A program made the translations under genes and the position numbers. DNA of 63,376 nt, the filler included, from Reticulomyxa filosa (lineage: Eukaryota > Protista > Foraminifera), in the NCBI GenBank assembly GCA_000512085.1. It is 18 parts of 18 records of this genome, joined end to end, with 100 filler letters (N's around TTAATTAATTAA, not from the genome) between each part and the next. Parts side by side here need not be neighbours in the genome. Positions count along the whole stretch, not along the records: positions 34,487 to 51,354 come from ASPP01006937.1; 17 more parts are not named here. One strand, written 5' to 3'. The number at the start of each line of letters is the position of its first letter. Positions within the stretch are counted from its first letter, which is position 1. The notes beneath the pieces are model-generated. The model was not told the DNA's origin, searched no databases, and was given only the letters and a program-made list of their open reading frames with translations. Positions 1 through 63,376 of this stretch are shown here, in pieces.

Positions 1-6
1 TTTTTC

Positions 7-44
<38 letters not shown>

Positions 45-182
45 GTATCGTTTATTGCTTCAATAGCATAAAACAAGGAAAACACGAGGGCTACGTAGAA
101 ATAAAAAGGGGGATCCCTTTTTAAATTAAAAACATAATTTATATTGCAAACATATGTTTGGAAATGAAATGGGAATATAAAC

Positions 183-669
183 TTGATAAAAGTTTTCCAA
201 CTCGTAATAAAAATAGATTGGCGCTTTCATACTTTGCTTGACTGTGATTGTGAATGAACATGTTTTCGGCAATTCTGTGTAATTGTTAGTAAAATTCACG
301 TGACATCCTTGGATATTATCATATCGATAACGCTGATAATGGCTCTGTGTCATTATCATTATTTCCATTGCGTTTAGTTTGAGTGTTCATTTCTTCAATC
401 TCAAACCAATTTTTTCAAACTCCAAAAAATTGGTGTTTTTGTTTTATCTGTTATTTTTTTTTCTTTTGTCTGATTGATCTACATCATCGTTTTCCACTTA
501 CCGCATCTGATCTCTCCAATAACACAATCCCTATTGGAATGAAAATCAAAGATACCACTAGCAAAATTCCAGTAATCATCATTGGAGTTAGCACTGGCTG
601 CACTGCGGGAAGTTCTTGTTGACTGAAGGGGCCATCAGCACCTCTTTTCAAAATGCTCATCGACGGCAT
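183..669 (-). CDS. CDC50: CDC50/LEM3 family P4-ATPase flippase beta subunit (5' part; runs off the window start)
   Basis: Exon 669-502 reads FSQQELPAVQPVLTP followed by a TM helix, then a GTAAGT donor. The next exon (~332-183) reads RYD...C.....C...PIYFYYELENFYQ. Both are hallmark CDC50 motifs. Confidence 0.9.
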
Positions 670-1354
670 GCTTCGTTTTGATATTTATTTTGTACTTTTG
701 TTGATATTTGCTATTACAAATAAATTTATATTGAAATGATGAATAGCAGTTCAATTAAATGAGATAGTTATAGGGAGACCTGTCAATGAACGTTTTGTGC
801 AAGACTTCAACTTTTTTGAGCTGCTCATTTGTATCCTGATACGGCATTTCTTTCTATCCCTTGACAAACAATATTATAAAAAAAGGTGTTACGCGACTTG
901 TTTTTTTTATCAAGCCAACTTGCAAATCTTTATAAAAAAATTATCCACATCAATGATCCTGGTCTATTGCACTTTCACGTGAACGGATCAAGGCTGTGCA
1001 TTAAAATGTTTCCAATTTTTTTGGACATATTTAAATTGTCTATTTAATTCTTTAAACAATTGAATTAAATTAGAAGGCTCAGAATGCTTACACAGATGTA
1101 ATCCGTGCACCGACTGCAAGATTGTGCTAGAATCTTTTAGATGCGATTTATCCTAGCAACGTGTAAATGAGGGATACAAACATTTCTCTTAAAGTATAAA
1201 CTCTGAACTATTAGGAAAGGAATTTAATACTAAAGATAATGAAAAACAATGATGTTGTGTCAATAACATTTAAAACAATAAAAACAATAGCCCCAATTAA
1301 ATAAAATGATGTAAAAGGACTTGAGAGAGAAAAACAGAAAATAAGCAAAGGTAA

Positions 1355-2261
1355 TCAATCTTCAAGTGACAAAGACGTATCGGATGATTTGTGCTTTTCC
1401 GAGTTTGAATTGAGTCTTTCATCCTCGTCATTGGCTATGTCCATTAAGAGCAAATGACCTGTAGTCTCTTCATGACAGCAGTTAAAATACTGTACAATAA
1501 AATAATAGATTTGCTGGATCCAATTGCTTAAGTGAATGGCCACACCACTAAAAAATAAAAAGTAGGCACTTTGTGGGAATAGCGACAAGATAACTCCATA
1601 CTGCGGACTTGTACCTATTATTTGGTATTCGAGTCCATGCCATCCCATCAAATCATTTGTTATCTTTGCTAAAATGAATATCCCTAAACCTGTTTATTTT
1701 TGTCCCCCCCCAAATAACATGACGTTTATATTTTTATTCAATTAAAAAAAAAAAAAATCAAAAGTGGCTCTAAACAAATAACAGATATGCCGAAATGGAT
1801 AGCCAAACTTATAAAAATTGTTAATGTAAACATTCGTGCAATTTTAATCGTTTTCGATGCAATATTATTCGAAATATAAAGCGTCACCAATATTGCCGCG
1901 ATGTGAAGAACATACCATAATATCAAACTCCCAATGCTCAAGTACATTAATATACTTATTGTATTGGCCTCAGTTGACGAGTAGCCAGCATCGTTGCAAG
2001 GATGTAACACCGAATACAAGCTATCCTTTGCAGTGTCGTATTCTGCACGAGTATCCTTTGGAACCATCATTTGCACGTAATAATGGCCCTAATTTATTTT
2101 TATTTTTTTCCCAACACTTTAGCAGTCAAAAGAAAAAGAGCCAACGAAAGGTTAACTCTAAACCAGTTGCCGTTTATTATTGACAAAATCACACAAAATA
2201 AAGGAGCAAAGATAAACGCATTTTCCCCCATTTCGCGGCATATTTGCCAACGGTTCTTCAT
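1355..2261 (-). CDS. Hypothetical multi-pass (about 4-TM, claudin-like topology) membrane protein, 3 exons
   Basis: ATG at 2261 reads MKNRWQICREMGENAFIFAPLFCVILSIINGNWFR, then a GT..AG intron, then ORFs 2076-1738 and 1651-1355 with hydrophobic helices and an acidic tail. Confidence 0.55.
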
Positions 2262-2499
2262 TTTTTTTAAATTCAAAGAGAAAAGAGCAAAGAACCAGTC
2301 TGCGACTGCACTTTTTGTGGGGCAACAAAAAATAAAAATAAATTAAAAAAATTAAAAAACAAAAAATAAGACAAAAATAATTTAAAAATAGGCTTGCGCC
2401 CGACAGACAACTATACTATTGTTTTATACTAGTGCAAATTTAACCACTCCTTTTTTTTTTTAAGTCCTTTAAGAGTAGAGGAATAATTTATTAGAGATA

Positions 2500-5096
2500 A
2501 TGTCGAAATTTGATAAATCTCGTTTGGCAATGTTTGAGAATATGGGGAAAAAACCGGATGATAAACCCCCACCACAACCTTCCGCTCAGCCAGCAAGTGG
2601 GAGTAAGTTTAGCAATGATAGGATGGCATTTGTGCAAAAGCTGCAGACACAGACACGCGCAGGCGGAACCGTTCCGTCAACAACGACAACAACAATCAAG
2701 CAGGAAGGCGGCAGCAACGAGACTACTTCTGATGCAAGTGGATCAGGTCAGATAGAAAACACTAGATCAAGCGTATCAGCCAAAGAGACAGCAAAACCTA
2801 CCGAGACAAACAAAGAGAAGGAGAAAGAGAAAGAGAAGGGGAAAGAGAAAGAGAAGGAAAAAGAAAAGGAAAAAGAAAAGGAAAAGGAGAAAGAGAAAGA
2901 AAAAGAAAAGGAAAAAGATACAGGTATTTTTATTTTTTTTTATTTTGAATTTCAAAAATATGAGAAAAAAAATTATACGTAACGAATAAATAACCCAATG
3001 ATAGGCAAGCCGCCAATTGTAGTGCGAATGGCGTCGACGAAAAAAGATGGGTATGTAAGCAAAATGGGTGGGAACGCAGAGGCGTCATCTGGAAGCAGCA
3101 CCGAAAGCAACGGCCCTTCGAATGTAAAAAAAATATGGCAGCGGCGCGTGGATTGAATATAAATTTGGGTGCACTACGTCCGGGAGCGGCATACGTGCCA
3201 AAACGCAAGTCGGAAGGGATGACAGCGGACATGACGACACCGGTGTTGGATAGACCTTCCATCCACGGTGGGCGTCGTCGCAAGTCGAGACTTCATAAGC
3301 GAGCATCAGTTATGTTGCGATTGAGCAAACAATATTGCATAAGACATATACATAAATGTATACATAAATATGTACATATATATATGTATATGTATATATA
3401 TATATATGTTTATGTTTATGTATACATATATAGAGCATAACAGAAGAAGACGTAGAACAAGCATTGACACAAAAAGTGTCAAAGCGATGGAGTGTAATGG
3501 GACCAGCGACAACAACAGATTCGGCTTCTGCGGATGAAAATGAACATGGCAATGAGACTGGCAATGAAACTGGCAATGAAACCGAAACTGAAAATGAAAA
3601 CGACAATGTCGACGAAAAGTCCCTGGTGATGAACAAAGATGCCGATGTCAGTGGCAAGGCGTCGAGTGTCCCCCCTCCGGCCCCTTCTCAGACAAAGGCA
3701 AAGAAGGACACTGCAAGTGAGCACGAAGACAAAACTGAAGAGCACAATAGCGATGCCGAAAGTGACAAAGGAGAAAAGGAAGAAGAGGAACTGGAACTGG
3801 AACAGGAACAGGAACAAGAACAGGAACAGGAACAGGAGCAGGAGCATGACAGTAAGGACACAGACGAAGCTCGAAGCCAATCCGTCCCACCGGATGCAAC
3901 TGAGTCCACTACCTTATTACGCAGCAGAGAGGAAAGCATACGTTTGAATCGCATGATTTCGCCCGAATTACGAGCAATGGCAGTCCCCAAAAGCGGTGCC
4001 AAATTGCCCATGGCACAGGGCTTGGATGCAAAAAATTGGTCGTCCACTTCAAATGCTGCTCAATCTTCTTCTAGTTTTGTTTTCATTCGTCAGTCCATTT
4101 ACCTGTTTTATTGTATATATGTATGTATATAACTTGTATCGAAATATATTTTACACAATCGATGTACACTTTATATATGTATATGTTGTATATCACGCGC
4201 ATATGGTATGTACTTACTTGATGTATTTGTTTCACACAAACGTAATGAATATCCTCTTGGAAACGCATGATAGAAAAGGGATATACCTCCACTGTGACAA
4301 TTGCAACAACCACCACCAAGGATTCCAGTGGCAATACCGAACAGGAACATGTCTCAACCATTTCCAATTCAGAAGTACTTTTTATCACTTTTCCTTTTCT
4401 GACTTTCTCCTTTACTCTAACAGGGTTATGCATATGCTTGAAGGAAATGTGCGTCGTGTACGTAATAGGGACAAAAATCGACAGTGACAACCTCTGTTAA
4501 AAATCCCAAAAAAAAATAATGCTGTCGATGAAGCGTCTTCCAGCAAGGCCAAATGGAATGCGAAAACTTCGTCATCTGACAACAACAACAACAACAAAGC
4601 AACTGCTGCAAATACAAGCACCACACAACCTCCTCAGCCGCCTCAACCACAACAACCACCGCAGCCACCTCAACCTCCTCAGCCTCCCCAACCTTCACAG
4701 CAATCGCAGCCAACAAAAGAAGGAAATTCCAAATTCCAATCTCTGTTGACTAAAGCAGAGCAAAGCACAGGCTCTGGCAATAATTCTGATTCCGAACAAT
4801 CACGCGCAAATGGACAGAAAACCAATCAATCCAAAGTTACATCGCCAAAGTATTCTCTGCGGCAAAGTGAGACAATAGAGGTCGACATGGCTCCCGAAGA
4901 TGATCCTGATGTGTTAAGAAAGCAAATTGCTGAACTGGAAAGACTTTTGGCTGAAAAAAAAGCGCGTTTGGCTGAAATCAGTATGTGTATACTACTTTTT
5001 TCTTAACATTGTATTTCCTTTCATTCATCAATTCAATCTGTGCATATTTCTTTAGCACGAAAAAATCCAACCGAAGCAAACAAAGGAAAATCGTAA
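2500..5096 (+). CDS. Large low-complexity (KE/EQ/PQ-rich) protein with a CapZIP/FAM21-like motif and a C-terminal coiled coil; multi-exon
   Basis: Exons ~2500-2923, 3005-3308, 3434-4073, 4274-4375, 4469-4980 and a short last exon, with GT-AG boundaries. Two apparent A-run frameshifts (3126-3133, 4508-4516). Confidence 0.65.
2812..2917 (+). repeat. Purine-rich coding microsatellite (KE)n
   Basis: GAGAAG/GAAAAA hexamer repeats encoding EKEKEK. Confidence 0.9.
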
Positions 5097-5676
5097 AGAC
5101 CTGAAAACGGAGAAAGAAAAATGAATAAATAAATTAATGAGCAACTAATATACTCCCCAGCTGTTGTCATTCAAAAAAAAAAAAAAAAAAGAAAGAACAG
5201 CAACGCAAAGATTTTTTTGGGCATTTACTTTGTTTTTTTATCTCATGGACGATTTCAAAAATTTTTGCATTGTTGTGCTTTGGGGCTCTCAGTAACCAAT
5301 AAGCAAACAATGAAATCGAAACAAAAAAAAAAAGTGTAGATTTTTGTACCATTTCTTTGTTTCCGTTTGAATAATTTGCCTTTGTGTTTATAGGGTGACT
5401 TTTTTGATAAAAGTGTTCAGAGAGAAAGATCGCCATAATCTTTTCATCTTTATTCGGATTCGGGCAAGTTTTTCCTTTTTGTATCAAGGATACCACTCAA
5501 AATTTAACAAAATATAGTAATCATTTAGTTAATAAAACAATAGCCTCGTTTTATCAACTTATGACAATAACACTAATTAATCTTTCATTTACAATATGTT
5601 TGCTCATTTGCATACACTTGGTCGTGCAAAAAACTAAAAACTTGTGTTGTACCCTGCCAAATCATAAAAAGTAAGT

Positions 5677-6731
5677 ATGGGAAATTTTGTTTCCTCTGCA
5701 ATAGAAAGCGCACGTTTAATTAGTGGTAATATTCAACAATTTAACGTAATTATATTGGGGCCTGAGGCAGTTAATTACTGTTCCTTTCTGTTTAACAAGG
5801 GGTTACAAGCAATCGCAAGTTCAAACAGGTCGGAAAGACCACGATGCTGTACAAACTGATGGCAAAAGAATTGGTGCTCAGTATCCCGACAATAGGTTTT
5901 AACGTAGAAACAGGTCGGTATAACCCATCACCAGATAAAATACTTTCACTTACTTGCTGGGACATTGGTATGCTATCACTACATTCATCTTCACTTGTGT
6001 GTTCAGTTCCTTACCAAAAAGGTTCATACTGAAAGAAGAGTGGAGAGAAAAAAATTGTGGCAATTGTCAAAAAATAGGTGGAAAAGATAAAATCAAAATA
6101 TTGTGGAGGTAAATAAATGCATGTTCATTGCATACCCTTGATATGTCAAACAACATGTACAAGTGGTTCATAAACTCTGCCATATACCTAAAGTCTGTAC
6201 TGCAAGGGCTGCAATGGCATAGTATTTGTAGTTGATAGTAATGACCGAGATAGACTGTCAATGGTCGATGGGCCAAATGATTGGTCTTCGCTAACACAGG
6301 AGTTTCAACAATTGTGCAGAGAAGATGAACTCAAAGAGATTCCATTATTAGGTCGGATTCTCTCTACTTTTGTTTGCTATTGTTGCTTGTCTCTTTCACT
6401 ATTGCACTTACTTTTTTAAAAAAATAAAAATAAAAAATTGGCAGTGTTTGCAAATAAACAAGACTTACCCAATTCAATGGCAGTGGAGGATGTTGGGAAA
6501 GCCTTGAATGTTGTCGAATCAAAAATGGATTGGAAAGTATTCTTGGAAGAGTGTTCACTCCAACAATTTATCCCGGAAGAAGGGATTATCCGTTGCGTCT
6601 ACGACTTCCTTCCTGGTACTGTTGATGGCACCAGCAGGCCTATTCGTATGCAAGGATGTTGTGCTATAACCGGTGAGGGTCTGTCTGAAGGCTTTGACTG
6701 GTTGATTACTGCTATGCAAAAATGTCAGTAA
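5677..6731 (+). CDS. ARF/ARL family small GTPase (atypical), 5 exons
   Basis: Exons 5677-5769, 5829-5967, 6078-6108, 6194-6351 and 6445-6731 give an MG start, [45 protein letters not shown] and [13 protein letters not shown]. Confidence 0.93.
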
Positions 6732-7075
6732 ATCGACTCAAATCGGACCTGAGCTTATTTCAACAATAAGAAGAACAAGGAGGAAGGAACAAAACGAGCA
6801 ACAAATCGTTCATAACAATTCATGTAAAAAAAAAAGGCTAAAATAGACAATGAAAACTTTTCTTTATTCAAACACAGAGCTTGCTAATCATCTCTCCCAA
6901 AAATGAGCAAACCAGAGATTTTCCACTATGATACAACTTTTGAAAAGAATAAAGATGTATTTTTAAAAAATTCTGCACAAACTTTTCAAGCTATTTTAAA
7001 AAATCACGTGGCGCAGTCTCACAGGACCAAGCCAGAGGCTCCTCCTTCAATAACGAAAAATACAATTATAAACAA

Positions 7076-7948
7076 ATGAAATCTCTCCTTCCTTCAATTG
7101 GTTATAGTCTAATTTTTTCTATTTATATTTGCGTTGGATCATACAAGGACATTTTAGGACAAGAATGGATGAGAACATTAAATGTCGAACTGAGGGAGGA
7201 CACAGCGAGGCACTGCACCGTGTCGACACCTGTTCCGAAGCCCGCTCCTCTTTTGACAAACAACATGAGCTGCTTTTACTTGTTTCCAGGAATCGCCCAA
7301 AAATGTAACAAAAAATTATAAATACGATATCGTTGTACCATTAACTTCAATGAACTTCCTTTGTTTAACTTTTACAGACGCAAAGCTTGAAGAGATGCAG
7401 AGGCAGTTTTGGAGTGTGGTATACGCATACCAACCCATGATTTCGTGCGGTGCTAAATGCAATATTGATCAAGTGCCTCCACAAACAACGATGTGGGATT
7501 TCCTGAAATATCAATCAAATAGCATACACGTTATAGATGAAACAGCAATAAACCGTGAATATTACTACCATCATTTGAATGAATTACGTATCTCTGTCAG
7601 TTTGGCAGATCGAGAACGCGACAAATACTGGAAAAGACTGTTATTTTTTTTTATAGATTAATATTATCTCATATATCAATTGACACGGTTTTTATGTGTA
7701 TTTTGATACAAAGTACAATATGCCGACATGAATTAAACAAGACTCGGGAAAGATGCATTCGAATAAGTGAAGAGTTAGAGGCATATAAAAACGGCACTAG
7801 TCATAGAGAACAAGTTTCAGATGACCAAGAAGATTATTCAGTTCTTCCGTCTATTGCATGGTGCTTAGTTTTTTTTGTTGTTCTTATTCTTTCTTACTTT
7901 ATTTATATTTCTTATTTGCATCCAAAAAAAAAGATGGAAGAAAGATGA
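7076..7948 (+). CDS. Hypothetical membrane protein (N-terminal hydrophobic segment, coiled coil, C-terminal TM); multi-exon
   Basis: Three successive + ORFs (7076, 7350, 7694) separated by AT-rich intron-like gaps; TM segment IAWCLVFFVVLILSYFIYISYL. No family recognised. Confidence 0.4.
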
Positions 7949-8603
7949 GTTATCTGTGCAACTTTTCTTTGACTCATGGCTGTTCTCTTTTGCTCTGCTT
8001 CATTTACTTTCATGACTAACTGTAAAACGGATCAACAGGTTGCATACTTCCAATATCATAACAACATATTTTTTAAATATTCGCTGCGCTTCAAGATCAA
8101 ACTATTTTGCTATCATTAGCTTCCAAAAGACCGAACCAATATCTAATGTGGTCTTGCGCTATAAGAGATATTCTACACAAAACCTGAGTAAATAGTGTGA
8201 ATATCAGATTTTGGCAGAGTTGATGCTCAACTAGACAATTGATTTTTCTTTTCAATCTTATGCATCAGCTTGTTTTGTACAACATGGCTCAAATAAAATG
8301 GAGGAACTTGTGTTGTGTGTGGAAAACTGTTCTTCAATTTTCGCTTGTATCATGCTATTTTATCCAAAATGAGGTTGCTTTTACCTTCTTTTAACTTTCA
8401 ATGACAGCCAACACAAAACGTATTTTGTTAAGGCGATACATTGACAAAATGAGTGCTCAACAAAAAGATAAAAAAGCAGTCACTGAAATATTCAGATTTA
8501 ATGTGAGCAATGACTTGACAAAATGTGTGTTCTTCTGATGTGTGCGTATCAGGGATAACCAAATCAGAAATTAATAAAAATTTCTTTTTTTGAATGAATG
8601 TAA

Positions 8604-8703
8604 NNNNNNNNNNNNNNNNNNNNNNNNNNNNNNNNNNNNNNNNNNNNTTAATTAATTAANNNNNNNNNNNNNNNNNNNNNNNNNNNNNNNNNNNNNNNNN
8701 NNN
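8604..8703. other. Artificial contig spacer N44-TTAATTAATTAA-N44 (first of 17)
   Basis: Identical 100-bp spacers also at 12128, 14200, 20800, 23768, 25132, 26874, 28300, 29626, 31089, 34387, 51355, 53124, 54942, 56980, 59621 and 60740. The core places stops in all six frames. Confidence 0.98.
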
Positions 8704-9864
8704 CTACGATGTTCCAATGGCTTCGTTTACAAAAGATATTGCGTTCAATAGTATCATCGTAGTCTTCGGCTGTGTCTTGGCCGTCATAGCAATTGCATCA
8801 GTCGTCACTATTATCTTCATATTGGTCTTTTTGTTGGACGAACAAATCTGCGCGACTTTAATTGTTGCAAAATTTGCATTGTTTCGTGAGCTCATCGTAC
8901 CAGCAGCACCAACAGCAGTAGCAGTAAAAGCATTGGGCTGGTTCGTGCCGATGACCCTAGTGTTTAAAGAATTGACAAAAATCTCATCTCCTTCTTCGCC
9001 AAAACCTTACTGGTTGAACTGGGGCAGTTCAAGGAGTCCGGTAGTCTGATAGTACTGCAGTAATACGTATTCATATCTATATCCACTGTAAAAGGTAGAT
9101 AAGGACACTTTGACTGCATAATATCTCATTACAATCTCATGTTGTTGCTGTTGTTGATATTGATTATACCTTTGATACTGTTGTAGCTCTTTCGCCATGT
9201 TTACGTTTACATCAATTCCAAAACCTTTGTTTATAGTGTTCATCATCGTTATTAGGTATACTTGCGAGGGCCCGCCTTGATAATAAGCTTACGACTGTTG
9301 CTGCTGTTGCCATTGTGCCATCCAAGGATTAATATTGACATTGCAACTTCACTGTTATGTTGTTTGTATTATTATTATTTTTATTTATGCGTAAAAAAAA
9401 AAACTCGTCGGAATTTTTTAATTTTAAAAACGCATAAAAAAATTGCATAAATATATTATATATACATAAGTAATAAAGAAATAGTATAATCTCAATTACT
9501 ATTGATGGGGTCATATCTTTTTGTAAATATGTATTAATTAGTCTTTTATTTTTCTGTTGATAGTTTTTTTGAAATAAATAAGAGATTATGAAAGATATAC
9601 AAGAAAGAAAAAGCTTTTGTTTTCTTAATAAATGTTAATATGTAGATATGAATATTGTTAAAAGAGTTTTTAGAAACCCTTTTATTGACAGAAAAAGTAA
9701 AGTTTTTTTTATCATCATCAAGGACCAAGAGGATAATGTTTTCTTTAAAAAAATCTGTTGTGCTTTTGGATCATTTGGCTCAAAGAAAAAGAAATATAAG
9801 TATCTTATATTGTACGACTTATCTTAATACGAACATGACGATTATTGTATTTATTCTGAATACC

Positions 9865-10088
9865 TTCGTGAAAACTTTAACGGAAAAACAATCAAGTCGG
9901 ACGTTGAGCCCAACGACACGAACCAAAACTTGAAAAGATAAAATCCAAGACAATGAAGGCATTCCTTCATAGCAGAAACGATTGAGCACATTGATACGAT
10001 CCAAGATAATACAGGCATCCACAAGCAACAACAACTAATCTTTGCTAGAAAGCAATTGAAAGATGGAAGGGCCTTAAGTGATGCAAAT
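9865..10088 (+). pseudogene. Ubiquitin pseudogene with frameshifts, a stop and an internal partial duplication
   Basis: Across frames it reads FVKTLT.K/TIKSDVEPNDTNQNLK/DKIQDNEGIPS*QKRL...IQDNTGIHKQQQ-LIFARKQLKDGRALSDAN, matching ubiquitin [57 protein letters not shown]. Confidence 0.88.
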
Positions 10089-10180
10089 GTAAGTAGTTGT
10101 TTTTATTTTCTGAAAATTCGCAATCTTTATTTATTTGTTTGTTTGGAATATAATTATAATTATAAATATGATTATACAGC

Positions 10181-10272
10181 TTTGTGAAAACATTAACTGT
10201 GAAAATAATCACGTTGACATTGAACCAAATGACATGTCTTGTGTGCTTGCAATAGATAATGATATTCAAGAT
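10181..10272 (+). pseudogene. Second ubiquitin remnant (N-terminal part)
   Basis: FVKTLTVKIIT, a frameshift, then VDIEPND. Confidence 0.7.
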
Positions 10273-13200
10273 GTTTGAATGACAAATATGTGTTGGAAGT
10301 GAAAATGAAGTCAGTGTCGAAAAAAAACAGTATAATAAAATGGATGAAAAGCAATCCAACAATACTGAGAATATCAATACAAATGCTAGTAGTAGTATTA
10401 GTATTGGCATTAATAGTGATAGTGTGATTACTGCACGCGAATCTGAAGTAAAGTGAAGATAGTGAAGCCACTACAGTGAATTCGATCAAAATGTCGGATA
10501 TCAAGTCGACAGTCACGAATTACTCATTATCGTCTCGTCAGTACCAATATCAATACCGACAACAGGCCACGGCCAAGCGATATCGCCAAAGACGACGACA
10601 AACCAAAAACAAAAGGCAAAGAAATCCAGGAAAGTGACAACTACAAAGATAGAAACAGCATCGAAAGTTTACAATCGAATACTTCTTCGTCGTCAGTATC
10701 GTCGGTCGGTTTTGAAGATAGGCGATCTGGTTTGCAAAATGCGACAACTCAACAAAACGAGCAGGCAAAGTCATCATATAAAGAAAAAGATTAACACAAA
10801 TAGAAAGTAGTCAATGCCACATCAGCATGCAACAACAACGACTGGTCCCACATGAGAAAGAATAGCCCGAATAAAAAATATAGACAAAAAACTCGACCAA
10901 AACCAAAACTCAAGCATGAGCTCAAACCCAACAAAAGGTGCAGTCGCAACATCACAACTTTATGTTTTTATCTAACCAAATCGACAACAGCAATTCCAAT
11001 GGCCGTGACTTCTTTGATTCTATTGCATTCAAGGTTATTCTAACATTTGTCAACATTGGCCATCTGCATCTTCTTCTCTTATCCTAATATAACTTACATA
11101 CACATATCAATTGAACATATTTTCAATGAATGATAGGCCAAAGAAAATGAGGAAGTACAGCTGTTACAGCAGTCTGGGAGTGATAATGCTGACAGCAACA
11201 CATAAAACGGACTAAGCAACAGATATACTGACACTGAACATATACATGACACATCCAGCAAAAAGGAAAGAGTTGAGTCGTTTGATTAGCATAAGGATGG
11301 ACACGATATGGAGAAGAAGTAGACAAAATGTCTCGTGCAAAAACAAACGACATACGAACCCCACACAAATAACAGTGATTGGAATATCGATCAGTCCAAT
11401 AATCATCCTACAAACCCCAAATATTAACATATGTTGAACAACCCGATCTTAGTAATATATATTCCGTTTCCACTACCGCCACGATGGTTCTCATGCATTC
11501 TGCAGACACTGCTGTTTGTCATATGCTCTCCATTTATTTCAAGCCTTGTGTTTATATACACATACATTATTACATAAATATGCACATATATATGTATTAT
11601 ACATATATAAGTCTGTCAATCCATTCAATAAAACAGCATCTAAAATTGATGAAAGACTTAGAACATTATGCACAATACGAGTAACAGCTACCTGGTAAGT
11701 GTTCAAGTAGGTCAGGTTGCGCCCTCGCACAACTTGATACACTTGCCTGCGGTAGAATCCAATATGTATCAAACTTTTGTTTATTTGTTTATGTGTTTCG
11801 TAATCTCATTCTATTTCTAGTAGCAATGGTATCCGTGAAGATTTTCGGTCAGAATTGGGTGACAAAAACTCAGTTTGAATATGTTGTTTATTATCACTAC
11901 ATATAGTATATATGTACATATACAATTGTATATGTACACGTATATATAAATAATAAAGGATATATCACTTGATTCAAACTTTGTGATGGCGAAGCAACAG
12001 CATGATATCCAATCCAGTGGGGTTAGTGCTTTGTCAAGACTTTAGGTACCACCACGAGTGGGTCACAACGCAACAAAGTCTCAGCAGACAATTCCAATTG
12101 CATCGCTTACAACCAACACGTGAAAACNNNNNNNNNNNNNNNNNNNNNNNNNNNNNNNNNNNNNNNNNNNNTTAATTAATTAANNNNNNNNNNNNNNNNN
12201 NNNNNNNNNNNNNNNNNNNNNNNNNNNGAGCCAACGAAACAACTTCAAATCTTCTTTCGTATCCAAAATCACTAACTTCTAACACTTTGAGATCCATTAT
12301 TTTCTGTTGCGAGGTCTCAAAATTTCGTCAACACGTCATTTTGGGCATTACCCAATGGGGGCCATCCCAATATCAAACAAAATAAGTGAACGAAAACTTC
12401 GATTTTCGCTATCATCTCATCAAAAAATGTTCACTTGTTCAATCACAAAAAAATTTTGTAAAAATGGTATATTTTACTTTAAATTGTATTTATTGATTGT
12501 TTTTGTTGTTTTTTTCTGTTTTTTCTTTTTTTTCCAACAGTGTTTCTAAGGGTTTTTTTTAAAAAAAACTAGCTGATTACAATAACTTGTTGTAGTAGAA
12601 AAAAATTAAATTTTTGAAGTCTTTTGATTAACTTAACATCAAATAAAAAATAAAAAATGGAGCAACTGGTATTTTTGAGCAGTCTAAACGCTGATTGAAC
12701 CAAATATCACTTACCCTGAACTTTGGAAAGTGCAGTTCTTTAATTTTTTCTTTGAGTGCTCGTGCTTCTTCATTCGACTCTCCTGTGACACTTTACTCTC
12801 TATTCTTCATGACTCGTCCAAATATGTGAGTGCCAGTTTGAAGCTTTTTTTTTTCAATAAAAACGCTAAAACAGAAGCTGTTTCAACAGAATCATTCATA
12901 TTTTCAAGTACTTTTTTAAAATATTTATTGATATTTCTAGATATTCAATTAATTTGCCAAGTTGTTCTGAAAGAGAATGTAGAAAAACCAAACGAGCGTA
13001 TGTTTCTGTAACAGTATTGTGATTGAATCCAAAACTCAACTCTTTCTTTTTGCACTATTTAATTAAATTGTATTGATTCCTCAAGTTCTTTAGTTGATAC
13101 CTTTCAAGCATTTCATTGTTTCAAGTCTTGCATCAAATTTCAAAAAAAAGAAAGAAAGACAAAGTATGACCACGCACCATAACCAAATTTTATCAACATT

Positions 13201-13438
13201 GCTATTGAAGCAAGTTAACAAATTGATTGGCTATGCTTTTAGTTTTTTCTTCACACACCCCAATATTTCCGAAAAACCAAGGCTATGACAGAAAAAAAAA
13301 ATACTGGAGGTTGACTTTGCAAAAAATTTCTTGAGAAAAGAAAAAAATTGACGGCAAGGAAAACAGCTTGACTGTTGAGAGAAAAAAGGGGGGTGTTTTT
13401 TTTTTTTGAAATTGTTCATTAGCAATCGCGTTAAAACC

Positions 13439-14199
13439 ATGGATAATCGCTCCTTGAGATCAACAGATAACTTGCGACCCAAAATAGATAATCTGAAAGT
13501 CCTGTCTCAATTGGATCAGCAGATAAACGATCCCAGTCGTTACTCCAGCGGAGGAGGGAAGCGTATTTTCCACGGCAACGACATAAAAGGGGAAAATGGG
13601 ATGGCATATGATTACGAAATCGACAACGGGGGGAACGTACTGGAAGGCATTGACGAAGCGTTTGACCCATTGGACGACAGAGCAGGGAACAAACGAAAGC
13701 GAATCCAAGGGAAGACACTGACACCGACGAACCCAGCACACAAGTTAATTTTTGTCAGAAAGAGAAGAAGAGGAGAATATCTTATAAAACTTAGAAGAGA
13801 TTATAAGGGTTTTGATTGAGTTTATTTTATTTATATTGCATACAAAAAAAAAAAAATAAAATAAAATAAATGGATGAATGGCAATTGACCACATGTAATA
13901 TTTGGAAAAAAAAAGATTTCCAGTCCCAGTGATTCTAAACAATGACAATAATGCAAAGCGTAACTTAGACTCAACACTACGTATACAGCAGCCTCAGTTG
14001 CAATCCCAGTCTCAATGTCAATCTCAGTCTCAATCTCAATGTCAATCTCAATCTCAATCTCAATGTCAATCTCAATCCCAATCCCAGTCAACACAATCAC
14101 AAGCACAATTGCAAATGCAAATGCAAATGCAAATGCAAATGAAAGAGAATAACAGTGCAATCACCACTAATGCGAACACTAGTGTTGGTGGTGGTGGTG
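13439..14199 (+). CDS. Hypothetical protein with NLS-like KRKR and Q/S- and QM-rich tracts (3' truncated)
   Basis: ATG at 13439 opens a relatively GC-rich exon to ~13743; AT-rich intron; second exon ~13916-14199 encodes (QS)n/(QM)n and runs into the spacer. Confidence 0.55.
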
Positions 14200-17100
14200 N
14201 NNNNNNNNNNNNNNNNNNNNNNNNNNNNNNNNNNNNNNNNNNNTTAATTAATTAANNNNNNNNNNNNNNNNNNNNNNNNNNNNNNNNNNNNNNNNNNNNA
14301 CTTTTTATTTTTCGCTTTTCCCTTCATTTGCTTTTTTTTTAAATGTGGCTTTAGTGCCGTTTTCTTTTTTTTTTTGCAAAATTACTACGTTATCATTTAT
14401 TTTTTGGTTTTATGCAATATTTTTTTTTACTTATTAATTAGTATTGTTTTCATCCTTTAAACGAAGTGTTTTAGCGTTTTCAACACGAATAACCTTTTAA
14501 TTTATTTTTGATTTCTTAACACATTTTCATCAAATAAACATTATTGACAAACGCATCCATATTTATAGATTTTTGCAACGTGTATATCAATAGCTGATTG
14601 ATTAAATTTAAAAGTGTTGTTATTCTCAATCCTGATTTGATAAAACAACAATTCATTGTTTTTTTGCTTTTATTTTTCATTTGTTTGAATCATTTCATTT
14701 TCATGTTTTGTGTATAGCATAAAGCATGGAAATAATAACCTAGTTTAAATTAAATTTTTTAAAATTAAAAGGAAAAAATTTGTCAATCTGCAAAAAAAGT
14801 ACTTAATTTTCTCTCTGAAAAAGATTATAAATTTATTCTTATTTTATACTATTGTTTAGTAATTTTTTTTTTAAAACAAATAAATCAACTTGAAATGTTC
14901 GATTACGATTTTGTTTTCGTTTTCATCATTTTAATTCCATTAACTTCATATTGGATTGATAGCTCATTCTTTTCATTTTCATTCTCTTTCTTTATTCTTT
15001 GTATTGATTTGCTCGTGTAGCTGACTTGCTTGTGTCGTTAGTATCGATGCAAGAGCTTTGAACATGTAGTCTATTAAATGTGTCAATGTATTTTGTCGCT
15101 TCTTTGTTCTCCTTGCGTCTTGTCTTTCTTTCATTTTCAATATCTTATGCAGTCCTCTCATCACCACGTCTTTCCATCACTTTTCACTAAGCTCGTGTCG
15201 TTTCGTTGCGTCAAACGCAAATCCTGGATCTTCTCTTCGCTTCCTTGCCACTTGCATGTTATCCTTCTTCTTCGTTTTTTTGCATTATGTCATTTTGTGA
15301 AGTTGTTTTCTGTTTCAACCGTTTTATCATGTTTTTTTTTTAACAATGTGGCTGACATAAACGTGGTTTTTTATCTTTGCTAAAAAAAAAACTTTCAAAA
15401 CTACTTTTAGTCTCCACTTGCAGCTTCCAAGTGCTGCTGCAAGGTCGAAAAAGTTAATTTAGACTTATCTCGAAACGAAAACTTTAGATATATCTCTTTC
15501 TACTTAATCTATACGGTCGATATATTTTGGATGACACTCAAAATTTTACCGTGTTTTTAATTGTTTAGCAAAGGGCGTCGCCCCTTTAGTTGACGAATTT
15601 TAAATAAAGTGGAAAAAAATAACTCCTTGCTTTTTTTCGACTCTACTTGAGAAAATATCAACTCCAAAAGAAAACGTGAGTTTGTTGCATGTCTATTTTG
15701 AAGGAAACCAATCAAATTTTTCAAAATTGGAGTAAAGACGAAACATTATGTTTTCAGACAAAACGAAGGAGAAAATGATTTTTACTGAGTTAGAGTTCAA
15801 GGGAGGCTGGAGCAGTGTGAATTTTATCCCGAGACAATGTACGAACGTAAAGCGAAAATAATACACTTGTCAAGTCAGGCCTCCAATCAGCCGTGGTGAA
15901 AAACCCACAAAATCATTGAAGAAACTTTTTCATATTGGCAAGAATTGTGAACAGAAGGTTTGTAAGGAAGAAGTAACCAACAAAAGTTTGGTGTGTTTGT
16001 TAACAAAAATGGACGTTAATAATATTTTCAAACAGACTATCTTATTATTTCAACTGTGGCCCAGAAGACAATTCGGGACAAGCAAATAAGACAGTAACTA
16101 TGATTACGTTGTTTCAATTGAAAGTGTACTCTATTACACCTTTTGTGCGATACGAAAATACACTAACGATTGAATTGCAAACTTATGTTGACTTGATCGA
16201 CCAAAACCAAATTTGGCAACAATTTATGCATTTGCATTTCCTACGCCAAATTTCTTGTTATTCGATGTTGTTTTCGTATGATCCATATCACTTAAGATCA
16301 CTTCGAATTATGATATATCTTTTGTTTTGTACTAAAAACAGCAGAGAATATGAATGAATAACTATTACTTGGAGGAAGATTCTTTTCCCCCTCGATTTTC
16401 TTTTTTTATTTTTATGAAACAATAGTTAAAAAAAAAAAAATTAAAATAATTTCATCGTTAATTTAGCTGATTATTGATTTCTTGATTACCTATAAATTGC
16501 TTGTGGAGTATTACAAAATGTAGTTAATATCAACGAAAAGGGACAGTTAAATTAAAAAGGAGAAAACAAAGTGAAAAAGTTTTAAGAAGAAAGAGTTTTT
16601 AAGAATTTTTTATTTTTAAAGTTGCTTTGTTTTATGAAAGGATCAAAAAAGAAAAAAGCTGTTCGACATGCTCGTTCTTCTCAAAGGGGTATGTGTATGC
16701 CTTTGTAAGATTGTTTCTTGATTGAAGTAACCCTTTGCTTGCGACCTTTCTGCTTGGTGAAAAAGAAAAAGTGAATAAATTCCCGTTTTGGGATTTGTTG
16801 ATTATTTTCTTGTTCATTTTGTCGGCAAAAAGTGCAGTGATATGTTTGTTTTAAACAAACCGAATGATTCTGTATTTGCAAGCCGAGGGGAAATAAAATT
16901 AGATCTTGGTCTTTAGATCTCTCGCCTTCCAAAAAAATTGTCATTCATTTGACAATCGTATAGGCTTGAAATGAGTCATTACCAAGACACAATTTTTTTT
17001 TTAAAAAAAAAAAAAGATAATCATTGATTGTAATAATATTTTACAGACAAATCTCTTGTCCTGATTTGTTTTAATAGGTTTGTTCCAAGAGCAAAATTAC

Positions 17101-17682
17101 ACAAAGAGTTTGAAGAACAAAACAGTGAAGGAGTTTGGGGAAGGGGAACTTGTGTGTAATGGATTACATTTTTTCAATTTGTGTAAAATCGCGTTCATCA
17201 AATAAAAATAATCTCAATGAAAAAGTTATTCAAAATTCTTTAAATTTTAATTTTAAACGTAGAAATCAATGTATTGTCAAAATTGCTGCAATATTTCATT
17301 TATTTTTAAATAAAATAAACTTTACTCAATGTCGTCAATGATCAACGTTCAAAATAGATCTGAAGCTGAGTAAGAATCATAAGATTTTCAACCGACTGTT
17401 TCGGGATTGTTTTATTATCGAATGGTAACTGTTGTTATCATTTAGACAAAGTCCAACAATTAAAATTCAATTTTTAGTATCTATTTTGTATTTTTTACTT
17501 TGGTGGAATATTTTTTAATTGATAATTATATAAAAAACGTTTTATTCAAATTGCTTTTGCACAATACCTGTGAATTTTGCGTTATTGTCTGATAAAATTT
17601 TTTCTTTAACTTTAAAAAGGATGTTTTGTGGATAATTATTTGCCAAGTTTTCCATTACTCCATTTTACAAAAAAAAGAGTTA

Positions 17683-19843
17683 TTATGTTTGTGTGTTGTC
17701 AAGATTGGTCGTGGTGAAAATTTGGTCGTTAGTGTTAAATACATTGACTTGAGAATAGAATAGTACATAAGCATCTTTAGTCAAGACTTGATCTTGCGAA
17801 ATAGGAATCACAACACCGTCATCACATTCAAACCAGTCATTGGTTTTGAGATTCTTTACAAAAGCAACATAATGTCCTCCCCCCAATGCGCCAGAGTGTA
17901 CACTAACAGCGAACAGTTCATATTGGTACAGTTGCACATCTTTATCGACATTTGCAGAACAAACCCACTTGGACAAGTCAAGTGAAAAAGGGTAAATGAC
18001 ATTAGTGTCGTCTTTTTCGCGAAAGGGTCCACCTGACGTGAAGCGTTTCAAATGGACAATGAGTACTTTTGGTAAAGTCCACAATTGCAAGGTTTTGTTT
18101 GCACATTGATGGGCCTTGCATTGGTTACAATACCAAGAGTTATGTTCAGTTAACGTTTCTTGCTTTGTGAAGCAATCCAAGCAGTCTGTCAGCAAAGTAG
18201 TTTTAGTTTTCTCGTCACCATGTTCATGTTCCATTTCGTAAGATTCATCACGAGAGGGTTTGAGAAACAGACTGTGATCAAAGCAATCATTGGCAAATGT
18301 ATTCCACCGCACTGCAAGTCGAAAGTTTTCCATTTGTTTGGACAGTTTGATCTGCGACAGCTTGCCAAGTTGGCACCCTTCGCACGAGTGTTCATCACAT
18401 AAGGGACACATGGTTGCACTCAAATGGCTCACGCAGACGATATCAAATGTGGATCGAATAGTATGTGCATCAATACGTGCATGACCATCACCATTATCAT
18501 TGAATGAAGGAGCATTTGCAATGTCAGATTTGATATAAGCTTCGACTTGCGTCCGGTTCATATAGCATGTGACCATGTCAACGATTTCTTGTTCGAGCCA
18601 TTGAGGAGAGATATCACAATCAACGGGCAGTTTGACCAAAAAAGGAATGCCAACGTCTTTCATCACGAATGACGGTGAAGCATTGGGATTCTTGTCATCC
18701 CTGTCATTATGGGTATTGTTACGTTCTGATCGGTTTGATTGGTTTGATTGGTTTGATTGATTTGATTGGTTTGATTGATTTGATTGGTTTTGTGGCACCC
18801 TTATCTGATGACATACACTAACAAGTTGAAATTGAGCCACATTGGAGTGACCATCTATTTTTTGGTCTTCTTTTTCTAGTTGTTTTTCCTCCTTTTTCTC
18901 TTCCTCGTGATCACTCTTTGACTCACCGACATCCACGTGAGTAGTTTGGCAATGTGTGCGAATGTAGTCTTCAGAACGGACTTGGTAGACCCACACGTGG
19001 TCGTTGGAGGATATTTCCTCGACGCACTCAAAATTTTGAAACACACTTTGGACACGCGCATGCCAGACATCGGCTAAGACCAAGTCTTCAGCAGTGACTG
19101 TTGTTGTTGTTGTTGTGTTGTGATGGAGATGATGCTGTCGTTTATCAAGTTGATCGACCAGCGCTTGTTTGAGTTGGAGTATGGTGGCGAACGAGGGCAC
19201 GCTGACGACATAAGTGCGAGGAGCTTGTCCGTCCAGCAGCAGCAGCACGGTCATTTCGACAAGCTTTGCTTTGACGCGCTGCGTGGCCAAAGGCACCGAC
19301 AAAAGCAAGAATGGGTCGAACGTGACGGACACTCTGCGACATTGCGGGCATTGCACATGAGACCGGAGCAAGCCCATCACCGTGCTCACCACAATGGAGT
19401 CGTTGGTGGCGACATATCGTTGCCACGATGCAGTTGCTACTTTTGCGTCATTATTTCCATCGGATTCAATCAAAGATGATACCTCCTCCTCCTCCTCCTC
19501 CTCCACTACTACTACTACTACCGAACTAGCACTTGTTATTGTTGTTGTTGTTGTTGTTGTTGTTGAATTGGAATTGACACGCTTTTGATCCCCTTTTCGA
19601 TTCAAATCTTCATGCAATCCGTCCAACAAAAACTGAAGGAATTCCGACGAGTCATGCTGATGCGATCCTGCGAAGCGAGGCTGCACCTTAGCAATGACGT
19701 GCTTCAACTCCGTCGGCACCAAGACGTTGTACTGGTCACTCCAGTACTTGTTTACTAGCTGTCCCAACGCCCTCGCCACCTGGCCCTTCCATCCAAGCGG
19801 ATTGCTCTCGTTGATATCATCCACGTACGTCTGGCGTCCATCT

Positions 19844-19884
<41 letters not shown>

Positions 19885-20111
19885 AAAGTAATCGCGCAAC
19901 GCACGACAATGGCACAGACACTGCAGCGTGCTGTTCATAAAGCAGGTGTTGCCAATGTTGCGAAAGCCGACGCACCCGGACTGCTTCGGCGGTATCGCCA
20001 TGTCTCGGCTCAAGTAGTCATTCGAACCAGGGTGGTACGACGACGATGACGATGCATAATTCTTATACATTTTGTAATGGCTAAAAAAGTCAAGTTCTTC
20101 AAAATTTTGTG

Positions 20112-20156
<45 letters not shown>

Positions 20157-20799
20157 CATTGTTAGATGCACTTATACGCTTTTTGATTATGCTAGAATTA
20201 GTAGCATCAAACATTTGATCGCATTGGTGGTCGTATCCGACAAAGTGGATGTAAACCTTATTTATGTTTGTTGCGTCGACGGATAGCACGACGGCGTCGT
20301 ACCAACTCTGCTCTTGTTCGTCCCACACTTGAACGTCGTCGCCGACTGCAAAAAGGGGGCGCGGCTTCACTTCAATCTGATAGTGGATATGCTGTCCGTC
20401 CACGTCCGACTCTTCCTTGCTTGCGCTTTTGCTCGTGCTCATCAAAGTGTTCCATTCATTTTCATGCACTAACACCCACATTTCCTTTGCATTTGCATTT
20501 GCATTTGCATTTGCATTGTCTGAATTATGCTCCAAGTTCGTCACGACTTGACCATTCCATTGCCATTTGGAATTTCGCCAAATGCAAATGTCAAATGCAT
20601 TCCAATCGATACTTGGATTCCAATTGGATAGTGCGTCTTTGGCTCTTTCAACCAATCGATTGAATGTGTCGTAAGCTCCAATGCGCCATATCTTTTCCAT
20701 TCGAACTTCATCCTTATCTTTATCTTTATCCTTATCCTTATCCTTATCCTTATCCTTATCCTTATCCTTATCTTTATCCTTATCCTTATCTTTATCCTT
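17683..20799 (-). CDS. Ubiquitin-specific protease (peptidase C19), USP4/11/15-like, with a Tudor/chromo-barrel-like domain; 5' truncated
   Basis: Cys box GFRNIGNTCFMNSTLQCL, QHDSSEF...LDGLHEDLNR, CPQC...FDPF, WYCNQC, LPKVLIVHLKRF, His box VHSGALGGGHYVA, WFECDD. The frame stays open upstream of 20700 through (KD)n to the contig edge. Confidence 0.96.
20711..20799 (-). repeat. (AAGGAT/AAAGAT)n coding hexamer repeat (KD)n
   Basis: TCCTTA repeats on the + strand up to the contig end. Confidence 0.9.
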
Positions 20800-20899
20800 N
20801 NNNNNNNNNNNNNNNNNNNNNNNNNNNNNNNNNNNNNNNNNNNTTAATTAATTAANNNNNNNNNNNNNNNNNNNNNNNNNNNNNNNNNNNNNNNNNNNN

Positions 20900-22020
20900 A
20901 CATATACCACACCATCATTTTCACCCACATATACCACACCATTATCTTCACATATGTAAATCACACCATCACCTTCCCCAACATATTCCACACCACCATC
21001 TTTACTCATATACACCACCTACACCGATATATACCACACCACATATACACCACCATTTTCATCCATATATATCATCACCCACACACACCACTGCACCACA
21101 CCGCTTCATCCACATATACCACACCACTGCTTTCACATATATATAACAAACCACCACCTTTATTCATATACACCACCACCTTCACCCATATACACAATAC
21201 CACCATTTTTACCTACACCACCACCTTCTCATATATATACCACACCAAAATCTTCAACTATACACCGCACCAATATACAATACACCACCTACATCACACT
21301 GCTACCTTCACCCACACATAACACACCACTACATTCACCAACACATGCCAGACGACCATTTTCACCCACATATACAACACCACCATTTTTACATATACGC
21401 CAAACCATCACGTTTACCTATATATACCACACCACCAACTTCATCCATATAACACCATATTCACCTATATATCTAACACATCCACCACTATTTTTATCTA
21501 TATAAACCATACCACCGCATTCACCTATACACCACCCCACGTTCGTCCACATATGCCATACCACTGCTTTCATCTATATACCCCAAATCATTACTTTCAC
21601 CCATATATATCAACCACAATTTTCACCAATATACATCACATCTTTACCTACAATACCATATCACACCATTCACCTTTATCTACATATGCCACACAACCTA
21701 TATGCACCACATCATCTTCACATATATAAACACTACCATTTTCATTTATATACACCATATAATCACTTTCACTCACATATACTACACTATATTCATATAC
21801 ATATATATATCAGCACAATATTTTCATCAATATACACCACACCATCAACATCACCTTCACCTATATACACACCACTATCTTTATTTATATGCAACACACT
21901 ACTTTCGTCAATATACATCATCCATATACACCAAAGCACAACGTTCATCTATACACACCACAAACATATGCCACACCATTACCTTCCTTTATATTACGTT
22001 CACCCATATACACAACATTA
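20900..22020. repeat. Degenerate ~27-bp C/A-rich tandem repeat (minisatellite)
   Basis: Units such as catataccacaccatcattttcaccca, catataccacaccattatcttcacata and tgtaaatcacaccatcaccttccccaa, decaying to the right. Almost no G on the + strand. Confidence 0.85.
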
Positions 22021-22469
22021 CATTTTTTTTTTTTTTTTCGAAAACTACGAAAAAAAAATTATATGTATACGTTATGTGGGAATGTTCATTTGTGATTTAG
22101 TATCCTTGACTTTTGCTTCTTCAAAATTTCTTTATTTGACTCATTTCCTTGCGTGCTTGCTGTCTCCATTTTTTTTTTCCTTCTTTTTGCTTCTCCAAGT
22201 TCTTGTTTGATATCCTATCTTTTGTACAATAACTTTTCTCTTTGAATCGAGTTAAGTTTGTGCACAAGAAGAATAACATGAATCGTTTAAATTTCTTATG
22301 TATTTGCTTTACTTATATTGAATCCGAACTGAACTCTAAAAAGAGTTAAGGATTAAAATTAACTTTTATTTTATTTTTGATTTAAGAAAAATTACTTGTG
22401 GAAAAAAAAATAGAATGAATTAAAAAATCATTGAAAAGAAGCTAAATGTAAAATATGAGCAACATAATA

Positions 22470-23709
22470 AATAAGCTTTTTACAAAAATCAATATGTAAA
22501 AATTCATTAGGACCTAAAAAAACACCAGTAACAACAAATTGAGATTTTGGAAATTTATATAATTGACCCATTAAAGTAATACTACCACATTCATAAGAGC
22601 AGATTGATTAAAAAAGATTTTATATGAAGAATAAATAGCATTTAAAAGCCAAGAACAAAAATCAGTACACACAAAACGTTAATTAGTAATAAAATCAATC
22701 TTAGAATTAAAAGGTGGATCTTTTTCAAATACTTGTTTAATAATAGTTAAAAGCATATAGATAATTTAAGTGTAATATATTGTCTTAATACATTACCCCT
22801 TTTAAATTAGGAATACCATCACAACCAGTAATAGTTCATTGTGGACGCAAGTACTATTTAAAAGTAATTCATAAGAATTTTCATGATTAATAAATGTAAT
22901 TCTGTCCATATTAATTTACCAATATGTTTTGACACATTATATATTATTATCTGGTATTTTACTATTTAATTCATTAATTTTACATTTTCCAGTAATATTA
23001 TCATCAAAACGGTCACGATCCACTATGTATTCCTTCTTTTAATAATTGTGCACGAATATAACCCTATTAAAATACCACCAAGTGATATGTTGTTATCACA
23101 TAATTGTTCATAATTACCAGAACCAGAATTTAAACATATTACTAATGAATGTTCTCCTATTTTATTTTTTAAATAATGATATAAATGTGGTGGTCCTGAT
23201 TCTTCACTTCCTTCTATTGTTATAATACATCGTGGATGTGATGCAATACTATCTATTGCAGCAAATATACTATATCCATCATCAGCACTACCTCTACCAT
23301 AAAGCTATATATGTATTGTATATGTACATGTATTATATATACATATATGTATACATATATTATCATCCTATAATCCTTTATAACTTTTCCATCTCTAATT
23401 ACAGGTTTATATGGATGTAAATCTTTTTCCCATTGATCTGTTACTGGCTATATTATATTTATATAAAATAAAATATTCGTTTATAAAATATACTATTTTA
23501 TACAACACTCTCAACTCGTTGCTTATCAAAATAACCATACATTAATACTGTTTCTTCTACTTCTATAAATATAAATGGTGTCATATTCTTTTCTTCTAAT
23601 ACTTCCATCTTTAATCCTTTTATTAATAATTTTACGCTTTCTCTTGTTGTCCATTTTCAATATCTTTTCATCATAATCTGGTGATTTATTCTCAATTTTT
23701 ATATATTCC
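22470..23709 (-). pseudogene. M20 family dipeptidase (CNDP/DapE-like) pseudogene with introns retained
   Basis: The minus strand gives EYIKIENKSPDYD, TVLMYGYFDKQ, W...LHPYKPVIRDGK|LYGRGSADDGYSIFAA, IEGSEESG, VICLNSGSGNYEQL, EGIHSG, ITGCDGIP..GNVLR, FPKSQFVVTG and GPNEFLHIDFCKKL, with many frameshifts and deletions. Confidence 0.9.
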
Positions 23710-23867
23710 TATATTTAAGAGATATACATACATATTTAGTATATATATGTACATTTTTCTTTTTCTTNNNNNNNNNNNNNNNNNNNNNNNNNNNNNNNNN
23801 NNNNNNNNNNNTTAATTAATTAANNNNNNNNNNNNNNNNNNNNNNNNNNNNNNNNNNNNNNNNNNNN

Positions 23868-25131
23868 CCGACACCAGCGCCAACTCTATCACCAATACCA
23901 GCACCGACACAGCCTCCAACACGATCACCGATATCTACGCCAACTTCATCACCAATACCAGCACCGACACAGCCTCCGACACGATCACCGTATCTACGCC
24001 AACTTCATCACCAATACCAGCACCGACACAACCTCCGACACGATCACCGACATCTTCGCCAATCCCACCCACTATTTCCAAGGCACCTACAAAAAGACCA
24101 ACTCATTCACCTTCTCCATCGCCAACACGATCACCAACACCAGCGCCTATTATGGCTACGTATACGTGTTCCAGTAGTGACCAATTTAGTGGGTCATTTG
24201 CAGATAGTGCGACAGCTTCTGCGTATTTTGAAATAACAAATTCAAAGGAAATCGAATTTTCAATTTGCTTACCAAATACTACGGAAGTTTTATTTACATT
24301 GAGTTATGGTTCGACTTTTTTATATTCTTTTCCTTCCACCACTCGATGTAGTTCATCGGGTGCTTATTACAAGTTGCCTGCGTCGTATTATCCAATTGGA
24401 ACGTACTTAACAATGACAGTAGAGCACATATCCGGAGAAAATACAACATGGACAATGGATATTTATTGTGGTGCACGTCGAAGATTAGCAAATGTAAATA
24501 ATTTACAATTGGCCAATTCGATTGCTGTTAGTGTAATCAAAGATGATTGCACACCAAGTAATTGGCAATGGAGTGCTAGTGGAAGTTTATGCTGCTTAAT
24601 CTGGGGAGATCCACATTTTGTTCTATTTGACTCCTCCACGTTTGATTATCAAGGTGTTGGACCACATTTACTGTATAATTTGGAAAATTTTCAGATTCAA
24701 GGGCTATTCTTGCCATGGTCCCAGAATCCCGCTGTTACAATCACTATGGGTATTGCAGTCAAATTATCGAATACTGATTATTTTACTGCTTTTTATGCGG
24801 ATAAAAGTTCAAAGGCATTAAATACTTTTTCAAATTGTAAACAATTTAGTGCAACCATTAATAAATGGCAATATACCAAGCGATATCGTTTAATGTATAC
24901 TAGTGCAACAGATATATTTGTTCAATTTTATAATGGAATTGCGTTGAACAGTACTGGCTCTTGGCGTTTTGTTATTTCCGTTCCTCTTTTTTTAAAGTAT
25001 GCAAATTATCAAGGTGGTGCCTGTTTTTCACGGCAACAAGTTACAAAAACAACTAATATTGTCTTTTGCAGTTGTGATAATGGCGCAAATTTTAAATCGA
25101 TGGATACTACCACTTGTTCGAAACGACGTCG
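23868..25131 (+). CDS. Mucin-like PTxxP-repeat surface protein with a von Willebrand factor D (VWD)-like domain (both ends truncated)
   Basis: P/T/S repeats are in frame with ORF 24152. CCLIWGDPHFVLFDSSTFDYQG is the VWD N-terminal GDPH motif. A 1-bp deletion near 23990 lies inside the repeat. Confidence 0.8.
23880..24060 (+). repeat. 60-bp coding tandem repeat (PTSSPIPAPTQPPTRSPIST), 3 copies
   Basis: The unit ccaacttcatcaccaataccagcaccgacacagcctcc... is repeated. Confidence 0.9.
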
Positions 25132-25479
25132 NNNNNNNNNNNNNNNNNNNNNNNNNNNNNNNNNNNNNNNNNNNNTTAATTAATTAANNNNNNNNNNNNN
25201 NNNNNNNNNNNNNNNNNNNNNNNNNNNNNNNGGACTAAAACTGGAGATTGTTGAATGAAGTCATTTTTGTGCGGTTCAGCGTTTGACGAACATCACAATC
25301 AAAGGAAGTACACGCGTTACCCTCAGAATTGCCTTGACCTTGTAAGTCAGCGTTAGTCTTGCTACTTGAATAAATCAGATTTCCAATAACCCAAATAAGA
25401 ATAAAAGTTGATACTTTTTTTTTTCCGGTCCAATAGAAAGTGATTTTTTTGGCTGGTCATTTTCGAATAAGTTGAACTG

Positions 25480-26780
25480 ATGGCGGCCAAACACGCAGCC
25501 TTTTTTGGTGGGCTTGGCAACCTCCTTGGTATTCTACAAACAAAACCTGCTTGAGCAATCAAAACTCGTGTTTACAAGCAAACCTCCAGGAATAAGTGCT
25601 GAATCGTTAAATCCTTACGATGCAAAGCTGCTAGAACTGATAAATCAACGACTGATTGAAACATTAAGCAACACTACAGACAAAGCAAAATTGAAAGCAT
25701 TGAAAACATACAAATATGGATTTCCAAGCCACGAAAATTTGAGTTTTCGACGCAGTTATGTATCATCAATTAATTATGAGAGAAGAATTCCAAACTGGGT
25801 GATGGAATGTATTGAAAAGGAAGATGTTACTCAAAATCCACAAGTTACCCGAAGTAATTCCATTTGGAATTCTAATGGGGCTACACCCAGATATGTTCGT
25901 GTTATGCCTTGGGATTATACTAATAGGTATGCGTTAAGTAATATAATGAATACATAAAATATTTATTTGTTATTTATTAAAAAAAAAAAACAGTGGATAT
26001 TCACGCGGACATATGGCAGCTGCTGGATGTCATCAAAACGATCAAGTAATGAAAAATGACACTTTTATTTTAGAGGATAATATCATTCCGCAAGATATGG
26101 CAATGAATGGTTCGGATTGGTGTCTTTTGGAAAGATTTTGTCAACACTTGGTGAGTGAGATAGATCAAGTATATCCAAAGCTATGGATTGTGAGTGGCCC
26201 ATTATTCCAAAAAAAGGAAATAAAAAAGAATAACTTTCAAATTGTGCACGATGTTATTGGTGTGCATAACAATAATAATGTCAAACATAATAAAAATGAT
26301 ATCGCTGTACCAACTTATTTTTTCAAAGTATTATTAACGAAGAATGAAAAAACAGGACATTTTGAAACTGCGTCTTTCATTATGCCAAATCATCCTATTG
26401 CAGAAGCTTTACCTCTGTCTGCATATCAATGTGAAGTGACTGATATCGAAAAATACACTGGTTTGCAATTTTTTACAAAAGTGGCAAATAATGACCAATT
26501 ACATAAAATGGATGTACAACAATTGTTTGAACAATTACATCTATCTAATGAAGACAAAAATCGAATTCAAGGATGGCGTACATTAGGACAATTGCAAGTA
26601 GCAAAGACTTTGGAGTCCTTGGAAGCTGCTTGGCAAGAGGATCAACAAATGGGATTTGATGAAAGCTGGTTGCAAGATATGCACTTCAAAAAGTACAAAG
26701 AAACACAAAGAATATTGATTGTTCAATATCAAAAATGGCTTGATTCTTTGAAATCACAAATGAAAGAAAACTCAAACTAA
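25480..26780 (+). CDS. EXOG: Mitochondrial DNA/RNA non-specific nuclease of the EndoG/Nuc1 family, EXOG-like
   Basis: Exons 25480-25926 and 25994-26780: YGFP, YERRIPNWVME, DYTNSGYSRGHMAAAG, NIIPQD..NG.DW..LE, VSGPL, IAVPTYFFKV, IEKYTGLQFF, plus a helical C-terminal extension. The ATG at 25480 is in frame only if the T6 run at 25501 is T5. The EXOG orthology is inferred. Confidence 0.85.
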
Positions 26781-26986
26781 AATATTTTCTTTTTTGTTGA
26801 TAAAGTTTTATTTTAGTAAATTGATTCATTCTATTGATTCTTTTTATCTTCAATTAAAATAATAAAAGAAAATNNNNNNNNNNNNNNNNNNNNNNNNNNN
26901 NNNNNNNNNNNNNNNNNTTAATTAATTAANNNNNNNNNNNNNNNNNNNNNNNNNNNNNNNNNNNNNNNNNNNNTGTATACTCCTTT

Positions 26987-27017
<31 letters not shown>

Positions 27018-27042
27018 GATAATACCTTTGTTATTATCAAAA

Positions 27043-27250
27043 TCAAAAGTATTTGTCCAATAACCCATCATTTGCCACTTCACTAACAGTATTCGAATAC
27101 ACTGCGAAATTGGACAACTCCACTTTCTTTCGCACTGTCTGCTTCACTTGTGCAATAAATTCGGCTATTTTTGCCAAGTTTGTTAAAGATAATATGATGA
27201 GATATTTTACGTACAGAATTAAGCACTGAGGTAACAACTGCCTCGACCAT
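27043..27250 (-). pseudogene. Possible VPS13 (chorein N) remnant
   Basis: MVEAVVTSVLNS followed by a GT donor, then FIAQVKQTVRKKVELSNFAVY and an early stop. Both pieces resemble VPS13 N-terminal motifs, but they are short. Confidence 0.35.
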
Positions 27251-28399
27251 TTTTTAATATTATTATGATAATTTCAAGTTTTTTTTTTGTTGGAAAAAAA
27301 AAAAGTTTAGCGTAGACACCTTTTTCAGACTAACAGTAAAGATGTCGCTTTCTCATATTTCACTTTTATTTTACAAGTTGTAATTAACTGTACCTGTAAA
27401 TACTCAATCGTGGCTGCTTATGTTTTAAAATATATTGAATAGCTCATGTAAAAAATTAAATATTACGACATCATATCATTTAAAACTCAAAACTTCATTT
27501 GTTCAAAGTAATTTTGAATGTTGTACAATGTTGTATTTCTTCAAATTTTTTCACATTTGCTATTTTTGAAATTTTGTTCCATTTTTATGATTTTGTGTTT
27601 CAATACCACCGCATCTTTGAAATGGATCTTTATTTTTAATATTTACAGTCTTTTAAATATCACTTATGCTATAATTGTTGTTCATGTTTTAATGAACAAA
27701 ATTTATGTTTTCTTCTTGTACTTGATTCTGCTTTACAATTAAACCAACTTGGCACGTTGATTACCATTCGCATAAGCAAAAGAAGAAAGCAAATATCCTT
27801 ATAATTTTAAGGGCATTCATTTCTTTTTAGCAACCAATTTATAAAATTTAATATTCATCAAATAGAAAATTGCATTAAAACAATTGCAACAATAAAGGAC
27901 ATGATATTATTTCAAATATTTTTACACAAAAGTGGCGAACATAATCTTTGTGTCATTGACTTACTCATCAAGCAATGAAGTAATTATTTAATTTTGTTTC
28001 TTTTTCAATTTCCGCTTCCAATGCAATAATCATTTCTGGCGACAAGTCGACGCGCAAACTACTTTGTGACTCTTCGCCACGTCCGATAGTACTGCGTTCT
28101 TCAAATAACAACGTGCCAGCTTGGTGTGTACTTGTCCACCAGTTTTGCTATAAATTCTTCTTTACTCACTTTATAATATATACAGTAGATTGCAAAAAAA
28201 ACTGCCATACCTAAATGGCACTATATGAAGAGAATCGATTTTCTCCATGAAAATAAGATTTAAACCATTTTTAAAAAAAAATATCTACTAATCTTGTAGN
28301 NNNNNNNNNNNNNNNNNNNNNNNNNNNNNNNNNNNNNNNNNNNTTAATTAATTAANNNNNNNNNNNNNNNNNNNNNNNNNNNNNNNNNNNNNNNNNNNN

Positions 28400-29545
28400 A
28401 TGTAATTGTTTTTTATATGTTGATGTTAATTCAATCCAATTAAGTAAACCAATACGAATTTTTCCACGAATGTAAATATCATAAATAGATCCTTCTATTT
28501 TTAATCCACTCCATTCATGAATAATTTTCCAATTCATATTACCATCCATAAACCAACATATTTCTGCATCTAAATATAATGCATTAGGACGATCTGATTT
28601 TACTTTTGTGCAAGCAGGATCTTTTGAGCTATAAAATTAATGTATATATTGTGTATAATATTTCATTAGAGAATAAGGATTATAATAAAAATACATACGC
28701 ACTAATTCATATCTTTCATATCTCCCATAGAAGTGACAAGAACAGTATTTTCTCTTTTACGAGTAGTGATCATATTTGTATCAATAAGTTTTTCGTCTTC
28801 AGGCGGAGCTGGTGATTTATCAATTGATGAATGTTGGGTTTTTGATTCATCTAAAGTATTTTCTATGTCTTCATCGTGATCATCATTATCTATCTTTTCT
28901 TCCTCTTCCTCTACCTCTTCTTCCAGTTCTTCTTCCAGGTATTCTTCTTCTTCTTCTTCTTCATGTCCAGTGAGACTCCTTTCTGATGTAAGTGATTTGG
29001 TTGATAAATTCAAGGTCATATCATCTTTACTATTTTGTCGTTGAAACATTTGTTTATGAGAATCCACGATACTATTTTTTTTATCATTATTATTATTTGT
29101 ATGATCTATAGTACTTCCAGTACTGGAAGTATTTGATTCACCTAAACCAAATGTTTTTTGCCATCGTTTACCAATATTCTTTCCAAATGCAAATGCTTTA
29201 CCCATATCATCACTACTCAGAAAAGCAGCTTGTGTCCCAAATTTGGCTGTCAATGTATCAAACATATTCAATTTAGGATGTGTTTCTTGTGTTGATATTT
29301 TCTTCTTTTTATTTATCTTTTTTTCATTATCTTCCACCCAATGTAAATTTTTCACAAATCGTATCCCAGTTATTACTGGTGCTTTCGAACCAATATTTAT
29401 TTGTGTTATTTCCATATGCAATAATTTTTTTAATACATTACGATCACTTTCTTTTAATGCTTCTGTAATGCTTGCATTAATTTCTTTTTTTTTTTTTCAC
29501 CAAAAACTTTTTAAAAAAGCGATTTTTCGGATTATGATCATTTAT
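28400..29545 (-). CDS. SMP (TULIP) lipid-transfer domain protein with a long acidic insertion (partial)
   Basis: LHMEITQINIGSKAPVITGIRFV ... acidic insert ... ALYLDAEICWFMDG...IEGSIYDIYIRGKIRIGL follows the SMP strand pattern. A TAG at 28702 just before the likely donor is unresolved. Confidence 0.6.
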
Positions 29546-29949
29546 TTATTTTATATAATACACTCAACTTAATCTCAACTGCTGATCACAAATATCAATA
29601 AAATATTTGTGCATATGATTGAGACNNNNNNNNNNNNNNNNNNNNNNNNNNNNNNNNNNNNNNNNNNNNTTAATTAATTAANNNNNNNNNNNNNNNNNNN
29701 NNNNNNNNNNNNNNNNNNNNNNNNNAAAAAAAAATAAATAAATACCTGGACATTGGAGCTCGAGCTCCATTCTAATTTCTTTTTTCTTTCTTTCAAAAAA
29801 ACACTCACATATTTTTTTTTGTTTGTTTTGAGGGTGGGGGGAAAAATAAAATAAAAAAATATATTTATTCTTGGGGGAATTCCTATACTACAAACACACA
29901 ATCAACAAACACTATATAACAAAATAAAAAATAAACACATAAATACACA

Positions 29950-31088
29950 AACCTTGTTTCCTCCTTTCGGAGGCGGGATGGAGTTCAACCCCTGTCTTTT
30001 TTTTGGTTTGTGTATGTGGGAGGGGAAAAACTGGGAACAGGGCCTTTGTCGACGGGGGAATGCCTATATCAAACATACAACAAGTTAATACATTTGTTTA
30101 AAAAAAAAGATAAAGACAAACCAATATTTCTCCTTTCGGAGACGGGGTGGATTCTACCCCTTATCTTCTTTTTCTTCTTGTCACTGCTTGCACTATAATG
30201 AAAAAAATACACAAACAAACATTGTTTTTTTTTATACAATATGAAAAATAAATAGATTTGGTCAAAGAACTTCTTACCTTTGTCTTGTGGGCGTGGCCAC
30301 TGTAATACAATTTCCACCACACCAAACGCCACCCCACATTGTTATCATCGTCGTCATCGTCAGTGCTGTTTTGTTAGCACGTTATGCAGCTCCCGAGTAC
30401 CATTCTATTAAATTTTTTTTATTATATACACAACATACAATTTACATAAGCATAATGTCACATTATTTTGTTGAAAGTGGTTTTATAAAAAAAAATGTAC
30501 ATGTACTTGTTTTTTATTATATATCTTCCAAAAATAGATAACGTATATATAAAAATTGCTTATACCTTTGTGGTTGTGCGCCTTGTGCATTCGATTCGGC
30601 GACTTATGTTGGACAGACAGTTCCAGCAAAATTTTTTGATGTAGCTGCTGTCTGTATTGGATGATGTTGGTGGATGATATGATGGATGATGTTGGTGGAT
30701 GATATGATGGATGATGTGATTGATGATGTTATAGATGATGTGATTGATGGCGTGGTGGACGATGTTGGTGGATAGTAGTTGGTGGGTATTGTCTTGTTGT
30801 TGGAAGTTGTTGTTGATGATATTGGGGCTTGTGCGAAGTGCTGCCGATAGACACAGCCCATAAATAGTCCAGGCATTGACAATACGACTAACCCGTTCAT
30901 CGACCACTTTTTTTTTCTTGGGACTTGCAACCCATCATCGATTGAGGCGTCGACGGACTTGCGAACGCGTTTGTGGATAGCCGCTCGAGATATCATGACG
31001 ATAAATCTTGCGGCCCACTCCATGAGCAAACAACGTACCGCTCGTCCTATATTGCCATGCGGTTGACTGTTGTTTGTTTCAATATTGC
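29950..31088 (-). CDS. Hypothetical protein fragment with S/T/I/H-rich repeats, multi-exon, frameshifted
   Basis: Overlapping minus ORFs 31029-30604 and 30907-30560, plus GC-richer downstream segments with GTAAG donors. Confidence 0.3.
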
Positions 31089-31188
31089 NNNNNNNNNNNN
31101 NNNNNNNNNNNNNNNNNNNNNNNNNNNNNNNNTTAATTAATTAANNNNNNNNNNNNNNNNNNNNNNNNNNNNNNNNNNNNNNNNNNNN

Positions 31189-31851
31189 AAAAAGAAATCA
31201 ATGGCAAAAGTGGCAAAGATAAAGAGCAAGACTATGGACAAGGACAAGGACAAGGGCAAGAGCAAGGACAAGACAAAGAGAAAGACGGGGATAAAAACAA
31301 GGACAATGAGTCTCCCAAACTACTCAAAACAACAAAGGGCAAAAACAAAAACAAATGGCAATGTGAACATTGTCCTTTGACATTTCAATACAAAAAAGAA
31401 AAGACCAAACATGAGTACTTACATACTGGAGACAAGCCGTTTGCTTGTATTTACTGTGGCAAAAAGTGGAAGAATAAAACAGCACTCAAACGGCATGTTC
31501 ATACGCATACGGGTGTGTTACATGTTTAAGTTTTTTTTTTTTTTTTTTGGATCGATTCTCCTTTCAACACCACCATGGACACCTTTTGCTGTTAACCAAG
31601 TTTTAATGTGTATGTATGTATATTTTTTTTTTTATCTTTTAGGAGAGAAACCTTATGAATGCAATTGGTGCGAAAAACGCTACACGCAGTCCACCCTTTT
31701 GAAAACACATTGCCAAAAAACACACGGCGTTTTGGTGAAGTTTAAGAAAGGAAAAGCGGTTCTCGTTGGAAGAGTGGACATTCAACACGAAGGCGAGTAT
31801 AATCTATTACCACCTAAATTATTTGAGGGAATGCCTGGGACACTTGTGTAG
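31189..31851 (+). CDS. C2H2 zinc-finger protein, three fingers with TGDKP/TGEKP linkers (5' truncated)
   Basis: WQCEHC...HEYLH-TGDKP-FACIYC...HVHTH-TG|EKP-YECNWC...HCQKTH; intron 31513-31642. Confidence 0.92.
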
Positions 31852-32925
31852 GTGTGGTGATTATGTCCTTCTTCTTCTTCTTTTTTCTTTTTTATTACCA
31901 AATAACGAAAACTATTGTAATTACTTCAATTGTGTCTCTTTCTTCTTCTTTTAATCTTTTTTTCATTTTGTTCTTTATTTTGTTTTTTACTTTTGTTTTC
32001 TTGTTGTATCCAGCATTGTAAAAGAATTGAGACAGTTGCTTATCCAACTTTCTTCCTTTTCTTTACTTATATATCGATACTTCGTGCGAGTTTATATTTC
32101 ATTTTCTCAACAAATATTACTCATTGAAATGCCATTTTTTTCCTACAGTACTGAGCACTGCATCGCGGGAGATATACTTGACATTTGACGATGTTTCGCA
32201 GCTTTGGCAATTTTTTTTTTCACTTTAAATAATGCACTTATGTAATGAATCTCTCGTTAACTTAAAAAAATTGCCTTCTTCACAAAATCTACAGCAACAC
32301 TTTTGCTTACTCACATACTAAAACAACACCAATATGCATCAGGAATACAACGCACTAATGTACATTCGATAATGTCTAATTTGTTATGCAACAGCTCTAT
32401 AAATTTACTGCGAAAAACAATCGAGAAAATTTACTTTGCAAAACATGTTTACCACGAATCTCTTAATTTTCTCCACAACAAGTAATCTAAACCACAAAAT
32501 ACAAATAAAAAATGATTCAATGATGCAGCACAAACAGTGCAACAATCGGGAATAAAAATTATTCATTGCCGAAAAAGAAATACGAATTGAAACAGTAAAA
32601 TGACAATATAATTGTTTTGCATTACTTTAACGATGACTTATTTTTAAAATTGTTAAATTTTATTATTTAATAAAACAAAACCAACCAGAATTACAAGACT
32701 ATATTCAACTATTTGACAAATAGGCAAGCTGCAAAAATTACCAACAGTAAACATAGGCACCGATGTGTATGGAAAGATAGCCACTGAAAAGGGCTGGAAC
32801 AAGTGTAGTACAAGATTGCTTCTAATTTTAGCTTTATAAATGAAAATACTTTTGCTTATTGGCAAAATTTTAACTCAAACGCAGCTGAAAGAGAAAAAAA
32901 GGAGAGCGAGTAAAAAAAAAAAAAA

Positions 32926-33770
32926 ATGAAAAAGAATTATTTTAGTGCTGTGCCCACGAGGCATACAACTGTCTCCAGGCCATATTTTTTTTCGCACCAG
33001 TCATTGTGTACAGTGGCTGTTAATAATTTGTTTTCACGAAATAGAATTTTTGCAAACACTTTGGCACTAAAAAAGACGGAAAATGTTGCTCCAGTTACAA
33101 ATACCAAGCATTCAATCACAACATCTGTAGCTCAATACATTAATGAAGAAATAATAAATAATCTTCGGAAAGACGAACAATTTGCCCACGCGATAGAGCG
33201 AAGACGAGATTGGATGAATTATCCCATATTTTCAATATTATTTACCAAGTTCAACACATTCATCAAATTGTCCAGATTTGATCAAGAGATTTTCAAAGTT
33301 TTTAATTTTTTTTTTTTTTGCTACGTTGTCTTGCCTTCAAAAACAAAATAATTGAAACAAAACAAAAGACAAACACAAAAGACTTCAATGAATTCAAAAT
33401 AAGACACAATCTTGGAGGAAAAACTGATCGATCCTCTTGGTTAACTCGTCGTGACAATGAAGAGATGGCACAAGATATGATTGAATCGGCAATAAAATAT
33501 CTGAAAGACGAAAAAGTGGAGTATGTGCATTTGCAAGTCAAAGGATTTAGCACTGCGAGGAATCGATGCTTAGAAATAGTGTTTGAAAACTTAAAAGTTA
33601 TGCAGTTTGCTGATACAACCTCTGTCATGTGGGGACCCGGCTTGAGAAGACGACATGCACCGTGCTTAAAACGTGTAAGTAAACCGAAAGGTGCACCTCG
33701 GGTACGAAAACAAAGAATGAGGAAAAAAAAGGAAGAGATCCTCGATCCATTGGCGTACTTTGGTTCTTAA
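32926..33770 (+). CDS. Divergent mitochondrial ribosomal protein uS11-like
   Basis: Basic/hydroxylated presequence-like N-terminus; PIFSILFTKFNTFIKLS; VHLQVKGFSTARNRCL...LKVMQFADTTSVMWGPGLRRR follows the uS11 V.VKG.G.GR / I.D.TP.PHNG.R pattern. Intron ~33298-33368; start codon uncertain. Confidence 0.65.
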
Positions 33771-34106
33771 AAACTTTTTATTTCCTAGGCAAACAACAAT
33801 TTACATTTGTTTTTTTTAATGGATTATTTCGTTTTTCATTCACAATGTCCAATATATCATTGATGGAATGAAGCGATATGTTAATTGTAATCATCTTCAT
33901 TTTATACTCATTCTTACAATGAATACTTCCTGTTTTAATTTTGTCAAAGTCTCCATTCATAAAAACATAAATATGAATTAATTGCACGTTCACAATTCGT
34001 TTGAAAATATAAACTTTTAGGGGGAATAGGCATATCTTTCTGGTAAAAAAAAAGATGTCTTGAAGAAAAGGCAATTTTAAAGAAAAAGTACAAAACGCAA
34101 GACCAA

Positions 34107-34386
34107 ATGAAAGACCAGCCTAAGCGGAATAAGTATGGGGAAATACAGGCGCCGGATACACCTAAAACCGATCCGGAACCTGAAGACATCGACATCGACA
34201 TTGGTCAAGACATCGACATTGGTCAAAACATCGACATTGGTCAAAACATCGACATTGGTCCAGACTTTGACCTCACACTGGACATTAGTATTGAGTCTAG
34301 GCCCATGCCCAAAGAATATTCAGAGCCATATCCCGAAATTTACAGCATTGGTCCACCTGAGATCCAGTACCATGATGAAGATCATT
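34107..34386 (+). CDS. Hypothetical acidic protein with an 18-bp repeat (IDIGQN)n, 3' truncated
   Basis: Open frame into the spacer; catcgacattggtcaaaa occurs about 4 times. Confidence 0.4.
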
Positions 34387-34486
34387 NNNNNNNNNNNNNN
34401 NNNNNNNNNNNNNNNNNNNNNNNNNNNNNNTTAATTAATTAANNNNNNNNNNNNNNNNNNNNNNNNNNNNNNNNNNNNNNNNNNNN

Positions 34487-35560
34487 ATAATAATAATGAT
34501 AATAATAATGACAATAGTGATAATGATAATACACAAGTGAGTACGACACAGGACAGTGAGCCCAAAAAAAAACCATTCAATCGAATTAAAAAAAGAAAAG
34601 CCACGAAATTTTCCAAGTATTTTGAAACACAAATTTCTTCGTTTCGTTCCATGATCGGACAATATGGCTATGTGGGTGGCCCTGTCGTCAATGGCTCATT
34701 TCCAAGTCATATCTTGCATAATCAACCACGTGTGCATTCCACTTTTTCAAAGACCTCGATGCAATTGATCCCCAATCGCAATATCTTTTGGACAGAGATT
34801 ACCAGTCAAAGCATCTCCAAACTATTGAAATGCTTTCTGCCCCATCCCTTCACCGACGACAGTGCCGATATTAACACTGATCCACTTGGTCGGGTCCGAC
34901 TTATTCATGGAAGTTGTGCGTGGACGCCCGAGCAATTAAATGTCGAAATGCAAAATGGCACGTGGCTAGGTGAGTTCCATTTCGATTTGTTTTGTATGCC
35001 ATCAAATTATATTTATGTGTGTATATCATGAAGGACCCATCGTCGTAAATTCGCACGACGAAATGGAAGCCTTATTATCGCTATCTTGCTATTCAAATTT
35101 GGAAAACAACACAACCAGTAACGATCATTTCAAAAAAACAAAGTCATCTCCATCAGATCAATTTGAACGCATTTATTGGCAATGGGTCGTCAAAGCCATT
35201 GGCGGAGAGTACACAAGTCTCTCATTATTCCCCTTTCCGATTTCTGAACGACATACCCCATTTTTAAAGGGGTATTTTGAATATATGGCCGAATTTTATC
35301 AAGATTTCTTTTATTCATATTCACAATCCGCTAAGACAAATCAACCTAGCTCTGCATCCGATCGCAGCAGTTCAGTCCCTGGGGATAACGATAACGATAA
35401 TGACGACGATGAAGATAATGATGACGATGAGGATAACAATGATGATAATGACAACAATGAAAATAGTCGCAGCAGTAATAACACGAATTCAAGACGTAAC
35501 AATAAAATAAGCAAAACATCAACAAAACACAAAAAAATTGGTCAAACCGACAAAAAGTGA
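34487..35560 (+). CDS. DUF179 / YqgE-AlgH (UPF0301) family protein, 5' truncated
   Basis: YVGGPV...ILH, RVRLIHGSCAWTPEQLNVEMQNGTW and YWQWVVKAIGGEYTSLSLFP match the GGPV, GY.GW...QL..E...W and W..LGG.Y motifs. Intron 34970-35033. Confidence 0.8.
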
Positions 35561-37694
35561 ACATAAACGAAGAACACCGACAAAAAAATCTCAAAAATCA
35601 TCACAAAACAACAAAGATCAAACCACAACAGACCAAAATAAATCATCCTAATTTCACAACATCTCAATCATTTTATTCTTTGCAGCATATTGTGTCTGTT
35701 GTCTCTATTTCGTTCACAAACAATTTTTTTACAAGTTATGTACACGGAAATATGACTTTTTGTCAACGTGTTCATTTCAACAAGTCTTTCATAATAGTCA
35801 AAACATAAGTCAAAAAAGGAGCGATTAATCGTGCCTCCTTAATATATTTTCAGGATTATTGCTTTTGGGGATTCAATATTTTGCCAGTTGACTTGGCTGT
35901 CACAAAGTGTATACGAAAATATTGCTCTCCAAGCAACTTTTCAATAAAAGACATCAATTAGATCAACAAAACAAAATTTAAACATACAAAAAAAATAATT
36001 TCAAATAACATTTAAAAAACATCAGAAAACAAATAAATACGTTAAATAATCAATACAATCATATAATCATTAAGATTATTATAAAGTAGCATAATGTATT
36101 TGATATTTTTTCTGCAAACAGCAGGTACGTGAAAAGGGTCTTGTTTAGAGTTTAACTAGAATTTTTCTCTTGTTAAAAAAAATCTGCATGACTTTTTTTA
36201 GTGAATTACGTAATTATGACAAAGAAAACCAGACGAAAAGTTTGAGGTTGATTTTTTATTATTGTTTATGTTTACACAGATAATATAAAAGAAGTCAAAA
36301 AAACTTCAAATAGTTACAATCACATTCAGAAATCCGGATACGAAAACATCCAAAATTAAAAAGAATAATTGATGAAGAAATCAATGTAAAAAATGATATT
36401 AAAGCTAATTAAATTTGTTTAAGATCAACTTTGTAAATTTAATCCAAGCTATTTTATAATTTTATTTGAATATTTCAAGAAATATATTGTTTGTTGAATG
36501 AATCCAGTAAGTTATGTTATGTTATATTATTAAAATAACCAAGAAAACAAGAATTATAAGAAAATACAACAACGTTATAAGTACTTGAAACATGCACTTC
36601 ATTGCGAGAAAATAATTATCAATACACATATAATGATGACAATAAAAAATTGATTTATATGATTGTTATCAATATATAATTGGTTCGCTAATAGAATAGA
36701 AAAAAAGAACAATAGTTCGTCATTCTTAAAAGATTTGCATAAAGAAAAATGTTAATTGATATAGATAACATCAACGAAAATAGTAATATTGATGAAATTA
36801 CTATATAAAGTAATAATTGCAAAAGCAATTATTATAACGGCAGTAATTTCACTATCGATATAATAAGCTTCAGTCAACAAACTATAAGCTTTAACACCAC
36901 GTTATCACATATCTAACGTTTTTTATCAAAAAATTTAACGGATGCTTACATCATCAACTATCTTTATTTCAAAAAGATCTCATTTTGCTAAAACAATTTA
37001 GTATGTATCTTTTCGGCATACAATTGCACTCATAAGTACATTCAGGTTTGGTGGTCTAATAATATTTATAATATTCATAACTGATATGACTACGATATCT
37101 TCAGACATACAATCATGAAAATTCAAACATTACGCTAAATACACCATAATAGCTTTTTATCAAGTATATCAGATTACGCTAACTAGTGACTTATGTTATA
37201 ATGATTGAAGCTTATACTAAGTACATCAACATCATAATGCAGCATCTAACATAGTAAGAGAACTAATATAGCTTATTCATAATATCATGCTACGTAGTTT
37301 ATATTAAATATTAGCTTTTAAGTCCACTTGTTGCTTGATCATAATGTGTCAATTGTGTCGTTATATAATTCACCAGTAAATGAGAAAACAACTTACAAGA
37401 ATTTTATACTACGTATTAAAAAGTATTTATAAAATAATCTAGACCTTAATTAATAAGTAACTTTCATATATCTCGAGTAAATTTAAGTAAATATATTATT
37501 TTTGTTAACTTGAGTTAACGAAGTAGTTTTTAGCACTTGAATGCCACTTTTTATTATTAACATTATACTATAAAAACATATAAAAATATTTCAATCATTG
37601 CTGAAAAAAGACTCAATTATTTTTTTTTAAAAGTTTTTATAAATTAGATGCTTGCTTTACTTGAACGAAGAAAGAACTTTGAAAATTCCATTTA

Positions 37695-38240
37695 TGTCAT
37701 TTGAAACTTTGCCACTTTGCATACTTCAGACATACCTGAGCATTTCGTAGCATACAAAGACGAAATACTCACGTGTGATATTTCAAGTTGGTATCCTTAT
37801 CATACAATCAAAGAACAGTATAAGCTGTAATTCATTTCCACAGAAGTTGCGTAGTGAAACTTATTAATAATAACAACAATAAAGACAAAAATGAAATAAA
37901 TTTGCTGTCTTTTGGTGAAAACAGTACAAATGTTCGGTAATGAAATATGTTAGTGTTTGAGAAAATGAAAATGAAAGTGTAAATAAAAGTAAGAGAAGCA
38001 ACTATCAACGAATTACAATATATTGAATTATTTAATAGACAGTAATAATAACAATGAAGGAAAAATAGAATGCGTGCAGTGATTGGGGAAAGCAATAATA
38101 ATTTATTATTTATCACTTTCATAACTAAAATTAGCGTGTTTGATTTAAATACATTTTACTGTATTAAAAAATATCGTTTACAATGTATTTTTGAATCCAT
38201 GCTTTATAATGGAAGAAAAAAATTATATTATCAAATCCAT
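37695..38240 (+). pseudogene. Kelch-like beta-propeller family pseudogene
   Basis: Frameshifted fragments FETLP, YKDEILTC, YHTIKEQYK, CVVKLINNNNNKDKNEINLLSFGE, VMKYVSV* and RAVIGESNNNLLFITF..KISVFDLNTF. Confidence 0.75.
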
Positions 38241-38848
38241 ATTGACTGTGAATATTAACACGAAAAGAACTTAGTTCAAAATACGAGTTTCAGTAAAAAG
38301 AAAGTAAATTAATAAAAAATAATTATAACAAAACAAAGAAAGAGTAAAGCAATATATAAAGTTAGTTATGTTTTGAAGAAAATTTTAATTAGGACCTTGA
38401 ACTAATAATATGTACTTATTATAAAACAGTTTTTTCTAATAACAAACATATAACTTTGTGATAAATATTGTAGTTCCGAAAAATTGCACATTCATCATAC
38501 TTTTAAAAAATTATTATCATATCTATAATTTAAAAATGATTATTTCATAATGATAATTTTTTAAAACAAAAAACATCTCATATCACTTCATTTTATTGTT
38601 TAGTGGATTTGCAAGTATTGCTGTATTAATTCAATATTTGTTGTAGTCTCGAAATATTTACAATGTATTTGCTCCGTAAACTGATAGCAAAATGTCCATT
38701 AGTAATTGTTATAAAAAACAAAAAAACAATTTTCTCACAAAGGACTGGTTTCCATGGACAAAACGGAAAAGCAACAAACTTAATTTCTCCCCTTTTTTAA
38801 ATGTTTATTGTGTCTTCTTTCATGCATCTTCGGCCAAAGAAATAAGTA

Positions 38849-41581
38849 ATGCTTGCCACATGCAATCCTCGACTCTCTCGAACCTTGGTTCTTGTGTGCA
38901 AAATCTCAGCACGTTCGTCTTCTCAGTTGTTTCGCAACGGCACAGCACTGCGTATATATAAATATCGTGGAGGGCAAAGGCCATCACGCCCGGTTCAACC
39001 CATATTAAATGGGCAAACGCAGAAGCAAATTTCGCGACAACACGTGACAACACAGCCTTTGCCGAACACAAGAAAATTCCAACAAATTCTGGCTCGTGTT
39101 CCACCATGGCGCTCCCCTCGTATGTATTATGGAACACTATTCGTATCGGCGTTGTTTTACTATAGTTACCGTCAATTTAGCGCACATATGTTTCGAGCAG
39201 AAACAGAAACGTCCGAATTTTCGTACGACGAATTTCTAAAATATTATTCGGACAGCGAGAATGACGAAGAGGAGGAGCAGAAAAAGGACAAGGTGGAAGA
39301 AGATGAATCAAAAGAAGAGACAATAGAACATCATCGTTACAAGATATTGCACTCGATAAAATTGCCAGAACATAGCAAATGGGTATGGTTTTGGTTATAT
39401 TTTAAGCGTTGCATGTTTTTAATTTATAACTTCACTCCACTCATTTTGCTATCGCCATTGGCTTATTGGTATTGGCAACACGACGACCATTACTTTAAAA
39501 GAAAATGGTTACAGCTTTTGTTAGACTCTTTCAGCAACGCAGGTTACGTGTTTGTTTCTTATATATAATACATATATCATTTATTTATTTATTTATTTAT
39601 TTTATCTCTATTTATTAGATTATATGCATATATTAAAATTATAAACATAAATCAAGGAAGCACGTTTATTAAAATGGGCCAATGGATGTCCATGAGAAAT
39701 GATGTCTTTCCAATGGAAATATGCAAAACATTTGCACATTTGCGTGTGAATGCACCCATGCACTCGTTCGAAGAAACGTGCAAACTCATCGAAAACTCGT
39801 TTGGAAGACCTATCGATGACATATTCGAACGCTTTTATGTCGAGCCCATTGCGAGTGGATCTATTGCACAAATCCATCGCGCTCAAATACGAATCAATCA
39901 ACACAATGGGCCGCTGGTCCCAGGTCTTTTTTTTTTTTAAAAAAAAAAAAATTATACATATGTATATATGTTAGGAGGGGATCATGTGAGCATGTCAATA
40001 CGAAAATACGTCTCCCATATGTGCGTGTGTGTGTGTGTGTGATATACACAAAGAAATGTTCGAAGCAAATGCGGAATACGAAATTGAAGTGAAAGACAAT
40101 TTATGGACCCGTATAAAAAAATCATGGAAAAAGGCAAAAGAAAAGAGACGACTATGGTCGACAAGCACGGGCGAAGACAGTAACGTTCCGCGATACTTGG
40201 ATGTCGCTGTAAAAGTGCGCCATGGGGAAGTGCTGCAGACAATGGCAATGGACATTAACTTGTTGTATATGGGAAGTAATTTCATATCCAGTTTGCCATT
40301 TTTGAAAGGACTAAAAGTCCCCATTTATCAGCCCGATTTTGCCGATTATTTGGAGTCACAAATCGATCTGTCGTTAGAAGCCAAGTCTTTGAAGCGATTC
40401 AATCAAATTTTCAAATACGAGCGACACATTGTCGTTTTTCCAAAGCCTATTTTCCCTTATGTCACAAGTGATGTTTTAGTGGAAACATGGGAATCAGGTA
40501 CTTTATTGTTGAGTTTGCAATCGTCTCTTCAACCAAAGCAAAAATAAACAATGGACTAAAGGTATCCCATTGTCGCGATTGGATTTTTCCAAAATTCACG
40601 AAGAAGATCTAAAGCAGCTCTCGAGAAAGTCGTATGACATCTTCATGAAAATGATGCTTCGAAACAACTTTATTCATGGCGATTGCCACACTGGCAATGT
40701 GTTGGTTCGATTTGAACAAGAGTATTTCGGTTCCACCGCCAATTCCATCAGTGCAATGTATCGAAAGTTTTGGGATCGCTTCATTGGCAAAGTGGAGGCA
40801 CCTCTCACGATGACGGAGTCCATCACTCCCAAGTCCAATGATAGTCGCAAGCCCTATCCCTTTGGTCCATTGGTCTTTTTAGATGCTGGATTGACCGTTA
40901 GTTTAACTAGACAAGGTATCAAACGGTATGTTAGATAAAAATTAATTTCTTTTCTTATAAATTTTCGATCGTCAATATGACTGAATGTACATATGTGTAT
41001 ATATAAAAGATTTGGTATATTGCTGGGTTATATTGCGCAAGGAAATAGCGTGGAGGCAGCCAGGTTGTTTAGTGAATGGACGATCATTGACAGATCGGAT
41101 CCAACTGCCATAAGTAGGAAAGATCAATTTGCAGCTGATTTAGCACATGTGATCGACGAGAATTTGAAATGGAGAAACCCAAAAAAACCTCGAACAGGCA
41201 TCCCTTACATGGATGTTGGCAAGCTAATTCGAGATGTTTTATTTTTGACACAAAGGGAGCGTATCTTATTGGATTCTCATTTTAGTGCTACTATTGCCGC
41301 ACTTGGAGTCATTGAAGGTTATTTTCATATGTGCATAAATATATTTATACATACATATTTGTGAAATTTTTTTTTTTTTTTTTTTTTAAGGCTGGCATCA
41401 TGCATTTAGCTTTTACTTTGTTCTGACAGGACTTATTCGAGAATTAGACAGCGAAGCCGATTTCTTAGCTTGGGGAGTACCTTATTTGGTGAAATACCGT
41501 GGGTTGTCGTTATTGTCTGGACTCGTTCGTGAACACGAACAGTTATTACATTCTCTCACTGATGAGATTGCAAGGGATTAA
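38849..41581 (+). CDS. ABC1/UbiB atypical kinase, ADCK2/Cqd1-like, mitochondrial
   Basis: FIKMGQWMSMRNDVFP, PIASGSIAQIHRA, VAVKVRH, QIDLSLEAKSLKRF, VLVETWESG, NNFIHGDCHTGN, FLDAGL, LGVIEG|LIRELD; R/S-rich presequence; about 6 exons. Confidence 0.92.
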
Positions 41582-42042
41582 AACAAAATTTATTTGACTT
41601 TTTTTTAAATCATTATCATTGAAACGCTTTTTTTCGCACAGATTCCATCTTTTATAATATTTTTCTCCTTTTGGTCATATTACTGAGTATTGAACTAGCC
41701 CTTTCCCCCTTTTTTTGTTATTTTTGCTATTCTTATTTGTCTTGTTATCACACTCCTCTCCTTTTTTTGTTAACCATCAACAACCAACACTGTGTTGAGC
41801 TTGTTTGTTTAACAATTGGCTATGTTCTTTTTCAAAAAGACAACATTTTGCTTCGAATAATAAATATTGTCTCATAAGAACGATTACATCTATTCTTTTT
41901 TTAGAGATTTGAAACAGTTGTTTAATTTGCTTTCTTTTGATCTATCAATCAAGTTACAAATTTTACTTAGAATTGCTACGAAGAATTTAATTTAAAAAAG
42001 ATATTTTAACTACTTGCGTAGTTTTCACTCCAAAAGTCCACA

Positions 42043-43131
42043 ATGAAAAACTCACGCGATATGGATTGGCTACTTTTAAGCGAGGATTTGTGGCGCTATA
42101 TTTGTTTATTTCAGTTCAGGAGAGAGACAATATCGCTATTATTTACGTGTAAGCAACTACACAAAGACTTAGATCCTCGTCACTCGAAAAACAACAGTCT
42201 GTGGGCAACTTTAAAAAAATATGATATCCCATACCTCTTGGATAAACGTGTTGCATTTTGGTGTGAACATATTCTACAAAAGAACAAAATGACCCACAAT
42301 GACTGCTTTGCACTAGATCTTACCTTGACACAATTTGCGAAGTTAAATGAAGACGTGTTGAAAAAATTACAATATTGGCTGCAATACCAAAGTCTTTTTG
42401 CAACTGGCGATAAAACTGTTATTGATCCATTAGAGCATTTAACAGGTGAGTTTTTTTAAAGGAAGGCGTACAATAAACTTTATTTGGAGTCATAGAACGA
42501 AGAGAAGTAACAACGAAAAAACTCTATTATTGTTAATTTGCATTGCACCTAAAAAACTCACGAAACTAAACTAATCAAAGACATGCGCCTATACGGAAAC
42601 GATAAACACTTTGGGAGTAAAGGAATGAATTGGCTGATTCCAATATTGACGAGCAAGTATTGCCAACTAAGAATAGTTAATTTGCAATCTTGCGGCTTGT
42701 GTAATGCAGATATTGAAAATTTGTATGGTGCTGTCCTATCTTGTCAACAAAATATGGAGAATTTGACTAATTTTGATATTGGTTGGAACACTCAGTTGGA
42801 CAACCAAGCTCTGGAATTAATGCTTGCTCTCTGTGTTGAAAAATGGAAAAATCTGGTCGAGTTGTGTGTCCATGGATGTAAAGTAGACGATGCTGGTTGT
42901 GAAATTTTTGAAAAATGGGCGAAAAAACATGCTTCCAATTCGGACAATTTTTGTTTGCAGCGATTGGACCTACGTTGTAATACGTCGATCACGAGGGTTG
43001 GGCTTGACATTTTAAATAAGGTTTTAAAAATGCAATGCATGCAAAAAGATAGATGGAAAAAGTTTACTATTTTTCTTATCAATGTACCAAGTGCCCGAGA
43101 AAAAACTTTTGACCCCAGAATGCGATTTTAA
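42043..43131 (+). CDS. F-box-like plus RNI-type leucine-rich repeat protein
   Basis: LLSEDLWRYICLF...LLFTCKQL (F-box-like); LRIVNLQSCGL, LTNFDIGWNTQL, LVELCVHGCKVDDAG, LQRLDLRCNTSIT; intron starts ~42447. Confidence 0.75.
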
Positions 43132-43457
43132 TAAAAACTGGCAGTATTTCCTTGTTTTTTAATAGTGTTGATACTAGTTTTGTGTTGTGCAAAATGTAGA
43201 AATGTTGATGTTAAAAAGAAAATGGAAAATGAACAAAAAAATGCAACATTCTCCAAAATCACCAACAATTTGGACTTGAATTGAAAAGCTTTCCTTTGAT
43301 TGCAGGAAAGTGCCTTTTTTTTGTGCCACAAATCATTGTGTAACCAACAAAAAAAAAAATTATCATGTCGGAAATAATACATCAACGCAAATGCGCTCCT
43401 AGCCCCCACTTAAAATACACACGCAAATTTGTGTGTTTATGAGATTTCTCTAGAAGC

Positions 43458-44416
43458 TTATTCTCGAGTTCGCAACGCTTTAGTTACTTTTTTTTGATTT
43501 TTTCTTTGCTTTTTGTCAGTCAATTCCAAACCTGGTTTCCTTGAAAATAATGCACGAGTACGTGAGCGTGGAACTTTTTGTTGCCTTTCTTCAGCAAACA
43601 ATTCAATGTGGCATTGATGACTGTTGAATGCTATATATTTTTCCCCCAGACACAAACATTGTTAAGACCTTTTTTGACACCATCAAATTTATTTTAATTT
43701 TACAAAAGTGCAAAGTAAATTCAAAATTGAACGTAAGAAGAGACAACAAAAATTAAATGAAATAATTCGCTTAACGGTTGATTCGGCCGTGAGCTCGGTA
43801 TGTTCTTCGTCGTCCTTGTCTGGCTCTTTGTACGGCGATGTGTGAAATACGAATTTTTTCCATGTTCAACTTTTTAGCTCGAGCATTTCCTTCCACGTTT
43901 CGGAGCAAATCCAACAAAAACATGGCTGATTTCTTTGGCCAACGTCCTTGTGAGCTACCCAAACCTTTACATTGGCCATGTCTTCCAATACGACCTGCAA
44001 AACAAATTTTGCAAATTTGCAATTTAAGATTCACTTTGAGTTAAACTTTTTTTTCCACCCCTTAAAAAAAAAAGATGCGAAATAGAGTGGTGTTTTTTAT
44101 TTTTTGAGGGGAAAATATTTTTTGTTTGATGTTAGGAAGAATTGATTTTACCAGTGTGTCGGCGATATGGAACAATTTCTTTTTGTTTAATCACATTTTT
44201 CAAAAATCGTCTTGCACGAGGAAGGGTCATTGATTTTAAGCAAACTGCTGTTTCACGAGTATTTTTGTAATGCACTCGCAATGAATCACCACGAGCTTTC
44301 GCTGCTCTGTTTGTTTGAACAAGAAATGTTTATTTTTAGTACAATGACACAAGGACAACATGTCATTACCTTGCCCAGTCTTGGCATTTTGGCTGTTTCA
44401 ACATATAATTGACCAT
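43458..44416 (-). CDS. RPL17: 60S ribosomal protein L17 (uL22), 4 exons
   Basis: AKARGDSLRVHYKNTRETA, VPYRRHTG|RIGRHGQ, QGRWPKKSA, RRRTYRAHGRIN, SHQCHIEL. Confidence 0.97.
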
Positions 44417-44867
44417 CTTTCTTGTTGGTGTTTTGCAGGAATAAGATCAAACTAAATATTGAAAAGATTTTGTTTTTGCCCCCTTTTGGCTCCCTGTTTT
44501 AAACCTTACAATACTTTAAGAGCTAGGTTTGTAGCGCAGATATATATTAATTAATTCTTCTTCTTTTTTGCCATTGTTTTATTTAAAGGTATGCTGTATT
44601 GTTTTATTCATTTCTGAAAAAAAATTAGGTTTGGTTTAAAGGAGGATTTTTAAAAAAAAAATTGAACGAGAAGAGGTATAAAAGGAGTTTATTTGAAGAA
44701 TTCAATAAAGAGTGTAAACTCATCTTTTGGAATGTCTTTGTTAATCTAAGGTTAAAAAACTTCAGTGAGACCAAAAGACAATCAATCCGAAAAAGATCAA
44801 TGTCACTCCAAGTGCAATAAAACAACATCAGCAACAAAAACTGTTGATCATATGAGCATTCATTTGA

Positions 44868-45225
44868 TTATTGAGCGTTGCTGTTCGGAGATTTCTTTTT
44901 TGGTCCGCCAGTTGCTGCTTCCATAACCTTCTTTTCGTCTGTTCAAATAAAAACGCATACATTTTTTCTTCAGAAAATACACATAAATTTCCAAAGAAAA
45001 TTATCAAGGCTTACACATCAATCTTTTCTTTGCTCGTCCCAAAGGCGTTTTCTTCTTTGGCTGCTTTTCTACTTTTGGAGTGGCAGCACGAACTTTGCCT
45101 GCGCGTGATAATGAGCCGTGTTGTTTTCCTGCATGTGTTGTTTGCAAAAATTTGAACACATTTTCAAAATTAAGCTGAAAATAAGATAAATGAGAATGTT
45201 AAAAGTTTAGAGACAACGAACCCAT
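44868..45225 (-). CDS. RPS30: 40S ribosomal protein S30 (eS30), not fused to a ubiquitin-like domain, 3 exons (missed by the ORF track)
   Basis: Exons 45225-45222 (ATGG), 45128-45015 and 44938-44868 give [62 protein letters not shown]. Confidence 0.95.
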
Positions 45226-46384
45226 TTTAAAATGATAGGATAGAAAAAAGCGAAAGCACCTTATAAAGTGTTGTAATTATTATTGAACGTCTCCCCCTTG
45301 GCTACTTGACTTTAACCGGATTAATTACATTATAGTGTTTTAATAAAATCAATGAGTAAAGCAAAATTATTTAACTTGTTGCAAAAAAAATCTAACTACT
45401 CTAATTATTGGCCATAAATTAAAGTTGACATATTTCATTATAATTCATGAATACATTTTTGTTACCGTTTAGTAAGTTCACAAGCGCCAAACATAAAACA
45501 AATGAAGTAATCTAACGAACAATACAAGCACTTTATACAATTGGCCGGTCTGTAGCACAAATCGCTCTGGTAAGAGTAAAACTCAAAGGGAAATAGAACA
45601 CTTTTTTTCCCTAAAACCTTACTTCTTCAGTTCTTCACTTGTTTCTCTTCTCGTTATTGTTTTGTCATTTCATTCATTTGAATTAGCCATCTGTTCTTAT
45701 TTTGTCGAATTACTTAAAGCGCTCTTTTCGTATTACACTTTGTGCAAGTCTTCAGTAAGGAAAGTCTAGTTTGTTACAGAAAAAAAGATTATAAAATGCA
45801 CATAACAATATCAAAAAACTCTCATAATTAGACCTGTGAGAGACTATTCTTTTAATTTTAATGTCTATCACAACATAGTGATAGTAGTGATCCCAAAGTC
45901 GTGGCATTGAACATTACTTTTAATTACTCTTTTCGGCTTAATTTTCATTTACATATAATCACCAATAATATTCAAGATTATTTTTCTACATTACACTGCT
46001 TTAGAACAGCAGTTATTGTTTGAAACGTTTTTGTAACTGGTGCACAACAAACTCAATAAAAATACATTTTATATATTAATCAATTAGACATTTTCCAACA
46101 GTATACTAGTACAACAAAAGTTTATTTCTTTTATTCCTTTCATTGTTTGCTTACAATGCCCTCCGTCTTTTGGATGAGCAGCTTTTGTTGAACTAGTACA
46201 AACATGTTGCTATTTTTTGTGCATCGTATCTGAATTACAAACATTACTTTTTATTATGCTATCAGTTATTTTGAGTTCTTTGATACTACTTTGTTGTGTT
46301 TAACGAGTGTTTAGTGACTGAACAAGAGTGTAAAGGGACATATCCTTCTCAAGAGATTAAATCTCTTTTTGCTTAAAATCAAAG

Positions 46385-47841
46385 ATGTGTTTCGGTTGTT
46401 GTTGTGATATCTTATACGAAACGAGATGTATCTTTTTTCGTTTATCTAGTATCCTTATGTTGCTTGACTTAGCCTTAACCATATTCATAATTGTTCAACT
46501 CTTCCAACTGGATGTCTTTGCATGCTGCACTGACAATTTAACGCTCAACAGTCAATGCTCTTATGTAAGTTTGCAATATATCTGTTATACTTTTTTGTAT
46601 CACAAGTTTGAGGACATGAAACAAATGCAATTTGGCTGGTTGTTGGATGTGTTCAACAGTCGAAAATCGGTAAATATTGCTATTTTTGCGTGCTCTTCGT
46701 GTGTTTTGAGGAAAAAATTGTTACTACCAAGTGGCCACTAGTTTTCCAAATTATTGATTTTTCCTTTTTTATTTTAAAATATATTAGGCGGAGCAAGCAA
46801 CGTTGGAGTTGATAGCAATGGTTATTGCATTCAAAAGAGCTCTGACACTGACTGCGCAGGCGATTTAGCCTCTTGTGCAAACTCCAGTTGAATACGTATT
46901 TTTATACTTTTTTTTTTTTTTTTTGAGCCAAAAAAAAAAAAAAACAAACAAACAATAAAAAACGAATAAATAAAGAATGCTCTGTGGATATGAGTACGTT
47001 ATGCTCTGAGAAGATTCTTGATGAAGTGGCAAGCACAAACTGGGATTGGTTACTGGCAATTTTAATAGTCAAAGCAGCCGGTCTTGTGTTTTTAATTACT
47101 TTGGAAATCCGCTCGTTATGCAAAAGCAGAGAGAAAGCAAACGATCAAAATAATCCTGATCGAAAACGAGAACCTGGTGAAGAAGATGTTGAGGCTACAG
47201 TAGGATGTTGTGAAAGATGTAAACAATGCAGGCATGTTTTCTTTAAAAAAAGAATAATAGTGGTTCAATTATAAAACAATGACGATTTTTTATTTTTATG
47301 TGCAAACGATAGCTTGGCGAACTTGAAGAGCTGCTTGACAAACACAACTATTTTTGTGTTGAAACTATTCTTTTTAATTTTTGGAACAGGTAATTTGTGT
47401 TCATTTCTCTTTTGTTATTTTTATTTTTTTAAATACACGAAACGCTAAAAATTTTGTTGACAACAATAAATTGAAATAGCTACTACTACAATCGCTATTT
47501 GGCTTTTGGTTTACACTAACCGTGTCACGTTTACCAACTGCCGTGCCATATCAGACAGTCAATTAAGAAGTGATTGCTTCAAAGTGGAAGAAAATTGTAC
47601 ATTTGGAGATGGACAAAACTTTTATATTGTGGTATTTAACAATTTAAATTTAACAGGTACATTTTCGCTTATCTTTTTTTTTTTTATCGTTTGTTTATGA
47701 TTTCAAACTCTGTTTTTGTTTTTTGTTTACAGGTCCGTACATTGTCGATTTAATAACGTCTGCCTCCACCACAGTTCTTTGGATTGTTCGATTCGCTGTG
47801 TTGCGCTACTATCTTAACAAGACCAAATTGACATCTGTTTA
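46385..47841 (+). CDS. Hypothetical Cys-rich multi-pass membrane protein, multi-exon
   Basis: Several hydrophobic helices alternate with Cys-rich loops; GT-AG introns, e.g. 46887-46975 and 47390-47479. Confidence 0.55.
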
Positions 47842-48694
47842 ATTCTTTTTTGATTAGGAAATATGATTTGTTCAAAATTGTGGACTTCTTGTAAAGGCGT
47901 TTTTTTAATTATGCAACAATGAATAGTAAATTTTCAAGTTCACAAAAAAAACTTCTGAAACGAGAAATGCATATTTTATTAAAAAAGTTGTTGAAATCTT
48001 GACAACAAGAAATTTTGGTATTTTTGGATCTATTCAAACAAAGACACATTTTTATTTTGTCTTGTGTCTGGTTGAAAGCACTTATTCTCATGGGTGTATG
48101 TGCGTTATGGATCAGAATTAATTTTTAGCACATTCTTTAATGATATAATATCATAACAAAAATATCACGTCTGTTTAGTACTGTTCGTTGTTGAGGAAAT
48201 ATAAATTGTCGTCATCTTTTATTTGGTACGCTCGTCAACGTACTGTCTTTACACCTTCTGATATTGACTATCAAAACACATGTTTTACGCAAACTTTGGT
48301 AAAAGCACTTGGTTTTCGAAAACTTTTTTCTAAAAATTCCCGTTTAGAAACTACGCTCAAACACAAAAGAAAAACAGAATTACGGTAGGTGCGTGACTTT
48401 GTTTGGAGTTTAAAGATGTGTAATACCTTTTAGCATGTAAAAAAAAGCACCCTGAAAAACATTTCTATCAAGTGAGCAAGCTAATTCAAATTGGCTACTT
48501 AAGATTTCAACTAAAAAACACTTAAAGTAGTTTTTTCATTTGGAGAAAGACAAATAAATAATTTTTGTGCGACTGAAAACCTGCAAAGAGAGCGTACCGT
48601 AGAGTTTGTGGCGTTTCAGAGGGATAAAATTTTGAGTTCAATATCCCTTTTTTTGAATTCTTGTTGGGAAATTGCAGATTAAATCTTAATTGAA

Positions 48695-49466
48695 ATGGGA
48701 AACGATTTTTCTGTGCAAGTACTTTTATTTTAATTAATTTTTTTTTAAAAAAATGTGTTTGTTAGTGTTCGAACTTGTTTTTGAAAACAAACAAAAAACA
48801 AAAAAGACACTAAAAGTAAAATCAAACATGGCTTCAAGCCGAATGAAGGCCCATGTTCAAAAAAAAGAAAACGCAATGACAAAGCAAAGACGTGAAATTG
48901 CAACTCTGTTAGTGGACGGAAAGGAGCAATCGGCACGTATAAAAGTGGAAGGTTTGATACGCGAAGAAAATCTGTGTCGTGTGATGGAATGGTTGGAAAT
49001 TATGTGTGATTTGGTCAATCAAAGAGTGAAGCAGATCCAAACATCCAAGTTTGTGATGTGTCTTTTTTTTTTTTTTTTTTATAATTTTTTTTTTAGTTGT
49101 TACAAAATTGGATACAATTTTGGTCTACCTCTTCTGCCTCCCCCGTTCCCTCCCCCCTTTTTCCCTTTTCCTTCGCCTATGCTAATGAAACCAATCCGCA
49201 AAATTAAATTGGCTCAATACACACGGTTCATTGACATCAAATAAATAAACAAACATTGAAATTGCAAATCCCAACCTCACAATGGGAATCTCAATCCCAA
49301 TATCAATCCTCGTGTAATCGCTGTTGAATACATGGCTTGTGTTGAATGATATAGAGAGTGTCCCGAAGACTTGGCCGAGTCTGTTTGCACCATTTTGTAT
49401 TCTTCCAAACGAATTGACATTCCTGAATTAACCGAGGTCTCTATCTCTTTACTGCCACACAGTACA

Positions 49467-49503
<37 letters not shown>

Positions 49504-51040
49504 TAAACAAAAGATATCACAACAATTTGCTGGAAAATGGGGCAGCAAATGGCTGGAAGAAAATATTGAGAATCGATCTGGCCGAGTGTCCAAACAGGTT
49601 TGCTTTTTTTTTTTTTTGTAACTTTGCATCCACACAGCATACGTGGAATGCACGAACGCAGGCCGAGTGCAAAGAGGGATGAGTCCCTCCAAACAAATAC
49701 TATGCCATTAAGACAATTGCACAACACAACATAACATAACATAACACAAAGGTGATAGAAAAACTCAGTCCAGAGCCTCCTACTCGCGAAACGGTGATCA
49801 AAAAACTCAAAAATATCGCGGATGAGTTTGATGTGGATTGGAAGCCCAACACGATTGAGCAAGATGAATCCATGCCCGCTATCATTGGTCACCGAAATGA
49901 AGTTGCTTTTTTTTTTTTTTTTAAACAGACAAATAAATAAATCAAATATATATATACATATATATGTATATATATATATTTATATTTATATATATTTGAT
50001 TTATTTGTTTATTTATTTATTCATTTGTTTATGCACTTATGAAATAGTACACAATCGAATTCGACAGTAAACCATTCGGAATGGAATGGACCGAAACAGA
50101 AGACGGAAAAAATCTTTGGGTGAGCAGCGTTCTTCCAAAGTCGGAGTCTGCGCGAAAAGGTGTTGTGCCGGGGTCTTTGTTGATTGCATTGAATGGAATT
50201 GATATTAAAGATTTGGGCGCCCCTTCCATTCACGACAAAGCTTCATCTTGCGGCTTGCCTTTGCGAATTACCTTTCAAAAACCGGACGGTATCAATGCCC
50301 CTTCGCAACCCAAAGTTTACTTGTGTGAAAAGTATTCCTCTCCCCTCCTCCTTCCTTCTCATGTACACGTTTTTGTTGAACATAATACACAGGATATGAA
50401 GGTAGATCCAAATGTTGTCAACAAATGCATCAAACTACTCAAAGATCCAACTTCTTGGGAACTTAGCGATAAACAAAGAGAAGAAATGTGCAAGAAGCAG
50501 GGTGCAAATCCAGCTGAAGTCGCTTCTGCCATTTTCCTGGCTAAACATATGGTTTGCGTTGGTTTCTTTAACCTTTTTTTTTTTTTTTTTTGAATTTCAA
50601 TATGACTTATATGTTTTGTGTATGTACAAGATCGAGAATGCCAATGCAAAACCACAATATGAAACAATGACCTCCAGTTATGATAACGTTGTGACGACAC
50701 AATACCCTGGTCCTTCCAACAGTGACTTTCCGCCTCCACCTGCCTACACTGAACCAATGGACGGAAATATGACATATGCTCCTGGCGCTGCCGATTATGG
50801 AACTATGAATCCTAATGAAAGTCCTCCTGCTACTACTGAATTGGACTTACCTGATCCTAAACCAAGTTTGTTTTTTTTTCTCTCGTTTATGTGTTCATTC
50901 GGTTGGTTTGTTTTTTTTTGGCTTATCCATTTGATTCATTGTCTGTTTGTTGTGCTTTCTTTAATTAATCAGAAGGAAATTCCGGCGGTGATTTGGACGA
51001 CCTTGAAGCTAGGTTTGCCAATCTCAAAAAGGGCTTATAA
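48695..51040 (+). CDS. IST1: IST1 (ESCRT-III-like regulator of VPS4) with extra PDZ and Pex14_N-like domains, 9 exons
   Basis: Exons 48695-48718, 48807-49048, 49355-49436, 49514-49597, 49752-49901, 50048-50314, 50393-50551, 50631-50865 and 50973-51040 join in frame. Motifs RREIATLL..GKEQSARIKVEGLIRE, LEIMCDL, IPEL, KLSPEPP; C-terminal DDLEARFANLKK (MIM1). Confidence 0.92.
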
Positions 51041-51496
51041 AAACTAAGGTTCGATTAGTTCATTTTTACTAGTGTCTTTTTTGTTTGTTTTGACTTTTTT
51101 TTAAGTATGTCAATTAAATAAAAAAAAATTTTTTTGCACTGTCGCCTCACCACGAGGAAATTTCATTTTTCTTTTTTAAGTGTTTTGGTATTCAACCGTT
51201 GTCTACCTCCTTAAGTTTGTTTCACAGAATATCTTATATACAATTCGTAAGTTCTCCTCTTCCATTGAATTTCTTTTAAATTTTTGCCAAAGATCCGAAA
51301 TTCAAATTTTTTTGGATAGGATAGAGACAGCTGTTTTCATAAAATAAAGCAAAANNNNNNNNNNNNNNNNNNNNNNNNNNNNNNNNNNNNNNNNNNNNTT
51401 AATTAATTAANNNNNNNNNNNNNNNNNNNNNNNNNNNNNNNNNNNNNNNNNNNNTTTTTTTTTTATTATCGTATGTAATTTGTAAACAAAACAGTC

Positions 51497-52748
51497 TAAA
51501 GAAGAGATTCAAGTAATTGTACAACATTAAATTAAAATATTGCGCATTAAATTGGGATGGATTTGTGAGTTGACAAACTTATTGTCAATTATGTTATGCT
51601 CCATTTTTTTTTGTTTTCATTCAAATGGTAATGTCATCTTCAAATATTTATTATTGTTGTTGTCATCCATAATCATAACTTGACACAGATAACTACTGCC
51701 TTCATACTTGACATATTTTCTTCGCCATCCAAATTAATCAATAGATTCACTGAACACACAAAATCCGTAAATAATATTGATTATTCAACATTTGATGATT
51801 GTCAATTCATTTGTTCTGGATCAATTGAGAATACAGTTCGTATATATGATATTAATAACAGTAAACAAATTCAATCATTCAATGGACATTCGTATCCCGT
51901 GAATTGTGTGAAATTCTCGTCATATCATTATCATCATCGTCGTCAAAATGTCATTTGTTCTTCATCGAGTGACAAAACCATTCGTTTTTGGAATTTCAAA
52001 CATAATAGACAATTACAAATATTCAATGGACACACTAGGGATTGATTTTCACCATTTAATGGTGGTAGATATTTGTGTTCTGGATCTAATGACAAACAAT
52101 TCGTTTATGGGATGTTGAAACATCAAAATCATTACATATTTTCAATGGACATACACACTATGTTTGGTGTGTTGATATTTCACCATTACAAAGCAACAAC
52201 AAAAATGATAAAATGAATAATATTGGCGTGATTGGTGGAAATGGATATACAATTTGTTCTGGATCATTTGATCAAACTATTCGAATATGGGATATTGAAA
52301 CAACCAAACAATTCAATATATTCAATGGATATACGCATTATGTGTGAAGTGTAAAATATGGATTAAATGAATTAGTGAATATAATATTATCTGGATCAGG
52401 AGATGAAAGTGTTCGTTTGCGGGATATTCGATCTGGTCAACAAATTCAAGTGTTTAATGGACATACAAGTCAAGTATTTACTGTTGAATATTCACCATTT
52501 GTAATAAAGAATAGTATTGGTAATTCAAATGTGATATATTCTGGATCAGATGATAATACAATTCGTTTTTGGGATATTCGATCAAATAAGAATGAATTGC
52601 ATATGATCAAAGGAGATGAGAAAGAAGATGATAGAATAACTTGTCTTAAATTTATTGCATTGAAAAAAAAGAGAAGACAAAAAACGTCACATGTGATTTG
52701 AATTTGTATTATGGTTCAATAAAAGATCGCATTCATATTTGGGGATAA
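51497..52748 (+). pseudogene. WD40-repeat protein pseudogene (expanded family)
   Basis: Multiple FNGH...ICSGS.D.TIR.WD units; in-frame stops (~52043, ~52346) and a frameshift (~52093). Confidence 0.9.
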
Positions 52749-53399
52749 TCTACTTTTTGTTAAAAGTATTTTTGTTTAAAAAGTTTGATTAAAAGAAAAT
52801 AAGGTGATATTAAATTTTTTTGATTTGGTTGAATGCAAGTATTGAAAGATTTGTTCTATCTTACTTTGTTGTTTAGCTTACTATTGATACTTTCCGATCA
52901 AATAATCCTTTTGTCGCTGATTTCTTAATTATTCAGGAAATATGTAAAAAAAAAATAACAAACAATTAAATGTCACATATTTATGGGCTTCTCAGTCTTT
53001 TTAAATCAAACATAACTTTAAAAAATAAAATGTTTAAAATTATTTCTAAAATAAAATCAATACAAATTAAAATCAGCGTGCATAATTTTCATTTGCTTAT
53101 GCAATTAATCACCCATAATACATNNNNNNNNNNNNNNNNNNNNNNNNNNNNNNNNNNNNNNNNNNNNTTAATTAATTAANNNNNNNNNNNNNNNNNNNNN
53201 NNNNNNNNNNNNNNNNNNNNNNNGATACCATAATGTCGATATCGTTTTTTTTTTTTTTTTGCGCGATATTTTCATGTCTTTCTTTTTGGATGCCAGTGCT
53301 ACCCCGACTAAGAAAAAAGATTGTCCTTGATTGAACTAGGACAATTTTTTTCATTTATTTTAATGCTATCATATGGACATATATTTCTAAATACGAAGT

Positions 53400-54000
53400 T
53401 CTTTCGCTATCATTGCCATTGTGATGAGGGATACGTCGGATAATGGTCGTTCTTACAAGTTCTGCATCCATTACCATGAGTGTATATTCGATAATATTTG
53501 GCTTGGCGATCCAATGATTGAGCGATGATACAATTCGTATTTATTCTTCGTTATTGAACGTCTTCGTTCTTGACGTTCTTGATTGCCATGGTTCAACGAT
53601 TTTTGACTACCACGCGATTTAAAACTCACGCCGACTCGAATCCAATTTAAGAACATACAAATTGGCAATCTTTACTTAATTATTCTCCAAGTGCTGGGAT
53701 AATGCAACGAGCATAAAATATTGAGTCGCGTCCAACACGTCGTCATTCGTGACCCATAGTCGATCCAGGGGACTGTCGAATAAGCACCGATTATCTTTGC
53801 TTATGTCGATCGCAAGCTCACTATTCTTCACGTCAGCAACACACGTGCGATTTGAAATCCAAAGCTGCGACTGTGCGCACGCACACGACTATCTTTGGCA
53901 TGAATGGTTAGCATCATTTTATAATAACCTTGTTCGCTGGAGCCAATAGATTGCGCATGTCTGGAACGTAAAGTCGCCACTCGCAGGCGTGAAGCAAACT
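53400..54000 (-). pseudogene. Decayed gene fragment of an unidentified multicopy family
   Basis: Coding-like frame LLHACEWRLYVPDMRNLL...LWISNRTCVADV...LWVTNDDVLDATQYFML interrupted by stops; a paralogous fragment lies on + at 54841-54877. Confidence 0.4.
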
Positions 54001-55099
54001 AGTTTGTTTTTTTTTTTAAAGATCCGACAAGATATGATTTCAATATTTTCTTTCTTATCTTCATCGTCATCCTCATCATCGTCTTTTTCTTCTTGCCTGC
54101 CGATGTATTGACTTAGTTTCGCGCAATTCCGCCACTAAATTGAACCACTATCACATGGAACGATTCTCCTAATGTGGTGATTTTTTCGAGCGCCATAAGT
54201 AGGCTTTTTTTTGACAACTTCATCACCTTCCACTTTTTCTCTCCATTGCGACACCACGATGTCGTTATCATTTCTACGTTGCACGTATTATCACATTTTT
54301 TTTTTTTGGTAAGTTTGCTTTGTCGTTTGGCGGCCAAGATCGTGGTTGCCAGAATTGAACTGGGAACATCTTATCAACTAGAGCTGGTGGATTTCGTACT
54401 TGAAGACATTATCGCACAATGAGAGACATGGTTCGCGATGATATTTCCAGTATATCTAAAATTCCAATTGGCAATCTGACTCTTGAAGGACTATCATTCT
54501 TATTATTTTTCTTTCATGCTTGGGTGATTCGCTGCTTCTATCGACATATGTACGATCCAAACTTCAAAATTGTTAAATGTGAGCACACATACGACCAGTT
54601 TCTGTTTGTTTTTTTTTTTTTGCTATCATAAAATTATAGCAATTTCCATGACAATTGAATGTACATTGTTTTTTGGCGCCGGCAGATCGAAGTTGGGCGC
54701 TATCTTTGGCGGTTTGCAAATCTATAATTATTTCCATATACTTATGCTGACGTTGATATCGATCAAATTTTTTCTAATGCTATGTAAATATTTCCAAACT
54801 CCTTATGCGCCTTTCAATGAAACACACTATGAAAAATTATTTCACGCCTGCGAATGGTGACTTCGAACGTTTCCAGATATACAAAACAATTTCAATCTCC
54901 AACTCAAAAGCTTCCTGTCGTGTTTTTTTTTTAAAGACAAANNNNNNNNNNNNNNNNNNNNNNNNNNNNNNNNNNNNNNNNNNNNTTAATTAATTAANNN
55001 NNNNNNNNNNNNNNNNNNNNNNNNNNNNNNNNNNNNNNNNNCATATATAACATAATCACAAGTACATGTGAAAAGCAATGACGGAAATTTGGACAACTT

Positions 55100-56790
55100 A
55101 TGTATATCAATGGCTTCAGTGAAAGTAGTTTGTTAAGCTGAATGTTGTTGTGGATTGCTACTTGTGTTTCGCTTTAATAAATATCATTCATAGCAACTCA
55201 TAGTATCGGTGACACATATCAACACCTTTTAGGGATTGATTGCGTCGATCATTTTCACTTGATAAGTTCATACAAAATTCATTGCCACTTGACTTATTTC
55301 TTGAAATAATCCATATGTCTTTAATACCATTGATCGGCATTTTTGCTTCTTTTTCTTTCTCTTTCTTTCATTCCAAATCTAAAATAAATCATTCTACAAT
55401 GAAAAGGTTCATGTCACATTGTTTTGATTAAGACATATTACAAAAACTGAAAACATGATACAAATAATATATACCTTCAAATCGAACTCCTTGCCATTTT
55501 ATACCCTTTTTGAATTATAATTGCAATATACCAAGAGAACACTGTTGGATAACGACACAATTGCGCTTCATTTCATCGATAGATTTGATTCATATTGTCA
55601 TGTTATCACTGGTGATGACTCGTGATATGAATTACTTTTTAAGATCGGTGATGTAATTGTAATTTATTTCACAAATATCAGTTGATGAATTTGTGGGCCA
55701 ATCCCAAATTTGCTCCCAATTTATTTGTTTCTGGTCGACTTATTAGCATGGCTTCCAATTTTTCCAATATTATCTTCAAGTGAATATATCATTCTCTGAA
55801 AAAAGATTTCACAATTGCATTTAGTAACGTCTATTCATGTTTGATGTTTAGTTGTTCATGGCAATACGATTTGAAGAGGAGGCAATTCAAGCAGTACTAT
55901 TATTGGAAGAGCTCATATAGCTAATAAACAGTTCCAATACCATCCACCATCAAAGATAAGACATTGAATGCCTTCTATTCAGCCAAAACATTGACAGCAA
56001 TGGAATACGTATTACATGCTGATTCTGCTCCGAACATGTTTTTAATAATATCTAACGCCTTCACCGGGACACGTTGTTTGTTGTTTCAAATCTATGCATA
56101 CAGTAATAACATATCAATTGGAGTTTATTGAAGAAAGAGAAAGGTAACTGCTTGTTCCAAATTCACTTCAATTGATTGGTTTTTCCATTACACCGGCATC
56201 TCCTTTTGATAATGACATTTGAACACTTAGGATTGACCTTGCATTGTTTCAGTAACATTCTGGAGGTAATATTCAATTAGTTAGCGTGCAAATGTAAGTA
56301 GTATGGGACATAGTCTAGAAGCGAGTGTTCGACAAACGAATATCCATTTGAAATTTTGATCGATGGCACTGGATGGTGCAATTGTTGTCATTGTTTGTCG
56401 TTGGCTTTTTTTGAGTCGATATCACTTTCAGTTCCAGAGGCTATCGAAAGCATATTGTTGATGGAATTGCGTGTATATCAGTAGAAGTCTCATGCAAACG
56501 ACAAATAAATGTGCATTCATCTGCACTTATATATTACAGGCATTGTTGTTAAGGTAAAGTGCGTGGTATGGATGAAATGTGTATAATAAAAATAAGGATA
56601 TTGTTTGTTGTATTATTCCATTAAATCCAATGCATTGCTAACTTCTTTCCAATAATCCACTTGGCTATATTCACCACATCAAACATACCAAAAAGATAGA
56701 ATTGAAACATTAGATAGCCATGTTCAAGTCTTTCGTCAAAGAAGGATTTGATACATTCCATTGGTCCAATGCCATTTCTATAATGTTATA
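55100..56790 (-). pseudogene. Probable decayed coding sequence, family not recognised
   Basis: Coding-like composition with short protein-like frames (e.g. EGIQCLIFDGGWYWNC, ELPPLQIVLP) broken by stops. Confidence 0.25.
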
Positions 56791-57503
56791 CGTATGTCAA
56801 ATTTGCTTTTTTTTAACAAACAGACAAAAAGGATAATACTTAACTCACACTGTTATCCTCGCACAGGATACCAATTTTTTTCTAACTTAAAAAAAAATTA
56901 AAATTAAAATTTCAAATGTAGTTTTTTTCTTTCTTTTTTTTTTTCTTTCATTTACTGCTTTCTCTTTTGTTTTTTTTTCNNNNNNNNNNNNNNNNNNNNN
57001 NNNNNNNNNNNNNNNNNNNNNNNTTAATTAATTAANNNNNNNNNNNNNNNNNNNNNNNNNNNNNNNNNNNNNNNNNNNNACGTTCAGATATTTATAGGGC
57101 CTTGCCCTACGGAAATAGAAGAATGTCTTTTGAAAAAATGATCTTCACATTCCAATAGAACTTCATTTTAAGTTGATAGCGTACTACCCCATAACCCGAA
57201 TCGTGATTACTGCCAATAGAAAATAATTCGTTGCTATGATGCATAACTTAAATTGTTTAAATGCACATAGAAGATTTTCCGACTAAGCATATTTTTTTCC
57301 ATTGTCCTCTGAGCCCAAAGAAAGCAAAAAAAAAAAAAAATTACAATGTTGCAGAAAACATCACTCAAACTTTCTCAACTTGTTGAACAAAAGGAAAAAG
57401 AAAAAACAATTGAAACGTAACACAAAAGTAATTCTTGGTGAAGAAAAAAAAGATCAACAACAAATGTCTATTATTTTTTTTTTTAATGAAAGATCCAGTA
57501 TTT

Positions 57504-58757
57504 CTAACCAAGCCCAATGAATTTTGGGAAGCCTTTTCTCTTTCTTTGAGAGGAATTTCTTGAACCAGTATTTGTGAGGTTCATGTTTTGTTTCATTCCC
57601 ACATTTTCTGGGCTTCCCAGTTCTCTGTGTCGTTCTCTCAATTTTTCAATTCCCAAAGATTTGAAATACTCTTCCGCATTTTTATGGATTTTGATGCGCT
57701 GAGCATATAACATGGACTCATAAACAGTGTCCCTCAAAAAGCCATACGCAAACTTATACGTATGGTCTTCGATGGCTATGGATTCACGTTCGGCGACGCC
57801 TGCAAGATTGGAGTTGGGAGTGACATCAGTATTGGGGACATTGGGTGTGGTAGTTTGAATTGCGTCTAAGGATAGCTGAGGTATCCTTCCATTCGCAACC
57901 GCGGAAGAATTTCTCTGGTTTTGTTTTTGGCGATCATCTAGAGCCACTTCCTCTCGTGCTTTAGCTCCATTCTCCATGCCATTTGCCGATTTCTCTTCGA
58001 TTGTGACATGGTCGACTCTCAATTTGTTTCCAGCAAAAGGTGTTGTGGTGGCTGTGCCATTCGTTCCATTGTTGACTGGTGGTTGAGCAGGAGACGTTTT
58101 GATATTATTATTAGTAGTAGTAGTAATAGTAGTAGTAATAGTAGTAGTAGTAGCTGTTGCAGACATAGTACTATTGCCCACTTCCTGGCCGTTCAAATTG
58201 GCTCCATTTCCAGTACTGGCATCGATGGTGCCATCTTCGCTGCGGAAATTGGTGCAATAACGTAATGTGGCCTCACGGAATAAGCGGAACCATGCGTCGA
58301 TATCATCGGTGTCAGTCTTTGACATCCCTTGCAACACGTATTTCTTCCCGTTTTTGCGAGTGTGTCGAATGGCAATGGTCGAGGGATTAACGCGCTTCAA
58401 TTGCAAAATGTTGTCTCCAAACAGGATACGTCCTCTCGGTTTTTTATCTGTTTCCAAATCTCCAAACCAGTACAAAGCTCGTTCCTTAAATACAAAGAAT
58501 CTCACTTCGTTTCGTCGCAGTCTTGCCTTTTTTTTGATCAAATAGCCACGTTTGTACAGCGTGCCAGGCAAAGGCTCCTGGAACAGCTCCTCTTTGGTCG
58601 GCAATTGAGAGCGTGGGAGTTCATTATTCGCACTCTTTCCGACAACGCTGTCAAGTCCGTCGTTGTCACTCAGCAAACGGGGACTATTGTTTCCATGCGA
58701 TTGAATTTCAGTATCGTCATCAGATGAGTTTATTGCAGAGTCGTTTTCTCCACCAGC

Positions 58758-58818
<61 letters not shown>

Positions 58819-59397
58819 TAATGTATATATGTGTATATAGCATGATATAAGCTCCCTTGCTATCAACACGTAACTAGACAATAATATGTACTCCACTTCC
58901 TTGCCACTAATGATGTGCTTCGCCACTCCGTCAGTAATTGCAGCTACTTTTAAACAGATTTGTGTCACTTTCTCCTCGTCGCATTGATTGGCTTCGGTGG
59001 AGTTGGAAATATCATCGGCAGTGTCTTGAAGTTCGTTTACATTGGCATTATCTAACACTCCATATTTTTCGGTGTTTTCAGCTTCGTCCTTTTCTTGCTG
59101 CTCCTTTATTTCGTGGTCATTGAATAATTCCTGAATTTCTTTCAGCTGTTTCATGATAAGCTCCAAAGTACTTACATCGTTCTTCACATCTTCGTCTTCC
59201 TCTTCCTTCTCACTTTCGCTTACACTCACTGATTTTTTTGGCTCGGTTTTCTTTTTCATGCCTGCCCACGACAACAACATATCCTGCTCTTCGATAGGCA
59301 GTGTCTTTGAAAACCACGCCATTTTTATCAATTCTTCGGTATTGGCACGAAAGTGGACTTCTTTCACAAAACAACGGTTTAAAAATCCTTCAAACAA
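57504..59397 (-). CDS. C-terminal part of an ADCY10/sAC-like STAND protein with an embedded PH domain (5' truncated)
   Basis: PH: KRGYLIKK...RFFVFKERALYWF...KPRGRI...YVLQ...IDAWFRLFREA. Flanks: QICLKVAAI and YKFAYGFLRDTVYESMLYAQRIKIHKNAEEYF. The PH call is firm; the cyclase assignment is inferred. Confidence 0.7.
58760..58840. repeat. (TA)n intronic microsatellite
   Basis: Long TA dinucleotide run. Confidence 0.95.
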
Positions 59398-59759
59398 CTA
59401 TTTTTATTATTATTGTTATTATTTTTTTTTTTTTTAAAAAAAAAAATCAATACATTTTATGTTTTAATGTTTAATTAATTAATTTATATATCATACGTAT
59501 ACGTATCAATTTTGCAATACAAACATACAGATTATACAAATATGCAAATACAAAAGTATACAATTGCTTCCCACTCATTTGTTTGTATCAAATAACACAC
59601 CACACACATATACATATATANNNNNNNNNNNNNNNNNNNNNNNNNNNNNNNNNNNNNNNNNNNNTTAATTAATTAANNNNNNNNNNNNNNNNNNNNNNNN
59701 NNNNNNNNNNNNNNNNNNNNATTATGTGAAATTAGTCCATGAATAATAGTGCCTAAAGC

Positions 59760-62700
59760 CACTATTCGCGAGATATTGGAAGAATAGTTCCATGTGGTAG
59801 TGTCATTATGTGCACTTATTTATTCCCTACAACGTCCGAGCCATCTTATTATTTTTCTTTCATTTCTTCTATCAATCCAGTTGCTGCTACTGTTGCGATA
59901 CCGCAATATCGATATCGTTTCCATTTTGAGCGATATCATCACATCTTTTTTTAAAATAAGTTTGTCTCCGTAGTCGGACACCACCAAGACCCAACCATCA
60001 GTGATTGAACTGGTACAATTTTTTTCCAATTGTTTCAATGCCATCACAAAATTAATATTTTCTAAAATACCAAATTCATCAGATCTTGTCGCCATTGTAA
60101 TGAGACACACGTTTTGGCCTTGGATAATGATCGTTGCTGGAAATTCTCGCATCAATCACAAATGCATTCATTCAATAATTTTTGGACTGACGATTAGATT
60201 AGAGAGGGTATCATTTGTGCTTCCTTTTTTTGGACGTATTGCTCTTATTCTTCATCTCTTGCTTTCTTGATTGCCGTCCAAACGCAAGGCACACAACTCT
60301 TGCAGAGATAGAGTCGGAAAATACAACCAACTCTGTTTCTATCTCTTTCTTCGCCGATCAACAATATTCAATGTTTCGCGAGCTCACAATTCAAAATCCG
60401 AGTGCTCAATCTCTGCGTTAACAAAATTAGCACCGTTTCCATAATGACCGAGTGTTCCTGGTTTATTGACGCCGTTAGATTGCATTTCGACGACCTCTTT
60501 GGTGCTATGCCGCACCACAATTATTCGCAGAGAGTTTTATGCGCCTATGTTGATTGAAAACGTTCTTTCCAATGCTTTGGATTGGCCACTGACTCGCATT
60601 TTCCATTGGGCGCGCTATGGGAACTCACTGCAGCACAAATGGCAATGCAAACAGCAAAAATGTGTCCATCCACATCACAAAACTTCATTGATACACCTTG
60701 AAGTATCTATTAAAAAATTTGAAGCAACAAATATCACATNNNNNNNNNNNNNNNNNNNNNNNNNNNNNNNNNNNNNNNNNNNNTTAATTAATTAANNNNN
60801 NNNNNNNNNNNNNNNNNNNNNNNNNNNNNNNNNNNNNNNCAAGTCCTCAATCGGAACAGTGATGCAACGAACGTCCTTATTTGGAGAAGGCGATCTTTTA
60901 TATACATGTCAATGATGCATGACATTCAAAAAATGAGTCCATATGACATCTATAATTATAGTGTTGACAATGATGACAATAATGATAATAATAATACCAA
61001 TGATAATGATAACAAAACCAAAACAAAAGAAGAAGAAACATTGTATTTAGGAATGTAAAAAATCTGCAGTTGTGAATTGTAAATTGTACCGAACATGATG
61101 TTAAGTGATATTAATTGCATTACAGCAAAAAGGTATAATTCATATTTGAGTTTTCGAACGATACATGTTTGAATACCACCAAAATAATAACAATAATAAT
61201 AACGACACTTTGGAAAAAAGATATCAATTATTTTTATTTTCGATGTATCGAAATATTATAGAGACCTGATACGTAGGCTTTTGCATATTGTCGAACGTGA
61301 TCCGCGACATCTCTTCGTTCAAGTGGTCGTTTGCAATGGAAGACTGGATGGACTCGTTATTGTCGATGACGTTGGACGGGCTGGGGAACGTCGGTGTGCA
61401 CTTTCTGTCGAACTTGATGTCGTTGAACTGCAGCAAGTTGGCGATGATCGAGTTTGTGCAACTTGAGCACTAGATAATGAATCGTTTTAGTCAAACGGTG
61501 AATTCGCAGGGCGTGTGTTTTTCTTCGACTCCAAAATCAGTTTGTCTCAAAGACTACCAATGGTTCCTCGTTCTCGTCGATATTGTCTCCGGTGTGTATC
61601 AAGTCCAATTTCAATATCGACATGAACACACACCGCAAACAATCTGCAATCAAATGTTGGGTGGGTGTCAAACGATACCATCTTGGCGTTTCAAAGACAC
61701 CAGTTCTTGCAATTCTATGTGTTTGCAGCACAGTGTCAAAACGTCCATTTGGCTATATTCAATTATGGACGAATATTAGATTCACACACATGTAATGACC
61801 CCACTCAACTTGTTTATTCCCTTTTTTTTCTTCTTCTTCATTCTCTTCTTCGAAGCTCTTGACTTTTGTTTGAGATTACTGTGTTTGTTGTTGCATTTGC
61901 ATCTTCACCAATGCCAATCGCACAAGCAATCCCATCACACTTGCGCATGTTCCATTAGCTTGCACATATACTAGTTCCATCGAGTGTTGTTCCAGCTCTG
62001 GGAGTCGTCTCTTTCGTTGTTGGATTCAGACAAGCCTATTTGCGGCATGTTTCTCACTTTGTATGATTAAAAGAAACAAGACCACAAAGACAAAGATAAA
62101 GACAAACAATGTAATATGGCCATCGTTATTTAAGAAAGTAGTTAGTTTGCTCCAAGTCCATTTAATCAGCAGACACATATCATTCAACATCTCCATTCAA
62201 CTGACATCCACTGGCCATGGCACTGATGTTGCTACTGATACTACTTTCTCTCCTCATTCGCGGAGACTCTTTCTTTTGCGCTTCCAGCACATGCGCAGTC
62301 ACTGTAAATTATTTCAGTAGCAAAATCGCTGCCAATTGATGTTCCGAGTAATATCGTATACATATATATACACTTTGACCATTTTTTCGCAGCCATAATT
62401 GACCCTTTCTCAATCTTAATCATGCAAATAAAACAGTAATATGTCGACACATTTTTTTTTAACATCCACACTCACTTACGTTGTGCATCATATCTTTGGA
62501 CTAGACCAGTCTACAAATATGTTTTAATGATGATGATAAAAGTTATTTTTTTAGTTTGAACTTTATTTAAAAAAAGCAAAGAAAAATCCTACTTTTATTG
62601 ACACTTTTTGCTTCCTTCTTTCACTCTTTCAATATATGAATACATTACACTTTTTTTCTTTGTTTAAAAAAAGACAGTACCATACAGAAACACGTAAAAA

Positions 62701-63376
62701 AATAACGACAAACTTTCCAAAGGATCCATTACCGCAACAAGGCTCTTGTAACAGAAGTTAACAGATTGCGATTGTAAGCATCACCAGATGCCATTCCAGT
62801 TGTTTACCTGTTGTCGATAGAATATAGAGGTGGACCCCACAAAGAATGTAGTTCCAACAGATTTATCTGTGGTGAAGTATTAGCCGCCAAGTTGGTGACT
62901 AATTTTGACTCTCAATACCTAAGAGTTGATAGGCATATACATATGTATACATATATATGTATATACTGTTTTTATAGAATAAAGTGGGGAGATGGAGGTG
63001 CACATAATTCAATCTGACAACAAACAGTTGCAAACCAAAAAGCGGAATCAAAGACAATTGATAAAATATTTGGATGATTTGAATCAGCAACAAATACTAG
63101 TTAAATGAAGAGGGAAATTAGAATGATATGAAGGAATAGACAAAAGATATTGTGACGGACATTGTAAACGTATAAAATTAAATAAAAACATAAAATATAA
63201 AAAAAAAGAAGATGATATTTCTGCCACGGATGAATGAGTTGTATCACTTGAGTCCGTGGTGAAAGCGGCCAAGTCGAGCGCATTGAGCTTATTCAAGCCC
63301 ATGAGTGAGATAATGGAAATCTCGATTGCAAGCGCGTGGATCCAGTTGATCTTTGATTACTTGCCCTTTTACAAAC
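59760..63376 (-). pseudogene. Decayed coding-like fragments on the last two contigs, unassigned
   Basis: Short minus ORFs (60155-59820, 61731-61537, 61436-61224, 63302-63084) with coding-like GC content but frequent stops. Confidence 0.2.

What the first reader, a model, noticed from the sequence alone, without database searches (positions are those of the whole stretch)
48695..51040. IST1 fused to PDZ and Pex14_N-like domains: a candidate new ESCRT-III adaptor
Seen: nine exons join in frame as IST1 core, then a PDZ exon (50048-50314: YTIEFDSKPFGMEW...VSSV....ESARKGVVPGSLLIALNG...LPLRITF), then a helical exon (50393-50551: VVNKCIKLLKDP....LSDKQREEMCKKQGANPAEVASAI), then a Pro-rich linker, ELDLPDPKP (MIM2-like) and DDLEARFANLKK (MIM1). 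Known: canonical IST1 is only core, linker and MIMs; Pex14_N has the pattern AV.FL.DP.V......K..FL..KGL...EI..A and binds WxxxF/Y motifs and tubulin. Each extra domain is exactly one phase-0 exon, which suggests exon shuffling. Inference: an ESCRT-III subunit that binds cargo C-termini directly and may couple to peroxisomal factors or microtubules. I know of no such architecture, but could not search for it.
Basis: partly seen in the sequence, partly recalled or inferred. Interest (0 to 1): 0.82.

Follow-up and report, generated by a model that had tools for sequence, protein, structure and literature searches.

The report
IST1 carrying PDZ and Pex14-like domains
The gene for a membrane-remodelling (ESCRT-III family) protein, IST1, in the foraminifer Reticulomyxa filosa carries two extra binding modules, a PDZ domain and a small Pex14-like helical bundle; other foraminifera share this design, the public annotation splits the gene in two, and I found no paper describing it.

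Summary
The piece is Reticulomyxa filosa contig ASPP01006937.1. Nine GT-AG exons (48695-51040, + strand) give a 436-aa protein: IST1 core, PDZ exon, three-helix exon, Pro-rich linker, MIM2-like motif, MIM1.

- **Annotation:** the public annotation cuts the locus into two genes; the second is RFI_09151, "PDZ domain-containing protein".
- **Gene model:** full-length transcript-derived orthologues, such as Elphidium margaritaceum MMETSP1385 (487 aa), carry every exon junction as contiguous residues. In two related genomic contigs the IST1 end, PDZ and helical module lie in one open frame.
- **PDZ exon:** a true PDZ. A family profile hits 269 solved PDZ sequences, best syntenin-1 at 2.5e-13. The AF2 model gives 332 PDZ fold matches.
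- **Helical exon:** no sequence match to Pex14_N. Its AF2 model (pLDDT 90) nevertheless ranks PEX14 N-terminal domains first in three structure libraries.
- **Evolution:** three architectures exist. The Pex14-like insert arose once; the PDZ was probably added twice, on either side of it.
- **Weaker points:** the "one exon per domain, so exon shuffling" inference is weak, because relatives lack those introns. Function is untested, and no Reticulomyxa RNA could be examined.

Verdict: a real, conserved, apparently undescribed lineage-specific variant of IST1.

The parts
48695..48718 (+). Exon 1: start codon and MGNDFSVQ. It carries an MG-x-x-x-S motif (a possible N-myristoylation site) shared by all insert-bearing IST1s.
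   Evidence: The orthologue N-termini MGNAYNTQ and MGNGYSTQ are followed by TLKVKSKMAS, as in E2.
48807..49048 (+). Exon 2: IST1 core, N-terminal half. It ends in phase 2 (AA|GTTTGT).
   Evidence: Pfam Ist1 at 4.4e-20, 72.7 bits, profile 1-78. 65-71% identical to P0105 and P0106 residues 9-88.
49355..49436 (+). Exon 3: IST1 core (ECPEDL...ELTE).
   Evidence: Pfam Ist1 profile 80-106, E 6.4e-5..
49514..49597 (+). Exon 4: IST1 core (ISQQFAGKW...RSGRVSKQ).
   Evidence: 61-71% identical to residues 118-145 of P0104, P0105 and P0106. It fills Ist1 profile positions 107-135.
49752..49901 (+). Exon 5: end of the IST1 core plus a short spacer ending ...GHRNE.
   Evidence: Pfam Ist1 profile 136-164. 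Contiguous with the PDZ in orthologues, and in one genomic ORF in L006 and L007.
50048..50314 (+). Exon 6: PDZ domain (phase 0-0, 89 codons). The carboxylate-binding loop is K-P-F-G-M.
   Evidence: Pfam PDZ at 18.8 bits, below the 23.2 cut-off. Profile A2 against PDB: 269 PDZ sequences, best syntenin-1 at 2.5e-13. AF2 pLDDT 89. Foldseek: 332 PDZ matches.
50393..50551 (+). Exon 7: three-helix module with a Pex14_N-like fold (phase 0-0, 53 codons).
   Evidence: AF2 pLDDT 90. Foldseek top 11 are all PEX14 NTD. VIA Z is 8.0, 7.7, 7.4, 7.4 and 6.4 for PEX14, against 5.9 for the next fold. Atlas top 4 are PEX14, TM 0.74-0.84. No Pfam or PDB sequence match.
50631..50865 (+). Exon 8: Pro/Tyr-rich linker, presumably disordered. 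It contains the conserved motif YPGPSNSDFP.
   Evidence: No Pfam match. The motif is shared with P0002 and P0003.
50838..50864 (+). MIM2-like motif ELDLPDPKP.
   Evidence: Resembles FDLPDPP and FGLPDVP in P0103, FNLPDVP and FDLPSVP in P0014, and FNLPSVP in shrimp IST1 P0133.
50973..51040 (+). Exon 9: MIM1 helix DLDDLEARFANLKK (50990-51031), C-terminal GL, stop TAA at 51038-51040.
   Evidence: The same motif, DDL..RF..LK, ends 10 of the 13 insert-free IST1s fetched, e.g. DDLAARFANLKK in P0127, which its source names IST1. 70-78% identical to the P0105 and P0106 C-termini.

Best explanation
**Shown.** This is one gene, the IST1 orthologue of Reticulomyxa filosa. It belongs to a foraminifera-centred IST1 subfamily in which the normally disordered tether between the ESCRT-III-type core and the C-terminal MIT-interacting motifs carries two folded modules: a PDZ domain and a 53-residue three-helix bundle with the fold of the PEX14 N-terminal domain.

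**Inferred mechanism.**
- The core polymerises on membranes like canonical IST1.
- MIM2-like and MIM1 recruit VPS4 and other MIT-domain proteins.
- The two inserts make each subunit display two extra docking sites. The PDZ groove would bind C-terminal tails of membrane or adaptor proteins, or lipids. The Pex14-like bundle would bind a short amphipathic helical motif of an unknown partner.
- The polymer would therefore act as its own adaptor. In animals this job is done in trans by PDZ adaptors such as syntenin working through ALIX.

**Evolution.** The Pex14-like insert is the older, single-origin novelty. The PDZ was added later, probably twice.
For: **One gene**
- The nine-exon GT-AG model has no internal stop.
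- Every junction is contiguous in full-length orthologues from the Elphidium MMETSP1385 transcriptome and other EukProt entries.
- Environmental contigs L002, L003 and L004 carry single ORFs spanning core, inserts and MIM1.
- Genomic contigs L006, L007 and L008 have Ist1 directly upstream on the same strand. In L006 and L007, E5, E6 and E7 lie in one frame.
- The paralogue L005 has the same exons, with 60-69% identity in E6, E7 and E9 against 36-54% in introns.

**Domains**
- Ist1.
- PDZ.
- Pex14-like fold.
- MIM1 and MIM2-like motifs match in-session IST1s.

**Evolution**
- On the IST1-core tree all insert-bearing proteins form one clade at 100/100 support.
- The PDZs of the two orders are not sister: AU p 6.5e-5.
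- Every detectable relative of the helical module among 1.84 billion representatives sits in IST1 context or is a fragment consistent with it.
Against:
- E6 and E7 are symmetric phase-0 exons, so skipping them would still give a canonical IST1.
- The helical module fails every sequence test for Pex14_N.
- Z 8 is within the range that small helical bundles can reach by chance (note).
- Language-model features point to Pex14_N for the window copy only weakly (0.79), and not at all for a clade C copy.
- Mapping on PDB 2w84 puts human K56 on a variable position and F52 on Met.
- No binding partner is known.
- The one complex test gave no answer.
Confidence: 0.8

Rival explanations
1. Two separate genes, as in the public annotation: a short IST1 ending in intron 5, and a downstream PDZ protein (RFI_09151).
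For: GenBank calls two genes, at window 48753-49940 and 50081-51047.
Against: - The downstream model reads through introns 6 and 8 and so misses MIM1.
- MIM1 and MIM2 are IST1 tail elements, and they sit at the end of the 'second' gene.
- Orthologues have one ORF.
- L006 and L007 have E5 and the PDZ in one exon.
Confidence: 0.03
2. E6 and/or E7 are cassette exons. The cell would then also, or mainly, make a canonical IST1 by skipping them, since E5 to E8 stays in frame.
For: E5 ends in phase 0, E6 and E7 are both 0-0, and E8 starts in phase 0.
Against: - All transcript-derived orthologues include both modules.
- In L006 and L007 the modules cannot be skipped, because there are no introns there.
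- The modules are conserved at 52-74% identity in clade A orthologues.
Confidence: 0.12
3. The helical module is a generic three-helix bundle that only converges on the PEX14 N-terminal shape. It would have no Pex5-like, WxxxF-like or tubulin ligand, and might be a spacer or an intramolecular regulator of IST1.
For: - No Pfam or PDB sequence hit, even with 27-sequence profiles.
- RecX-type bundles score Z 5.9.
- The K56-equivalent and F35-equivalent positions are variable (with the ungapped mapping).
- The Atlas feature search of a clade C copy gave no Pex14.
Against: - PEX14 chains fill ranks 1-5 of 48,161 in VIA, ranks 1-11 in Foldseek and ranks 1-4 in the Atlas.
- Against 2w84 the alignment is ungapped over all 53 residues, with matching L16/L36, G37/G57, E42/E62 and A46/A66. 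The human residues at those four positions are my recollection and were not checked with a tool.
- Helix 2, the PEX14 ligand face, is the most conserved stretch.
Confidence: 0.35
4. The PDZ binds the protein's own conserved C-terminus (...LKxGL-COOH). This would mask MIM1 (autoinhibition) or link subunits head to tail.
For: The C-terminal GL after MIM1 is conserved in clades A and C. A hydrophobic C-terminal residue suits a PDZ groove.
Against: - Clade C keeps the GL ending but has no PDZ.
- Clade B has a PDZ but ends in NNMGN or NGV.
- The -2 position is variable.
- The complex test gave no answer, which is not evidence either way.
Confidence: 0.07

Closest known systems
Canonical IST1 (human IST1, yeast Ist1)
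   Same: - Full Ist1 (PF03398) core.
- Pro-rich linker.
- MIM2-like motif and a terminal MIM1, DDL..RF..LKK. Human IST1 has MIM2 at residues 325-329 and MIM1 at 352-363 (PMC4475061).
   Different: - Two folded domains are inserted between core and linker.
- The N-terminus is MGNxxS, a possible myristoylation site, instead of MDF or MFS.
- Two extra C-terminal residues, GL.
Syntenin-ALIX-ESCRT-III route (PDZ adaptor feeding cargo to ESCRT-III)
   Same: A PDZ domain is coupled to ESCRT-III. Syntenin-1 is the best solved-structure sequence match of this PDZ family (2.5e-13).
   Different: Here the PDZ is covalently part of an ESCRT-III family subunit, not a separate tandem-PDZ adaptor acting through ALIX. 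The ligand is unknown.
PEX14 N-terminal domain (Pfam Pex14_N, PDB 2w84, 3ff5, 5aon)
   Same: A three-helix bundle with a short turn between helices 1 and 2. It superposes over 45-53 residues at rmsd 1.0-2.3 A, TM 0.76-0.84.
   Different: - Only 14-20% identity and no HMM match.
- Not at the N-terminus of a peroxisomal membrane protein.
- F52 maps to Met and K56 to a variable position. F52 and K56 are critical for PEX5 and microtubule binding (bioRxiv 10.1101/2020.07.23.218024).
CHMP7
   Same: From my own knowledge, not tested here: an ESCRT-III family protein that carries an extra globular, targeting region.
   Different: From my own knowledge, not tested here: the extra region of CHMP7 is N-terminal and ESCRT-II-like. 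It is not a PDZ or Pex14-like pair inside the C-terminal tether.
M1 spastin-IST1/CHMP1B at lipid droplet-peroxisome contacts
   Same: This is an existing functional link between IST1 and both peroxisomes and microtubule-severing enzymes (PMC10822820).
   Different: In mammals the link runs in trans, through MIM-MIT binding to spastin. No Pex14-like module is involved.

Membership tests
IST1 (Pfam PF03398 Ist1) | Ist1 domain match above the curated cut-off (33.6 bits) | tested here: met
   E2 alone scores 72.7 bits. E3 and E5 extend the match to profile positions 80-106 and 136-164. Orthologues P0105 and P0106 score 138-148 bits over profile 1-163.
IST1 (Pfam PF03398 Ist1) | C-terminal MIM1 helix, plus MIM2 upstream | tested here: met
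   DLDDLEARFANLKK matches the C-termini of 10 of the 13 insert-free IST1s fetched. ELDLPDPKP resembles their F-x-LP-x-[VLP]-P motifs. The test is by motif only.
IST1 (Pfam PF03398 Ist1) | Binds VPS4/MIT domains and co-polymerises with CHMP1 | not testable with these tools
PDZ (Pfam PF00595) | Pfam PDZ match above the cut-off (23.2 bits) | tested here: not met
   The window exon scores 18.8 bits. Clade B relatives pass: P0103 at 30.5 and P0014 at 23.5.
PDZ (Pfam PF00595) | Profile-level similarity to solved PDZ domains | tested here: met
   Profile A2 matches 269 distinct PDB sequences at E<=0.001. All of the best 60 listed are PDZ-containing proteins, and the best is syntenin-1 at 2.5e-13.
PDZ (Pfam PF00595) | PDZ fold (strands plus two helices) with an x-Phi-G-Phi carboxylate-binding loop | tested here: met
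   AF2 pLDDT 89, five strands and two helices detected by DSSP. Foldseek gives 332 matches at E<=0.001; all 50 listed are PDZ, prob 1.00. The P-F-G-M loop has a nearly invariant Gly.
Pex14_N (Pfam PF04695) | Sequence match to the Pex14_N model or to solved PEX14 sequences | tested here: not met
   0 of 15 family members match at E<=10. Profiles A1 and A3 find no PEX14 in PDB sequences.
Pex14_N (Pfam PF04695) | Three-helix PEX14-NTD fold | tested here: met
   Foldseek ranks 1-11 are all PEX14, TM 0.70-0.81. VIA Z is 8.0 to 6.4 for all five PEX14 representatives, against 5.9 for the next fold. Atlas top 4 are PF04695 clusters.
Pex14_N (Pfam PF04695) | Ligand-face residues equivalent to human F52 and K56 | tested here: inconclusive
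   The ungapped mapping to 2w84 residues 21-73 puts F52 on M32, a conserved hydrophobic position (M/L/I/V/Y). It puts K56 on Q36, a variable position. The residue roles come from bioRxiv 10.1101/2020.07.23.218024.
Pex14_N (Pfam PF04695) | Sits at the N-terminus of a peroxisomal membrane protein; binds PEX5 WxxxF/Y | tested here: not met
   The context half was tested and is not met: the module sits inside IST1, with no transmembrane or coiled-coil PEX14 context. Binding was not testable.

The most novel reading that the evidence does not exclude
The module would be a true, highly diverged Pex14_N homologue recruited once into IST1 in the foraminiferal lineage. It would still bind aromatic amphipathic helices, such as beta-tubulin C-terminal helices or a PEX5-like receptor. 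IST1 polymers would then be tethered directly to microtubules or peroxisomes. The PDZ, captured twice independently, would bring membrane-protein tails to the same polymer. That would make a self-contained cargo, cytoskeleton and ESCRT-III adaptor, and the first Pex14_N-type domain working outside the peroxin set.
Probability: 0.2. Interest if true: 0.8.

Novelty: new variant of a known kind. Interest (0 to 1): 0.62.

Why it matters
- **ESCRT-III biology.** As far as I know, ESCRT-III family proteins are almost always a bare helical core plus a disordered tail with short motifs, and cargo and organelle contacts are made by separate adaptors. Here a whole lineage has built two folded interaction modules into the tail of IST1. 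The PDZ appears to have been captured twice at different positions, which argues for selection on that pairing.
- **Experimental handle.** It offers a natural experiment on how ESCRT-III polymers can be targeted. It also gives a new, tractable context for the Pex14-type fold.
- **Organism.** To my knowledge, foraminifera are noted for extreme microtubule and membrane dynamics.
- **Annotation.** The R. filosa records should be merged. Pfam-based architecture searches miss the fusion, because both inserts fall below the thresholds.

Tried and rejected

- The joined spliced protein was not sent to any search tool. All searches were exon by exon by reference, or used database orthologues. Exons were concatenated only inside local scripts: the full CDS for a frame check, and E1-E5 for the tree. 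In one search, E1 was taken 2 nt off, so the first 8 residues of the window row were wrong. This does not affect the topology.
- phmmer of E7 and E9 against PDB sequences found nothing relevant.
- Word search with P0014 region 185-345 found only itself and one relative.
- Complex prediction of the PDZ with the protein's own C-terminal tail (P0003) returned no answer, score 0.00. This is not evidence either way.

**Ideas considered and dropped**
- A UBA-like identity for the helical module. It was suggested by weak UBA_4 hits after the PDZ in unrelated proteins P0028, P0036 and P0043. No UBA appears among the top 50 fold matches.
- Atlas feature search of a clade C copy gave no Pex14 lead.
- An alternative E2/E3 splice (49052|49359) was considered. 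It was rejected because it loses the conserved Glu of K-E-C-P-E-D-L and uses a donor unlike the gene's usual GTTTG.
Full report
**Source and gene model.** The piece (window 34487-51354) is the whole 16,868-nt contig ASPP01006937.1 of Reticulomyxa filosa, assembly GCA_000512085.1, a freshwater foraminifer. I re-derived the exons from the sequence and three-frame translations and checked them by script.

| Exon | Coordinates |
|---|---|
| E1 | 48695-48718 |
| E2 | 48807-49048 |
| E3 | 49355-49436 |
| E4 | 49514-49597 |
| E5 | 49752-49901 |
| E6 | 50048-50314 |
| E7 | 50393-50551 |
| E8 | 50631-50865 |
| E9 | 50973-51040 |

- All eight introns are GT-AG.
- The CDS is 1311 nt, giving 436 aa and a single terminal TAA.
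- Exon GC is 0.43, against 0.12-0.40 in the introns.

**Public annotation.** GenBank calls two genes here, at window 48753-49940 and 50081-51047.
- The second is ETO27984.1 / RFI_09151 / X6NQL4_RETFI, "PDZ domain-containing protein".
- Its model starts at an internal Met of the PDZ.
- It reads through intron 6, which happens to be open in frame, and splices intron 7 correctly.
- It then reads through intron 8, so it ends out of frame and loses MIM1.

The fused architecture is therefore invisible in the public records of this organism.

The indirect evidence is strong.
- An exhaustive HMMER search with the open frame 50048-50551 (E6, intron 6, E7) found 96 proteins.
- A word search with the full-length relative P0014 added more.
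- P0105 (487 aa) comes from MMETSP1385, the transcriptome of the foraminifer Elphidium margaritaceum.
- P0105, P0106 (474 aa), P0107, P0104 and P0118 all run N-terminus, Ist1 core, PDZ, helical module, Q/P-rich linker, MIM1.
- Exon-by-exon blastp maps E2 to E7 onto contiguous residues of P0105: 9-86, 92-117, 118-145, 146-195, 196-284 and 285-336. E1 corresponds to residues 1-8 and E9 to the C-terminus.
- Environmental contigs L003 and L004 (JGI) and L002 (Logan ERR1740124, a complete 483-aa CDS) are single ORFs across all domain boundaries.
- Three genomic contigs from other samples (L006, L007, L008) have an Ist1 ORF immediately upstream of the PDZ ORF on the same strand.
- In L006 and L007 the E5, E6 and E7 equivalents lie in one continuous frame without introns.
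- A second R. filosa copy (L005, ETO25941.1) has the same E6-E9 exon structure. E6, E7 and E9 are 60-69% identical, against 36-54% for the introns.

I put the two-gene reading at about 3%.

**IST1 parts.**
- Pfam Ist1 matches E2 (72.7 bits against a cut-off of 33.6, profile 1-78), E3 (profile 80-106) and E5 (profile 136-164).
- Orthologues match the full profile at 138-157 bits.
- The C-terminal DLDDLEARFANLKK matches the terminal motif of 10 of the 13 insert-free IST1s fetched. Examples are DDLAARFANLKK in P0127 and DDLTKRFEELKK in shrimp IST1 P0133.
- ELDLPDPKP resembles their F-x-LP-x-[VLP]-P motifs and the FDLPDPP of P0103.
- Human IST1 carries MIM2 at residues 325-329 and MIM1 at 352-363, in the same order (PMC4475061).

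**PDZ exon.**
- Alone it is sub-threshold in Pfam: 18.8 bits against a cut-off of 23.2.
- phmmer against PDB sequences returns 56 weak hits, almost all PDZ.
- A 55-sequence family profile (A2) hits 269 distinct PDB sequences at E<=0.001. The best is syntenin-1 at 2.5e-13.
- The AF2 model has pLDDT 89, with the PDZ strand and helix pattern.
- Foldseek gives 332 PDB matches at E<=0.001. All 50 listed are PDZ, prob 1.00, TM 0.65-0.80.
- The K-P-F-G-M loop fits the x-Phi-G-Phi carboxylate-binding motif, and its Gly is nearly invariant.
- The same PDZ subfamily occurs in many other protist architectures: ubiquitin plus PDZ, PDZ plus a UBA-like region, and large membrane proteins.

**Helical exon.** The sequence tests for Pex14_N all fail.
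- No Pfam hit for the exon.
- No Pfam hit for any of 15 family members at E<=10.
- No PEX14 among PDB sequences, using either the exon or profiles of 15 and 27 members.

- The AF2 model, built from the family alignment alone without templates, has pLDDT 90. It shows helices at 6-16, 26-35 and 40-52, plus a short turn at 19-21.
- Foldseek against 350,542 PDB chains puts PEX14 N-terminal domains (human, rat, T. brucei, T. cruzi) at ranks 1-11. TM is 0.70-0.81 and rmsd 1.0-2.3 A. The E-values (0.6-1.5) are uninformative at this length.
- An independent all-against-all aligner ranks the five PEX14 representatives 1-5 of 48,161, at Z 8.0, 7.7, 7.4, 7.4 and 6.4. The next fold, RecX, scores 5.9. The human entry 2w84 aligns ungapped over all 53 residues, 21-73.
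- The ESM Atlas fold search gives four PF04695 clusters first, TM 0.74-0.84.
- A language-model feature search also put Pex14_N clusters first for the window copy, but only at 0.79. It did not do so for a clade C copy.

The tool's own caution applies: Z of about 8 can arise for small helical bundles by chance. The argument therefore rests on the consistent, exclusive enrichment of PEX14 across three libraries.

With the ungapped mapping:
- Human F52 falls on M32, a conserved hydrophobic position.
- Human K56 falls on Q36, a variable position.
- F52 and K56 are both needed for PEX5 and microtubule binding (bioRxiv 10.1101/2020.07.23.218024).
- Human F35 falls on a variable position.

I therefore call it a Pex14_N-like fold with about 85% confidence. 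I put true homology at about 60%. Retention of the PEX5/tubulin binding mode is open.

**Distribution and evolution.** Local HMM scans of all fetched proteins show three architectures.

| Clade | Order of parts | Members |
|---|---|---|
| A | core, PDZ, Pex14-like, linker, MIM1 | Reticulomyxa (two copies), Elphidium, other EukProt and environmental sequences |
| B | core, Pex14-like, PDZ, linker, two MIM2-like motifs, MIM1 | P0014, P0102, P0103 |
| C | core, Pex14-like, linker, MIM1, no PDZ | P0108-P0117, P0119, P0091 |

- Every detectable relative of the helical module is in IST1 context or is a fragment consistent with it.
- On an IST1-core tree, A, B and C form one clade at 100/100 support on a long branch, apart from 13 IST1s without inserts. 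Inside the clade, B is sister to A plus C at 89/92.
- On a PDZ tree, the A and B PDZs fall in different subclades. Forcing them together costs 71.7 log-likelihood units, AU p 6.5e-5. That tree has only 90 columns and used the quick method.

The simplest reading is one ancient gain of the Pex14-like module, followed by two independent PDZ insertions, one on each side of it.

L008 also has an intron before the PDZ. L006 and L007 lack these introns, so the exon pattern cannot by itself show how the domains arrived.

**Mechanism.**
- Shown: the domain composition and its conservation.
- Inferred: the core polymerises and the MIMs recruit VPS4 and other MIT proteins, as in canonical IST1. The two inserts add a C-terminal-peptide or lipid docking site and a helical-motif docking site to every subunit, so the polymer is its own adaptor.
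- The closest functional analogue is the syntenin-ALIX-ESCRT-III route.
- A precedent for IST1 near peroxisomes and microtubule severing is M1 spastin recruiting IST1 and CHMP1B at lipid droplet-peroxisome contacts (PMC10822820).
- In yeast, Ist1 was judged not to be required for peroxisome vesicle scission (PMC5987711).
- A self-binding hypothesis (PDZ with the protein's own ...KxGL tail) fits the distribution poorly. The one complex prediction gave no answer.

**Novelty.**
- Full-text searches found no description of such a protein: IST1 with PDZ and ESCRT-III, Reticulomyxa with ESCRT, and Pex14 with IST1.
- Standard annotation hides the fusion. The PDZ is below the Pfam cut-off in clade A, the helical module has no model, and the R. 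filosa gene is split.
- It is a new variant of a known kind, not a new kind.
- Interest is moderate to high for ESCRT and peroxin evolution, limited by the obscure lineage and the untested function.

Noticed in passing
window 48695-48718; P0105, P0014, P0103, P0108 N-termini: All insert-bearing IST1s begin MG[NK]xx[S/T/N], a consensus N-myristoylation context. The 13 IST1s without the insert begin MDF.., MFS.. or otherwise. This may be a clade-specific lipid anchor on IST1. From my own knowledge, not tested here: among canonical ESCRT-III proteins only CHMP6/Vps20 is myristoylated.
   Followed up: partly
window 49922-50019 (intron 5): A zero-spacer palindrome of 49+49 nt, 84% complementary, extremely AT-rich (intron GC 0.12). 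It lies just upstream of the PDZ exon. It could be a hairpin-forming insertion remnant or simply low-complexity sequence.
   Followed up: partly
window about 49471-49503 (intron 3): An (AAT)n microsatellite of about 11 units inside the IST1 gene.
   Followed up: no
L004:66-68 (JGI 3300030741 contig): An in-frame TAG sits at the conserved Trp codon of F-A-G-K-W in an otherwise continuous orthologous ORF. It may be a sequencing error, an allele or a pseudogene transcript.
   Followed up: no
window 50081-51047 and 48753-49940: The GenBank models ETO27984.1 (RFI_09151) and its upstream neighbour are two halves of one gene. The paralogue model ETO25941.1 (L005) also misses its MIM1 exon, which is present at L005:1061-1123.
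   Followed up: yes
window 34537-35031, 39674-40938, 43771-44034: Other genes on the contig:
- an AlgH-like/DUF179 ORF (+)
- exons of an ABC1/ADCK atypical kinase (+)
- a ribosomal protein L17e/L22p exon (-)

A very AT-rich stretch (GC 0.23-0.27) lies at about 35.5-38.5 kb.
   Followed up: partly
P0028, P0036, P0043 (about 430-470 aa environmental proteins): The same PDZ subfamily is followed there by a weak UBA_4-like region. In P0020 and P0045 it is preceded by a ubiquitin-like domain. This suggests the PDZ family is linked to ubiquitin and sorting pathways in these protists.
   Followed up: no
window 50700-50730; P0002, P0003 linkers: A conserved linker motif [Y/F]PGPSNSDFP is shared by the Reticulomyxa copies and P0003, but not by the Q-rich marine orthologues. 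It may be a short linear binding motif.
   Followed up: no
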